This document shows positions 1 to 29,399 of a DNA stretch of 29,399 nt, piece by piece. The notes under the pieces are model-generated. The model saw only the letters and a list, made by a program, of their open reading frames with translations. It searched no databases and was not told the origin of the DNA. Position numbers and translations under genes: made by a program. The stretch comes from a virus. Taxonomy: Duplodnaviria > Caudoviricetes. The stretch spans positions 1 to 29,399 of IMG/VR virus record IMGVR_UViG_3300020043_002440; one strand, given 5' to 3'. Within the stretch, counting starts at the first letter, position 1. The number at the start of each line of letters is the position of its first letter.

Positions 1-352
1 TGTTTACCATGCAAGAGTGGCCGAGTAGCTTGATGATGTCGAAATCTCCAGCTTGCGCATCGGTCATCTTTTTGCCAATCCATGATTCAACGAACTTGCG
101 AAGTGATGCCTTCTCGCCCATGCTGAGGTTGAATACAGTCTTAACATAGAATGGCTGCTCTCCTTTGTCATCGCTGAAAACTGCGGTTTCCATTGGTAGT
201 TCAAACAAGAATTGCACTTTGCGTTTCTTGTTTCCCCACTTCTCATCGAACGTGGTTCCCTTGTCAATGATTTGGTAGCATCTTGCTACGTGTGCCCCTT
301 CGGGAGCGATTTGGCGGCTTGAGCCATTGCCAGAGTTTACTGGTGCTTTCAT
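1..352 (-). CDS. Phage replication / ssDNA-binding-like protein (resembles NGO0469-type family); 3'-truncated by window edge
   Basis: Not in the ORF track; manual translation MKAPVNSGNGSSRQIAPEGAHVARCYQIIDKGTT...FNLSMGEKASLRKFVESWIGKKMT...FDIIKLLGHSCMVN is open to the edge. The PxGxHxAxC..xDxGT and EKAxLRK..xWxG..FD..LLG pattern recalls this phage family. Confidence 0.6.
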   Translation of the reverse strand, partial: MKAPVNSGNGSSRQIAPEGAHVARCYQIIDKGTTFDEKWGNKKRKVQFLFELPMETAVFSDDKGEQPFYVKTVFNLSMGEKASLRKFVESWIGKKMTDAQAGDFDIIKLLGHSCMVN

Positions 353-364
353 GATGTTTAAAGT

Positions 365-676
365 TTAAATTGAGGTTAAAAGTGCTTGAGTTGATTGTTC
401 GTGAAGATACTCGGTAACGAGTGCAAATGTGTTGTGGAATTCATCCATGTTACAAGGATCATAGATACGCTTCTCCGCTGGAACGCCATACTCCATGCAG
501 CGATGGTATTGGCGTGCGAGGTTAGCGGCTTGAGAATCGCATCGGGTGTATAGCCCTTTGATGCATCCGTCATTTACAACCATGACCATTGTGCCGGTCA
601 AGTGATTGTAATGGAAAAATTCTGTGCCCTTCCAATTTTTGAAGGTCGTTGCTGTTGAGAGTTCTGGTGTGTGCAT
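365..676 (-). CDS. Hypothetical phage protein (103 aa)
   Basis: ORF fills the gap, is co-oriented, and has an A/C-rich upstream region. Confidence 0.7.
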   Translation of the reverse strand: MHTPELSTATTFKNWKGTEFFHYNHLTGTMVMVVNDGCIKGLYTRCDSQAANLARQYHRCMEYGVPAEKRIYDPCNMDEFHNTFALVTEYLHEQSTQALLTSI

Positions 677-702
677 GTGTATAAAGGTGTAAAAGTTTAA
701 GG

Positions 703-728
703 AAAAAGTGGGGGCGGTTAGGGCCCCC
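703..728 (-). terminator. Intrinsic terminator
   Basis: Minus strand GGGGGC-CCTAACC-GCCCCC-ACTTTTT just after the stop of 736..942. Confidence 0.65.
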
Positions 729-735
729 GTTAAGG

Positions 736-942
736 TTAGGAATTTATTCTAATGTATGTTACCGAAAAATTAGATGGCGTGCGGTATAACGAGCAATCAA
801 TACCCTCTAAAGAAAGTTTAATTTGGCGTGCGTTAGCTTGTGTTAGGTTTGAGTAAGCTACGGCGTTTATTCCAAACTTATCAGCTTTTGCTAATACTGT
901 TACACCGTTGCGAAGTTTTGTAGTTGTAATTGTTGTTGTCAT
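736..942 (-). CDS. Hypothetical early protein (68 aa, MTTTITTTKLRNG...)
   Basis: ATG at 942 is preferred over the track start at 993 because the promoter lies at 964-994. Confidence 0.65.
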   Translation of the reverse strand: MTTTITTTKLRNGVTVLAKADKFGINAVAYSNLTQANARQIKLSLEGIDCSLYRTPSNFSVTYIRINS

Positions 943-963
943 GGCTGTGATTGTTTTGTTTGA

Positions 964-994
964 CAAATGTACACAGCTTTTTTGATTCTGCAAA
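964..994 (-). promoter_or_regulatory. Bacteroidota housekeeping-sigma promoter (-33/-7)
   Basis: TTTG (994-991) - 19 nt - TACATTTG (971-964), full consensus TTTG-N19-21-TAnnTTTG, intergenic. Confidence 0.8.
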
Positions 995-1059
995 TTAAAA
1001 ACAAAGAAAACAGCAAACCACCAGCGTAAAAAATCGCAAGTGCTTAATAATCAACGCAA

Positions 1060-1704
1060 TTATTTTGCGCGACCAATTGCGAATCCTGTAATGCCACCGA
1101 GCGCAAAAGCGAATGCCTTTGTCTCATACCACTTTTTGGGAGGCTGGGCCACGATCACGTTGTGCATTCCTGTGACGCTTACATATGGATTATCTATCCC
1201 AAGGCGAACCACCTTGTCTCTTTTACGCGAAAAGAGACCGCCTCGCAGCGTATCTCCAATTGCAACGGTATAACTTACCGGAATGATAATCGAATCGATT
1301 TGAAGCCTTCCTAAGCGGTTTATTGAGCCACCTATCTGAAGGAACTTCCCCTCTCGGCTGAATGACCTTGGCAGGCGTAGGTGCGGAAAGCTGTCGATGT
1401 AGACTGTTTCGCCAAGCTCGACTTGCGTCACCACCTTGGTCCGCGTTTGATACCTTACCACCACTTCAGGCTCTCGCAGCTCCAACGCTCGCAGCTTTGT
1501 GCCTGCCTCCGCGAGCTGGACTGCTTGGCTGTGGATTCTGGAACTGTCCTTCGAAATGCGCACAGTATACTCCGAATTCAGCGAGTCAAGATACATGGCA
1601 TTACTTTCGGCCTCGCCTAACGCACCGCATGTGCGGATCAGTAGCAGCAAAATAAATAAGCAGATTGCCAATAGGCTTAGTGTACTGATATTGCTCTGGT
1701 GCAT
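1060..1704 (-). CDS. Putative spanin-like lysis protein
   Basis: N-terminal hydrophobic helix ending IRTC, a coiled-coil stretch, C-terminal KKWYE plus a Gly-rich hydrophobic segment; last gene of the lysis cassette. Confidence 0.5.
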   Translation of the reverse strand: MHQSNISTLSLLAICLFILLLLIRTCGALGEAESNAMYLDSLNSEYTVRISKDSSRIHSQAVQLAEAGTKLRALELREPEVVVRYQTRTKVVTQVELGETVYIDSFPHLRLPRSFSREGKFLQIGGSINRLGRLQIDSIIIPVSYTVAIGDTLRGGLFSRKRDKVVRLGIDNPYVSVTGMHNVIVAQPPKKWYETKAFAFALGGITGFAIGRAK

Positions 1705-1868
1705 TGTATTAGTTCGTTAAGTCGTTTTATATACTCATCCTTGTTGCGCAATTCATTGAGCAATATATCCGCTGCCACCTTCAGCGGCATGGCTTTCTCG
1801 GCTATGTAAACTGCCAGCACCTTCACAAGTCTCTCATCGCATTCGCAGTCGGTGGCCGGTAGGTTCAT
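1677..1868 (-). CDS. Hypothetical helical protein (63 aa)
   Basis: ATGA overlap with the stop of the HisKA gene; overlaps the start of the next gene. Confidence 0.6.
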   Translation of the reverse strand: MNLPATDCECDERLVKVLAVYIAEKAMPLKVAADILLNELRNKDEYIKRLNELIQCTRAISVH

Positions 1869-2431
1869 ATTTGCCTGGTTGCTTTCTTAACTAATAGCCG
1901 AATCACATCATCAAGCTTGTCAACGCTACTGGCAAGCATCTTCATCACATCATCACGCTCCTGATCCGTTGCATTATTGTGCTCAATCATCATCTTCACC
2001 AAGCCCCCGATTGAAGTCAATGGCTGTCGCAGTTCGTGCGATAGCATGAAGCGGAACTCTTCCAGGAGAATCTTCTGGCGTTCATGTTCATGGTTGCTGA
2101 TGGAAGTCACATCGACAAGCTGAATGCCGATGAAGTGCAGCATGTCAACAATGGAATAAACATTCCACATATTGTACCTCTCAGAGGCCATCTTCTGCTT
2201 TGTCTTGGCATAGGTCCGAATCGGATCGGGCGTTTTCTTCTGCGACTTCCTGATTGCCTGAAGCAGCTCATCGCGGTCGGAATCATTGGCCGCAATGTCG
2301 AGAATGTTGGTAGGCTTTATGTGGCTGCTGTACTCCTTGAATAAATCATTGGAGGTGACGATATTGCCATCCTTATCGGTGATCACATAGAAGAGGTCAA
2401 TTGATGACTCAAGGATGTGCAGGCTTGCCAT
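1865..2431 (-). CDS. PAS-like + HisKA (DHp) protein lacking the HATPase domain (188 aa)
   Basis: H-box FMLSHELRQPLTSIGG followed by a second helix (..SVDKLDDVIRLLV); N-terminal PAS-like ILESSIDLFYVITDKDGNIVTSNDLF; no N/G1/F/G2 boxes. Start reassigned to ATG 2431. Confidence 0.85.
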   Translation of the reverse strand: MASLHILESSIDLFYVITDKDGNIVTSNDLFKEYSSHIKPTNILDIAANDSDRDELLQAIRKSQKKTPDPIRTYAKTKQKMASERYNMWNVYSIVDMLHFIGIQLVDVTSISNHEHERQKILLEEFRFMLSHELRQPLTSIGGLVKMMIEHNNATDQERDDVMKMLASSVDKLDDVIRLLVKKATRQI

Positions 2432-2435
2432 ATCG

Positions 2436-2443
2436 CAAAGATA
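2436..2443 (-). promoter_or_regulatory. -7 promoter box, probably giving a leaderless transcript of the HisKA gene
   Basis: TATCTTTG-CGAT-ATG. Confidence 0.65.
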
Positions 2444-2460
2444 AGGCAAGGATTGAACTT

Positions 2461-2859
2461 TTAGGCTAATTCTTTACGTAAGTCCTGCAAAAGATTTGAC
2501 CAGGCAGCACCGCATCCCATAAGATACTTTGCAGACATCCACAGAGTGAAGCTGAACACAATGCCGTTTAAAAGTATATCGTAATTCATAGGCGTTTCCA
2601 ATTCTTGCGTATTCCTTACAGGCTGAGATTTGACCGTGTAGTACGTGGGAGCAGCTAACAAAGATACATCACAGGGCTGAATTGTATCAAATGCGGTGAG
2701 AACTTTCTCCTTGCGAGGCTGTGCCATAACGGCTTCGAAGCTTTCGCGGTTAGCCTGGGCGAAGCTTGTATCTGCATTAGCGGCCTCCCAGCTCATGGTG
2801 TCGATGTTGAGCTTGTTGTGCCTTGCAATCTTTATGGTATCTCTACGAATCTGCTGCAT
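2461..2859 (-). CDS. Hypothetical protein with C-terminal transmembrane helix
   Basis: YDILLNGIVFSFTLWMSAKYLMG hydrophobic segment; start overlaps the holin end. Confidence 0.6.
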   Translation of the reverse strand: MQQIRRDTIKIARHNKLNIDTMSWEAANADTSFAQANRESFEAVMAQPRKEKVLTAFDTIQPCDVSLLAAPTYYTVKSQPVRNTQELETPMNYDILLNGIVFSFTLWMSAKYLMGCGAAWSNLLQDLRKELA

Positions 2860-3049
2860 CGCTTTTAGCTTTTGGAATATACCCGGCAGCGATTAATGCT
2901 GCAATGATGGCGGTTAATGTCTCGGCTGTTATCACTTTGAAGATTAGTAAAAATATGGATACCAGAATCATCAGCGAGCCGATGGTGCCACGCCAGTGCT
3001 TGACAACGACATCCACAACTCGCCTTGGTTTGGTAGCCCTTTTCCTCAT
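2843..3049 (-). CDS. Putative holin (68 aa, 2 TM)
   Basis: Basic N-terminus MRKRATKPRR, two hydrophobic helices, adjacent to the endolysin; ATG at 3049. Confidence 0.65.
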   Translation of the reverse strand: MRKRATKPRRVVDVVVKHWRGTIGSLMILVSIFLLIFKVITAETLTAIIAALIAAGYIPKAKSDAADS

Positions 3050-3095
3050 GGGTAAGTTTACGCAAAGAGGCGGCCCGTGTTGGGGCAATAGTGGC

Positions 3096-3554
3096 TCAGA
3101 AGTTACAAAGTGAGAAGTACAGATTAGCCTCTTCGCGGCGGCGGTTTGTTAAGCCGTTAAGGATTTTTCCGCCTGCCTTGTTCCACTTCAGGAACTCATC
3201 CAAGATGCTTGGGTCTGCGGCGTTTGCTTTGGCCTTCTTGAGCAGCGTGGATTTCACCAACGCACCAGTCCCCACGTTGTAGCTAAAGGCCACAAGCGCA
3301 TCGAACTGGCATTGGTTAAGGTTAGGTAAATGCTTATTTACAGCGTCCTCATAGGGCGAAAGCGTAGCGAGCAGCAATTGTGTTGCTTCCTTTTCGTTAT
3401 TGAGTTTCTCACCCAGTAGCACCTTCTTGCCGTTTGGATGGCGAGAACTGCCGTAGCCAATTGTCGGAACGCCAGCAGGGCAAAGGTAGGAACTAAGCCG
3501 CAAGCCCTCGTACTTCTTAATCAGATTTAGACCTAGAAGCGAGGTGGAGCGCAT
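3096..3554 (-). CDS. Endolysin, GH24 phage lysozyme
   Basis: EGLRLSSYLCPAGVPTIGYG catalytic motif, QFDALVAFSYNVG, STLLKK, GLTNRRREEA. Confidence 0.95.
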   Translation of the reverse strand: MRSTSLLGLNLIKKYEGLRLSSYLCPAGVPTIGYGSSRHPNGKKVLLGEKLNNEKEATQLLLATLSPYEDAVNKHLPNLNQCQFDALVAFSYNVGTGALVKSTLLKKAKANAADPSILDEFLKWNKAGGKILNGLTNRRREEANLYFSLCNF

Positions 3555-4049
3555 TTAGAGAATGATGTATTGAATGTTGGCAACTACGGTTATTTGAGCA
3601 TCAAGTGCCGAAAGTGTAACGCCAATGCTAATTTGACTTGATCCAGTATCAGCAGAAACAAAGGCACTAATCAATTCAGAATAGTTATTTGTAATTGGAG
3701 TTATAACACCAAAAGCATCACGCGCATTTGTAAAAGTTGAGCCAACTGGTGGGCTAATGTTAAAGCTACCGGTATCAACCGCAGCGTCTAAGTCTATATC
3801 AAGATAAAGGCTCATCGTTACCACGTTATCCACGCGGCTATATAATGCGCGTAATACAGTTGCAGTACAGTCGTTTTCGCCGCTTATCGTTGGCGTAAAG
3901 TTACCACTACTAAATTGCGGCAAGCCGTCGTAGATGTTTTGCACTTCAATTTTCTTCGATTGATTCGCAGTTGTATCAACGATGTACATAATATCGTTAG
4001 CATCTGCCGTGCCTAACGGTGCTAAATCGGTTACTTTAACGCCTGCCAT
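3555..4049 (-). CDS. Small fibre / receptor-binding-like virion protein (164 aa)
   Basis: N-terminal MAGVKVTDL..D..YIVD....SKKI motif typical of phage fibre N-termini; C-terminal beta-rich GNFTPT..YSRVDNVVT head domain. Confidence 0.6.
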   Translation of the reverse strand: MAGVKVTDLAPLGTADANDIMYIVDTTANQSKKIEVQNIYDGLPQFSSGNFTPTISGENDCTATVLRALYSRVDNVVTMSLYLDIDLDAAVDTGSFNISPPVGSTFTNARDAFGVITPITNNYSELISAFVSADTGSSQISIGVTLSALDAQITVVANIQYIIL

Positions 4050-4072
4050 AGTTGTAAAATTTGCCCCCTAAG

Positions 4073-4291
4073 TTACAAAGAATTTAAATATTCTAACGCA
4101 TACTCTGAAGTCTTAAACTCAAACTCATTTAGTTGATAATCCGATAGCGTAATGCAATACACGCCCTGCTCAGTTATTACGTGAAAGGATGTTTCATCCA
4201 CCGTCTCCCAGCGTGGTTCTGTTAGTGCAATCCTTTCGCTCGCCGTTGAGGTAAATTCGATAGTGTCCGATGTGATGTTTACGTTTGTCAT
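4073..4291 (-). CDS. Hypothetical acidic protein (72 aa)
   Basis: ATGA-coupled to the fibre gene. Confidence 0.65.
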   Translation of the reverse strand: MTNVNITSDTIEFTSTASERIALTEPRWETVDETSFHVITEQGVYCITLSDYQLNEFEFKTSEYALEYLNSL

Positions 4292-6924
4292 AACTTCTCA
4301 ATTAAGTAGCCCGATACAAGTGTTGTGTCTGTGCCTGTTGTTTGTTGTGCTGCTAAAATAATGTACTGAGTTTGTGTCCAATCAATATTGGTGTTTGTGA
4401 TTCCGTTGGTTGTTCCAACGTCAGTCTGAAAGTTAAATGTCGAAAGCATGGATTGAGTAACCGTTGCGGACTTTATAAATAATCTCCTTTCGATTTGCCC
4501 GTATAAATTGACTGAGCTGAAAGTTCCTATAAGGCTCGCACCCGTTAGGCTGTTTGCCGTGTTGATGTAAATCCTAATTGTCATGTTCGCAACCGCTGTA
4601 CTCTTTTGCGTGCGAAATAAAACGCGAATAATATCTCCCACCGAATACGTATTCGCAGCGATAACCTGAGATTGTACAAGTTGGTTTGTTGTGCCTGTAA
4701 TCGTTGCCGAATCGGTTGTGCTTTTAAATGTACTTATCGGCAAGGTTGCAAGCGTTCCATCCCCTCTAACATACTGCGAGTTCGTACCGCCTAACACATT
4801 GCCCAAACTTCTATTCTTCCAAAGGTTATTAACTCCCGTAGTGTAAACCAAAAAGTCATTATTCACGGGCGTAACGGTTGTGATGTCAACATCGCTCAGT
4901 TCGTCAAGCTGGAAGCCGTTTTGTACAAGCACGTAAATTTGCCCGTTGCCTGCATTCGCACGCTCAACAATTCCGATACGTGTCAAATGGTTCGGTGCTA
5001 ATGGTAGCGTGTTTGTCAATGCGCCGGGGCTATTGCCTACATAAAGCGTATCGCCTGCCGTAAACATTCCCGTATTGATGCCATCGACTACGCCCTGAGT
5101 GATGATATACCCTTTCTGATTTGGTGCAATCGAACTGCTAAACACAAGTCCCACCGTTTTCGCGCTTGTCGCCTCTGTGGTATTATCTGCGAGCTTTACC
5201 GTCATGCGGTCGCCTGTTGCGCCAAAGGCGTAGACGGGCTGCCCTCTGTTAATCGTTACGCTGTCCGCATTTGTGATGTATGCAAACATTTGATTCGGAG
5301 CAACGCCAAGTATCTGAAAGTTCGTGCCGTCATAGATTGCAACGAATTGCTGGTTTGCTGCAATGTCGCCGCCGATAATTGGAACGGTGTTATTCTTTGC
5401 GATGTTAACCGCACCAAGCCCGTTGATGTTTATAGTGGATGCACCCGTGTTCGCGTTGGTAAATCCAATCGCGTAGGCATCGTTGAGGTTGTAACCCGTA
5501 ACGCCCGGTATGCTTACCGCGTAAGTATCCGTACCCGTTGCCTGACCGCCTTGCATACCGCCCGTTGCGGTGCTATCTATTGTAAAGCTTGGATAAGTAC
5601 CGCTCACGGTTATATCCGTACCGCCTGTGATGCTTACGATTTGGTCGGGTGCGGTGTTGTCGATGGTGGTTCCTGTGATGCTTATGCCGGTGCCAGCAAT
5701 GAGCGTATCTTGCTTGCCATCGAAGGTGTTCCAATCTGCGCTGCTGAGGTAGCCGTCTGTTGTACTATCCGCTTGCGTGATGCTGATGTCTGGCGTTGCC
5801 CCACCGCTTGAACTTAGCGGTGCGGTTGCGGTTACGTCCTCAACAATTGTCGCAGGCAGAACGGGTATTGTTGGCTTGTTTAATATCTGATTATTGCCAG
5901 TCGTTGCGTTCCAATCGGATGGCTGTTGCACAAGCGGAAAGCCTGCTCCGAGGTTAGTCCAATAAGTTGCGTTCGTTGGAATTATCGAGTCGTTACTTGC
6001 GATGCAGCGGTAAACATTGCCTGAATAATACACCACATCATTAATCGCATAAGCGTTGCCTGTTGCGGTTAGATGGTCCGTGCTAAATGGCAAGGCCACA
6101 AGTGTGCCACCACCTCCACCGCCAGGCACATTCACCTCAACCACTCCAGGCGAAGTCAGCGAAGCCGTAACGCCTGCACCGGTGAAGTTCAATGTTGTTG
6201 TGTTGGTGCTTACGTTTACTCCTTCTTCCTGCGTGCGCAATGGCGTGCCACCGCCTCCACCAATTGCAACCAACGGATCGGATGGTGTTCCATTGCCTGT
6301 GATGGTCACCCCATCCACAGCAACCGATGTCAGGCAAGGCTCACAAGGCTCGAAGTCTGGAAGCGGAATGTCACCAGTTGCGCATGTGTCATAGCAGCCG
6401 TCCTCAGATGAGGTGCTGATGTTGACATCCACATCGATTGCAACAGCGGCCCATTCGTAATTCAATGGCAAGTACCTCGCCTCCGTTGCGTACCCACTTG
6501 GCACAACTTCGTAAGCAATCACTCCAATGGCCGTCTTGAATTGTGGGTCTGTGCCGCTAATGAGTCGAAGCACGCGAGATGCTACCCAATCCTGAGCATC
6601 GGCAGAGTCGCAAGGAAGGTGCGACTTGCGCACCATCGCATAAGCCGTCATGCTGAACTTAGTCTCATATATCGACTTGCAGCCTGCAAGTCTGAGCGAA
6701 TCATTCTTGCTCACTGTTATCTTGCCACGCTTGGCCCAGAACAATGTGCCCTGCTTCGCATCGTAATTCGTCACAGGAATCGCTTGGCCGTTTCCAATGT
6801 AGAAAGCCCAAGCTTTGTCATTGCCTTCGCCTACAAGTTCGCTGAGTCCGTATATCTGGTCGAAGATATTGCCAACTTCAATGCGTTGGTTAAGTCTGTC
6901 AAGTATGGTGGAGAGTAGATTCAT
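4288..6924 (-). CDS. Fibre-like virion protein with an N-terminal putative tail-completion domain (878 aa)
   Basis: Thr/Gly-rich modular body, poly-Gly linkers, CBM5/12-like AYAINDVVYYSGNVYRC..P..ATYW, SDWNAT..QILNKPTIP motif; the globular N-terminal ~180 aa sits in the neck-gene position. Confidence 0.7.
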   Translation of the reverse strand: MNLLSTILDRLNQRIEVGNIFDQIYGLSELVGEGNDKAWAFYIGNGQAIPVTNYDAKQGTLFWAKRGKITVSKNDSLRLAGCKSIYETKFSMTAYAMVRKSHLPCDSADAQDWVASRVLRLISGTDPQFKTAIGVIAYEVVPSGYATEARYLPLNYEWAAVAIDVDVNISTSSEDGCYDTCATGDIPLPDFEPCEPCLTSVAVDGVTITGNGTPSDPLVAIGGGGGTPLRTQEEGVNVSTNTTTLNFTGAGVTASLTSPGVVEVNVPGGGGGGTLVALPFSTDHLTATGNAYAINDVVYYSGNVYRCIASNDSIIPTNATYWTNLGAGFPLVQQPSDWNATTGNNQILNKPTIPVLPATIVEDVTATAPLSSSGGATPDISITQADSTTDGYLSSADWNTFDGKQDTLIAGTGISITGTTIDNTAPDQIVSITGGTDITVSGTYPSFTIDSTATGGMQGGQATGTDTYAVSIPGVTGYNLNDAYAIGFTNANTGASTININGLGAVNIAKNNTVPIIGGDIAANQQFVAIYDGTNFQILGVAPNQMFAYITNADSVTINRGQPVYAFGATGDRMTVKLADNTTEATSAKTVGLVFSSSIAPNQKGYIITQGVVDGINTGMFTAGDTLYVGNSPGALTNTLPLAPNHLTRIGIVERANAGNGQIYVLVQNGFQLDELSDVDITTVTPVNNDFLVYTTGVNNLWKNRSLGNVLGGTNSQYVRGDGTLATLPISTFKSTTDSATITGTTNQLVQSQVIAANTYSVGDIIRVLFRTQKSTAVANMTIRIYINTANSLTGASLIGTFSSVNLYGQIERRLFIKSATVTQSMLSTFNFQTDVGTTNGITNTNIDWTQTQYIILAAQQTTGTDTTLVSGYLIEKL

Positions 6925-7496
6925 CGTTTGCTCATTGCGTTTATAATTTGCTCAACTAATTGCTGCGCGTGGTCCTCAAGCATCTCGGCTTGCTCTTCTG
7001 GTGTGGGTACGAAGATTGGCCCGTACTTTTTTTCAAGTCCTTCGACCTTGCCTTCTTCTGATGCAGGCACAGCAATTGAAGCCTCTAAGCCTTCTGTGAT
7101 TACGTCCTCAGATAAGAATCCACCTTTGAGCTTGCCAGTCAATTCAAGCGGCAGCTTTCTCGATGTTTCTCTTTTTAACTGAGCGTAGCCATCAGGGAAG
7201 TACAGCGACTTGATTGGCTTTCCTTTTGATTCACCTTCTGGAGGCTTGCCAAATTTGAACTTTGCCGGAGCATTGGTAAGGCTTCTTGGACTCACATAAA
7301 TCGGAGTCGTGCTGTATGGCTTAGTCGGAAGCTTTTCGCCTGCTGAGTTAGTGCCTCCACTGGAGCCAGTGCCAAAGATTCGCTTAAACATGATGCGCTT
7401 CAATTCCCTCACTGCCGAATACAAAGGTGTGAACTTGGAAGTCCAGCCTTCATACAAGCTGTCGAGGTTCTTCTGAATTTCGGCAGGCGTTGGCAT
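6921..7496 (-). CDS. Putative neck / virion morphogenesis protein
   Basis: Basic protein with an LELTGKL motif, located after the head-tail adaptor candidate. Confidence 0.5.
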   Translation of the reverse strand: MPTPAEIQKNLDSLYEGWTSKFTPLYSAVRELKRIMFKRIFGTGSSGGTNSAGEKLPTKPYSTTPIYVSPRSLTNAPAKFKFGKPPEGESKGKPIKSLYFPDGYAQLKRETSRKLPLELTGKLKGGFLSEDVITEGLEASIAVPASEEGKVEGLEKKYGPIFVPTPEEQAEMLEDHAQQLVEQIINAMSKR

Positions 7497-7497
7497 G

Positions 7498-8535
7498 TTA
7501 CGGCAGGGCTGTCACATATTTCATGTTCTTTCTGCAATCCCAGCAATGCGTGTCATCAGGCAGGCGCATGTTCTGCAACATTGCGCCAAGCTCTTCGCCG
7601 TAGCGTGTTGCTGCGATGTCACGGGCTGCCATAATTCCCTCCATTAGTTCGGGCTTGTTTTGGCCCCTATTCACAATTACAGAAGTATTCACCCTTTGGT
7701 TAGGGCTTATGGTCAGCGCATAGTTGTAAACCTCAACAGCGGTGGCGTATGCAAGCGGCAAGGCCATCAGCCCACCGATTGAGCACATCCATCCTTGGCG
7801 GTCGCAGTTGATGCTATATGTCAGGCTCATGCCTGTGGTGTACTTACTTGAGCTGCTTGTCAGCACGTTCGTTCCATCGGTAGTCAATTCAATCCCGATC
7901 GCATCCACGAAAGGGCAAATGTGCGATTCTCTTGGACCGCCTCCGCAAGAAGTGCATGTGCCCTTCTTTGGAGTGAACTTCACAGTATTGATGTCCGACT
8001 CGTACACGATTGCAATGTCAAGCTTGCGCTTTGCTGAGGTGAAGGTCTTGCCGATAAACTGGTCCAATGCACCCTCTGCATAAGTGATCGTCTCAAGCAA
8101 CTTGCCTGTGGTCATGTCGAAGATAAGCACCGGCACATTCACATTCGCTGAAGCAATTGCCAGGTTAATATCTGCAAGGTAGAAGTTGAGGTATGAAACC
8201 GTATTCGGGTCAATCTTCAATCTGATGCCACCATAATTGCCAGCACCAAGTGCATTCTGCACATTGGCATAATTGGACACAACTTGTCCAACTCGCTTGT
8301 TCTCAATCACAGTGTCGCTCTTCATCATTGGACTGAGCTTAGTCAGTACATCGGATGAGATTTTGCGCCATGCGAAGGCTCGCTTATCTTCAAACAGCTC
8401 AACGCCGTTGAGATACTGGTCCGTGATAAGTTGCCCTAAGAATGTCTGATTGATTCCGAGGTCATCAATGTAGAGCCCTGTCGATGGCTCTGGTGATTCG
8501 CAGCCTCTCAATCCGAGTAGTGATTCAATGCACAT
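7498..8535 (-). CDS. Putative head-tail adaptor / structural protein (345 aa, Cys-rich)
   Basis: First gene after the major capsid; helical ends with a beta insert; ends CWDC. Confidence 0.5.
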   Translation of the reverse strand: MCIESLLGLRGCESPEPSTGLYIDDLGINQTFLGQLITDQYLNGVELFEDKRAFAWRKISSDVLTKLSPMMKSDTVIENKRVGQVVSNYANVQNALGAGNYGGIRLKIDPNTVSYLNFYLADINLAIASANVNVPVLIFDMTTGKLLETITYAEGALDQFIGKTFTSAKRKLDIAIVYESDINTVKFTPKKGTCTSCGGGPRESHICPFVDAIGIELTTDGTNVLTSSSSKYTTGMSLTYSINCDRQGWMCSIGGLMALPLAYATAVEVYNYALTISPNQRVNTSVIVNRGQNKPELMEGIMAARDIAATRYGEELGAMLQNMRLPDDTHCWDCRKNMKYVTALP

Positions 8536-8550
8536 CTCTTGAAGTTTTTA

Positions 8551-8558
8551 CAAAGATA
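8551..8558 (-). promoter_or_regulatory. -7 promoter box overlapping the terminator U-tract
   Basis: TATCTTTG 15 nt upstream of ATG 8535. Confidence 0.6.
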
Positions 8559-8584
8559 AAAAAAAGGAGGGCACGAAGCCCTCC
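8558..8584 (-). terminator. Intrinsic terminator of the capsid transcript
   Basis: GGAGGGC-TTCGT-GCCCTCC-TTTTTTTT. Confidence 0.9.
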
Positions 8585-8586
8585 CT

Positions 8587-8676
8587 TTATTGCGTGGTTA
8601 GATTATCTAATCCGTCCTGGGTCAATAAGTCCTCATCGGCTTGCGAGAGTAAACCTACCGACCCGATTACGGGTTT
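8587..8676 (-). other. Putative programmed -1 frameshift cassette giving a 27-aa C-terminal capsid extension
   Basis: Heptamer A_AAC_CCG (8676-8670), 5-nt spacer, 12-bp stem (8664-8653 with 8630-8619); -1 frame reads VIGSVGLLSQADEDLLTQDGLDNLTTQ-stop and ends 2 nt before the terminator stem. Confidence 0.75.
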
Positions 8677-9710
8677 ACGATAGAAACGCAGTTCACATAG
8701 TTAACACCAGCGAACTTGTCTGCTGATTCGTAGATGTCAGTCGGAAGAGTTACAATCTTTCCAGTTGTAGTCAACACGATTGACAAGTTACCACAGTCAT
8801 CCTTCATGGTCAAGTCAACAGGAACTCCAGCCGGTGTGAACACCAAAGTCTTAGAGTAATTGCTTCCAGCCACAGGAGTGATGCCAGTGTTCCAATCAGC
8901 AAGGTTGAAAGATAACCACTGGATTGCTCCGGCAGTTGTCACCAACGCGCTGTTTTGGTCTCCTTGAGCAGCAGCCAAACGAGAATCGTAAGCAAAGCCG
9001 AAACCGTTCTGCTGAGTGATTGCAAGAAGGTCTAAGCCGTACTGAGAGCAGCAGCCTGCTGCCATCGCATTAGCATAACGCTGCATTGCTGCGCCACCGA
9101 ATGCAACTGGTGCACCAGGATAGTTCGCCATGCGAGTTGCTTGCTGGATGTCAGCGATTGCAAATGGATTCGGCTCAGTTGTGCCATTCATTGTAGCAAT
9201 CTCCAAGCAGTCACCAGTTACAGTGTAGAAACCTTCTACATCAGTTCCCCACTTTCCGATGTCAGCAACAGCTTGAACAGCAGCAGCAGAAGCAACTTTG
9301 CGGTCGATTACGTCCATCAAGCGCATTACTGACTCAAGCACATAGCGTGAGTTCTCCTGGCAATGACGAGCGATATCAGCAGCATTGATAAGCTGTGATG
9401 CAGTGTAAGTGTCAGTCGTATCAACTGTGTAAGTTGTAGTGCTGTCACCGTAAGTGTTGGTTGAAGTACAAGTAAGGATGTCACCACCCTCTTCAACTTC
9501 GGTCTCAGGCAAACGCTGAATCCAACGTGCTTGAACGGTTTTTAATTTTCCACCGCCTGGAGATACTTCAGTGCGGATAAGTTTTGCGTTCTCAGGTGAA
9601 AGTAAGAACTCAAGAAAAGGAAGTTGCTCACGCTGACCAACTTCGATGAAGAGCTCACTAAGTGACATTTGCACATTAGGACACTCCGATAGAATGCGAG
9701 ATATAGACAT
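8667..9710 (-). CDS. Major capsid protein (347 aa)
   Basis: Size, position downstream of portal and scaffold, own promoter and strong terminator. Confidence 0.8.
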   Translation of the reverse strand: MSISRILSECPNVQMSLSELFIEVGQREQLPFLEFLLSPENAKLIRTEVSPGGGKLKTVQARWIQRLPETEVEEGGDILTCTSTNTYGDSTTTYTVDTTDTYTASQLINAADIARHCQENSRYVLESVMRLMDVIDRKVASAAAVQAVADIGKWGTDVEGFYTVTGDCLEIATMNGTTEPNPFAIADIQQATRMANYPGAPVAFGGAAMQRYANAMAAGCCSQYGLDLLAITQQNGFGFAYDSRLAAAQGDQNSALVTTAGAIQWLSFNLADWNTGITPVAGSNYSKTLVFTPAGVPVDLTMKDDCGNLSIVLTTTGKIVTLPTDIYESADKFAGVNYVNCVSIVNP

Positions 9711-9809
9711 GATTTAAATGTAGTTTGGAGTTTCTGCCAGTTGCAAAGGCCGACAGGTGCGCCTACTTCGTGCCAGCAAGTCGGCACACACTACATCATC
9801 ATAGAGTTG
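9711..9809 (-). promoter_or_regulatory. Structured 5' leader of the capsid mRNA
   Basis: P1 AUGUAGU (9796-9790)/ACUACAU (9724-9718), P2 GCCGAC (9785-9780)/GUCGGC (9754-9749), small P3 UUUGC/GCAGA. Confidence 0.55.
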
Positions 9810-9817
9810 CAAAGATA
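9810..9817 (-). promoter_or_regulatory. -7 promoter box for the major capsid gene
   Basis: TATCTTTG directly after the terminator U-tract. Confidence 0.65.
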
Positions 9818-9818
9818 T

Positions 9819-9852
9819 AAAAAAAAATGACTGCCGTCGCTTGCAGTCATTT
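9819..9852 (-). terminator. Intrinsic terminator
   Basis: AAATGACTGC-AAGCGACG-GCAGTCAT running into a T9 tract. Confidence 0.85.
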
Positions 9853-9881
9853 ACTAAGCCTAAACTTAAAATCTATGAAAC
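9819..9881 (-). ncRNA. Candidate ~60-nt small RNA
   Basis: Bracketed by a full promoter (9886-9917) and a terminator (9819-9852) with no complete ORF between them. Confidence 0.4.
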
Positions 9882-9885
9882 AGGG

Positions 9886-9917
9886 CAAAGATACTAAGGC
9901 AGTTCGATTTTTCCAAA
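9886..9917 (-). promoter_or_regulatory. Bacteroidota promoter (-33/-7)
   Basis: TTTG (9917-9914) - 20 nt - TATCTTTG (9893-9886). Confidence 0.65.
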
Positions 9918-10166
9918 AAAAGGTTTGTCGCTTACTGACCTTTTGCCTTCGCAGCTCCAAAGCTGCCGAGCCCACCAATTCGCTGAGCCTTTCTCAGAAG
10001 AGATGCCAGCACTACGAGCACAGTAAGAATTCCCTGCATCTGTGCCTGGCTTAATCCGATAGCCTTCAGCACCAAAGTGAATCTCATTGCCCTCATCGTC
10101 TACTGCCTTATATTTCTTCCCAACACGTTCCGAGGAGGTGACATTGAAACCTTCATACTGTGGCAT
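9894..10166 (-). CDS. Conserved small viral protein (DUF6321/DUF5754-like)
   Basis: GKKY...IHFGAEGY...SYCARS...SANWWARQLW pattern. Confidence 0.6.
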   Translation of the reverse strand: MPQYEGFNVTSSERVGKKYKAVDDEGNEIHFGAEGYRIKPGTDAGNSYCARSAGISSEKGSANWWARQLWSCEGKRSVSDKPFFGKIELP

Positions 10167-10314
10167 ACGTGGTCATGTTTATCTTGTTCTCCAAATATGC
10201 GAGCACGATCTCAAGTGCTTTGGTTAGCTGTGCCGGCTCGAGCATTTCATTGTTGAGTCCCTGCCGCCAATCGGCATGATGCTTCAACACCTTGTATGCT
10301 TGCTTGATTGTCAT
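10153..10314 (-). CDS. Hypothetical phage protein (53 aa)
   Basis: Not in the track; MTIKQAYKVLKHHADWRQGLNNEMLEPAQLTKALEIVLAYLENKINMTTYATV, ATGA-coupled to the scaffold stop. Confidence 0.7.
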   Translation of the reverse strand: MTIKQAYKVLKHHADWRQGLNNEMLEPAQLTKALEIVLAYLENKINMTTYATV

Positions 10315-11132
10315 TTCGCAAAGAATCGAGGGTTAATGCCACGGATCTTCTTGTCCGCTTGTGGCTCAAGCTGTGGGATGATTGCACCAGGTCTTGGCAC
10401 TCTTTGGCCTGCTGATGGATTCTTTTGGATGATACCGGCAGCAGTTGCTTCCTGAAGCAGCACATCGGAGAGATTGAGGAACGAGCCTGCCTTCTCCTTG
10501 GATTTCAATCGCTCGCCGCTGTTCTTATCCTTCACGAAGACATTGCCGTCTTCCTCAAGATCGATTGCGTATTTCTCTCCAATAGTTGCCTTGAAGCCTT
10601 TGATGGTGAATTCATTCACGGAAGGATCAAGCTTGATTGCTCCAAGTTCTCGCTCGAAGGTATGGTTTATCTTGCTCTGCTTCTGCTCTTCTGCCATCTT
10701 CAGCTTGAACTGGTCGAACTGATTGATTGCTTCCTGTCGTGCAGTGTCAATCTCTCCCACTTTGCGCTCAAGCGATTTGTACTTCTTCTCCCATTCCTTC
10801 ACAAGTTCCTCTGAGCCTGACTTGTCAGCACGTTGCTGCCATTCATCTTGCTGCTTCTCATAAGCTTCGCGAGCACGCTCTGAGGCCATGCGTAAAACAT
10901 CTTGCGCCTTCTTGTCTTTGAAATCTTCCTCAGTCAGTGTAACTCCGAAAGGCTCAAAAGCACGCTTGGCAACATGGGCAATTGTACCGTTAATCTTTCC
11001 GAGCTTTTCGCTTAGCTCCTTTGAGTTGACCCAGTTCTCCTGGAACTTCTCTTTTGCTTCCTCGAGGTTTTCTGCTTCGTTGAGGTTTAGGAAGTTCACT
11101 ATCTCCAGTGCTTCCTCCGGTTTGATCGGCAT
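10311..11132 (-). CDS. Putative capsid scaffolding protein (273 aa)
   Basis: E/K-rich coiled coil between the head morphogenesis gene and the major capsid. Confidence 0.7.
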   Translation of the reverse strand: MPIKPEEALEIVNFLNLNEAENLEEAKEKFQENWVNSKELSEKLGKINGTIAHVAKRAFEPFGVTLTEEDFKDKKAQDVLRMASERAREAYEKQQDEWQQRADKSGSEELVKEWEKKYKSLERKVGEIDTARQEAINQFDQFKLKMAEEQKQSKINHTFERELGAIKLDPSVNEFTIKGFKATIGEKYAIDLEEDGNVFVKDKNSGERLKSKEKAGSFLNLSDVLLQEATAAGIIQKNPSAGQRVPRPGAIIPQLEPQADKKIRGINPRFFAK

Positions 11133-11256
11133 ATATTTCAGGGGTGTTAATTGGTTGCAATTCTAATTCTTTCGCGCCTTTCTTTTTAATCAGATGCTCA
11201 GCCACCATATCGGAGGCCTTAATGATGCGCCCATCTGTGAGTATCAAGTGTCTCAT
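10990..11256 (-). CDS. Small basic hypothetical protein (88 aa)
   Basis: ATG 4 nt after a promoter box; 143-nt overlap with the scaffold gene. Confidence 0.6.
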   Translation of the reverse strand: MRHLILTDGRIIKASDMVAEHLIKKKGAKELELQPINTPEIYADQTGGSTGDSELPKPQRSRKPRGSKREVPGELGQLKGAKRKARKD

Positions 11257-11260
11257 GTAA

Positions 11261-11268
11261 CAAAGGTA
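11261..11268 (-). promoter_or_regulatory. -7 promoter box (leaderless geometry)
   Basis: TACCTTTG-TTAC-ATG. Confidence 0.65.
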
Positions 11269-11277
11269 TAAAATTAT

Positions 11278-12189
11278 TTAATCATAAAACCCTTCGGCTC
11301 TTGCTCTTGCTTTTACCGTCTCCGGCACCTTACGATCAGGCACTGGCACCAGATAGTGTCGACAATTCCACCCACCCACTAAAGTGAAGATTGACTTGCT
11401 ATCTGTGCCATCAATGCGCCCAGCCCAAGTGCCGTCACGTATGTCTCTTATGCCTCCGCTATTCTCTCCATCTCCCCACGCTTCAATCTCTTTGCGGTGA
11501 AATATCTGCCCCTCACGATGCTCGCAGAAGGGCCGCGTTGTTGGTATCTCCCCACCAAGGTACTCGAACCATTGAATCCCAAGTTCGTCATTGACAGCCG
11601 CTGAATAGCTTCTGTCTGCAACGGCTTGCGCGGTTGTGGCTGTGGTCTTGATGTTGGCAAGTAGCCTGCCGTCATTTGTCTCTGTGCCCGTGACAATTCC
11701 CTCCAGTGCTGCAACGGTCTCGCGTAGTGGTGACCTTGCTGCGATGTTGGTGGTAAGCTGCTCAAGGAATGGCTGCGTGAATCTTGCATCCAAGCCTGCA
11801 CCAAAGAAAGTGTTTATTGCGTTCTGCTTGCTCAGTTGCAGCAATTGCTTCTGCACCTCTGTTGGCTCGAATGAACTCTCGAATGTCTGGGCAATCTCAT
11901 TGGTGAGTTGCACGCCTTCATCAATCGAACCAAGGAATGCACGCACGGCTTCGCGGTATTCACTGCCTGCAAGTACCTTCTTGAGCTCATCGCTGATGAG
12001 TGCAATGCGCCTTATGTTGCCTTCAGTCTGCTCGATGTTTCCAGCAGCGGTGACATCCATGTCCTCCAAGATAGGGCGAATCTTTCGCCATATCTCAGCT
12101 TGAGTTTTCTGCGCAGCCGTTGCCAGCTTCTCAGGCACTGACTCGAACAGCGCAATCTTGTCTTTGACTAACTTATCAAATGATGCCAT
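11278..12189 (-). CDS. Head morphogenesis / minor capsid protein (Mu gpF / SPP1 gp7-like)
   Basis: YLGG..TTRPFC...GGWNCRHYLVPV motif; immediately after the portal. Confidence 0.8.
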   Translation of the reverse strand: MASFDKLVKDKIALFESVPEKLATAAQKTQAEIWRKIRPILEDMDVTAAGNIEQTEGNIRRIALISDELKKVLAGSEYREAVRAFLGSIDEGVQLTNEIAQTFESSFEPTEVQKQLLQLSKQNAINTFFGAGLDARFTQPFLEQLTTNIAARSPLRETVAALEGIVTGTETNDGRLLANIKTTATTAQAVADRSYSAAVNDELGIQWFEYLGGEIPTTRPFCEHREGQIFHRKEIEAWGDGENSGGIRDIRDGTWAGRIDGTDSKSIFTLVGGWNCRHYLVPVPDRKVPETVKARARAEGFYD

Positions 12190-14083
12190 TCAGAAGCTCC
12201 TGTTGCGCCTGTTGAATCGGATCGAGTTGCGTGCCTATCTTATCCGATGCCAAGCGATTCAATGCAGCAATCTGCTCGCTCATTGGTAGGTCGATAAAGC
12301 GAGGCGCATCTTCAGTCGGAATGTAGTTGCGGATGAGCTCCATGATTAGCTGAGGTGCGCTGTGGTGAATCACATCTTGATACTTCTCAACCGTTCCATT
12401 TGCAACGCGCAACGCGATGTCTGCGCTACTCATCAGCAGCAACTCATCGGCATTTATAATCAAATCGTAAATCGCTGATGTCTCTTCATCCGTGTAGTGA
12501 ATTGCTCGGATATAGTTGTAGACATTGCTGAAGGTAATTGATGGCGGCACTCCAGCCTTAACGCCTTCGCAGATAACAGCAAGGTAGTCGCTCGGAGTCG
12601 ATATGTCAAAGGATGTTGGATATACCAAGTTGATGCCTCCAAAGAATTCGCCATATCGCATTTGCCCCATTGTCACCAAGCAGAACTCATACAAGTTGAA
12701 TAGCTGGTCTGAGATAGGCTTAATGAAGGCATACAGCGCACGCAGCTTGTTCAATGAGCCTGTTGCAGTCGATGCTTCGCCAATGGTTCCGCTTTCGTCA
12801 GATGATGGCAAGTGCAATATTCTGCGAGCCTTCGCCATCTGCTGCTCAATCTCTGTGCGCAGAAAGTTCAGCGTGTCCATTGGTGGGCTCACGAACTTGA
12901 GGTACTCACCAGATAGAGCACTGTCTCCTTCGCTCAATGCGGTCTTTGGCTTGATGAGTAGCATCCCTGTCGGGCTGAATCTGCTCTTCACACCTGAGCC
13001 ATTACAGCTTGAGCATGTCCGGTACCCTCCGTTAATCGGGTCAAAGATTTGACCGTCTTGGCACTTGTTGCCTTCGCGGTCGATGAACTCGCAAATCTCG
13101 CCAAGCGCAACCATGAAAGGGAAGGCACTTGTCGCTTTGCTGATTTGCAAATATGACTCATCGAGAATCACCTGGTCCAACAATGGCACAGCCGTGATGA
13201 ATGGAGACTGGAATGCAATCTCTCCATTGATGAGCTGAGGCGTGCCTTGAAGCTTCTGCGCAGGCACATATCCAAGGTTGTGCTGATAGTAAAGCACAGG
13301 CTCTGAGAATTGCATGTCGGACTTCTTGCCGTACTGATACACCTTCCAAATTGCTTCGGTGTCGTATATCTCAAGCACAAGCCCTGAATGCTCCATCTTG
13401 CTGCCGACCTTCACCTCACTCTTGTCATCAGCAATCACCATGTAATACTCTCCGAATTTCTGCCCCACGATGCTCTTGCAGGAATAATATTCCGGCATCG
13501 GCTTGATAAGTTCATTGCTGATTATCTCTTCTCCTTCTTCATTCTCGATGGTGTCAACATCTTGCGGCTCGATTGCAATGATTCCATTCGGGTCAATCAG
13601 CTTCAATGTTGGCAGCATGGTCTTGACAAACATCTCCAAGGAGCCGAACTTCTCAATCTCGTTATTCACATATCGCTGGAAAGTATCATCTCCAAAGATT
13701 GGCTCAAGCTCTGGCGTGTAGCGGATGGACCAGTTCTGGTCTGCGAAGGCGCGGCTTATCGTGGCCTTGAAGTCCTCGAACACACTGAGTGTTGTGGGCT
13801 TGTAGTTGGCTCGGATGTACTCAGCCTGCGCATCAGTCTGATTCGGGGCTCTCACTGAGAGCAAGTGAGCCGGGTAAATGTCAGGCCGGGTATGCGGCAA
13901 AATGCTGTCATACATCTTAGCGGCATAGTTATACCCCGGCCAATACTCAGGATATTGAGATACACCTGTGCGCTCCTTAGTGATGGGGTTTATGGGTGAG
14001 CTCTTCGCAGCCGTCTCCCATCCCTTGTACTGGTAAGCGAACTTGCGAACAATCTTGTCAATGTCCTCAGTAGATAGTGCCAT
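12176..14083 (-). CDS. Portal protein (635 aa) with a Cys-rich insert
   Basis: Size, position before the gpF-like gene, helical C-terminal half with YPTSFD; C-x9-C...CSSCNGSG insert. Confidence 0.7.
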   Translation of the reverse strand: MALSTEDIDKIVRKFAYQYKGWETAAKSSPINPITKERTGVSQYPEYWPGYNYAAKMYDSILPHTRPDIYPAHLLSVRAPNQTDAQAEYIRANYKPTTLSVFEDFKATISRAFADQNWSIRYTPELEPIFGDDTFQRYVNNEIEKFGSLEMFVKTMLPTLKLIDPNGIIAIEPQDVDTIENEEGEEIISNELIKPMPEYYSCKSIVGQKFGEYYMVIADDKSEVKVGSKMEHSGLVLEIYDTEAIWKVYQYGKKSDMQFSEPVLYYQHNLGYVPAQKLQGTPQLINGEIAFQSPFITAVPLLDQVILDESYLQISKATSAFPFMVALGEICEFIDREGNKCQDGQIFDPINGGYRTCSSCNGSGVKSRFSPTGMLLIKPKTALSEGDSALSGEYLKFVSPPMDTLNFLRTEIEQQMAKARRILHLPSSDESGTIGEASTATGSLNKLRALYAFIKPISDQLFNLYEFCLVTMGQMRYGEFFGGINLVYPTSFDISTPSDYLAVICEGVKAGVPPSITFSNVYNYIRAIHYTDEETSAIYDLIINADELLLMSSADIALRVANGTVEKYQDVIHHSAPQLIMELIRNYIPTEDAPRFIDLPMSEQIAALNRLASDKIGTQLDPIQQAQQELLNGII

Positions 14084-14163
14084 TATGCAACTGCTTTAGT
14101 TGTTGATTGTACAATTACGTGCGAGCCGCATGACTTGCTGCGGCAGAAGTTGATTGGTTTCAT
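14083..14163 (-). CDS. 26-aa microprotein MKPINFCRSKSCGSHVIVQSTTKAVA
   Basis: Exactly fills the gap: ATGA overlap upstream, TAATG overlap with the portal start. Confidence 0.6.
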   Translation of the reverse strand: MKPINFCRSKSCGSHVIVQSTTKAVA

Positions 14164-14729
14164 GGTTTCTGAATTAGCGAAAGGCCACGCCCCTCGGATG
14201 TGTTTAATGTGATGACGTTGTACTTGTAATACTTTGCATACTCCATCAGCTTCTTAACATCAGGAATATGAATTGTGTCATGATAGGCAATGGTTCCGCC
14301 CGGCTTGATCATGCGCTCAACTTCTTTGAACTCCGGCAAGATATTCGCCCAGCTATGGTCTCCATCGACAAAGATGAAATCAAACTGTCTCGGCTTCATA
14401 CCTTGCATCACCTTGATTGATTCGCCAAGGATGAAATCAACCTCAGCCCCGAATGTAGTCAGGTCATGCTTCAAGTAGTTGTTTATATCGATGCCGGTAT
14501 ACTTGCCGCCATATGGCAAGGCTGCAATCATCTTGACTGAAGTCTCGCCTTCGAATACTCCAATTTCAAGCACATTTGCTGCGCCTGTCATCTTGATTAG
14601 TGATCCGATGAATTCGCACACATCAACTTCACTGTTCCACTCATTGCGAGCAACCTCGGTGAATGTCTCGGTTATTACAATCTTCTTAGGCCGTCCGGCT
14701 TTCTTTGGCTTATCTTCTTGGGTCTGCAT
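14160..14729 (-). CDS. Class I SAM-dependent methyltransferase (Methyltransf_24-like, probable O-methyltransferase)
   Basis: VLEIGVFEG, GIDI, FDFIFVDGDH, IKPGGTIAYHD motifs; start reassigned to MQTQED (14729). Confidence 0.85.
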   Translation of the reverse strand: MQTQEDKPKKAGRPKKIVITETFTEVARNEWNSEVDVCEFIGSLIKMTGAANVLEIGVFEGETSVKMIAALPYGGKYTGIDINNYLKHDLTTFGAEVDFILGESIKVMQGMKPRQFDFIFVDGDHSWANILPEFKEVERMIKPGGTIAYHDTIHIPDVKKLMEYAKYYKYNVITLNTSEGRGLSLIQKP

Positions 14730-15630
14730 GTTTGTGGTCTGTAATTCTGTGAATAAAGTATTTATGCTGGAGGCCATCTTCTTGCATCCATGCTTTAAGT
14801 TTTCGATCAAGCCAGTCAATGTAAAAGCTTGGCGTGAATCCTTTGCCGCCATAGTAACTCATCAAGTAGAACCGTTCTTCAATCTGGTTGAATGTAAACT
14901 CTCTGTTCATCTGGAAGCATACCACATCAATCTCATACGGCTTGAATTTATTCTTGCCGAATGAAACATTGAAGTACAATTCATCAGGCTGACCACCGCC
15001 CCACTTCATTCGAAGCTTGGCAAGCGGAAGCGGATTGTTGAGGTACAAATCGGCAGCCGTTCTGAATATCGCCTCTGCCTCATCGCACTTCTCAATGAAC
15101 TGGATGCTGCTATTGATAGCGTATATCTTGTCTTCCTTAGACAGCCCGAAATGCTGCCACAGAGAATCGGCCCACGCCCATTGCATCTCTTTGAAGTCTC
15201 GGCCCTTGTCGATGGTGTGCTCGCCAACAACTCGCGTGGCATACTTCGCATCGTTAGCAATTAGCTGCTCGATGAGAGGCTGCAAGTCCTTCAAGCAGAC
15301 TGCATCAACATCGAGGTAAAGATTGTAGTGATACGGCAAGTAATCGTACAGAAGCACCTTGGCCTTGCCCGGATCTAATTTCTTGTTCGTGTATATGTGC
15401 TGCTCAGGCAGTTCAACAAAGGTGTCGATGCATTGGCCCAGCTCGTGGCAATGATACACAGCACGCTCGCTACTATCGCAAATTAAAGCGATAGGCAGTG
15501 CGGCATTAAATCGCTTAATCGAATAAGCGAGGTTATAAGCAGCCCAGTAATACTGAGGCTTGCCAAATGCCACAAGCACCACCCCTTGCGAGGTAGTGCC
15601 TTGGCCTTGAATGTTTGAAGAACTATCCAT
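14710..15630 (-). CDS. GT-A fold glycosyltransferase (GT8-like)
   Basis: KAKV..YDYLPY..NLYLDVD (DxD), INSS, PDELYFN motifs. Confidence 0.75.
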   Translation of the reverse strand: MDSSSNIQGQGTTSQGVVLVAFGKPQYYWAAYNLAYSIKRFNAALPIALICDSSERAVYHCHELGQCIDTFVELPEQHIYTNKKLDPGKAKVLLYDYLPYHYNLYLDVDAVCLKDLQPLIEQLIANDAKYATRVVGEHTIDKGRDFKEMQWAWADSLWQHFGLSKEDKIYAINSSIQFIEKCDEAEAIFRTAADLYLNNPLPLAKLRMKWGGGQPDELYFNVSFGKNKFKPYEIDVVCFQMNREFTFNQIEERFYLMSYYGGKGFTPSFYIDWLDRKLKAWMQEDGLQHKYFIHRITDHKHADPRR

Positions 15631-16169
15631 TATCCAAAGATGCCAGCAGGGGCATCATATTGTGCTGGGATGTTCTTATCGCGCCATGAGAAGGTCACTT
15701 CGTAACGCTGCAATTCATTGTTCTGCTCAGGAAGGATGAAGTTCGCTGAAGTAGTAATACCCACAGGAGGGTTGATATAAATCACCTTTCCGCTGTCGCA
15801 CATGTACGCAAGTACCCAAGCGATGCGGCGGTTGTTTACATCATTCCAAAAAGTATTATTCTCGTCAGTTACGTTTGCATCAAAGAGCGTAGCAGTTCTG
15901 TCTTCGTTGATACGAATGGCAGTACCGCAGCCAATTGGTGAATCAACAGTTACCGGTGAGCCAGCAGGAAGAGCGAAGCGGATGTCTTCAATGAGCTTTG
16001 CAGTGCCTGCCGTGATTAAGGCATCCACTTCAACAGCGTCTGAAGGATCCACAAGTTCTGTTCCGCAGGCACCTACCAATATTGCAGATACACCTCCGAG
16101 CTTGTATTCGTTGCAGTTTACTAAGTTGTGATCAAGTAGCGATGAGTCGCAGTAGCTTACACAAGCCAT
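15630..16169 (-). CDS. Putative major tail tube protein (179 aa)
   Basis: Acidic beta-rich protein of tail-tube size ending YEVTFSW; has its own promoter and structured leader like the capsid gene. Confidence 0.6.
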   Translation of the reverse strand: MACVSYCDSSLLDHNLVNCNEYKLGGVSAILVGACGTELVDPSDAVEVDALITAGTAKLIEDIRFALPAGSPVTVDSPIGCGTAIRINEDRTATLFDANVTDENNTFWNDVNNRRIAWVLAYMCDSGKVIYINPPVGITTSANFILPEQNNELQRYEVTFSWRDKNIPAQYDAPAGIFG

Positions 16170-16250
16170 AGTATAGAGATTTGAATTGTTGGTGGTTGCC
16201 TGTTGAATAGGACGGCTTCCGAACTCCTACGTCTCTATGATGATCTACTG
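16170..16250 (-). promoter_or_regulatory. Structured 5' leader of the tail-tube mRNA
   Basis: P1 AUAGAGA (16238-16232)/UCUCUAU (16179-16173, positions -10 to -4 of AUG); P2 UAGGA/UCCUA enclosing CGG-AAG-CCG. Confidence 0.55.
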
Positions 16251-16258
16251 CAAATTTA
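16251..16258 (-). promoter_or_regulatory. -7 promoter box
   Basis: TAAATTTG just downstream of the previous stop codon. Confidence 0.65.
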
Positions 16259-16262
16259 CGAA

Positions 16263-17915
16263 TTATTCCTGATATAAATTCACCAGGTCTTGAGTTGTAA
16301 TTCTTTCGCCATCCTGCGTGAGAATAAACGGCTCGTCGTTGTTCTCCAATATCGAAGGCAAGCAATCCGCATCCACTCCAACACATACCGTCTTGCGCAC
16401 CTTGTCGTTTTTCTTGTACAAGTCGATAGTCAAGCTGCCAAGGTCATCGGCATTGTCGTATTCGATGGTCGGAAATTCACCATCGGCAGGGAAGACAACT
16501 TGCCCATTCACATAGCAGTTGTCGAAGTAGAACACCAGCGAAAGAAAGTCGAGCACGTACTCAGGCAATCGGCCGAAGTGATAGCTTAGCTTCTTCTTGC
16601 GGTCCACGAAGCTTGCTTGCCATCTGCCTGATGCGTATCTGAACAAGTCGCTATCCGTGTCGTATTGCGGCTGAAATCTGCGGCCCTCAAGTCGGATGCC
16701 TGGAAGGAATGAAGTGCCATAGAACGCCATGCCGAATTGATTCTCTCCGTTGCAGCCTTCAATCTTGAAGAAGCGGCAATCATCGCTGAAGTCTCCTATC
16801 TGGATGAGGTCGCTGTACTGGTCATAGGTGGCCCAGTTCTTATCTGCTCGCACGGTTATCTTGCTGACAGTTATCTCGCCGTCAAGTGATGCGCCGAACT
16901 GAGTAGCACGCAAGCTTACAAATCCTGTCTGCGTATTGGTGAATACAAAGTTGTACGTGCCTGCTGTGGATATTGCACTGTCGTATTGAATGCCATCCAC
17001 TCGGAAGCTAAGCCTCGCATTGATGATTGAGTCAACAACGATAGTCACATAATAGTCTTTGTCCTCGCAAAGCTCAGTAATGCTAACAAGCTCGGTTGCA
17101 TTGTTTAAAGAGGTTAAGTCTATTTGCGCTTCACCGCCTCCAACATTCCAATTGTCTGCGCCAACTAATGGCGTAGAGGTCCATCCGATTGGCGGTGGGC
17201 TGAGTGAAAGCGGATCGCCATTGAAGTACGGATTGTAAATAAAGTATTGTCCGCAAGTGTTGGTGCAATAGTCCGCAATCGCTAACCGGTAGCAGCCCGG
17301 CTCAATCGTATAGTCAGCAAGGTTGATGCCTGCGGTTAAATACTGGTCCTTCACAGTGAGCACCGGGTCGAGCACATCAACAACAGCCAAGGTTGTCGCA
17401 TCCACCAAGCCAGCGAACAGCGCACCCGTTGGCACAGGCTCGATGCTGTCAATCGTAAACACGCCATCGAATTCATCACCGGCCAAGCCATAGAATGAGA
17501 AAATCAGCGAATTGGAATTCAAATCCGATGTGTTGAGGTATATCGTATGCGTGCCTGGTGCAGTCAAGTAAAGAAACGAGCCAACAGGGAAGATGCCAGC
17601 CACCAACGTGCCGCTGTTGTAAGTATCAATCGTGATGGTCAGCTTGAAGTTCAACACCACATCGTATCTCTCATAGGCCACAAGGTAGCCGCCAGTATTG
17701 CCTGTGCCTGTTATCTCGCTGCCGCTTTGAGTCCAGTCTCCCGTTAAGCTTTCAGCCGCTAACCTCAGCGCACCGCACTCGCCTGCTTCAAGCTGCCAGA
17801 ATATCTGGTCATTGAAGTCAGCAAGCTGCGCGAACTCAGTGCCACAGCCCTCGCATACCTCAGGCAGTTGACTGTTGAATATAATCGGTTGGTTCGGTAT
17901 CGAGGTGTAACTCAT
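16263..17915 (-). CDS. Tail-tip / structural protein with beta-sandwich inserts (550 aa)
   Basis: Second gene after the tape measure; very acidic; ends FILTQDGERITTQDLVNLYQE. Confidence 0.6.
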   Translation of the reverse strand: MSYTSIPNQPIIFNSQLPEVCEGCGTEFAQLADFNDQIFWQLEAGECGALRLAAESLTGDWTQSGSEITGTGNTGGYLVAYERYDVVLNFKLTITIDTYNSGTLVAGIFPVGSFLYLTAPGTHTIYLNTSDLNSNSLIFSFYGLAGDEFDGVFTIDSIEPVPTGALFAGLVDATTLAVVDVLDPVLTVKDQYLTAGINLADYTIEPGCYRLAIADYCTNTCGQYFIYNPYFNGDPLSLSPPPIGWTSTPLVGADNWNVGGGEAQIDLTSLNNATELVSITELCEDKDYYVTIVVDSIINARLSFRVDGIQYDSAISTAGTYNFVFTNTQTGFVSLRATQFGASLDGEITVSKITVRADKNWATYDQYSDLIQIGDFSDDCRFFKIEGCNGENQFGMAFYGTSFLPGIRLEGRRFQPQYDTDSDLFRYASGRWQASFVDRKKKLSYHFGRLPEYVLDFLSLVFYFDNCYVNGQVVFPADGEFPTIEYDNADDLGSLTIDLYKKNDKVRKTVCVGVDADCLPSILENNDEPFILTQDGERITTQDLVNLYQE

Positions 17916-19942
17916 GGCAGTAGTTTGTTGGATCTTAGTTCGAATTGTGCGCCCTTGCGCATTACTGATTCAATCTGAATATTCTTGATGTAGGTCGGAG
18001 AAACAGCCAGTGCATCATCTTTCCGACCCAGTAGAATCGGCTTCGATGTCTCGCTTGTGATGGCGTTAATCTCGGCCATTGACAGCGGTCGCTTGAACTT
18101 GTAGAGATATGTCTGCACATCGTCAATGTTAACGGGCTCAAGCGTTGAAGGCGCGAATGGCTGTCCTATTCCTGTAAAGTATGATTGCTTAAAATTCCCT
18201 GCAATCGTGTCTGAATTCAAAAATCTCTGAAGGCTAAAGAATCCGGAAGTCGTTGAACGCTTTGCTGCTGCATTGACCTTGACCCTATCTCCCTGATTGC
18301 AGACAAATATCACATTATTCAATTCGCTCCATGCGCTTATATTCGAGCTTCCTGAATTGTTCACTTGAGATTCGCTCAATAAGTTATCAGCCTGATCATA
18401 GTGCTGGATAAAAAATTGCCTATCCCTTCCGAAGTTATTCGGGTCAATTGGATTTATTCCCCCTGTATCTCTAAAAGCATCAAACACAATACCGGCATTG
18501 AAAGTGTAAATTCCTGCAAATGGTACCGTGTAAGTATCAAAGCTGAAAAGGTTATTCGGGTCATTTACCTCATTTAAATAATAAGCATTGTGTGAGGTAT
18601 AACTCAGAATATCCATGTAGGCCGTATCATCGCACTGAAACTGATTCAGCAATGATGTTCCCGGCCCTAAGTACACAAGGAAGTTTGTTGCAGCAGGATT
18701 GAATCCTTCAAAGAATGATTGCAATGAGCTCGGATAGCCACTCAGCCAATTGGCAGAAACATACTCATTCGTGAACGGCCCATTGTAAATGCTGTTGCCA
18801 ATTCCATACGGATCATATCCGCGAGCTGATGCCGATCCTGGGAAGTATGTGCCAGTCCAATTGGCAATGATGACAACTCCATTCGAATCATATCCTGTAT
18901 TGTTATATACCACGATATCCTGAATGAGATTAGTATCGAATATTATCTCACTTGTTTTTACATTCAAGATGTTTGATGTATTGCATTGTCCAGAGAATCC
19001 GAAGGTCTCATCTCTGAAGCCTCTGAATGGAGTCTGCGAGAATTCACATGATGCGCTTCCGTTGTCACATTGGCCTTGCTCAAGATATAACTCATTCCCA
19101 AATTGAGCCGCTTGATATAGTCGTGAAGTATCGAACTGCATTTCAATCTCAGGCTGATCATCCAATGTGACTGATGCAGTGCTTTGCTGGAAGTATGCAA
19201 TCGGCTCGATGCGAAGCAATGGCCTTCCGTTAGCTTGCTTCTCGAACCCCATGCCAAGGTTCAGCTTTGACCTCATAGCAGCATAAAGATTCTCGAATGT
19301 TGCAAGAATCTCAGCACCTTGCTTGGTTCGAATAGATAAGCCGTTTGTGTAGAATATTACATCATTCTGCGGATAGCTTGCAGCAAAGTAGTTTGAATCA
19401 AAGTCAACCAAGCCATCACTCATGCAGTTCACAAGATGCTCGAATACATCGTACACCGTATAACCCCAAGCAGGAGCCGTGTAAAATGAAATACCAGGAT
19501 TGTAAACATATAGCAATTGAAATGGTGGCGGTGTTATTGCCACGCCATTCTTTGATGTAGTCAGCCGCAGCGAGAACGGAATGCTCTTATTATTGTTGAT
19601 CTTGGTGCTGAATGTCTCATCATAAAGCTTGGTCTTCACCTGGCACCGGTCTAGTAGGAAGTTGCACTCCGTTGCAATGATGTACCCATCCACAAGCTTC
19701 TGCCACGTTCCTGATGCGCAAAGGTATTGCACCGATACGCGCACCAGTTCGCAGTAGCCAGATGTCGCCAGTTTGGTGTAGAGATAATTGAATACATCGC
19801 CGCCAAAGATTAACTCATTTTCGAAGGATGTGATGCGAGCACCGATGCTGTCATCTTCTGTGATGTTGATGCCGAAGTCCTCAGGGTTAAGCGGCTGACC
19901 TCTGTCAAGGTTATCAATTAAGAATTTTAATTCTGATGCCAT
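17912..19942 (-). CDS. Tail-tip / hub-like structural protein (676 aa)
   Basis: Directly follows the tape measure; aromatic- and Asn-rich; LRIEP..YF motif. Confidence 0.6.
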   Translation of the reverse strand: MASELKFLIDNLDRGQPLNPEDFGINITEDDSIGARITSFENELIFGGDVFNYLYTKLATSGYCELVRVSVQYLCASGTWQKLVDGYIIATECNFLLDRCQVKTKLYDETFSTKINNNKSIPFSLRLTTSKNGVAITPPPFQLLYVYNPGISFYTAPAWGYTVYDVFEHLVNCMSDGLVDFDSNYFAASYPQNDVIFYTNGLSIRTKQGAEILATFENLYAAMRSKLNLGMGFEKQANGRPLLRIEPIAYFQQSTASVTLDDQPEIEMQFDTSRLYQAAQFGNELYLEQGQCDNGSASCEFSQTPFRGFRDETFGFSGQCNTSNILNVKTSEIIFDTNLIQDIVVYNNTGYDSNGVVIIANWTGTYFPGSASARGYDPYGIGNSIYNGPFTNEYVSANWLSGYPSSLQSFFEGFNPAATNFLVYLGPGTSLLNQFQCDDTAYMDILSYTSHNAYYLNEVNDPNNLFSFDTYTVPFAGIYTFNAGIVFDAFRDTGGINPIDPNNFGRDRQFFIQHYDQADNLLSESQVNNSGSSNISAWSELNNVIFVCNQGDRVKVNAAAKRSTTSGFFSLQRFLNSDTIAGNFKQSYFTGIGQPFAPSTLEPVNIDDVQTYLYKFKRPLSMAEINAITSETSKPILLGRKDDALAVSPTYIKNIQIESVMRKGAQFELRSNKLLP

Positions 19943-22500
19943 GCGTATCTTGAGTCAAAGCCGTTGATGTTTACAACTGTATTCTTATTCCGCATATCCC
20001 TGCGCAGTCCTTTTATCTCCTTCTCCATGCTCTTGCTGTTAAGCGATGCGTTGACTGTTATGCCATCGCGCTTGGCGTTCATCGAATAACCAGCGATGGC
20101 AGGGCGCACATACTTCTCATCGATGTACTTTCTGAATGCAGCACTTGAGGTGTTCATCGCATCCAATGCTTTGCGATGCTGAGACACTGACACCTTATTC
20201 ACCACGTACTCGCCCTTCTCCGCTTCAATCAATGTACCGCCTGCCTCATGGCTTCTGCCTCCAACCGCGCCCCCCTTCTTGAACTTTGGAATTGGAGTGG
20301 ATGAGATGATTGCGACCTGAGCTATTCCTGATGCAAGTGCGATTGCCTTCAGCACTGGAGTCTTTGCTTGAGCAACAGCCGCAGCAGTTCCAATGATTGC
20401 TTGGAAGATTGCAAGGGCCTTATCTGCCACAGCTTGCTTGCGCTTCTCTGCGGCAACCTTCTGCTCAGTCCTTATCCGCAAAGCTTCGAGCTTGCGTTGT
20501 CTGTCAGCCTCTCCTGTTGTGCTCTTCTCGATAGCAAGCCTTTCCGCTTCTGATGAAGCAGTAATCTCTTCAATGCGCTTCTGGGATTGTATAGATTGAA
20601 TCTCGATTATCTGGCCAAAAAGACCAGCAGTCTGTTGGGCTATGTTCAATAAATTATCAATCTGTGCGTCGCGTGTCTTCTTCTGCTCTTCGCGAATGGC
20701 TTGCTGTGTTTTGGCTTGATCTTCCAAGATTAATTTATTCGCCAGCGTTTGATCTGCAACACTATTGCGAATTGCATCTTGTCTTTTTTGAGCCTCAAGC
20801 TCGATGATGTTAATCCTACGATCCAGCGAACTGCCTTCTTCAATCTCCAATGTGCGAAGGAACGCAAGCCTTGTATCAAGCTGAGTCTGCAATGAAGTAT
20901 CTGCAAGGTCGGTCAGTTCAGCCTGAAGCTTTGCCTCATTCTTTTTGCGCTCATCTGCAACTTGCTGGTCGAAGTCTTTTTGCAGTGCCGCCGTCTCTTG
21001 GCGCAATGCATTAAATGTATCGCGTTCTGCCTTAGCTATTGCCTCGGCATCAGCCTTGGCTTGCTTGGTTCTCTCATCCGCTGCCTTCTGCGCGTCCTCG
21101 TTTCGCTTGGCTTGTTCTTCACTTGCGAAGGCTTGATTAATTCCTGCAATGGCTGTGTTCTGCTCAATTGTTAATGCAGTAATTCTGCTTTGACTTGCTT
21201 TGATGTTTGACTCAGTTGTTGCCAATTGAGTCTTTATTGCTTTTGTATCTTGAATTCTAATATTATCTCTTGTACTTTTTATAGCTGCTGAATTTGCTGC
21301 TTCAACTTTTGCAAGTTCGTCTGATAATCTTTTCTGTTGTTGAATGGCCGTAGTTTGGGCTGCGACTTCTGTGTTTATTTTTTCTTGTGTGGCCTTTGTG
21401 GTTTCAGCAATTACTTGCTGCCTATCTGCCTCGGCCTGTGTAAGCTGACCAGTTGCAATCTTTACTCTTGTAGCAGAATCAAGTTGCAAGTTCTGCAACT
21501 CCTGAATTGCCTTGCGCGATCCTTCAGCCGCTTGTTTGTTTAACTCAAGCGAGCGATTGAATGATGCTTGATTCGCTGCTGCATCCCTCAACCTATCCAC
21601 CAAGATTGCAACGCCTGTAATGAACAAGCCAATCCCAGTCGCAGCCAATGCTACCCTGAATGCGCTGATTGCTCCGGTGCTGATGGCGGTGGCAACAGCG
21701 ACCGCCTTTTGTCCGGCAGCATACAGTGCAAGCTTCAGCGGCCCTTGCCCTGTGATCTGATTCGCCAGGTCATTCACGCCATTAGCGATTGCAGTCACAG
21801 CAGTGGTCTTGGCAATCACCTCCTGCAACTCCTTGCCCTCAGAACCAAACAAAGCAGCCGCACCTTGCGCCACTTCGAATCCTGATGCGAGTGCTTGCGT
21901 TGCACCTACCGCCGCATCGAACTTGAAGGTGTCAGATGCCAGCACGCGAACTCGCTCCCTGGTATCTCCAATCTGGTCTTCAAGCTTTGCCGCTGATAGT
22001 AGCAACTTATTAAATTCATCGGTGTTGTCTGCACCTTGCTGCTCCAATAGCGCAAGCTGAGTCTTCAGCTCTTTAAGCTGTCCAGTTAGACTTTTCTGCT
22101 TCTCTTCAGTCTGGCCAAAGGTGCGATTCAAATCCGCTTGCTCTGCATTGACTTGCGAGATCTGACTCTTTAGCACCGCCTGCGCTTTGGCATTATCTTG
22201 ATAAGCCTTGCTCACGCGATTGCCGGAAGCAACAAGTTGCAACTGCTCCTTCTGCAATTCCTTCAGGTTAGCAGTGAGCTTGTCGGATTCTTTGTTTAGC
22301 TGGTCCAGTGCAGCCTTAACTTGCGTGCCACTAAACGCAGCAGCAGCGGCAGCACCTATCTTCTTGAATTCATCGGAGACTTCTTTGGTAGTCTCCTTGG
22401 CTTCTTTGACAAGTGCGTCATTCGCCTTGGTTATCTCGGTGACTGTTGCCTTCAGGCTGGATGCCTCGGCCTCATAGATAATCTCAACTTTTGCCGCCAT
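19927..22500 (-). CDS. Tail tape measure protein (857 aa)
   Basis: Ala/Gln-rich coiled coil, central hydrophobic segment, C-terminal PKFKKGGAVGG.SH..GG...EAE.GEYVVN motif; preceded by the frameshifting chaperone. Confidence 0.85.
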   Translation of the reverse strand: MAAKVEIIYEAEASSLKATVTEITKANDALVKEAKETTKEVSDEFKKIGAAAAAAFSGTQVKAALDQLNKESDKLTANLKELQKEQLQLVASGNRVSKAYQDNAKAQAVLKSQISQVNAEQADLNRTFGQTEEKQKSLTGQLKELKTQLALLEQQGADNTDEFNKLLLSAAKLEDQIGDTRERVRVLASDTFKFDAAVGATQALASGFEVAQGAAALFGSEGKELQEVIAKTTAVTAIANGVNDLANQITGQGPLKLALYAAGQKAVAVATAISTGAISAFRVALAATGIGLFITGVAILVDRLRDAAANQASFNRSLELNKQAAEGSRKAIQELQNLQLDSATRVKIATGQLTQAEADRQQVIAETTKATQEKINTEVAAQTTAIQQQKRLSDELAKVEAANSAAIKSTRDNIRIQDTKAIKTQLATTESNIKASQSRITALTIEQNTAIAGINQAFASEEQAKRNEDAQKAADERTKQAKADAEAIAKAERDTFNALRQETAALQKDFDQQVADERKKNEAKLQAELTDLADTSLQTQLDTRLAFLRTLEIEEGSSLDRRINIIELEAQKRQDAIRNSVADQTLANKLILEDQAKTQQAIREEQKKTRDAQIDNLLNIAQQTAGLFGQIIEIQSIQSQKRIEEITASSEAERLAIEKSTTGEADRQRKLEALRIRTEQKVAAEKRKQAVADKALAIFQAIIGTAAAVAQAKTPVLKAIALASGIAQVAIISSTPIPKFKKGGAVGGRSHEAGGTLIEAEKGEYVVNKVSVSQHRKALDAMNTSSAAFRKYIDEKYVRPAIAGYSMNAKRDGITVNASLNSKSMEKEIKGLRRDMRNKNTVVNINGFDSRYAWHQN

Positions 22501-22636
22501 CTTTTTGCTGCTTTATGAACAGCTCAAATTTAAGCAAATAAGTTGAAACATCGGAAGCCATCAGCTCATTGAACTCCACAATGTTACCACCGCACAAGTT
22601 CATCACTTGCAAGCGAATATCATCTATTGCTTTTTT
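22484..22636 (-). CDS. -1 frameshift extension of the tail assembly chaperone (gpGT-like, +48 aa)
   Basis: A_AAA_AAG at 22636-22630; -1 frame reads AIDDIRLQVMNLCGG...KDGGKS and overlaps the tape measure start. Confidence 0.75.
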   Translation of the reverse strand, partial: KKAIDDIRLQVMNLCGGNIVEFNELMASDVSTYLLKFELFIKQQKDGGKS

Positions 22637-23250
22637 CGCCCTGTATCCAGGTGAGTAGTGAGATGCTGAAGTACTTGAGTCAGCTTTCGCTGCGCCTCCA
22701 CGTTGTACTCCCATAAGATCTGAAAGTCTTGTGGAGACATAGTTAGCAAGGGCATCAGCGGAGCGATATCCAAGCGAGTAAAAAAATCGTGCGAAGCCTC
22801 CTTGCACATCGCTTCGAATAACTCAAGTTTCTGATGGTGGATAGTTGGGTCAATCACGCCGGGATCTTCATCACCGCGCACCACCCAAGTCGCTGCAAGG
22901 TTAAGCAGCAAATCGCGGTGAATCACCGTGTCCTGTCTCTCGCGCATCACATGGATATGCGCTGCAACGACAGCCGCGTTCTTTGGATTGGATAGCCCGG
23001 CAGCAAGTGCCTTCTCCATCCCTGCAAGTATCTTGTCCATCTCGCCGCCTGACAGCCCAGAGCTGATGCGCTCCATCAGCGACATGCTCATGCTGAATCG
23101 CTCAAGCGGTAGATTCAATTCTTTCGGGAAGCGGTAGAAGGTATGGCCATCATGCTTGAACAGTTCAACCATCGGCCGCAATGGCTTCTGATTCTTACTG
23201 CGTGTAAAAGTTGATCGCAGTCGCTCGCCTAATCTTTTGAATAATTTCAT
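22624..23250 (-). CDS. Tail assembly chaperone (gpG-like)
   Basis: Helical protein upstream of the tape measure, with a slippery heptamer one codon before its stop. Confidence 0.75.
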   Translation of the reverse strand: MKLFKRLGERLRSTFTRSKNQKPLRPMVELFKHDGHTFYRFPKELNLPLERFSMSMSLMERISSGLSGGEMDKILAGMEKALAAGLSNPKNAAVVAAHIHVMRERQDTVIHRDLLLNLAATWVVRGDEDPGVIDPTIHHQKLELFEAMCKEASHDFFTRLDIAPLMPLLTMSPQDFQILWEYNVEAQRKLTQVLQHLTTHLDTGRKKQ

Positions 23251-23449
23251 CCAGTGTGTTCTTTGTTGTGACTTCTTTGTCCGTGCTCAGAAACGTGATG
23301 AAGCAACGCTCCGCTTCATTGTCCTCATGCACTGTGCTTATGTCATGTGTGTTAATCAGTAAATCCGTCCACCTTTCCTCTCGCTCAAGCAGCTTGTCGA
23401 TTTCATCATCAATGAGCAAGGCTTCGACAATGATGAACCCGGTCAGCAT
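23195..23449 (-). CDS. Hypothetical protein (84 aa, MLTGFIIVE...)
   Basis: ATG 1 nt after the previous stop. Confidence 0.65.
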   Translation of the reverse strand: MLTGFIIVEALLIDDEIDKLLEREERWTDLLINTHDISTVHEDNEAERCFITFLSTDKEVTTKNTLDEIIQKIRRATAINFYTQ

Positions 23450-23450
23450 A

Positions 23451-23651
23451 TTACCAGCGTAACAACGGGCAGGCTTCATCTGTCAATCTCGTCTTAGCTG
23501 GAAGGAAGCAGCCGCACTCCCGGCATGTATTAGTTGCCTTGATGCGATACGGACACTCCTTGCAAATCTCCATGCGAGGCTTCGATACCTCTCTGCTCTC
23601 CTTGGTGTCAAACGCCCACAACGCCCAGCCGTGCGCGATATTTTTTAGCAT
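23451..23651 (-). CDS. Small Cys-rich protein (DUF6171-like)
   Basis: R..ICKEC...CRECGCFLPAK......CP..RW pattern. Confidence 0.75.
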   Translation of the reverse strand: MLKNIAHGWALWAFDTKESREVSKPRMEICKECPYRIKATNTCRECGCFLPAKTRLTDEACPLLRW

Positions 23652-23983
23652 TCTAAACATTCGAGCAAGTTTATGGTTTGTGGTTCGTCAACGTCCATGT
23701 TCACAACGCTGAAGCTGATGCAGTCATACAGCACATCGCAGATGCTGAACTGGTCACAGTTCAACCTGATGGTGTACCCTTGCAGCGCATCCATCTTCGC
23801 CCCGATGATCGTGATGATGCCATCGATGTCAGATGTCACCACGAAGCTTTGAATCCGCTTGGTGGCATTGTGCGTGATGGTAACGGTGTATTCAGTTTCA
23901 GGCGTAACCAAGCCGAAGCTGATGCCTGCATTGCAAGCCGCTACATTGATGCCCGAATCAAAACATGGAGTACAAACGCTCAT
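23645..23983 (-). CDS. Hypothetical Cys-rich beta protein (112 aa)
   Basis: ATGA overlap with the terminase stop (MSVCTPC...). Confidence 0.65.
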   Translation of the reverse strand: MSVCTPCFDSGINVAACNAGISFGLVTPETEYTVTITHNATKRIQSFVVTSDIDGIITIIGAKMDALQGYTIRLNCDQFSICDVLYDCISFSVVNMDVDEPQTINLLECLEC

Positions 23984-25257
23984 AGGTAACGCTTTAGGAT
24001 TGCGTTCACAAAGTAACGAAAACAATCTAAAAAGTCAGCACGCTCAGCAATATTTTTCCTGTTCGTCTTGATGATACCACCATTCGCATCGCACTGCACT
24101 TGCTTCGCATCAAACACGAATCCCTTGCACCGCTTGGAGTTCACGCGGATATCCAACTTGCGCAGCGCAGCATTGCAATCGATTCGGCTGTTGTAGTGCG
24201 TTGGGTTTGCTGGAATCAGAAACTGGCTGTCACTCATGCCGAGCCGCCGCTTGATCTGCGTGTACGCGCTGGAGTTGTCACGCTGTTGCACTGTGCCGCC
24301 CTTGCCCATCGCATCACCCGTTATCCTGATGAGGCCCATCGGCACGCCAAGCGCAAGCACCGCATCGCAGAACGCATCCACGCTGCCCTTCTCAATCTTT
24401 ATCTCATCCACCACCACTGCGCCCCTGCCAACGTGCTGAATCACCAGAGCACAAAGTGGATTGATGTTAAAGTCGACAGAGACATGCACCGGCACATTGC
24501 GATTCAGCTGCACGCTGTCATCGATGTGCTTCTCATCAGCCCACTCATACAGGAAAGGATTCGCAACGTCATCCATCACATCCCAATCGCCCTCCACGAA
24601 TCTTGCGTACTGGACCGGTGGCAGTTCCTTCAAGCTTTCGAGGTACTCAGCAGGGATGTGAGGGTTGTCAGTTATCTTGGAAGGAATGAAGCTCCAACGC
24701 TCAGGCAATGTGCCCTCCTTGTAGCGTTCATAGATTATGCTCTTCACCCAGTTGTTGGCCGGGTTGCACGTTGCCATGCAGACAATCGGCGGCCTGCCTT
24801 CAGCCTTGTTCCAAGATCCGATGCGCTCCTGCACCTTGTAGAATGTCTGCTCCTGCAACTCATTCACCTCATCAAGCCCTGCGCCATTCACCTCAAGCCC
24901 CTTGAAGCGGTTGAGGTCCTTGTCATCATCGTAACTCTCGGCCATGAATAGCAACTCCGATCCGTTTATGAACGTCACAACTTGAGTGTCTCGGTTCCAA
25001 CTCTGCACGTACTGGTTGATGCCGTCATCGAGAATTGCGCTGAAGCTTGGGAAGGTTGTGCGCTTCAGGTCCGGCAGGCTGCGGCGAATAATCACCCAGC
25101 GGCTGCGCGGATATTCCAGTGCAAGGTAGCTGAGAGTCAGCAGCAGCCAATAAGTTTTTCCACCTCTAATCGCGCCTCCAAACACCACCACGCGATGAGT
25201 GCCTGCCGTTGCCTGGTTAAATGCTTTGGTTTGCCTCTTAGTTAAACTGAAGGCCAT
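23980..25257 (-). CDS. terL: Terminase large subunit
   Basis: Walker A GGAIRGGKT, Walker B GAGLDE, motif III TCNP, DNPH, RNase H-like VSVDFN. Confidence 0.95.
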   Translation of the reverse strand: MAFSLTKRQTKAFNQATAGTHRVVVFGGAIRGGKTYWLLLTLSYLALEYPRSRWVIIRRSLPDLKRTTFPSFSAILDDGINQYVQSWNRDTQVVTFINGSELLFMAESYDDDKDLNRFKGLEVNGAGLDEVNELQEQTFYKVQERIGSWNKAEGRPPIVCMATCNPANNWVKSIIYERYKEGTLPERWSFIPSKITDNPHIPAEYLESLKELPPVQYARFVEGDWDVMDDVANPFLYEWADEKHIDDSVQLNRNVPVHVSVDFNINPLCALVIQHVGRGAVVVDEIKIEKGSVDAFCDAVLALGVPMGLIRITGDAMGKGGTVQQRDNSSAYTQIKRRLGMSDSQFLIPANPTHYNSRIDCNAALRKLDIRVNSKRCKGFVFDAKQVQCDANGGIIKTNRKNIAERADFLDCFRYFVNAILKRYL

Positions 25258-25379
25258 AAGTGATCATCGTCATCCTCTGGATGCTCTTTCATGAAGGACT
25301 GCACCGCAAGGATGATGAACCAGCCGAACGCTGCACATAGCAGCAAGGTGGCAATCGTTATCACTGCGCCCTTAATCAT
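25242..25379 (-). CDS. Small single-pass membrane protein (45 aa)
   Basis: Not in the track; MIKGAVITIATLLLCAAFGWFIILAVQSFMKEHPEDDDDHLWPSV overlaps both neighbours. Confidence 0.6.
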   Translation of the reverse strand: MIKGAVITIATLLLCAAFGWFIILAVQSFMKEHPEDDDDHLWPSV

Positions 25380-25683
25380 CGGAGTCTTTTGTCTTGATTA
25401 TCACAAGCGGCTCGGTGGTCTTCAGCGTGGTCTCGCTTGTCTGCTTCGGCTTGCCATAGCCTCGGTCAAGCAGCAACTCCGCTGCTCTGGTGTCACCCTT
25501 CTTGGCCTTCGCATGAAGTGCAAGCAATATTTCCTCCGCTGCCGTCAAGCCATCCTTGTTCTCCTTGCCAAGCACGTTGGCCAGCAATACGTGCAAGTCT
25601 GGAAGCTTAGGCGGACGGCCGTTTGGGTTGCCGCTTTGCCCCTTCTTGAACTTGCTGTGCTCTGGTGGAATTCCTCTTGGCAT
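25372..25683 (-). CDS. terS: Terminase small subunit-like protein (DUF5681 N-terminus)
   Basis: KFKKGQSGNPNGRP and AKKGD.RAAELLLDRGYGKP motifs, upstream of terL. Confidence 0.75.
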   Translation of the reverse strand: MPRGIPPEHSKFKKGQSGNPNGRPPKLPDLHVLLANVLGKENKDGLTAAEEILLALHAKAKKGDTRAAELLLDRGYGKPKQTSETTLKTTEPLVIIKTKDSDD

Positions 25684-25701
25684 ACACTGTTTTTTCCCTG
25701 T

Positions 25702-26013
25702 TTAACTTCTGAACAGCACAGCCTGTGCATCAGTGTTTTGCTCAATTTTATCGACTTGCTCTCGGCTGTTGTCGTAGTGCAAATCGATATCCAATCGCTC
25801 AACTGTTCTCCACTTGTCTGCTCCGTTGGTGAAGTAAATACGCAAGCGAGGGATTCCAAGTTTCGTGGCTATTGCATACACCTCAGCAGATGCACGGCCT
25901 TCATTTCGGGCTGTGATGATAAACACATCATCGTCCTTCTCGATGGCACGAATCGCAATATCTTGCCCTGCTAAGGTGTCAAGCACTCCATCGATGTCGA
26001 ATGATACTCTCAT
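25702..26013 (-). CDS. Minimal capless HAD-superfamily phosphatase (103 aa)
   Basis: Motif I FDIDGVL, motif II ITAR, motif III K, motif IV HYDN. Confidence 0.8.
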   Translation of the reverse strand: MRVSFDIDGVLDTLAGQDIAIRAIEKDDDVFIITARNEGRASAEVYAIATKLGIPRLRIYFTNGADKWRTVERLDIDLHYDNSREQVDKIEQNTDAQAVLFRS

Positions 26014-26153
26014 CGGCGGTTGCGTGCTTTACGAAATTTCTCAGCCTCTGACAGTGCAATGGCTGCTGCTTGCTGTGATGAATATCCTTCGCTGATAAGC
26101 TTGCGGATGTTCATGCTGATAATCTCCTGGCTGTCTCCTTGGAATAGTGGCAT
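26010..26153 (-). CDS. Conserved small phage protein (47 aa, DUF6496-like)
   Basis: Not in the track; MPLFQGDSQEIISMNIRKLISEGYSSQQAAAIALSEAEKFRKARNRR with the QA.AIALSEA motif; ATGA-coupled to the HAD gene. Confidence 0.8.
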   Translation of the reverse strand: MPLFQGDSQEIISMNIRKLISEGYSSQQAAAIALSEAEKFRKARNRR

Positions 26154-26154
26154 G

Positions 26155-26553
26155 CTACAAATTTACTAAATTTTCGAAAAACAAGCTTTCTTGTGTGACA
26201 TTAATCGCGTGGCCCTTGTATATCATCTCATCGAGTTGCGATTGATAGATGAACAAATCGTGTATTTTGCCTTCAATAAAAGCTTTGACAGTGTGACCAA
26301 TTACTCCGCTTTTGTCTGCTGTTGGAGTAAGTATTCCAAAGTGATACTGCACATCCTTCTCTTTGCTCAAGACAAGCTTATTGATCTTGCCAAGCTTTCG
26401 AATGTCATCAACATCAAAGGCCACTGCAACATCGTAGTCAATTGCCGGATGTGTTAAATATCCAAAGTAGCAATGGTCCTTCATGTATGCCGAATCGACA
26501 AACACGCCAGCTCTAAGCCGGCGTGTGCATTGTTTGTGGTTATAACTGGTCAT
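26155..26553 (-). CDS. Hypothetical protein (132 aa, MTSYNHKQ...)
   Basis: Co-oriented ORF; start chosen to minimise overlap. Confidence 0.65.
   Translation of the reverse strand: MTSYNHKQCTRRLRAGVFVDSAYMKDHCYFGYLTHPAIDYDVAVAFDVDDIRKLGKINKLVLSKEKDVQYHFGILTPTADKSGVIGHTVKAFIEGKIHDLFIYQSQLDEMIYKGHAINVTQESLFFENLVNL
26158..26165 (-). promoter_or_regulatory. -7 promoter box at the start of the packaging/morphogenesis operon (leaderless geometry)
   Basis: TAAATTTG-TAGC-ATG. Confidence 0.6.
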
Positions 26554-26755
26554 CTTTCCAAGCGTGGTATTTATCGCATCCGAGAGTGTAGTAGTCTTTT
26601 TCGTTTGATTCGTACTGCTCATCCGTTTCTTCAACTGGATCTGGGTTAAGCATTAGGAATTCATCGGCCCACTTTGAATAGTTTGGGTGATTAACCATAA
26701 ACAAGTCAACACCGAAGTGTTTGATGTTTAATTTTTTTAATTCTGCTCTTGTCAT
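26540..26755 (-). CDS. Hypothetical protein (71 aa)
   Basis: ATG preceded by A/C-rich AAAACACACAAC. Confidence 0.6.
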   Translation of the reverse strand: MTRAELKKLNIKHFGVDLFMVNHPNYSKWADEFLMLNPDPVEETDEQYESNEKDYYTLGCDKYHAWKDDQL

Positions 26756-26799
26756 GTTGTGTGTGTTTTGATTTTGTATTGCATTTATCGTGCCAAAGT

Positions 26800-26988
26800 T
26801 TAGCAACCGTCTTCGGGCTCATGTCGCTTGCGCTCGATGGTCAAGCTTGCAAGATAATTGCGAACCATTTGTAGAATTGTTTCTTTGGCAGATGCAGGAA
26901 CCCTGAACGAGATTGTCGACATGCTTTCGCCATACATCGACTTTCGCCCGGCACCAGGTCGCCTGCCTCCGCGTTTTTCTGTTTTCAT
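26800..26988 (-). CDS. Putative DNA-binding protein (basic arm + ribbon-helix-helix-like)
   Basis: RGGRRPGAGRK followed by TISFRVP and an amphipathic helix. Confidence 0.7.
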   Translation of the reverse strand: MKTEKRGGRRPGAGRKSMYGESMSTISFRVPASAKETILQMVRNYLASLTIERKRHEPEDGC

Positions 26989-26993
26989 GTGTG

Positions 26994-27024
26994 CAAAGGT
27001 ATTTATTTGTTTGTGTTTTGCAAA
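26994..27024 (-). promoter_or_regulatory. Bacteroidota promoter (-33/-7), leaderless geometry
   Basis: TTTG (27024-27021) - 19 nt - TACCTTTG (27001-26994) - CACAC - ATG. Confidence 0.75.
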
Positions 27025-27239
27025 TTAATATTATTCTTGTGCAGAAGCTTCAGCCAATTAAATGCCTTCACCGCATAAGTGCGATGAACTGAAGTGCCCG
27101 GCTTGGCTGTTGTCAAGTACCTCGCGAGAGACCGATGCGCCTGCTGCGTTGAGGTGTAAGTTGTCGGGCCATCCACAAGCGTGCAATCATCTGGAAGCTT
27201 CTCAGTCATGTACTGGATGATCTTCGCGTATGTGCTCAT
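27003..27239 (-). CDS. Hypothetical protein (78 aa)
   Basis: ATGA-coupled to VRR-NUC. Confidence 0.65.
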   Translation of the reverse strand: MSTYAKIIQYMTEKLPDDCTLVDGPTTYTSTQQAHRSLARYLTTAKPGTSVHRTYAVKAFNWLKLLHKNNINLQNTNK

Positions 27240-27559
27240 GAGTTAATGACCTTCAAGAATTCTTGTTCATTTCGCACGATGTGATACTCATGGCCCAAAG
27301 ATATGCACAGTTGCTGGAACTTAATCTGCAATGGTGATTGCTTGCCGGTGTCTGTCTTCCATTCGATCCAGCACGTTCTACCTTCAGGCTTCATGAAGCA
27401 CATGTCTGCAACACCAGGCACAACTCCCATAGCTTTATTCATTGCTCCCTTTATGCCGTTCATGCTGTTGTTGTTGATTGCGAAAACTCTTCCACGTAAA
27501 TCGGGGCGCGCATTCCAGAGGTTTGTGAATGCCTTCGCCTGTGCTTTTACTTCACTCAT
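27236..27559 (-). CDS. VRR-NUC domain nuclease (PD-(D/E)xK)
   Basis: GVVPGVADM...WIEWKT..GKQS..Q..FQ motif; ATGA overlap at 27559. Confidence 0.9.
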   Translation of the reverse strand: MSEVKAQAKAFTNLWNARPDLRGRVFAINNNSMNGIKGAMNKAMGVVPGVADMCFMKPEGRTCWIEWKTDTGKQSPLQIKFQQLCISLGHEYHIVRNEQEFLKVINS

Positions 27560-27933
27560 ATCCACCAGTGTCGAATGTGATGTTGCAATTTATGGCATCG
27601 AGTGCACAGTGCTATGATATTTTTTTCATCGAAGCTGCCACCATCAACAAAGTCTATGATGTGTGCGCATTCCAATGTTTGACCATCAGGCAAACTGTGC
27701 TTATCAATTCCGCAAAAGCAGCATCGGTTTATATTGTTTCTTTCTAAGAATCCCTTGCAGTCTTTTTGAGATGCAGGTCTTTTGGCTTCATTTCCATCAA
27801 CTGGCAGCCAGCTGAACTTTTTGCAATTTGGACACGTTCCACCTTCCTGAGTTGATAAATTTGGATTTACTCTCAGATTTTCAAGCGGTTGCGGATTGCT
27901 ACAACCGGAGAATCTACAAATTTTTGGTATCAT
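27556..27933 (-). CDS. HNH endonuclease with N-terminal Zn-ribbon
   Basis: CCFCG...LECAHII....GG.....NIIALCTRCHKLQH; additional CRFSGC/CPNC. Confidence 0.9.
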   Translation of the reverse strand: MIPKICRFSGCSNPQPLENLRVNPNLSTQEGGTCPNCKKFSWLPVDGNEAKRPASQKDCKGFLERNNINRCCFCGIDKHSLPDGQTLECAHIIDFVDGGSFDEKNIIALCTRCHKLQHHIRHWWI

Positions 27934-28214
27934 GGACAGGACAGCTTAGTAGTTTGAAGGTGTCCGTTGTCTGGGTAAAATTCGCCTATATCCCAATCGT
28001 GCCAACGGATTGCAGCGATTTGGACAGCCTGTCCAAAAAAACATGCTGTATATATACTATATATGTGTGTGTGTGTGTGTGTGTGCATGTGTGTATATAT
28101 GTTGTTAATAATAGAAAAGTAAGTTGTAAGTTGTCCAAGTAGGCTCAAAGCATTGTTAAATATGGGCTTTCGAGTGGACAACTTTGGAATACATAAGATG
28201 TCCAAGGCTGTCCA
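27933..28214. other. Putative replication origin: clustered TGTCCA/TGGACA repeats
   Basis: Seven hexamer copies (27933, 28021, 28030, 28132, 28175, 28199, 28209) and two inverted repeats in the largest noncoding gap, right after the primase/helicase gene. Confidence 0.55.
28058..28102. repeat. 45-bp alternating purine-pyrimidine tract including (TG)11
   Basis: tatatatgtgtgtgtgtgtgtgtgtgtgcatgtgtgtatatatgt. Confidence 0.95.
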
Positions 28215-28215
28215 T

Positions 28216-29399
28216 TTACATCGGATTTCGGCTGATATAGTACATTGTGACCTTAGAATTGCCCTTCGTCTTACGGTCTTTCTCATAGCCTAACATGGTA
28301 AGAATCGAGCCAATACGTTGCAGATTCAGGAAGTTGAGCTTAGTATCCACCAGTAAGCACTGTTGAATTTCGGTAAGCGATAGCCACTCACCGTATGATG
28401 TCGCACTGCCAGGCATCAGCTTCTTGTGAATCAAGTCCTCCTCTGGAGTCGAATGCTTGAATGTGAGCGTTGAATCATTAAGCGAATCAATATCTTCACG
28501 CAAAATAGTGAAATCAAATCCAATGCGATACAGCGCATAGAGCTCACGCCATAATTCAACCTTATCGACTTTGTTGTACATCTCCTGGTCAATATCGATG
28601 ATGTGAATCGGAAGCTGCCTCCGGTTTCCAGTCGGATCGTTTAGTATCTGCGTTTCGTTGGACGTACCACAGAACACCGCCAATCGGCGAAGGTCCACCG
28701 ACACGCGGCCATAAGGCTCACGCACGTTGATGAACTCTTTGGACGTAAGTTCCTTGAGTCGCTTCTCTTCCTTCTTGGATTTACCGCCATACTCATCATC
28801 GAGAATAATCCACTTTTTGCACATCAGAATCTCGTCATCCTTGCCGGCATCCATCTTCGACTCAGCGAACATGTACCTCAACTGCTTGGGTAGCAGATAG
28901 CGGAACCAGTGAGTCTTTCCAGTGCCTTGCTTCTCACCTGAAAAGATAAGCACAAGCGGCGAGTGTTGACCGTATGCGGAAGCGACAACTGACACCAGCC
29001 ACTTACCGATCCACTTGTCTGCATCAGGCGTGTCAGTGATGACGCTGTTGATTAGCAAATCGACATTCGGGTACTCATCAGAAAGGTGGAGTTGTTCCTC
29101 GAAGAACTCATGCAACGGGTTGTATGTCTCGACACGATTGGAGAAAATTATGGCAGTGATCAGGTCTTTTGTAGCCTCTTTAAAGATGGCTTTGCAGTCA
29201 AGAAAAATTGAGTTGATGTCACTGTCATCGATGGGCCTTCCGTTAAGTTCAACGTTTCGAGTTACGATGTTTTTTCGTAGGTCAAAAGTCTTTATAAATG
29301 CCGCAATATCAGCGGATACGTTCTCCGATTTGAATTTAATATCCTTTGCTACTATCTCATTGACAACTTTCTCACTTTGCTCTGGTGAAATGCCAGAAG
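28216..29399 (-). CDS. VapE-family P-loop ATPase (primase/helicase), 5'-truncated by window edge
   Basis: Walker A SGEKQGTGKT, Walker B WIILDDE, R.PYGR, FCGTSN..ILNDPTGNRR; frame read manually as open to 29399. Confidence 0.85.
   Translation of the reverse strand, partial: SGISPEQSEKVVNEIVAKDIKFKSENVSADIAAFIKTFDLRKNIVTRNVELNGRPIDDSDINSIFLDCKAIFKEATKDLITAIIFSNRVETYNPLHEFFEEQLHLSDEYPNVDLLINSVITDTPDADKWIGKWLVSVVASAYGQHSPLVLIFSGEKQGTGKTHWFRYLLPKQLRYMFAESKMDAGKDDEILMCKKWIILDDEYGGKSKKEEKRLKELTSKEFINVREPYGRVSVDLRRLAVFCGTSNETQILNDPTGNRRQLPIHIIDIDQEMYNKVDKVELWRELYALYRIGFDFTILREDIDSLNDSTLTFKHSTPEEDLIHKKLMPGSATSYGEWLSLTEIQQCLLVDTKLNFLNLQRIGSILTMLGYEKDRKTKGNSKVTMYYISRNPM

Follow-up and report, generated by a model that had tools for sequence, protein, structure and literature searches.

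A kinase-less PAS-DHp protein lies at the center of a conserved three-gene insert in the lysis cassette of a tailed-phage family

Why does a tailed phage carry, among its lysis genes, a protein with the sensor and the histidine-bearing hairpin of a sensor kinase and no kinase domain? The question is raised by a 29.4-kb tailed-phage record (29,399 nucleotides, 84% complete), with matches to terminase, portal, primase-helicase and lysozyme; the whole stretch is called the window here. A first-pass annotation, made from the sequence alone, had singled out a 188-aa protein with a PAS-like N terminus and an intact H-box, which we refer to as PAS-DHp.

RESULTS

Domain Architecture of PAS-DHp

The PAS-DHp gene is read from the minus strand, from an ATG at 2431 to a TGA at 1865 (Table I). 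The first-pass annotation had let it extend from 1865 to 2443; the stop agreed, but the start is the ATG at 2431, and 2443 coincides with one edge of the promoter motif (2436–2443). The frame also permits an alternative TTG start, which would give 194 aa. A Pfam scan returned HisKA (PF00512) as the sole family, over residues 135–184 with 32.6 bits against a cut-off of 26.9, and no PAS match. In the AlphaFold model (pLDDT 75), a PAS-type sheet is followed by helices 113–150 and 156–187, with His132 in the first, long helix and the second forming the return helix. The top Foldseek matches of the model were LOV/PAS-kinase chimeras and PAS domains (E 3e-7), with a TM of about 0.7 normalized to HIF-2a PAS-B, so that the N-terminal domain has a PAS fold by structure although the Pfam match is absent. 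The profile match above the cut-off, the two-helix hairpin and the conserved His in helix 1 mark the C-terminal part as HisKA, and the H-box reads SHELRQPL. The PAS-like domain and intact H-box of the first-pass annotation were therefore borne out.

The stop falls 56 residues past His132, and the protein ends with DHp helix 2. The CA (HATPase_c) domain that follows the DHp in a class I sensor histidine kinase is absent. Position H+1 is acidic, as in that class (E133 in close copies), and H+4, which is T or N in the HisKA phosphatase motif (E/DxxT/N), is Q136 in close copies. The best PDB sequence match was 3A0R, a class I kinase that we take to be T. maritima ThkA, and it covers the end of the PAS domain and the DHp. 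Database records already name the protein “signal transduction histidine kinase.” In BFVD, PAS-like proteins of the cultured Cellulophaga phages phi18:3 and phi19:1 (S0A2B2 and R9ZZL0) gave weak model matches (E 4e-3 and 1e-2, respectively), and these phages might serve as a test system in culture.

TABLE I. Features of the PAS-DHp locus in the window
Feature	Position	Strand	Basis
Endolysin, phage lysozyme (PF00959)	3096..3554	minus	Pfam/PHROG match
Holin-like 68-aa hydrophobic protein	2843..3049	minus	Position and sequence; no family match over cut-off
132-aa protein with one hydrophobic segment near the C terminus	2461..2859	minus	Sequence, synteny
Bacteroidota-type -7 element TATCTTTG, 4 nt before the PAS-DHp ATG; predicted leaderless mRNA	2436..2443	minus	TAnnTTTG match
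PAS-DHp (HisKA) gene, 188 aa, without CA/HATPase domain	1865..2431	minus	ORF call, Pfam, alignment, model, Foldseek, selection
PAS-fold domain, residues 1–108, terminating in the DVT hinge (D107 V108 T109)	2108..2431	minus	AlphaFold model and Foldseek; no Pfam PAS match
His132 codon (CAC), predicted phospho-acceptor	2036..2038	minus	Invariant in 199/199 viral copies and 34/34 distant stand-alone relatives
Coiled linker and DHp hairpin, residues 113–188	1868..2095	minus	Pfam, PDB sequence match, AlphaFold model
63-aa protein of three helices, coupled by ATGA; predicted to bind the PAS-DHp dimer	1677..1868	minus	Synteny, alignment, complex model
Unimolecular-spanin-like protein; hydrophobic N-terminal stretch containing an invariant Cys, second hydrophobic segment at the C terminus	1060..1704	minus	No family match
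Second TAnnTTTG after the spanin-like gene, likely promoter of the subsequent replication-side genes	964..971	minus	Motif position

Conservation and Selection

The first search found 179 relatives, and in the alignment of the best 120 of them with the window, 99 of the 121 sequences are 188 aa long. Three viral scans gave 203 loci, or 204 with the window, and five that were cut by contig ends were removed. All 199 remaining whole copies are 188 or 189 aa long, and all end in one of three near-identical C-terminal motifs. SHE(L/I)RQPLT is found in 198 and SHELRHPLT in one, with E at H+1 in 199/199 and Q at H+4 in 198/199. The dN/dS ratio against the window had a median of 0.11 and a maximum of 0.21 (61 pairs, 0.1 < dS < 2) and was lowest, at 0.06–0.07, in the linker and DHp helix 1.

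A profile search of the whole library added stand-alone relatives of 171–201 aa. When 34 stand-alone relatives (20–61% identity) were aligned, no residue other than N28 and H132 was invariant, and the H-box R and P were each retained in 26. H+1 is E or D in 18 of these proteins and non-acidic in 16, and H+4 is N in two and T in none. This variation indicates that the His is retained and that the usual kinase and phosphatase helper residues are not. A scan of the viral contigs with one distant member, P0131, gave no match, and no cultured relative of PAS-DHp, of a distant member or of the spanin-like protein was found among 50,697 phage records.

A decaying gene, a pseudogene or an assembly artefact was rejected on the basis of the dN/dS of ∼0.1, the fixed length and the conserved C-terminal motif. 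Full-length or fused homologues were likewise rejected, with none among 944 candidates of 330–2000 aa, which is weak evidence alone. The first-pass annotation had judged that the protein is not an obvious frameshift truncation, and the constant length of the whole copies agrees. A frameshift fusion to the 63-aa ORF was discarded, as a slippery heptamer is absent from the last 40 nt in 171/199 copies and that ORF is not a HATPase; so was read-through from the membrane-protein gene, as the intergenic gap varies and the frame changes. PAS-DHp is thus an intact, conserved phage gene without a kinase domain and not a pseudogene. A second HisKA match below threshold (E 3e-4 to 7e-4) was seen in G314, G315 and G316, in a 228-aa frame ∼2.5 kb upstream, and is probably due to chance.

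Position within the Lysis Cassette

The genes are transcribed in the order lysozyme, holin-like, 132-aa membrane protein, PAS-DHp, 63-aa ORF and spanin-like. The names holin and spanin rest on position, hydrophobic segments and the invariant Cys, not on family matches, and the product of 1060–1704 resembles a unimolecular spanin. PAS-DHp had been placed between holin and the spanin-like gene; this is correct as an order, but the gene touches neither, having the 132-aa gene upstream and the 63-aa gene downstream. The reported end directly after the second DHp helix, with an ATGA-coupled next gene, was confirmed; among 193 loci that have an ORF downstream, the PAS-DHp stop overlaps the ATG of that ORF in 187.

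Wherever the contig had room, the membrane-protein gene (200/200), holin (199/199), lysozyme (164/164), 63-aa gene (190/190) and spanin-like gene (168/168) were in place, although these counts come from related phages and are not independent events. PAS-DHp was present in 80/80 loci chosen by the 63-aa gene, many of them on the same contigs as before, and in 12/12 chosen by a distant spanin-like gene. PAS-DHp is the middle of a fixed three-gene insert consisting of a single-pass membrane protein, PAS-DHp and the 63-aa protein. The first-pass annotation had staked its finding on two points, that homologues should not prove to be full-length kinases with relaxed selection here and that the His and the synteny should be conserved. 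Neither refutes it; the homologues are not full-length kinases, selection is purifying, and the His (34 relatives) and the synteny (close-family loci) are both conserved.

Gene context is known for only some of the distant stand-alone members. The order is kept in three distant metagenome contigs, L267–L269, whose members have near 35% identity and two of which have a non-lysozyme endolysin. In L206 and L262–L266, the spanin-like gene lies upstream of PAS-DHp. The pair formed by PAS-DHp and the small gene heads the replication-side genes in L262–L266, and in L264 and L266 it remains paired with no endolysin or holin within 3 kb. The arrangements in L206 and L262–L266 speak against a strict lysis link.

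D-S/T-hydrophobic motifs numbered 2.9 per membrane protein, compared with 0.55 in shuffles (related sequences), and 3.8 in the spanin-like protein, compared with 0.6; PAS-DHp had none above chance. This O-glycosylation motif marks non-cytoplasmic Bacteroidota proteins according to PMC12871550, and on that ground the 132-aa membrane protein is likely oriented N-out, with its mostly acidic N-terminal part in the periplasm. D-S/T pairs are invariant in the spanin-like alignment, and phage lysis proteins (1060–1704 and 2461–2859) may be glycosylated by the host. The overlap of the holin and membrane-protein genes was 8, 11, 14, 17 or 20 nt in the inspected loci (2843–2859 in the window), always in the same frame, which simple inheritance explains. 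In several distant members of the cassette, a 253–258-aa Cys-rich protein with a signal-peptide-like start is encoded just before holin, at L120:8476–9252, L262:5989–6753, L263:5230–5994 and L269:8457–9218; its gene is absent between lysozyme and holin in the window.

Promoter of the PAS-DHp Gene

The TAnnTTTG consensus has a spacing of 4–5 nt (PMC6847099), which would place +1 at or beside the A of the PAS-DHp start codon; most F. johnsoniae transcripts are leadered according to the same source. The motif is not enriched in the window (20 observed and 16.5 expected, 15 of the 20 on the coding strand). It stands exactly 4 nt before the ATG in 79/79 loci of the window's clade and at that position in 0/40 and 0/80 loci of two other clades, in which PAS-DHp abuts or overlaps the membrane-protein gene at the loci inspected. 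The leaderless-type promoter assigned by the first-pass annotation thus holds for the window's clade and fails for the other two; as predicted from the motif, it is a trait of that clade and not of the family. In 8/8 loci inspected, a TAnnTTTG motif lies 830–960 nt beyond the PAS-DHp stop. Five coding-strand ATGs in the window are preceded at 4–5 nt by TAnnTTTG; the four further motifs, all on the minus strand, are at 27296–27303, 26994–27001, 26158–26165 and 11261–11268, and leaderless transcripts may be common in this phage.

Predicted Complex with the 63-aa Protein

We predicted the complex of two PAS-DHp copies with the 63-aa protein, which forms three helices. The complex scored 0.68, and the best of 3 controls scored 0.00. 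The score mark was reached by 116/157 solved and 2/215 mismatched pairs, counts that are only roughly valid here, and 7/44 blind neighbor pairs passed in the complex tool's own test. The prediction runs share at least 47% of contacts, with a partner pLDDT of at least 75. The predicted site is formed by the outer PAS sheet (R72, Y74, Y86 and M88) and the DVT hinge (104–113) of both protomers. In the model, the closest contacts, which involve both protomers, join Y74 to M27, P28 and V31, Y86 to I35 and V31, L105 to Y21, and D107 and V108 to V17, L14 and R13.

An alignment of 41 partner sequences shows no variation at M27 or L14, and the partner interface is more conserved than the rest of the protein (0.67 versus 0.45; 2 of 10,000 random sets were as high). 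The PAS side of the interface is weakly more conserved in close relatives (0.81 versus 0.72; 896/10,000) and not more conserved in distant relatives (0.36 versus 0.43). The 63-aa protein had no family match and no Foldseek match at E 0.001; its best VIA Z was 7.0, to unrelated helical bundles, and Sda was not in the best 50. It seems unlikely that the complex score arose from likeness to a solved complex, since the 63-aa protein has no clear known fold. The predicted docking site of the 63-aa protein is thus the PAS sheet and hinge of the PAS-DHp dimer, and the modeling makes it the best-supported partner of PAS-DHp, through the PAS domain.

Phage Group and Host

The phage group is uncultured and its host is likely a member of the Bacteroidota, as suggested by the TAnnTTTG motifs, the enrichment of O-glycosylation motifs and the nearest cellular relatives of PAS-DHp. 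The best E-value of the terminase was to Flavobacterium phage 11b, at 31% identity. The claim that the window encodes no HATPase or response regulator was upheld and extended to 39 related phage records: a profile search with positive controls found a receiver in 0/40 and HATPase_c in 0/40 of these records including the window, of which 28 are at least 90% complete, 11 have terminal repeats and all 40 have HisKA over the cut-off. A split kinase elsewhere in the phage was thereby excluded. A temperate switch was rejected, with no tyrosine integrase in 29 records in a search covering the tyrosine class only.

Three close matches that might have been prophage copies were short contigs in metagenome-assembled genomes of three different phyla; they do not name the host, since they are likely mis-binned phage DNA. 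Two RNA runs gave only short, diverged contigs, among them a 400-nt fragment that overlies the gene and differs at 29 positions, and show neither transcription nor its timing. Elsewhere in the window, a methyltransferase gene and a weakly glycosyltransferase-8-like gene are adjacent among the structural genes (14160–15630, minus strand), and a 227-aa ATG ORF with no Pfam or PHROG match lies on the plus strand (25291–25974) between larger minus-strand genes.

Kinase-less HisKA Proteins of the Host Phylum

The nearest cellular relatives of PAS-DHp are PAS/GAF-DHp proteins of Bacteroidota, and they too terminate after the DHp. The match list contains 92 proteins of more than 235 aa: 61 have no more than 40 residues beyond the DHp, in 28 the DHp leads into a CA domain, and the remaining 3 carry a different tail; the CA domain was judged here by motif pattern, and because metagenomic proteins may be cut short, genomes were checked. 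In five Bacteroidota genomes, 13/20 returned loci encode sensor-DHp proteins ending at a true stop, and the other seven comprise five full kinases, one DHp followed by PAS and one phage-type copy. In a sample of the phylum, 15 of 301 genomes gave a match (E 1e-8), with 12/18 loci kinase-less and one locus common to the two sets. Pfam assigned PAS, GAF or REC plus HisKA without HATPase to 9 of 10 host proteins and PAS only to the tenth. A receiver gene lies within 1.5 kb in 5/23 kinase-less host loci, with none in 18/23.

PAS-DHp, with its sensor, terminal DHp and no CA, fits this stand-alone HisKA class in architecture. The class is catalogued by software: Table 2 of PMC5395568 lists the P2CS class “HisKA phosphotransfer proteins,” which are stand-alone HisKA proteins, at 2–14 per Flavobacterium genome. 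In the open-licence literature, we found no description of the phage family and no experiments on the host class. The first-pass annotation was right to call PAS-DHp an orphan without a kinase domain, but this is common to the host class and not a phage oddity. It had also noted Q at the phosphatase position, which is correct and less telling than it appeared, as CA-bearing relatives mostly lack T or N there too. The CA-bearing kinases in the match list have D (13), N (9) or E (3) at H+1 and A (11), S (11) or T (3) at H+4; since they vary at both positions, the H-box motif does not separate a transferase from other roles.

A quick tree of 132 rows, selected with profiles built from the 34 stand-alone relatives and their kin, placed all 34 on one branch (support 100). 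The neighbors of this branch are mostly kinase-less single-PAS host proteins, with weak support (83–84) and one full kinase among them, and the kinase-less host proteins do not form one clade. The short form was likely inherited from the host class, judging from these sequence comparisons. Two REC-PAS-HisKA proteins without CA (L247:913–1935 and L249:757–1785) each have a full kinase and single receiver genes as neighbors; this layout resembles a relay and is possibly an undescribed Bacteroidota phosphorelay.

DISCUSSION

The architecture, selection and synteny findings are far more secure than the mechanistic chain built on them. Autophosphorylation requires the CA domain according to PMC3510030, and PAS-DHp has none, so the host would have to supply any phosphate on His132. 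Dependence on host partners is likewise implied, as neither a receiver nor a HATPase gene was found in the phage. The first-pass reading of PAS-DHp as a decoy, sink or phosphotransferase that rewires host two-component signaling was thus borne out in part. Our leading explanation, held tentatively, is that PAS-DHp binds the 63-aa product and acts as a His phosphotransfer protein or phosphate sink from host receivers, linking host signaling to lysis timing. The joint between the two domains, here the DVT hinge, is generally regarded as the route by which PAS domains set the conformation of a DHp. A host receiver would phosphorylate His132; the phospho-state or a PAS ligand would shift the hinge, such that the 63-aa protein is held or released; and this hinge/63-aa switch, with the upstream membrane protein, would act on holin triggering. 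It is possible, if rather doubtful, that the three proteins form a lysis timer controlled by phospho-His, with a periplasm-facing membrane protein, a host-charged PAS-DHp and a 63-aa switch held or released by the PAS hinge, which would be the smallest working example of the kinase-less HisKA class that is common in Bacteroidota.

PAS-DHp could instead be a decoy subunit that pairs through its DHp with a host kinase in mixed dimers and either blocks the kinase or drains its phosphate in trans, as RetS does to GacS. We consider this unlikely. The RetS-GacS precedent (PMC12189002) and the class I kinase 3A0R as best PDB match agree with it, as does the Glu at H+1 in all close copies, since an acidic residue was needed for kinase-type phosphorylation in CrdS (PMC3510030). 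An invariant His, however, is more than a pure blocker would require, nearly half of the distant members (16/34) lack an acidic residue at H+1, and the 301 sampled genomes of the phylum contain no kinase similar enough to point to a particular mate (best E 3.9e-14). The H+1 Glu of the close copies fits phosphorylation by a host kinase CA domain as well as it fits the preferred phosphotransfer reading.

The same biochemistry might serve an end other than lysis, with PAS-DHp and the 63-aa protein acting as an early host-takeover unit at the border of late and early genes; we rank this after the decoy and also regard it as unlikely. The host-type promoter directly before the gene in the window's clade would suit such a unit, and so would L262–L266, where the pair heads the replication-side genes, two of them (L264 and L266) with no endolysin or holin nearby. 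Against this, the motif is missing there in the 120 loci of two clades, with the gene abutting or overlapping the membrane-protein gene where inspected, and all close-family loci with room have holin and lysozyme upstream, an order that holds in L267–L269.

It is improbable that PAS-DHp is a phosphatase under PAS control, removing phosphate from a response regulator of the host. The isolated DHp of EnvZ and of NtrB suffices for phosphatase activity (PMC3510030), but H+4 is Q in 198/199 close copies of PAS-DHp and never T in the 34 distant relatives, and an N-to-Q change at H+4 abolished the phosphatase activity of CrdS (PMC3510030), a result from one kinase that may not transfer to this subfamily. 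The retained His, the H+1/H+4 pattern, the CrdS change and the host relay layout favor phosphotransfer or a sink over a phosphatase; the motif argument is weakened by full kinases of the same subfamily, which vary at both positions.

Equally a matter of low probability, and placed after the phosphatase, is a phosphate-free scaffold, in which the PAS-DHp dimer would hold or release the 63-aa protein by ligand and the His would be used otherwise, for example in metal binding. It would account for a predicted interface that involves the PAS sheet and hinge and lies apart from His132, and for phages that encode no phosphorelay partner, but the sole invariant DHp residue is the canonical phospho-acceptor, and the H-box R and P are each kept in 26/34 distant relatives. 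That PAS-DHp is a decaying fragment of a captured kinase gene, as the absent catalytic domain might suggest, is almost certainly wrong, given the purifying selection, the fixed length and C-terminal motif, the host proteins with the same ending and, weak alone, the lack of a longer homologue among the 944 candidates.

Compared with known systems, PAS-DHp is closest in layout to the Bacteroidota stand-alone HisKA proteins, such as the PAS-PAS-HisKA of Filimonas zeae (L207), which likewise consist of one or more sensors and a terminal DHp without CA, end ∼50–70 residues past the His and rarely have T or N at H+4. The phage form differs in its one divergent PAS, its place in the lysis cassette and its coupled 63-aa partner. 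With class I PAS kinases (3A0R and FixL-type LOV chimeras), which are its best sequence and fold matches, it shares PAS, coiled linker and a DHp with H-box; unlike them, it has no CA and so no autophosphorylation, and there is no cognate receiver on the phage. ChpT has a kinase-dead DHp with a conserved His that needs an outside phosphodonor, and both Spo0B and ChpT lack a PAS and retain a degenerate CA-like domain. PAS-DHp, in contrast, ends with DHp helix 2, and neither protein was among its 33 PDB sequence matches. Spo0B resembles it in its kinase-dead DHp and conserved His needing an outside phosphodonor (PMC11210211). By analogy, PAS-DHp would work most like a phosphotransferase of the Spo0B/ChpT type, yet it is a member neither of that group nor of the class I kinases.

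In T4 lysis inhibition, holin T is accompanied by the periplasmic antiholin RI and the cytoplasmic RIII. The concept alone is similar, in that extra periplasm-facing and small cytoplasmic proteins make lysis time responsive to a signal; T4 uses no PAS or phospho-His, and no sequence or fold link to the phage module was found. Like the 63-aa protein, Sda and KipI are small accessory proteins; their target is a sensor kinase (PMC12189002). They act on full kinases by blocking CA-DHp contact, whereas the predicted site of the 63-aa protein is the PAS sheet and hinge, and they are, like RetS-GacS, analogues only.

If the preferred phosphotransfer reading is true, lysis timing would read the two-component state of the host through a phospho-His, which we did not find described in the open-licence literature. 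Its small size and solubility (188 and 63 aa), together with the invariant His and the predicted interface, make the module directly testable. It may also offer a handle on the many kinase-less Bacteroidota HisKA proteins, which are counted in databases and for which we found no phosphodonor or output in the open-licence literature. One such host protein, from Chitinophagaceae (L227:1483–2553, G002), joins an ethylene-receptor-like ETR1_N domain to PAS and a terminal HisKA with no catalytic domain.

Follow-up and report, generated by a model that had tools for sequence, protein, structure and literature searches.

Does translation of the major capsid protein gene of this virus always end at the annotated stop codon, or do some ribosomes continue past it in another reading frame? 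The gene lies on the minus strand (8667..9710) of the window, by which we mean the whole stretch of 29,399 nucleotides analysed here, an IMG/VR virus record of 29.4 kb with an estimated completeness of 84%. Its reading frame closes with ...GTT TCT ATC GTA AAC CCG TAA, and the initial annotation had proposed that a hidden -1 frameshift at the heptamer A_AAC_CCG attaches a short peptide to the capsid protein. Our analysis favours the same reading, to which we assign a probability of about 0.8: slippage by -1 at A_AAC_CCG, together with a hairpin, would lead some ribosomes to lengthen the 347-aa capsid protein by an acidic peptide of 27 residues. Comparison of relatives supports the frameshift reading. 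Frameshift-made long forms of coat proteins are already known as a kind, and what differs here is the heptamer and the payload.

The capsid gene and its setting

Pfam and PHROG contained no family for the 347-aa protein and none for the product of the next gene, and a sequence-profile search of the PDB with the 347-aa protein gave chance-level matches only. Despite the lack of a Pfam or PHROG match, the label "capsid gene" of the initial annotation is backed by the predicted fold. The AlphaFold2 model, for which an alignment of 60 homologues served as input, reached a pLDDT of 77.2 and a pTM of 0.77 and contains a 30-residue helix (residues 120-149) with the length of a spine helix. Comparison of the model with the PDB by Foldseek returned 198 chains at E<=0.001. 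The best matches were the capsid proteins of mycobacteriophage Douge, cyanophage A-1(L), Klebsiella phage Kp9, lambda and phi29, along with encapsulins, and the top matches had TM-scores of about 0.45-0.55. As judged from the ORF, the model and the Foldseek matches, the product belongs to the major capsid proteins with an HK97 fold, in a family that is not yet described. A search of the ESM Atlas returned PF20036 (Gp13-like) for the protein, which is given here as a lead only.

Along the genome the portal gene (12176..14083) is followed by a 273-aa ORF in the position of a scaffold gene (putative) and then by the capsid gene. The window also holds a terminase gene (23980..25257) and a lysozyme gene (3096..3554), and the genes around the 3' end of the capsid gene are all on the minus strand. 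The 145 database homologues of the capsid protein are all unnamed or "hypothetical", and the tail is found in none of them. A tblastn search against 50,697 phage records found no cultured relative. The source is an uncultured lake phage, belonging to a clade of lake phages that is widespread.

Features at the 3' end of the capsid gene

What the initial annotation had read from the letters, namely the GTA AAC CCG TAA end, the heptamer, the stem and a -1 frame running to the terminator, holds in every part, on the minus strand. The candidate slippery heptamer A_AAC_CCG (8670..8676) fits the X_XXY_YYZ pattern and is in phase with the 0 frame, AAC coding for Asn346 and CCG for Pro347. The 0-frame stop TAA (8667..8669) follows the heptamer directly and overlaps the first codon of the extension (GTAA). 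Read from 8676, the -1 frame encodes KP followed by VIGSVGLLSQADEDLLTQDGLDNLTTQ and ends with the stop codon TAA (8587..8589), which abuts the terminator. The predicted extension comprises 27 codons (8590..8670), identified by translation and by homologous peptides, and its peptide contains four Asp and one Glu and no Lys, Arg or His. Upstream of the heptamer the -1 frame of the window is open only from 8700, where it reads LCELRFYRKP, and no ATG, GTG or TTG is found in that stretch.

A putative stimulatory RNA hairpin (8619..8664), predicted by RNAfold and by covariation, has an outer stem of 13 bp and an inner stem of 6 bp. It is separated from the heptamer by a 5-nt spacer and sits within the coding sequence of the extension. 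In the RNAfold structure the outer stem is formed by 8664..8652 pairing with 8631..8619, G-U pairs included. Folding of 8685..8545 gave a minimum free energy of -48.7 kcal/mol (z = -4.1; 0 of 200 shuffles as stable), a value that covers the outer stem, the inner extension and the terminator hairpin together. The intrinsic terminator of the capsid transcript (8562..8588), found by RNAfold and a pattern scan, consists of an 11-bp stem with a T-run and reads GGGAGGGC...GCCCTCC plus the T-run. The search of the region against Rfam revealed no family at the gathering score.

Analysis of the 26 ORFs of the window revealed 19 in-frame X_XXY_YYZ heptamers in 8179 codons, a heptamer of this type at most three codons from the stop in 3 of the 26 ORFs, and a -1 frame open for at least 27 codons past the stop in 16 of them. 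Taken as a single sequence, the window therefore shows a heptamer and an open -1 frame at a level not above chance, and the case rests on the comparative data.

Presence of the extension among relatives

Three scans of IMG/VR yielded 168 loci, the queries being the window capsid protein and homologues that share 60% and 67% identity with it. Together with the window these gave 169 sequences, of which 166 were usable and represent 124 unique contexts of 430 nt. Two loci were left out, one with too little downstream DNA (L032) and one truncated (L087), and a third (L088) was read by hand. Capsid identity to the window among the relatives ranges from 58 to 100%. The extension was scored by a heuristic rule, as present when the -1 frame stayed open for 24-28 codons from the codon that spans the 0-frame stop (25-29 when counted from the heptamer), ended in Q, E, N, GS or GG and contained no FF.

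According to the initial annotation, heptamer, stem and open -1 frame should recur in related phages, and all three are conserved there. A -1 ORF of 25-29 codons that encodes a related acidic peptide and ends just before the terminator was found in 101 of the 124 contexts, A_AAC_CCR is present in 98 of these 101, and the stem covaries. The stop codon of the extension is TAA in 63 contexts, TGA in 26 and TAG in 12, and it lies 14-31 nt before the T-run of the terminator in 98 of the 101. The 23 contexts without the extension have a short spacer and the terminator only; in nine of them the -1 frame runs for 22-41 codons, through the terminator into the next gene, and its translation is unlike the peptide. 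Both heptamer and extension were found in all 14 loci added later. The capsid gene of the locus read by hand, whose product has 37% identity, has neither.

Conservation of the heptamer

Comparison of the two groups of contexts revealed A_AAC_CCR in 98 of 101 with the extension against 4 of 23 without it. These four relatives keep the heptamer in the absence of an extension, and the contexts lacking the extension mostly read GTT AAT CCA, GTT AAC CCT, GTA AAT CCT or similar. Among the 98, the first base of the heptamer stays A despite changes of the residue whose codon it completes (GTA for Val in 73, GCA for Ala in 22 and ACA for Thr in 3). The last base is a purine throughout, with 83 G, 15 A and a pyrimidine in 0 of 98. 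In 89 of the 98 cases the heptamer is immediately followed by the 0-frame stop; the stop comes one codon later in eight and two codons later in one.

Synonymous changes were counted on a tree of 91 full-length genes that carry the extension. At 72 conserved four-fold codons the median number of third-position changes is 13.5, with none of the 72 showing one change or fewer, and at 74 two-fold codons the median is 9. Other Asn codons (n = 12) show 4-14 changes and other Pro codons (n = 8) show 9-26. The three synonymous sites of the heptamer show 3, 1 and 5 changes, those at the last site being only between G and A. Judged from these sequences, the synonymous positions of the heptamer are nearly frozen where the extension exists.

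The association is weaker once ancestry is taken into account. On a tree of 123 contexts the state of the extension changes 10 times and that of the heptamer 11 times. Seven independent pairs show a difference in the extension; within them the heptamer differs in the same way in four to five, in the opposite way in none and not at all in two to three. The sign test on these pairs gives p = 0.0625, which alone is not significant, and the tree-corrected association is weak.

Three relatives (L005, L006 and L008) keep an intact and diverging extension and read AAY GTC CCG TAA, so that the heptamer is absent and C_CCG remains. In these three the -1 frame has a TAA two codons upstream, and for this reason only C_CCG can serve as their shift site. 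Either tandem slippage is not obligatory in the family or these variants no longer shift.

Evolution of the extension as protein

The distance from the heptamer to the -1 stop among 77 unique extensions is 81, 84, 87 or 90 nt, so that all differences are multiples of three. In the 55 unique extensions of 84 nt, the numbers of variable columns at codon positions 1, 2 and 3 of the -1 frame are 19, 12 and 26 of 27, respectively. Pairwise pN/pS is 0.29 in the -1 frame as compared with 0.90 and 1.66 in the other two frames. The nine codons past the hairpin, which lie outside the main stem pairing, also show three-base periodicity, with a pN/pS of 0.30 against 0.88 and 1.95 in the other frames. Within the three distant clades, third positions hold 8-9 of the 15-16 differences in four of seven pairs. 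In all 101 contexts the -1 frame is free of stop codons, which are frequent in the other two frames.

One group of relatives has TCA TAG where the others have TAA TCG, which shifts the 0-frame stop by one codon; the change is silent in the -1 frame (GTA ATC to GTC ATA, Val-Ile in both). Related peptides are found across clades, as represented by VIGSVGLLSQADEDLLTQDGLDNLTTQ of the window and by ITSSQNLLSEGSDDLLSEGSDNLLTQ, VLSPEALLLQDGEFILLQNDDLLNLQ, VIGSVSILQENGEGILSQDGTDITTEGS and VSPDFLISKEFQDGFAFQFQSGEDFDFQ. They contain three units of a hydrophobic pair, any residue and Gln or Glu, with turns rich in Asp, Gly and Asn between the units, and they are net negative with almost no Lys or Arg. 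The units may be read as strand-turn-strand elements. Overall, the substitution patterns among the relatives indicate that the -1 frame is under purifying selection as protein.

Conservation of the hairpin

An alignment of 68 main-clade sequences was used to analyse the 19 base pairs of the window's hairpin. These pairs are formed in 85.8% of the cells of the alignment, against 75.3% in shuffles (none of 500 came up to the level of the alignment) and 30-53% when the partners are slid by 1-3 columns. Changes on both sides were found in 12 of the 19 pairs, and the covariation score is 0.374 against at most 0.194. RNAalifold independently recovered nine pairs of the outer stem, seven of them with compensatory changes. 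Judged from this alignment, the predicted hairpin is kept by compensatory changes.

In representatives of every clade, those with unrelated stem sequences included, a hairpin begins 3-6 nt past the heptamer. In one of them (L082) the minimum free energy structure adds a weak outer helix, with the main stem starting from nt 7, and in another (L018), where 6 nt are inserted, it begins only at nt 10.

Proposed mechanism and alternatives

Under the favoured reading, the tRNA-Asn on AAC would re-pair with AAA and the tRNA-Pro on CCR with CCC, both moving one base back in tandem. The hairpin would resist unwinding and so stimulate the slip. Termination after a C-terminal proline is poor or slow, and a pause at the junction of Pro and stop may contribute, as the three variants without the heptamer suggest; the role of the stop is a guess. 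Decoding would then resume at GTA and give ...SIVNP-VIGSVG...TTQ, a product of 374 aa. Most ribosomes would terminate normally, making the short capsid form the majority and the long form a minority, as in the 10A and 10B proteins of T7. The gene architecture of such a pair of capsid isoforms is present, with a predicted shift site near the 3' end of the coat gene.

The extension is fused in the 0 frame in 0 of 101 contexts, and among the 120 of 145 homologues that were listed no form fused in frame was found, the four longest being extended only at the N terminus. What seems to be maintained is the production of both forms, short and long, rather than of the long form only. Independent initiation of the -1 frame appears unlikely because only 5 of the 101 contexts have a start codon (ATG, GTG or TTG) in the -1 stretch that is open upstream, and the first codon of the extension is GTA or ATA.

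The alternative nearest to the favoured reading also holds that the frameshift is real, but places it on a single tRNA: the peptidyl-tRNA-Pro in the P site would slip from CCG onto CCC as the ribosome pauses at the 0-frame stop, with AAA helpful and not essential. The three lineages in which C_CCG is the one usable site agree well with this, as does the stop that directly follows the heptamer in 89 of 98 contexts. However, tandem slippage is the only explanation for the near-invariant A at the first position and for AAC rather than AAT in the other 98, and in nine of these 98 the heptamer is still kept although the stop lies one or two codons further on. In the excerpted E. coli measurements, moreover, the tetramers C_CCG and C_CCA were near background (PMC4066793). 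We therefore regard a single-tRNA slip as unlikely, though as the foremost of the alternatives. It is considerably less probable that the 27-codon frame is made as a free small peptide, by non-canonical initiation or by re-initiation after capsid termination. The coding signature would look the same, as it shows that the frame is translated and not how ribosomes enter it, and the GTAA overlap of the 0-frame stop with the first extension codon would suit re-initiation. But the conserved start codon that this route calls for is missing, a hairpin over the start would hinder initiation, and both the selection on A_AAC_CCR and the position of the hairpin 3-6 nt downstream would be left unexplained.

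Two further explanations dispense with frameshifting altogether. One regards the region as a non-coding 3' UTR with a stabilising hairpin before the terminator, in which the conservation of the -1 frame is a by-product of RNA constraint and ancestry. The hairpin is indeed the strongest local feature and covaries, and a -1 frame of the same or greater length is open past the stop in most ORFs of the window; but the low pN/pS and the periodicity persist in the nine codons past the hairpin, indels come only in multiples of three, the -1 frame is free of stops in every context scored as carrying the extension, conservation of the heptamer is tied to the presence of the extension, and no Rfam family reached threshold. 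Such a by-product is a little less probable still than the free peptide. The other explanation is an artefact, namely a sequencing or assembly indel that splits a 374-aa gene, or slippage of RNA polymerase that restores the frame. Sequencing often produces false frame breaks in homopolymer-like runs, yet the same arrangement occurs in 101 non-redundant contexts from many separate IMG/VR records, never fused, and AAACCC is shorter than the runs at which transcriptional slippage is known. Of four RNA-library runs compared, three have contigs that cross the heptamer without an indel; this is weak evidence and is not counted in support, as rare variants are dropped in such contigs and the template may have been DNA. 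The chance of either a sequencing artefact or polymerase slippage is close to nil.

Comparison with known systems

Frameshifting by -1 at the ends of coat genes has been described for T7, T3, A2 and the Listeria phages A118, A500 and PSA in the excerpted text of a review (Atkins et al. 2016, PMC5009743). According to the same text, most coat extensions made in this way carry Ig-like domains and that of T7 does not, which the 27-aa tail of the window has in common with T7. T7 10A/10B and T3 gene 10 resemble the locus in having a -1 shift near the end of the major capsid gene that yields, from the same mRNA, a minor coat protein extended at its C terminus (PMC5009743); here the shift is a prediction from sequence. 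The window's capsid protein has no detectable sequence relationship to those of T7 and T3, with no PHROG or Pfam match. In Lactobacillus phage A2 (gp5A/gp5B; Garcia et al. 2004), the major head gene likewise gives two forms, through a -1 shift at its very end with a stem-loop downstream, but A2 adds an Ig-like extension and cannot do without the long form (PMC5009743), whereas the 27-aa tail has been lost about 10 times in the family of the window. The appended Ig-like domains of Fraser et al. (2006) are also C-terminal additions to capsid and tail proteins that are made by frameshifting (PMC5009743). The tail of the window differs from them in that 27 residues are too few for an Ig domain and none of the domain families matched; its length is 25-29 aa in all 101 contexts, against about 80-100 aa for an Ig-like domain.

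The slippery sequences also differ. Those of T7 and T3 are G_GUU_UUC and C_CCA_AAG, whereas the heptamer of the window takes in the last two sense codons and is followed at once by the stop. The heptamer of A2, C_CCA_AAA, belongs to the efficient class, and A_AAC_CCR does not. The extension of T7 10B is about 50 aa long, compared with 27 aa in the window. It is dispensable in T7, and in the family of the window the extension has been lost repeatedly.

Rules for slippery heptamers were measured in E. coli by Sharma et al. (2014, PMC4066793), who found 61 of 64 prone to frameshifting when the IS3 pseudoknot was present. The locus agrees with these rules in having an X_XXY_YYZ site and a hairpin at typical bacterial spacing. 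In the excerpted results, A_AAC_CCA is among the three of 64 heptamers that stayed below the threshold of twice the background even with the strong IS3 pseudoknot, and C_CCY shifted better than C_CCR (PMC4066793), whereas the family conserves A_AAC_CCR and never CCY (0 of 98). The initial annotation had cautioned that CCC is an atypical YYY triplet and that efficiency may be low, and the non-shifty behaviour of A_AAC_CCA in E. coli (PMC4066793) bears this caution out. By the E. coli data the site does not rank as an efficient heptamer, with the qualification that A_AAC_CCA was measured, the window carries A_AAC_CCG and the host is not E. coli. Possible reasons why a heptamer ending in a purine is kept are a low need for the long form, different tRNAs in the host or help from the stop. 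A literature match of AAACCCG with frameshifting gave no phage capsid site among the matches listed.

Host, function and significance

A TAnnTTTG motif (TATCTTTG) lies at 8551..8558 on the minus strand, 23 nt upstream of the start of the next gene, and is a possible promoter element of the Bacteroidota type. Such motifs, which we take to be the -7 promoter element of Bacteroidota, number 15 on the gene strand against 5 on the other strand, and another lies 107 nt before the start of the capsid gene. This enrichment hints at a Bacteroidota host. A search of the window for tRNA genes found none. Bacteriovoracaceae were also considered as host, on account of a single 5-kb contig of a metagenome-assembled genome with a capsid gene that lacks extension and heptamer; this assignment was rejected, as the contig is probably a binning artefact.

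The extension appears to have been lost about 10 times. Repeated loss is the simplest reading of the tree, which is unrooted, because sequences without the extension are nested in clades that bear it and homology of the peptide extends across the deepest branches. Such a history means that the extension is dispensable, and since it has been lost repeatedly the tail is probably accessory. Fusions to the C terminus of the T7 coat protein are displayed on the outside, and by analogy the tail would be on the surface of the capsid. A bolder reading, which we hold only tentatively and consider improbable, although less so than any of the alternatives above, is that A_AAC_CCR is a genuine shift site tuned to a possibly Bacteroidota host, acting with the Pro-stop pause and the hairpin, and that the 27-aa repeat is a new capsid surface tag, for example a strand-donating docking site for a virion protein, and not a folded display domain. 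Slippery-site rules would, if the heptamer is indeed tuned in this way, differ between bacterial phyla.

Gene callers give the 347-aa product only, so a second capsid isoform, if it is made, is missing from every annotation. The family supplies about a hundred natural variants of one frameshift cassette, among them compensating stems, a stop moved by one codon, forms without the heptamer, and losses of the extension followed by decay of the heptamer. As the heptamer is non-shifty by the E. coli rules, these variants make the hierarchy of slippery sites across bacterial phyla directly testable. With 27 aa, the acidic peptide is unusually small for a payload, and that it was lost repeatedly points to a benefit that depends on conditions. 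Among five neighbouring proteins searched by tblastn, none was found whose presence follows that of the extension. The next gene occurs in 99 of the 101 contexts with the extension and in all 23 without it.

Possible exchange of the extension and hairpin among capsid genes

Comparative analysis of the capsid genes on an unrooted tree of 123 contexts revealed different types of the extension (the predicted 27-codon -1 frame peptide) and its overlapping hairpin, VIGSVG and VIGLMS being examples, which alternate among capsid genes that are close relatives of each other. The cassette formed by the extension and the hairpin seems to have been exchanged by recombination, independently of the body of the capsid gene. 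Three IMG/VR relatives with 99% capsid identity (L005, L006 and L008) carry the C-terminal ending ...V-N-V-P, encoded as AAY GTC CCG TAA. In these relatives the slippery heptamer is disrupted and a TAA is present in the -1 frame two codons upstream; the 27-codon extension and the hairpin are still intact and vary among these relatives. The three relatives form no single group on the tree, and this scattered placement points to either recurrence or recombination as the origin of the variants.

Analysis of the last base of the heptamer (position Z of the family form A_AAC_CCR) revealed a purine in all 98 heptamer-bearing relatives with the extension, guanine being the predominant base (83 relatives), followed by adenine (15 relatives). 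CCT is frequent in relatives without the extension. The occurrence of a purine where the extension exists is the reverse of what is preferred in E. coli, C_CCY (PMC4066793).

Locus L184, a contig of 5 kb from genome_contigs that binning had assigned to a MAG with the label Bacteriovoracaceae, carries a capsid gene with 95% identity. This gene has no extension and ends GTT AAT CCA TAG. Its presence in this MAG is likely a binning artefact and is no evidence of the host.

Genes flanking the capsid gene and its apparent transcription unit

Directly 3' of the capsid gene lies a gene for a 345-aa protein (7498-8535, minus strand) with no match in Pfam or PHROG. Of 124 relatives, 122 have a match to this protein over at least 70% of its length. 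The 37%-identical capsid gene of locus L088 likewise has a homologue of it on its 3' side. Just 5' of the capsid gene is a 90-aa ORF (9894-10166, minus strand), its position reminiscent of the lambda decoration gene D before E. This ORF showed a marginal Pfam match to DUF5754 (28.2 bits; cut-off, 27.4 bits) and no tblastn match in seven relatives without the extension, all of one clade.

On the minus strand, a hairpin resembling an intrinsic terminator was found on either side of the capsid gene, one at 9825-9852 and the other at 8562-8588. Both have a TAnnTTTG motif after them, and the capsid gene appears to be a separate transcription unit. The gene strand of the window contains 15 copies of TAnnTTTG, which we take to be a possible Bacteroidota-type promoter mark (8551-8558, 9810-9817 and 13 further sites, minus strand), versus five on the opposite strand. 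One copy is located 23 nt upstream of the start of the gene 3' of the capsid gene and another 107 nt upstream of the capsid gene start. Such promoters may hint at a Bacteroidota host.

Other ORFs

A histidine kinase phospho-acceptor (HisKA) domain match was identified in a 194-aa ORF (1865-2449, minus strand; E = 8.5e-8; score, 32.6 bits; cut-off, 26.9 bits). A 306-aa ORF (15630..14710) and a methyltransferase ORF (14852..14160) overlap by 143 nt (14710-14852, minus strand) when the latter is taken at its longest reading, and this overlap is probably due to a mis-set start.

Follow-up and report, generated by a model that had tools for sequence, protein, structure and literature searches.

Predicted separate transcripts for capsid and tail tube

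Operon layout and the strength of initiation are the usual explanation for how tailed phages match head and tail production. Here, capsid and tail tube are predicted to be encoded on separately promoted transcripts, with the two genes 5.3-10.4 kb apart in relatives, and a direct mRNA-mRNA helix may match them. We refer to the whole stretch of DNA analysed, 29,399 nucleotides of a virus record that is 84% complete, as the window. The minus strand carries terminase, portal and a long tape-measure-like gene, and all coordinates below are on that strand.

Neither the capsid nor the tube protein was named by PHROGs, Pfam or PDB sequence searches. Predicted structures agree with the labels given to both in the initial annotation. 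The 347 amino acid protein (9710-8667) is, judging by its model, an HK97 major capsid protein (pLDDT 77.5; Foldseek E 1.6e-8 to the HK97 capsid fold). For the 179 amino acid protein (16169-15630; pLDDT 80.7), the model supports assignment as tail tube, on weaker evidence than that for the capsid. Briefly, the best Foldseek match, to a tail-tube/Hcp-like fold, has an E value of 3.3e-3. Comparison using VIA gave a middling Z of 8.3 (rmsd 5.6, 130 aligned), with nearly all of the top 50 rows being tube or Hcp. The protein may instead be a tube-fold terminator or baseplate protein.

Promoter boxes in the window match TAnnTTTG, given as the consensus for Bacteroidota boxes in the relevant section of PMC6847099. 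The same section reports 4-5 nt between box and start, and predicted +1 positions for both transcripts were set from this spacing. The tube -7 box is at 16258-16251, with a predicted +1 near 16246-16245, and such a box is also present 5' of the tube gene in relatives. The capsid -7 box is at 9817-9810 and predicts a +1 near 9805. Among 22 representatives, 13 have a G at position 5 past the capsid box; note that this set, also used below, was picked by hand and its members are related to each other. An intrinsic terminator directly 5' of the capsid promoter (9852-9825) splits the two transcripts, and a crude rule detects a terminator-like hairpin at this position in 58 of 85 leader pairs (described below). 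A further terminator, 3' of the capsid gene (8588-8562), predicts a monocistronic capsid mRNA. The capsid gene has a dedicated promoter and is flanked by terminators, from which we predict that its leader and that of the tube belong to different RNAs. Contigs of relatives from three RNA runs (9-11% of words) showed no transcript ends.

The promoter type, together with one Atlas cluster, is our basis for naming Bacteroidota as the host phylum. Assignment of a host via two short contigs in unrelated MAGs was also considered; the match was not trusted. Elsewhere in the window, boxes lie only 4-6 nt before the ATG at 11268, 27001, 26165 and 2443. The corresponding mRNAs are apparently leaderless, or nearly so, unlike the two long leaders.

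The complementarity is retained through sequence turnover

The initial annotation described an exact 12-nt complement between the two leaders, close to their promoter boxes, and the coordinates check out. The capsid seed (9806-9795), 3 nt past its box, and the tube seed (16244-16233), 6 nt past its own, match as reverse complements at all 12 positions. We use the term seed because each 12-mer coincides with one strand of the conserved intermolecular pairing described next. The annotation had also cautioned that such matches are common by chance. This is correct; we counted 45 maximal inverted 12-mers in the window, against its estimate of about 25. Hence, the match in a single genome is at chance level and proves nothing.

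We turned to relatives. Scans recovered 225 loci, including the window and some repeated contigs, of which 144 have both genes. Among them are 85 distinct leader pairs (an initial 84, plus L081); L069 and L110, in which the tube leader is truncated, were left out. Identity extends down to 64% for the tube and 60% for the capsid, and a quick tree was used for clade overview only. The tube has 257 known homologues, and the DNA obtained was from those of about 55% identity or more. A motif scan returned at least 120 stretches; among those listed were 80 long ones, none with a convincing model match. Cultured relatives were sought in INPHARED by capsid, tube and distant tube, and none was found.

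The initial annotation had asked if complementarity is lost in close relatives, and if both 12-mers undergo compensatory change. The exact 12-mers are retained in only 5 of the 85 leader pairs. The pairing itself is not lost: a seed helix of at least 8 bp is present in 82/85 pairs, or 79/85 when counting from the predicted +1. There are 30 distinct helix sequences, with full compensatory turnover on both sides, G-U wobbles and bulges. Examples include UCUUUUUGC with GCAAAAAGA (L121) and GUCAAUAUGC with GCAUAUUGAC (L126). In L081, the helix takes a polarity-swapped form. Among 13 distant seed types, picked by hand, cognate pairs averaged -15.5 kcal/mol and swapped pairs -6.3 kcal/mol. The true partner ranked first in 11/13 and 12/13, and none of 200,000 permutations reached the cognate mean. 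Other promoter-proximal 5' ends of the same loci mostly pair worse, the exceptions being L081 and L138, where competitors come close in energy.

An origin by chance, or by common descent with no function, would be compatible with the many inverted 12-mers in the window. Conversely, it does not account for complementarity that outlives complete sequence turnover, the permutation result, or the mostly poorer pairing of other 5' ends. We regard this explanation as barely credible. Instead, the patterns of sequence change support selection on seed complementarity. We conclude that a co-evolving helix, between the 5' ends of the capsid and tube mRNAs, is very probable.

One locus, L161, is a clear exception, with mismatched seeds. 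This contig is a mosaic; the tube half is about 93% like L159/L163 and the capsid half is 97% like L199. It is either a natural recombinant or a chimeric, misassembled contig. A separate observation concerns the region just 5' of the capsid promoter. Here, a second -7 box lies about 60 nt before the terminator (9893-9825), possibly specifying a short RNA, 7 nt of which could pair with the capsid seed in the window. A similar box, with a TTCATAG start, is found 5' of the capsid gene in 11/85 pairs. Since these include clades with different seeds, this feature does not track the seed.

Pairing between RNA molecules rather than a DNA element

Both 12-mers had been placed at mRNA 5' ends, and this fits the wider data. 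On each RNA, the helix takes up roughly the first ten nucleotides from the predicted +1, with a pairing register sum of 10-13 in 77/85 pairs. The initial annotation had also offered an inverted DNA operator, for a late regulator, as an alternative. Such an operator, or a pair of inversion sites, would suit the position of both copies just 3' of promoters. Several observations make it unlikely. First, no seed sequence that a DNA-binding protein might recognise is common across clades. Second, in the helix core (capsid +3 to +7), 26-30 of 29-30 combinations are Watson-Crick, with two G-U and no A-C. The core G-U pairs are in the L033 clade and L167. Note that the count of G-U versus A-C is uninformative at helix ends. 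At one position, close relatives have A-U (L004), G-U (L005, L008) or G-C (L015, L019). Third, the helix is bulged in several clades. Fourth, an inverted arrangement is absent; the two genes are co-oriented in 144/144 loci, repeated contigs included. This single orientation also led us to reject an invertible DNA segment. Finally, in a strand test, the sense helix was longer in 10 of 39 cases and the antisense helix in 3, a difference that is only suggestive by itself. A DNA-level explanation is thus very improbable. These observations support the seed helix being an RNA duplex between two separate (predicted) mRNAs.

A duplex so close to the predicted +1 of both RNAs could act by protecting mRNA. 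In this scenario, the duplex would bury both 5' ends, pseudoknots (see below) would be nuclease roadblocks, and unpaired excess would decay, so that coupling occurs at the level of mRNA amount. The location of the helix, at or adjoining the predicted +1 of each RNA, is consistent with such protection. However, protection leaves unexplained the complementarity that links seeds and module strands with the start region of the same leader (also below). We consider mutual protection of 5' ends unlikely.

Homologous pseudoknots in both leaders

The initial annotation did not include any structure 3' of the seeds, and the modules described here are added by the present analysis. Covariation strongly supports the presence of a homologous H-type pseudoknot in both leaders, with one copy in the tube leader and usually two in the capsid leader. 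In the window, the tube module (16230-16195) would form helix P1 between 16229-16225 and 16212-16208. Helix P2 would join 16216-16214 to 16200-16198, extendable by pairing of 16224-16222 with 16197-16195. The capsid leader has a proximal module (9794-9770), with a short P1 and a 5-bp P2, and a distal module (9766-9734) that is homologous to the tube module. Capsid leaders of the L057/L065 clade have a single module, with a U-run replacing the proximal one. Modules begin GUAGG, or a close variant, 3' of the seed.

P1 pairing is seen in 96% of cells across 50 tube leaders. The register of P2 varies, and 63% is paired in a plain alignment. Covariation for the tube pseudoknot, in the same 50 leaders, exceeded that of 500/500 shuffles and of all slid registers. 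For P2, cognate strands paired better than swapped strands in the tube module (-8.7 versus -4.3; n=22) and in the capsid modules (-7.3 versus -3.2, n=22; -7.1 versus -3.7, n=19), where P2 is the best helix chosen for each sequence, a choice that favours cognates. Two crossing helices with compensatory changes, as expected of an H-type pseudoknot, are therefore found. Furthermore, a model built from tube leaders only identified the capsid leader, at the distal module, as the second match in the window (E 0.0019). A weak third match (4086-4038; E 0.017), before a 164 amino acid gene, is without the module and is probably a similarity between start regions. Searches of the window with the Rfam 15 covariance models gave no matches up to an E value of 5. 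Across 10 loci, Rfam gave two weak matches, neither at a leader.

The first five letters of the module change together in some genomes. In L127, one variant is present across all three modules, and the same is true of L131. Likewise, L057 and L065 each have one variant in both modules. Such concerted change, within a genome, hints at a shared ligand. The duplex could then be a two-RNA platform for a pseudoknot-binding protein, supplied by the host or acting as a phage-encoded repressor or activator, with co-repression or co-localisation, not activation, as the outcome. The three homologous modules, and their concerted changes, are in line with this. On the other hand, L167 has mixed variants among its modules, the ligand is a candidate only, and gene conversion, or constraints from the start-hiding helices described next, could also align module copies. 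We think a protein platform of this kind unlikely.

Leaders are predicted to hide their own start regions

In silico folding of single leaders gives, for most of them, a structure in which the start region is paired by the seed (3' half) and the module (5' strand). This start-hiding pairing is predicted for most representatives and is weak in several clades. In the window, the tube initiation region and first codons (16182-16158) are predicted to be paired by the 3' part of the seed and/or the module 5' strand. In the predicted capsid fold, the initiation region (9724-9705) is engaged twice: 9724-9717 by 9797-9790, and the start codon region by the seed. The capsid start-hiding helix is altered on both sides in L167, L131, L127 and L065. 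The 5' half of the seed often resembles the start region of the partner, as expected if the two compete for the same strand.

We compared the predicted cost of opening each start region. With native seeds, the start region was costlier to open than with shuffled seeds in 14/22 tube and 18/22 capsid leaders. Blocking the seed made opening cheaper in 16/22 tube and 17/22 capsid leaders, with relief absent or reversed in the remaining 6 and 5, respectively. On average, at 20 C, the block reduced opening cost from 10.3 to 8.7 kcal/mol for the tube, and from 7.9 to 5.6 kcal/mol for the capsid; the mean relief (1.6 and 2.3 kcal/mol) is modest, and the folding calculation ignores pseudoknots. The seed itself needs, on average, about 4-6 kcal/mol to open. 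The seed helix lies within the predicted dimer in 16/22 cases and is missing in 6/22. Permutation values for pairing in cis are inflated by kinship, and one cross-leader control also gave 279/50,000.

According to the initial annotation, the capsid RNA could be a one-way trigger that invades a stem in the tube leader, via a 6-nt toehold, and so activates tube translation. The 7-bp stem (16239-16233 plus 16232, paired with -10 to -4) is indeed part of the minimum-energy fold of the tube leader in the window, and the easing of tube opening upon seed block would also suit a one-way switch. However, stem and toehold are specific to a clade, occurring in 10/85 pairs, and a conserved unpaired toehold beside the stem was not found. 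In addition, the capsid leader has the same anatomy and a larger predicted effect. In the window, the seed block lowers predicted opening cost by 4.3 kcal/mol for the capsid and 1.3 kcal/mol for the tube, the smaller tube effect being explained by the ability of this leader to re-pair in another register. Any switch looks reciprocal, and activation in one direction only is decidedly improbable.

A proposed reciprocal switch between the two mRNAs

We lean, by a little, towards a reciprocal RNA switch between the two late mRNAs that couples head and tail synthesis. In Bacteroidetes, structure around the start tunes initiation (PMC6847099), and we count this in favour of such a switch. The steps would be as follows. 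Each leader alone would be OFF, its initiation region and start codon covered by the module 5' strand and the 3' half of its seed. The 5' end of the partner, which resembles the start region, would then capture the seed. Pseudoknots could now form, both initiation regions would open, and the leaders would be ON. Efficient synthesis of either protein would require the mRNA of the other, as in an AND gate. Help may come from a common module-binding factor, as the concerted changes of the modules suggest.

A more demanding version of the reciprocal switch has each mRNA silent alone, with the seeds forming a lock and key specific to each lineage, to the disadvantage of head/tail recombinants. The second element stems from the difference in seed between lineages, which would act against recombinants with mismatched head and tail modules. 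We rate this version slightly below an even chance. Note that 5'-end protection and the protein platform are, in part, compatible with a reciprocal switch.

Comparison with known systems

We found no description of the leader pairing element, and no pairing between phage structural mRNAs, in searches of open-licence papers. In the synthetic toehold switch design, with one trigger and one switch, a trans RNA displaces a stem that hides the start. The phage leaders differ in that each RNA would be both trigger and switch, the helix measures about 10 bp, and a long free toehold is absent. The likeness is to engineered toehold switches and riboregulators (PMC9071393). Elements of about 80-110 nt come with about 30 natural, largely orthogonal, seed variants. 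Being small, and with many orthogonal seeds, they might serve as compact parts for RNA logic in Bacteroidota.

Bacterial mRNA-mRNA regulators are few; the passage of PMC8722363 concerned named one earlier case in 2020. That account covers pairing of the hly 3' UTR with the prsA2 5' UTR in Listeria, and of irvA with gbpC in Streptococcus mutans. As in these systems, two full mRNAs, for linked proteins, would pair in trans with one 5' end bound. Complementarity between separate (predicted) mRNAs, by which the hly-prsA2 kind is recognised, is kept in relatives. Regulation of the hly-prsA2 kind is described there as one-way and based on protection from RNase J. Unlike this arrangement, so far as that account extends, the phage leaders pair 5' end with 5' end, apparently reciprocally, and have start-hiding folds and pseudoknots.

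The TA-TABS interaction of RCNMV is also similar, in that a short helix between two viral RNAs gates capsid expression, with the site partly hidden in cis (PMC8622197). As portrayed in that source, the interaction is one-way, is between genome segments of a plant RNA virus, and controls subgenomic transcription. By contrast, the phage leaders use mRNA 5' ends and the proposed effect is on translation. The T4 gene 32 leader has a pseudoknot, bound by gp32, in the mRNA of a highly expressed phage gene (PMC10690425). The likeness is one of structure; gene 32, in the description given there, is subject to protein autoregulation in cis, with no partner mRNA. Four contig identifiers and one motif were absent from six supplementary files of PMC10690425. 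Lacking an Rfam match, a cultured relative and a description in the open-licence papers searched, the phage leader pair was not placed within any of the hly-prsA2, RCNMV, toehold switch or gene 32 systems.

Neighbouring genes

The gene order around the tube is unusual. The tape-measure-like gene and a putative tip gene precede the tube gene, which is itself 5' of the portal gene (22500-15630), and this order is kept in 18/18 relatives. Between tube and portal (15630-14160) are a glycosyltransferase-like gene, identified by a weak Pfam match, and a methyltransferase gene, kept in 18/18 and 17/18 relatives, respectively. The tube stop codon overlaps the start of the glycosyltransferase-like gene, which suggests translational coupling. 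Virion glycosylation is also possible. A small unannotated gene (11256-10990), with its own promoter, precedes a scaffold-like gene and is present in 17/18 relatives. Its product is one candidate for the module-binding factor.
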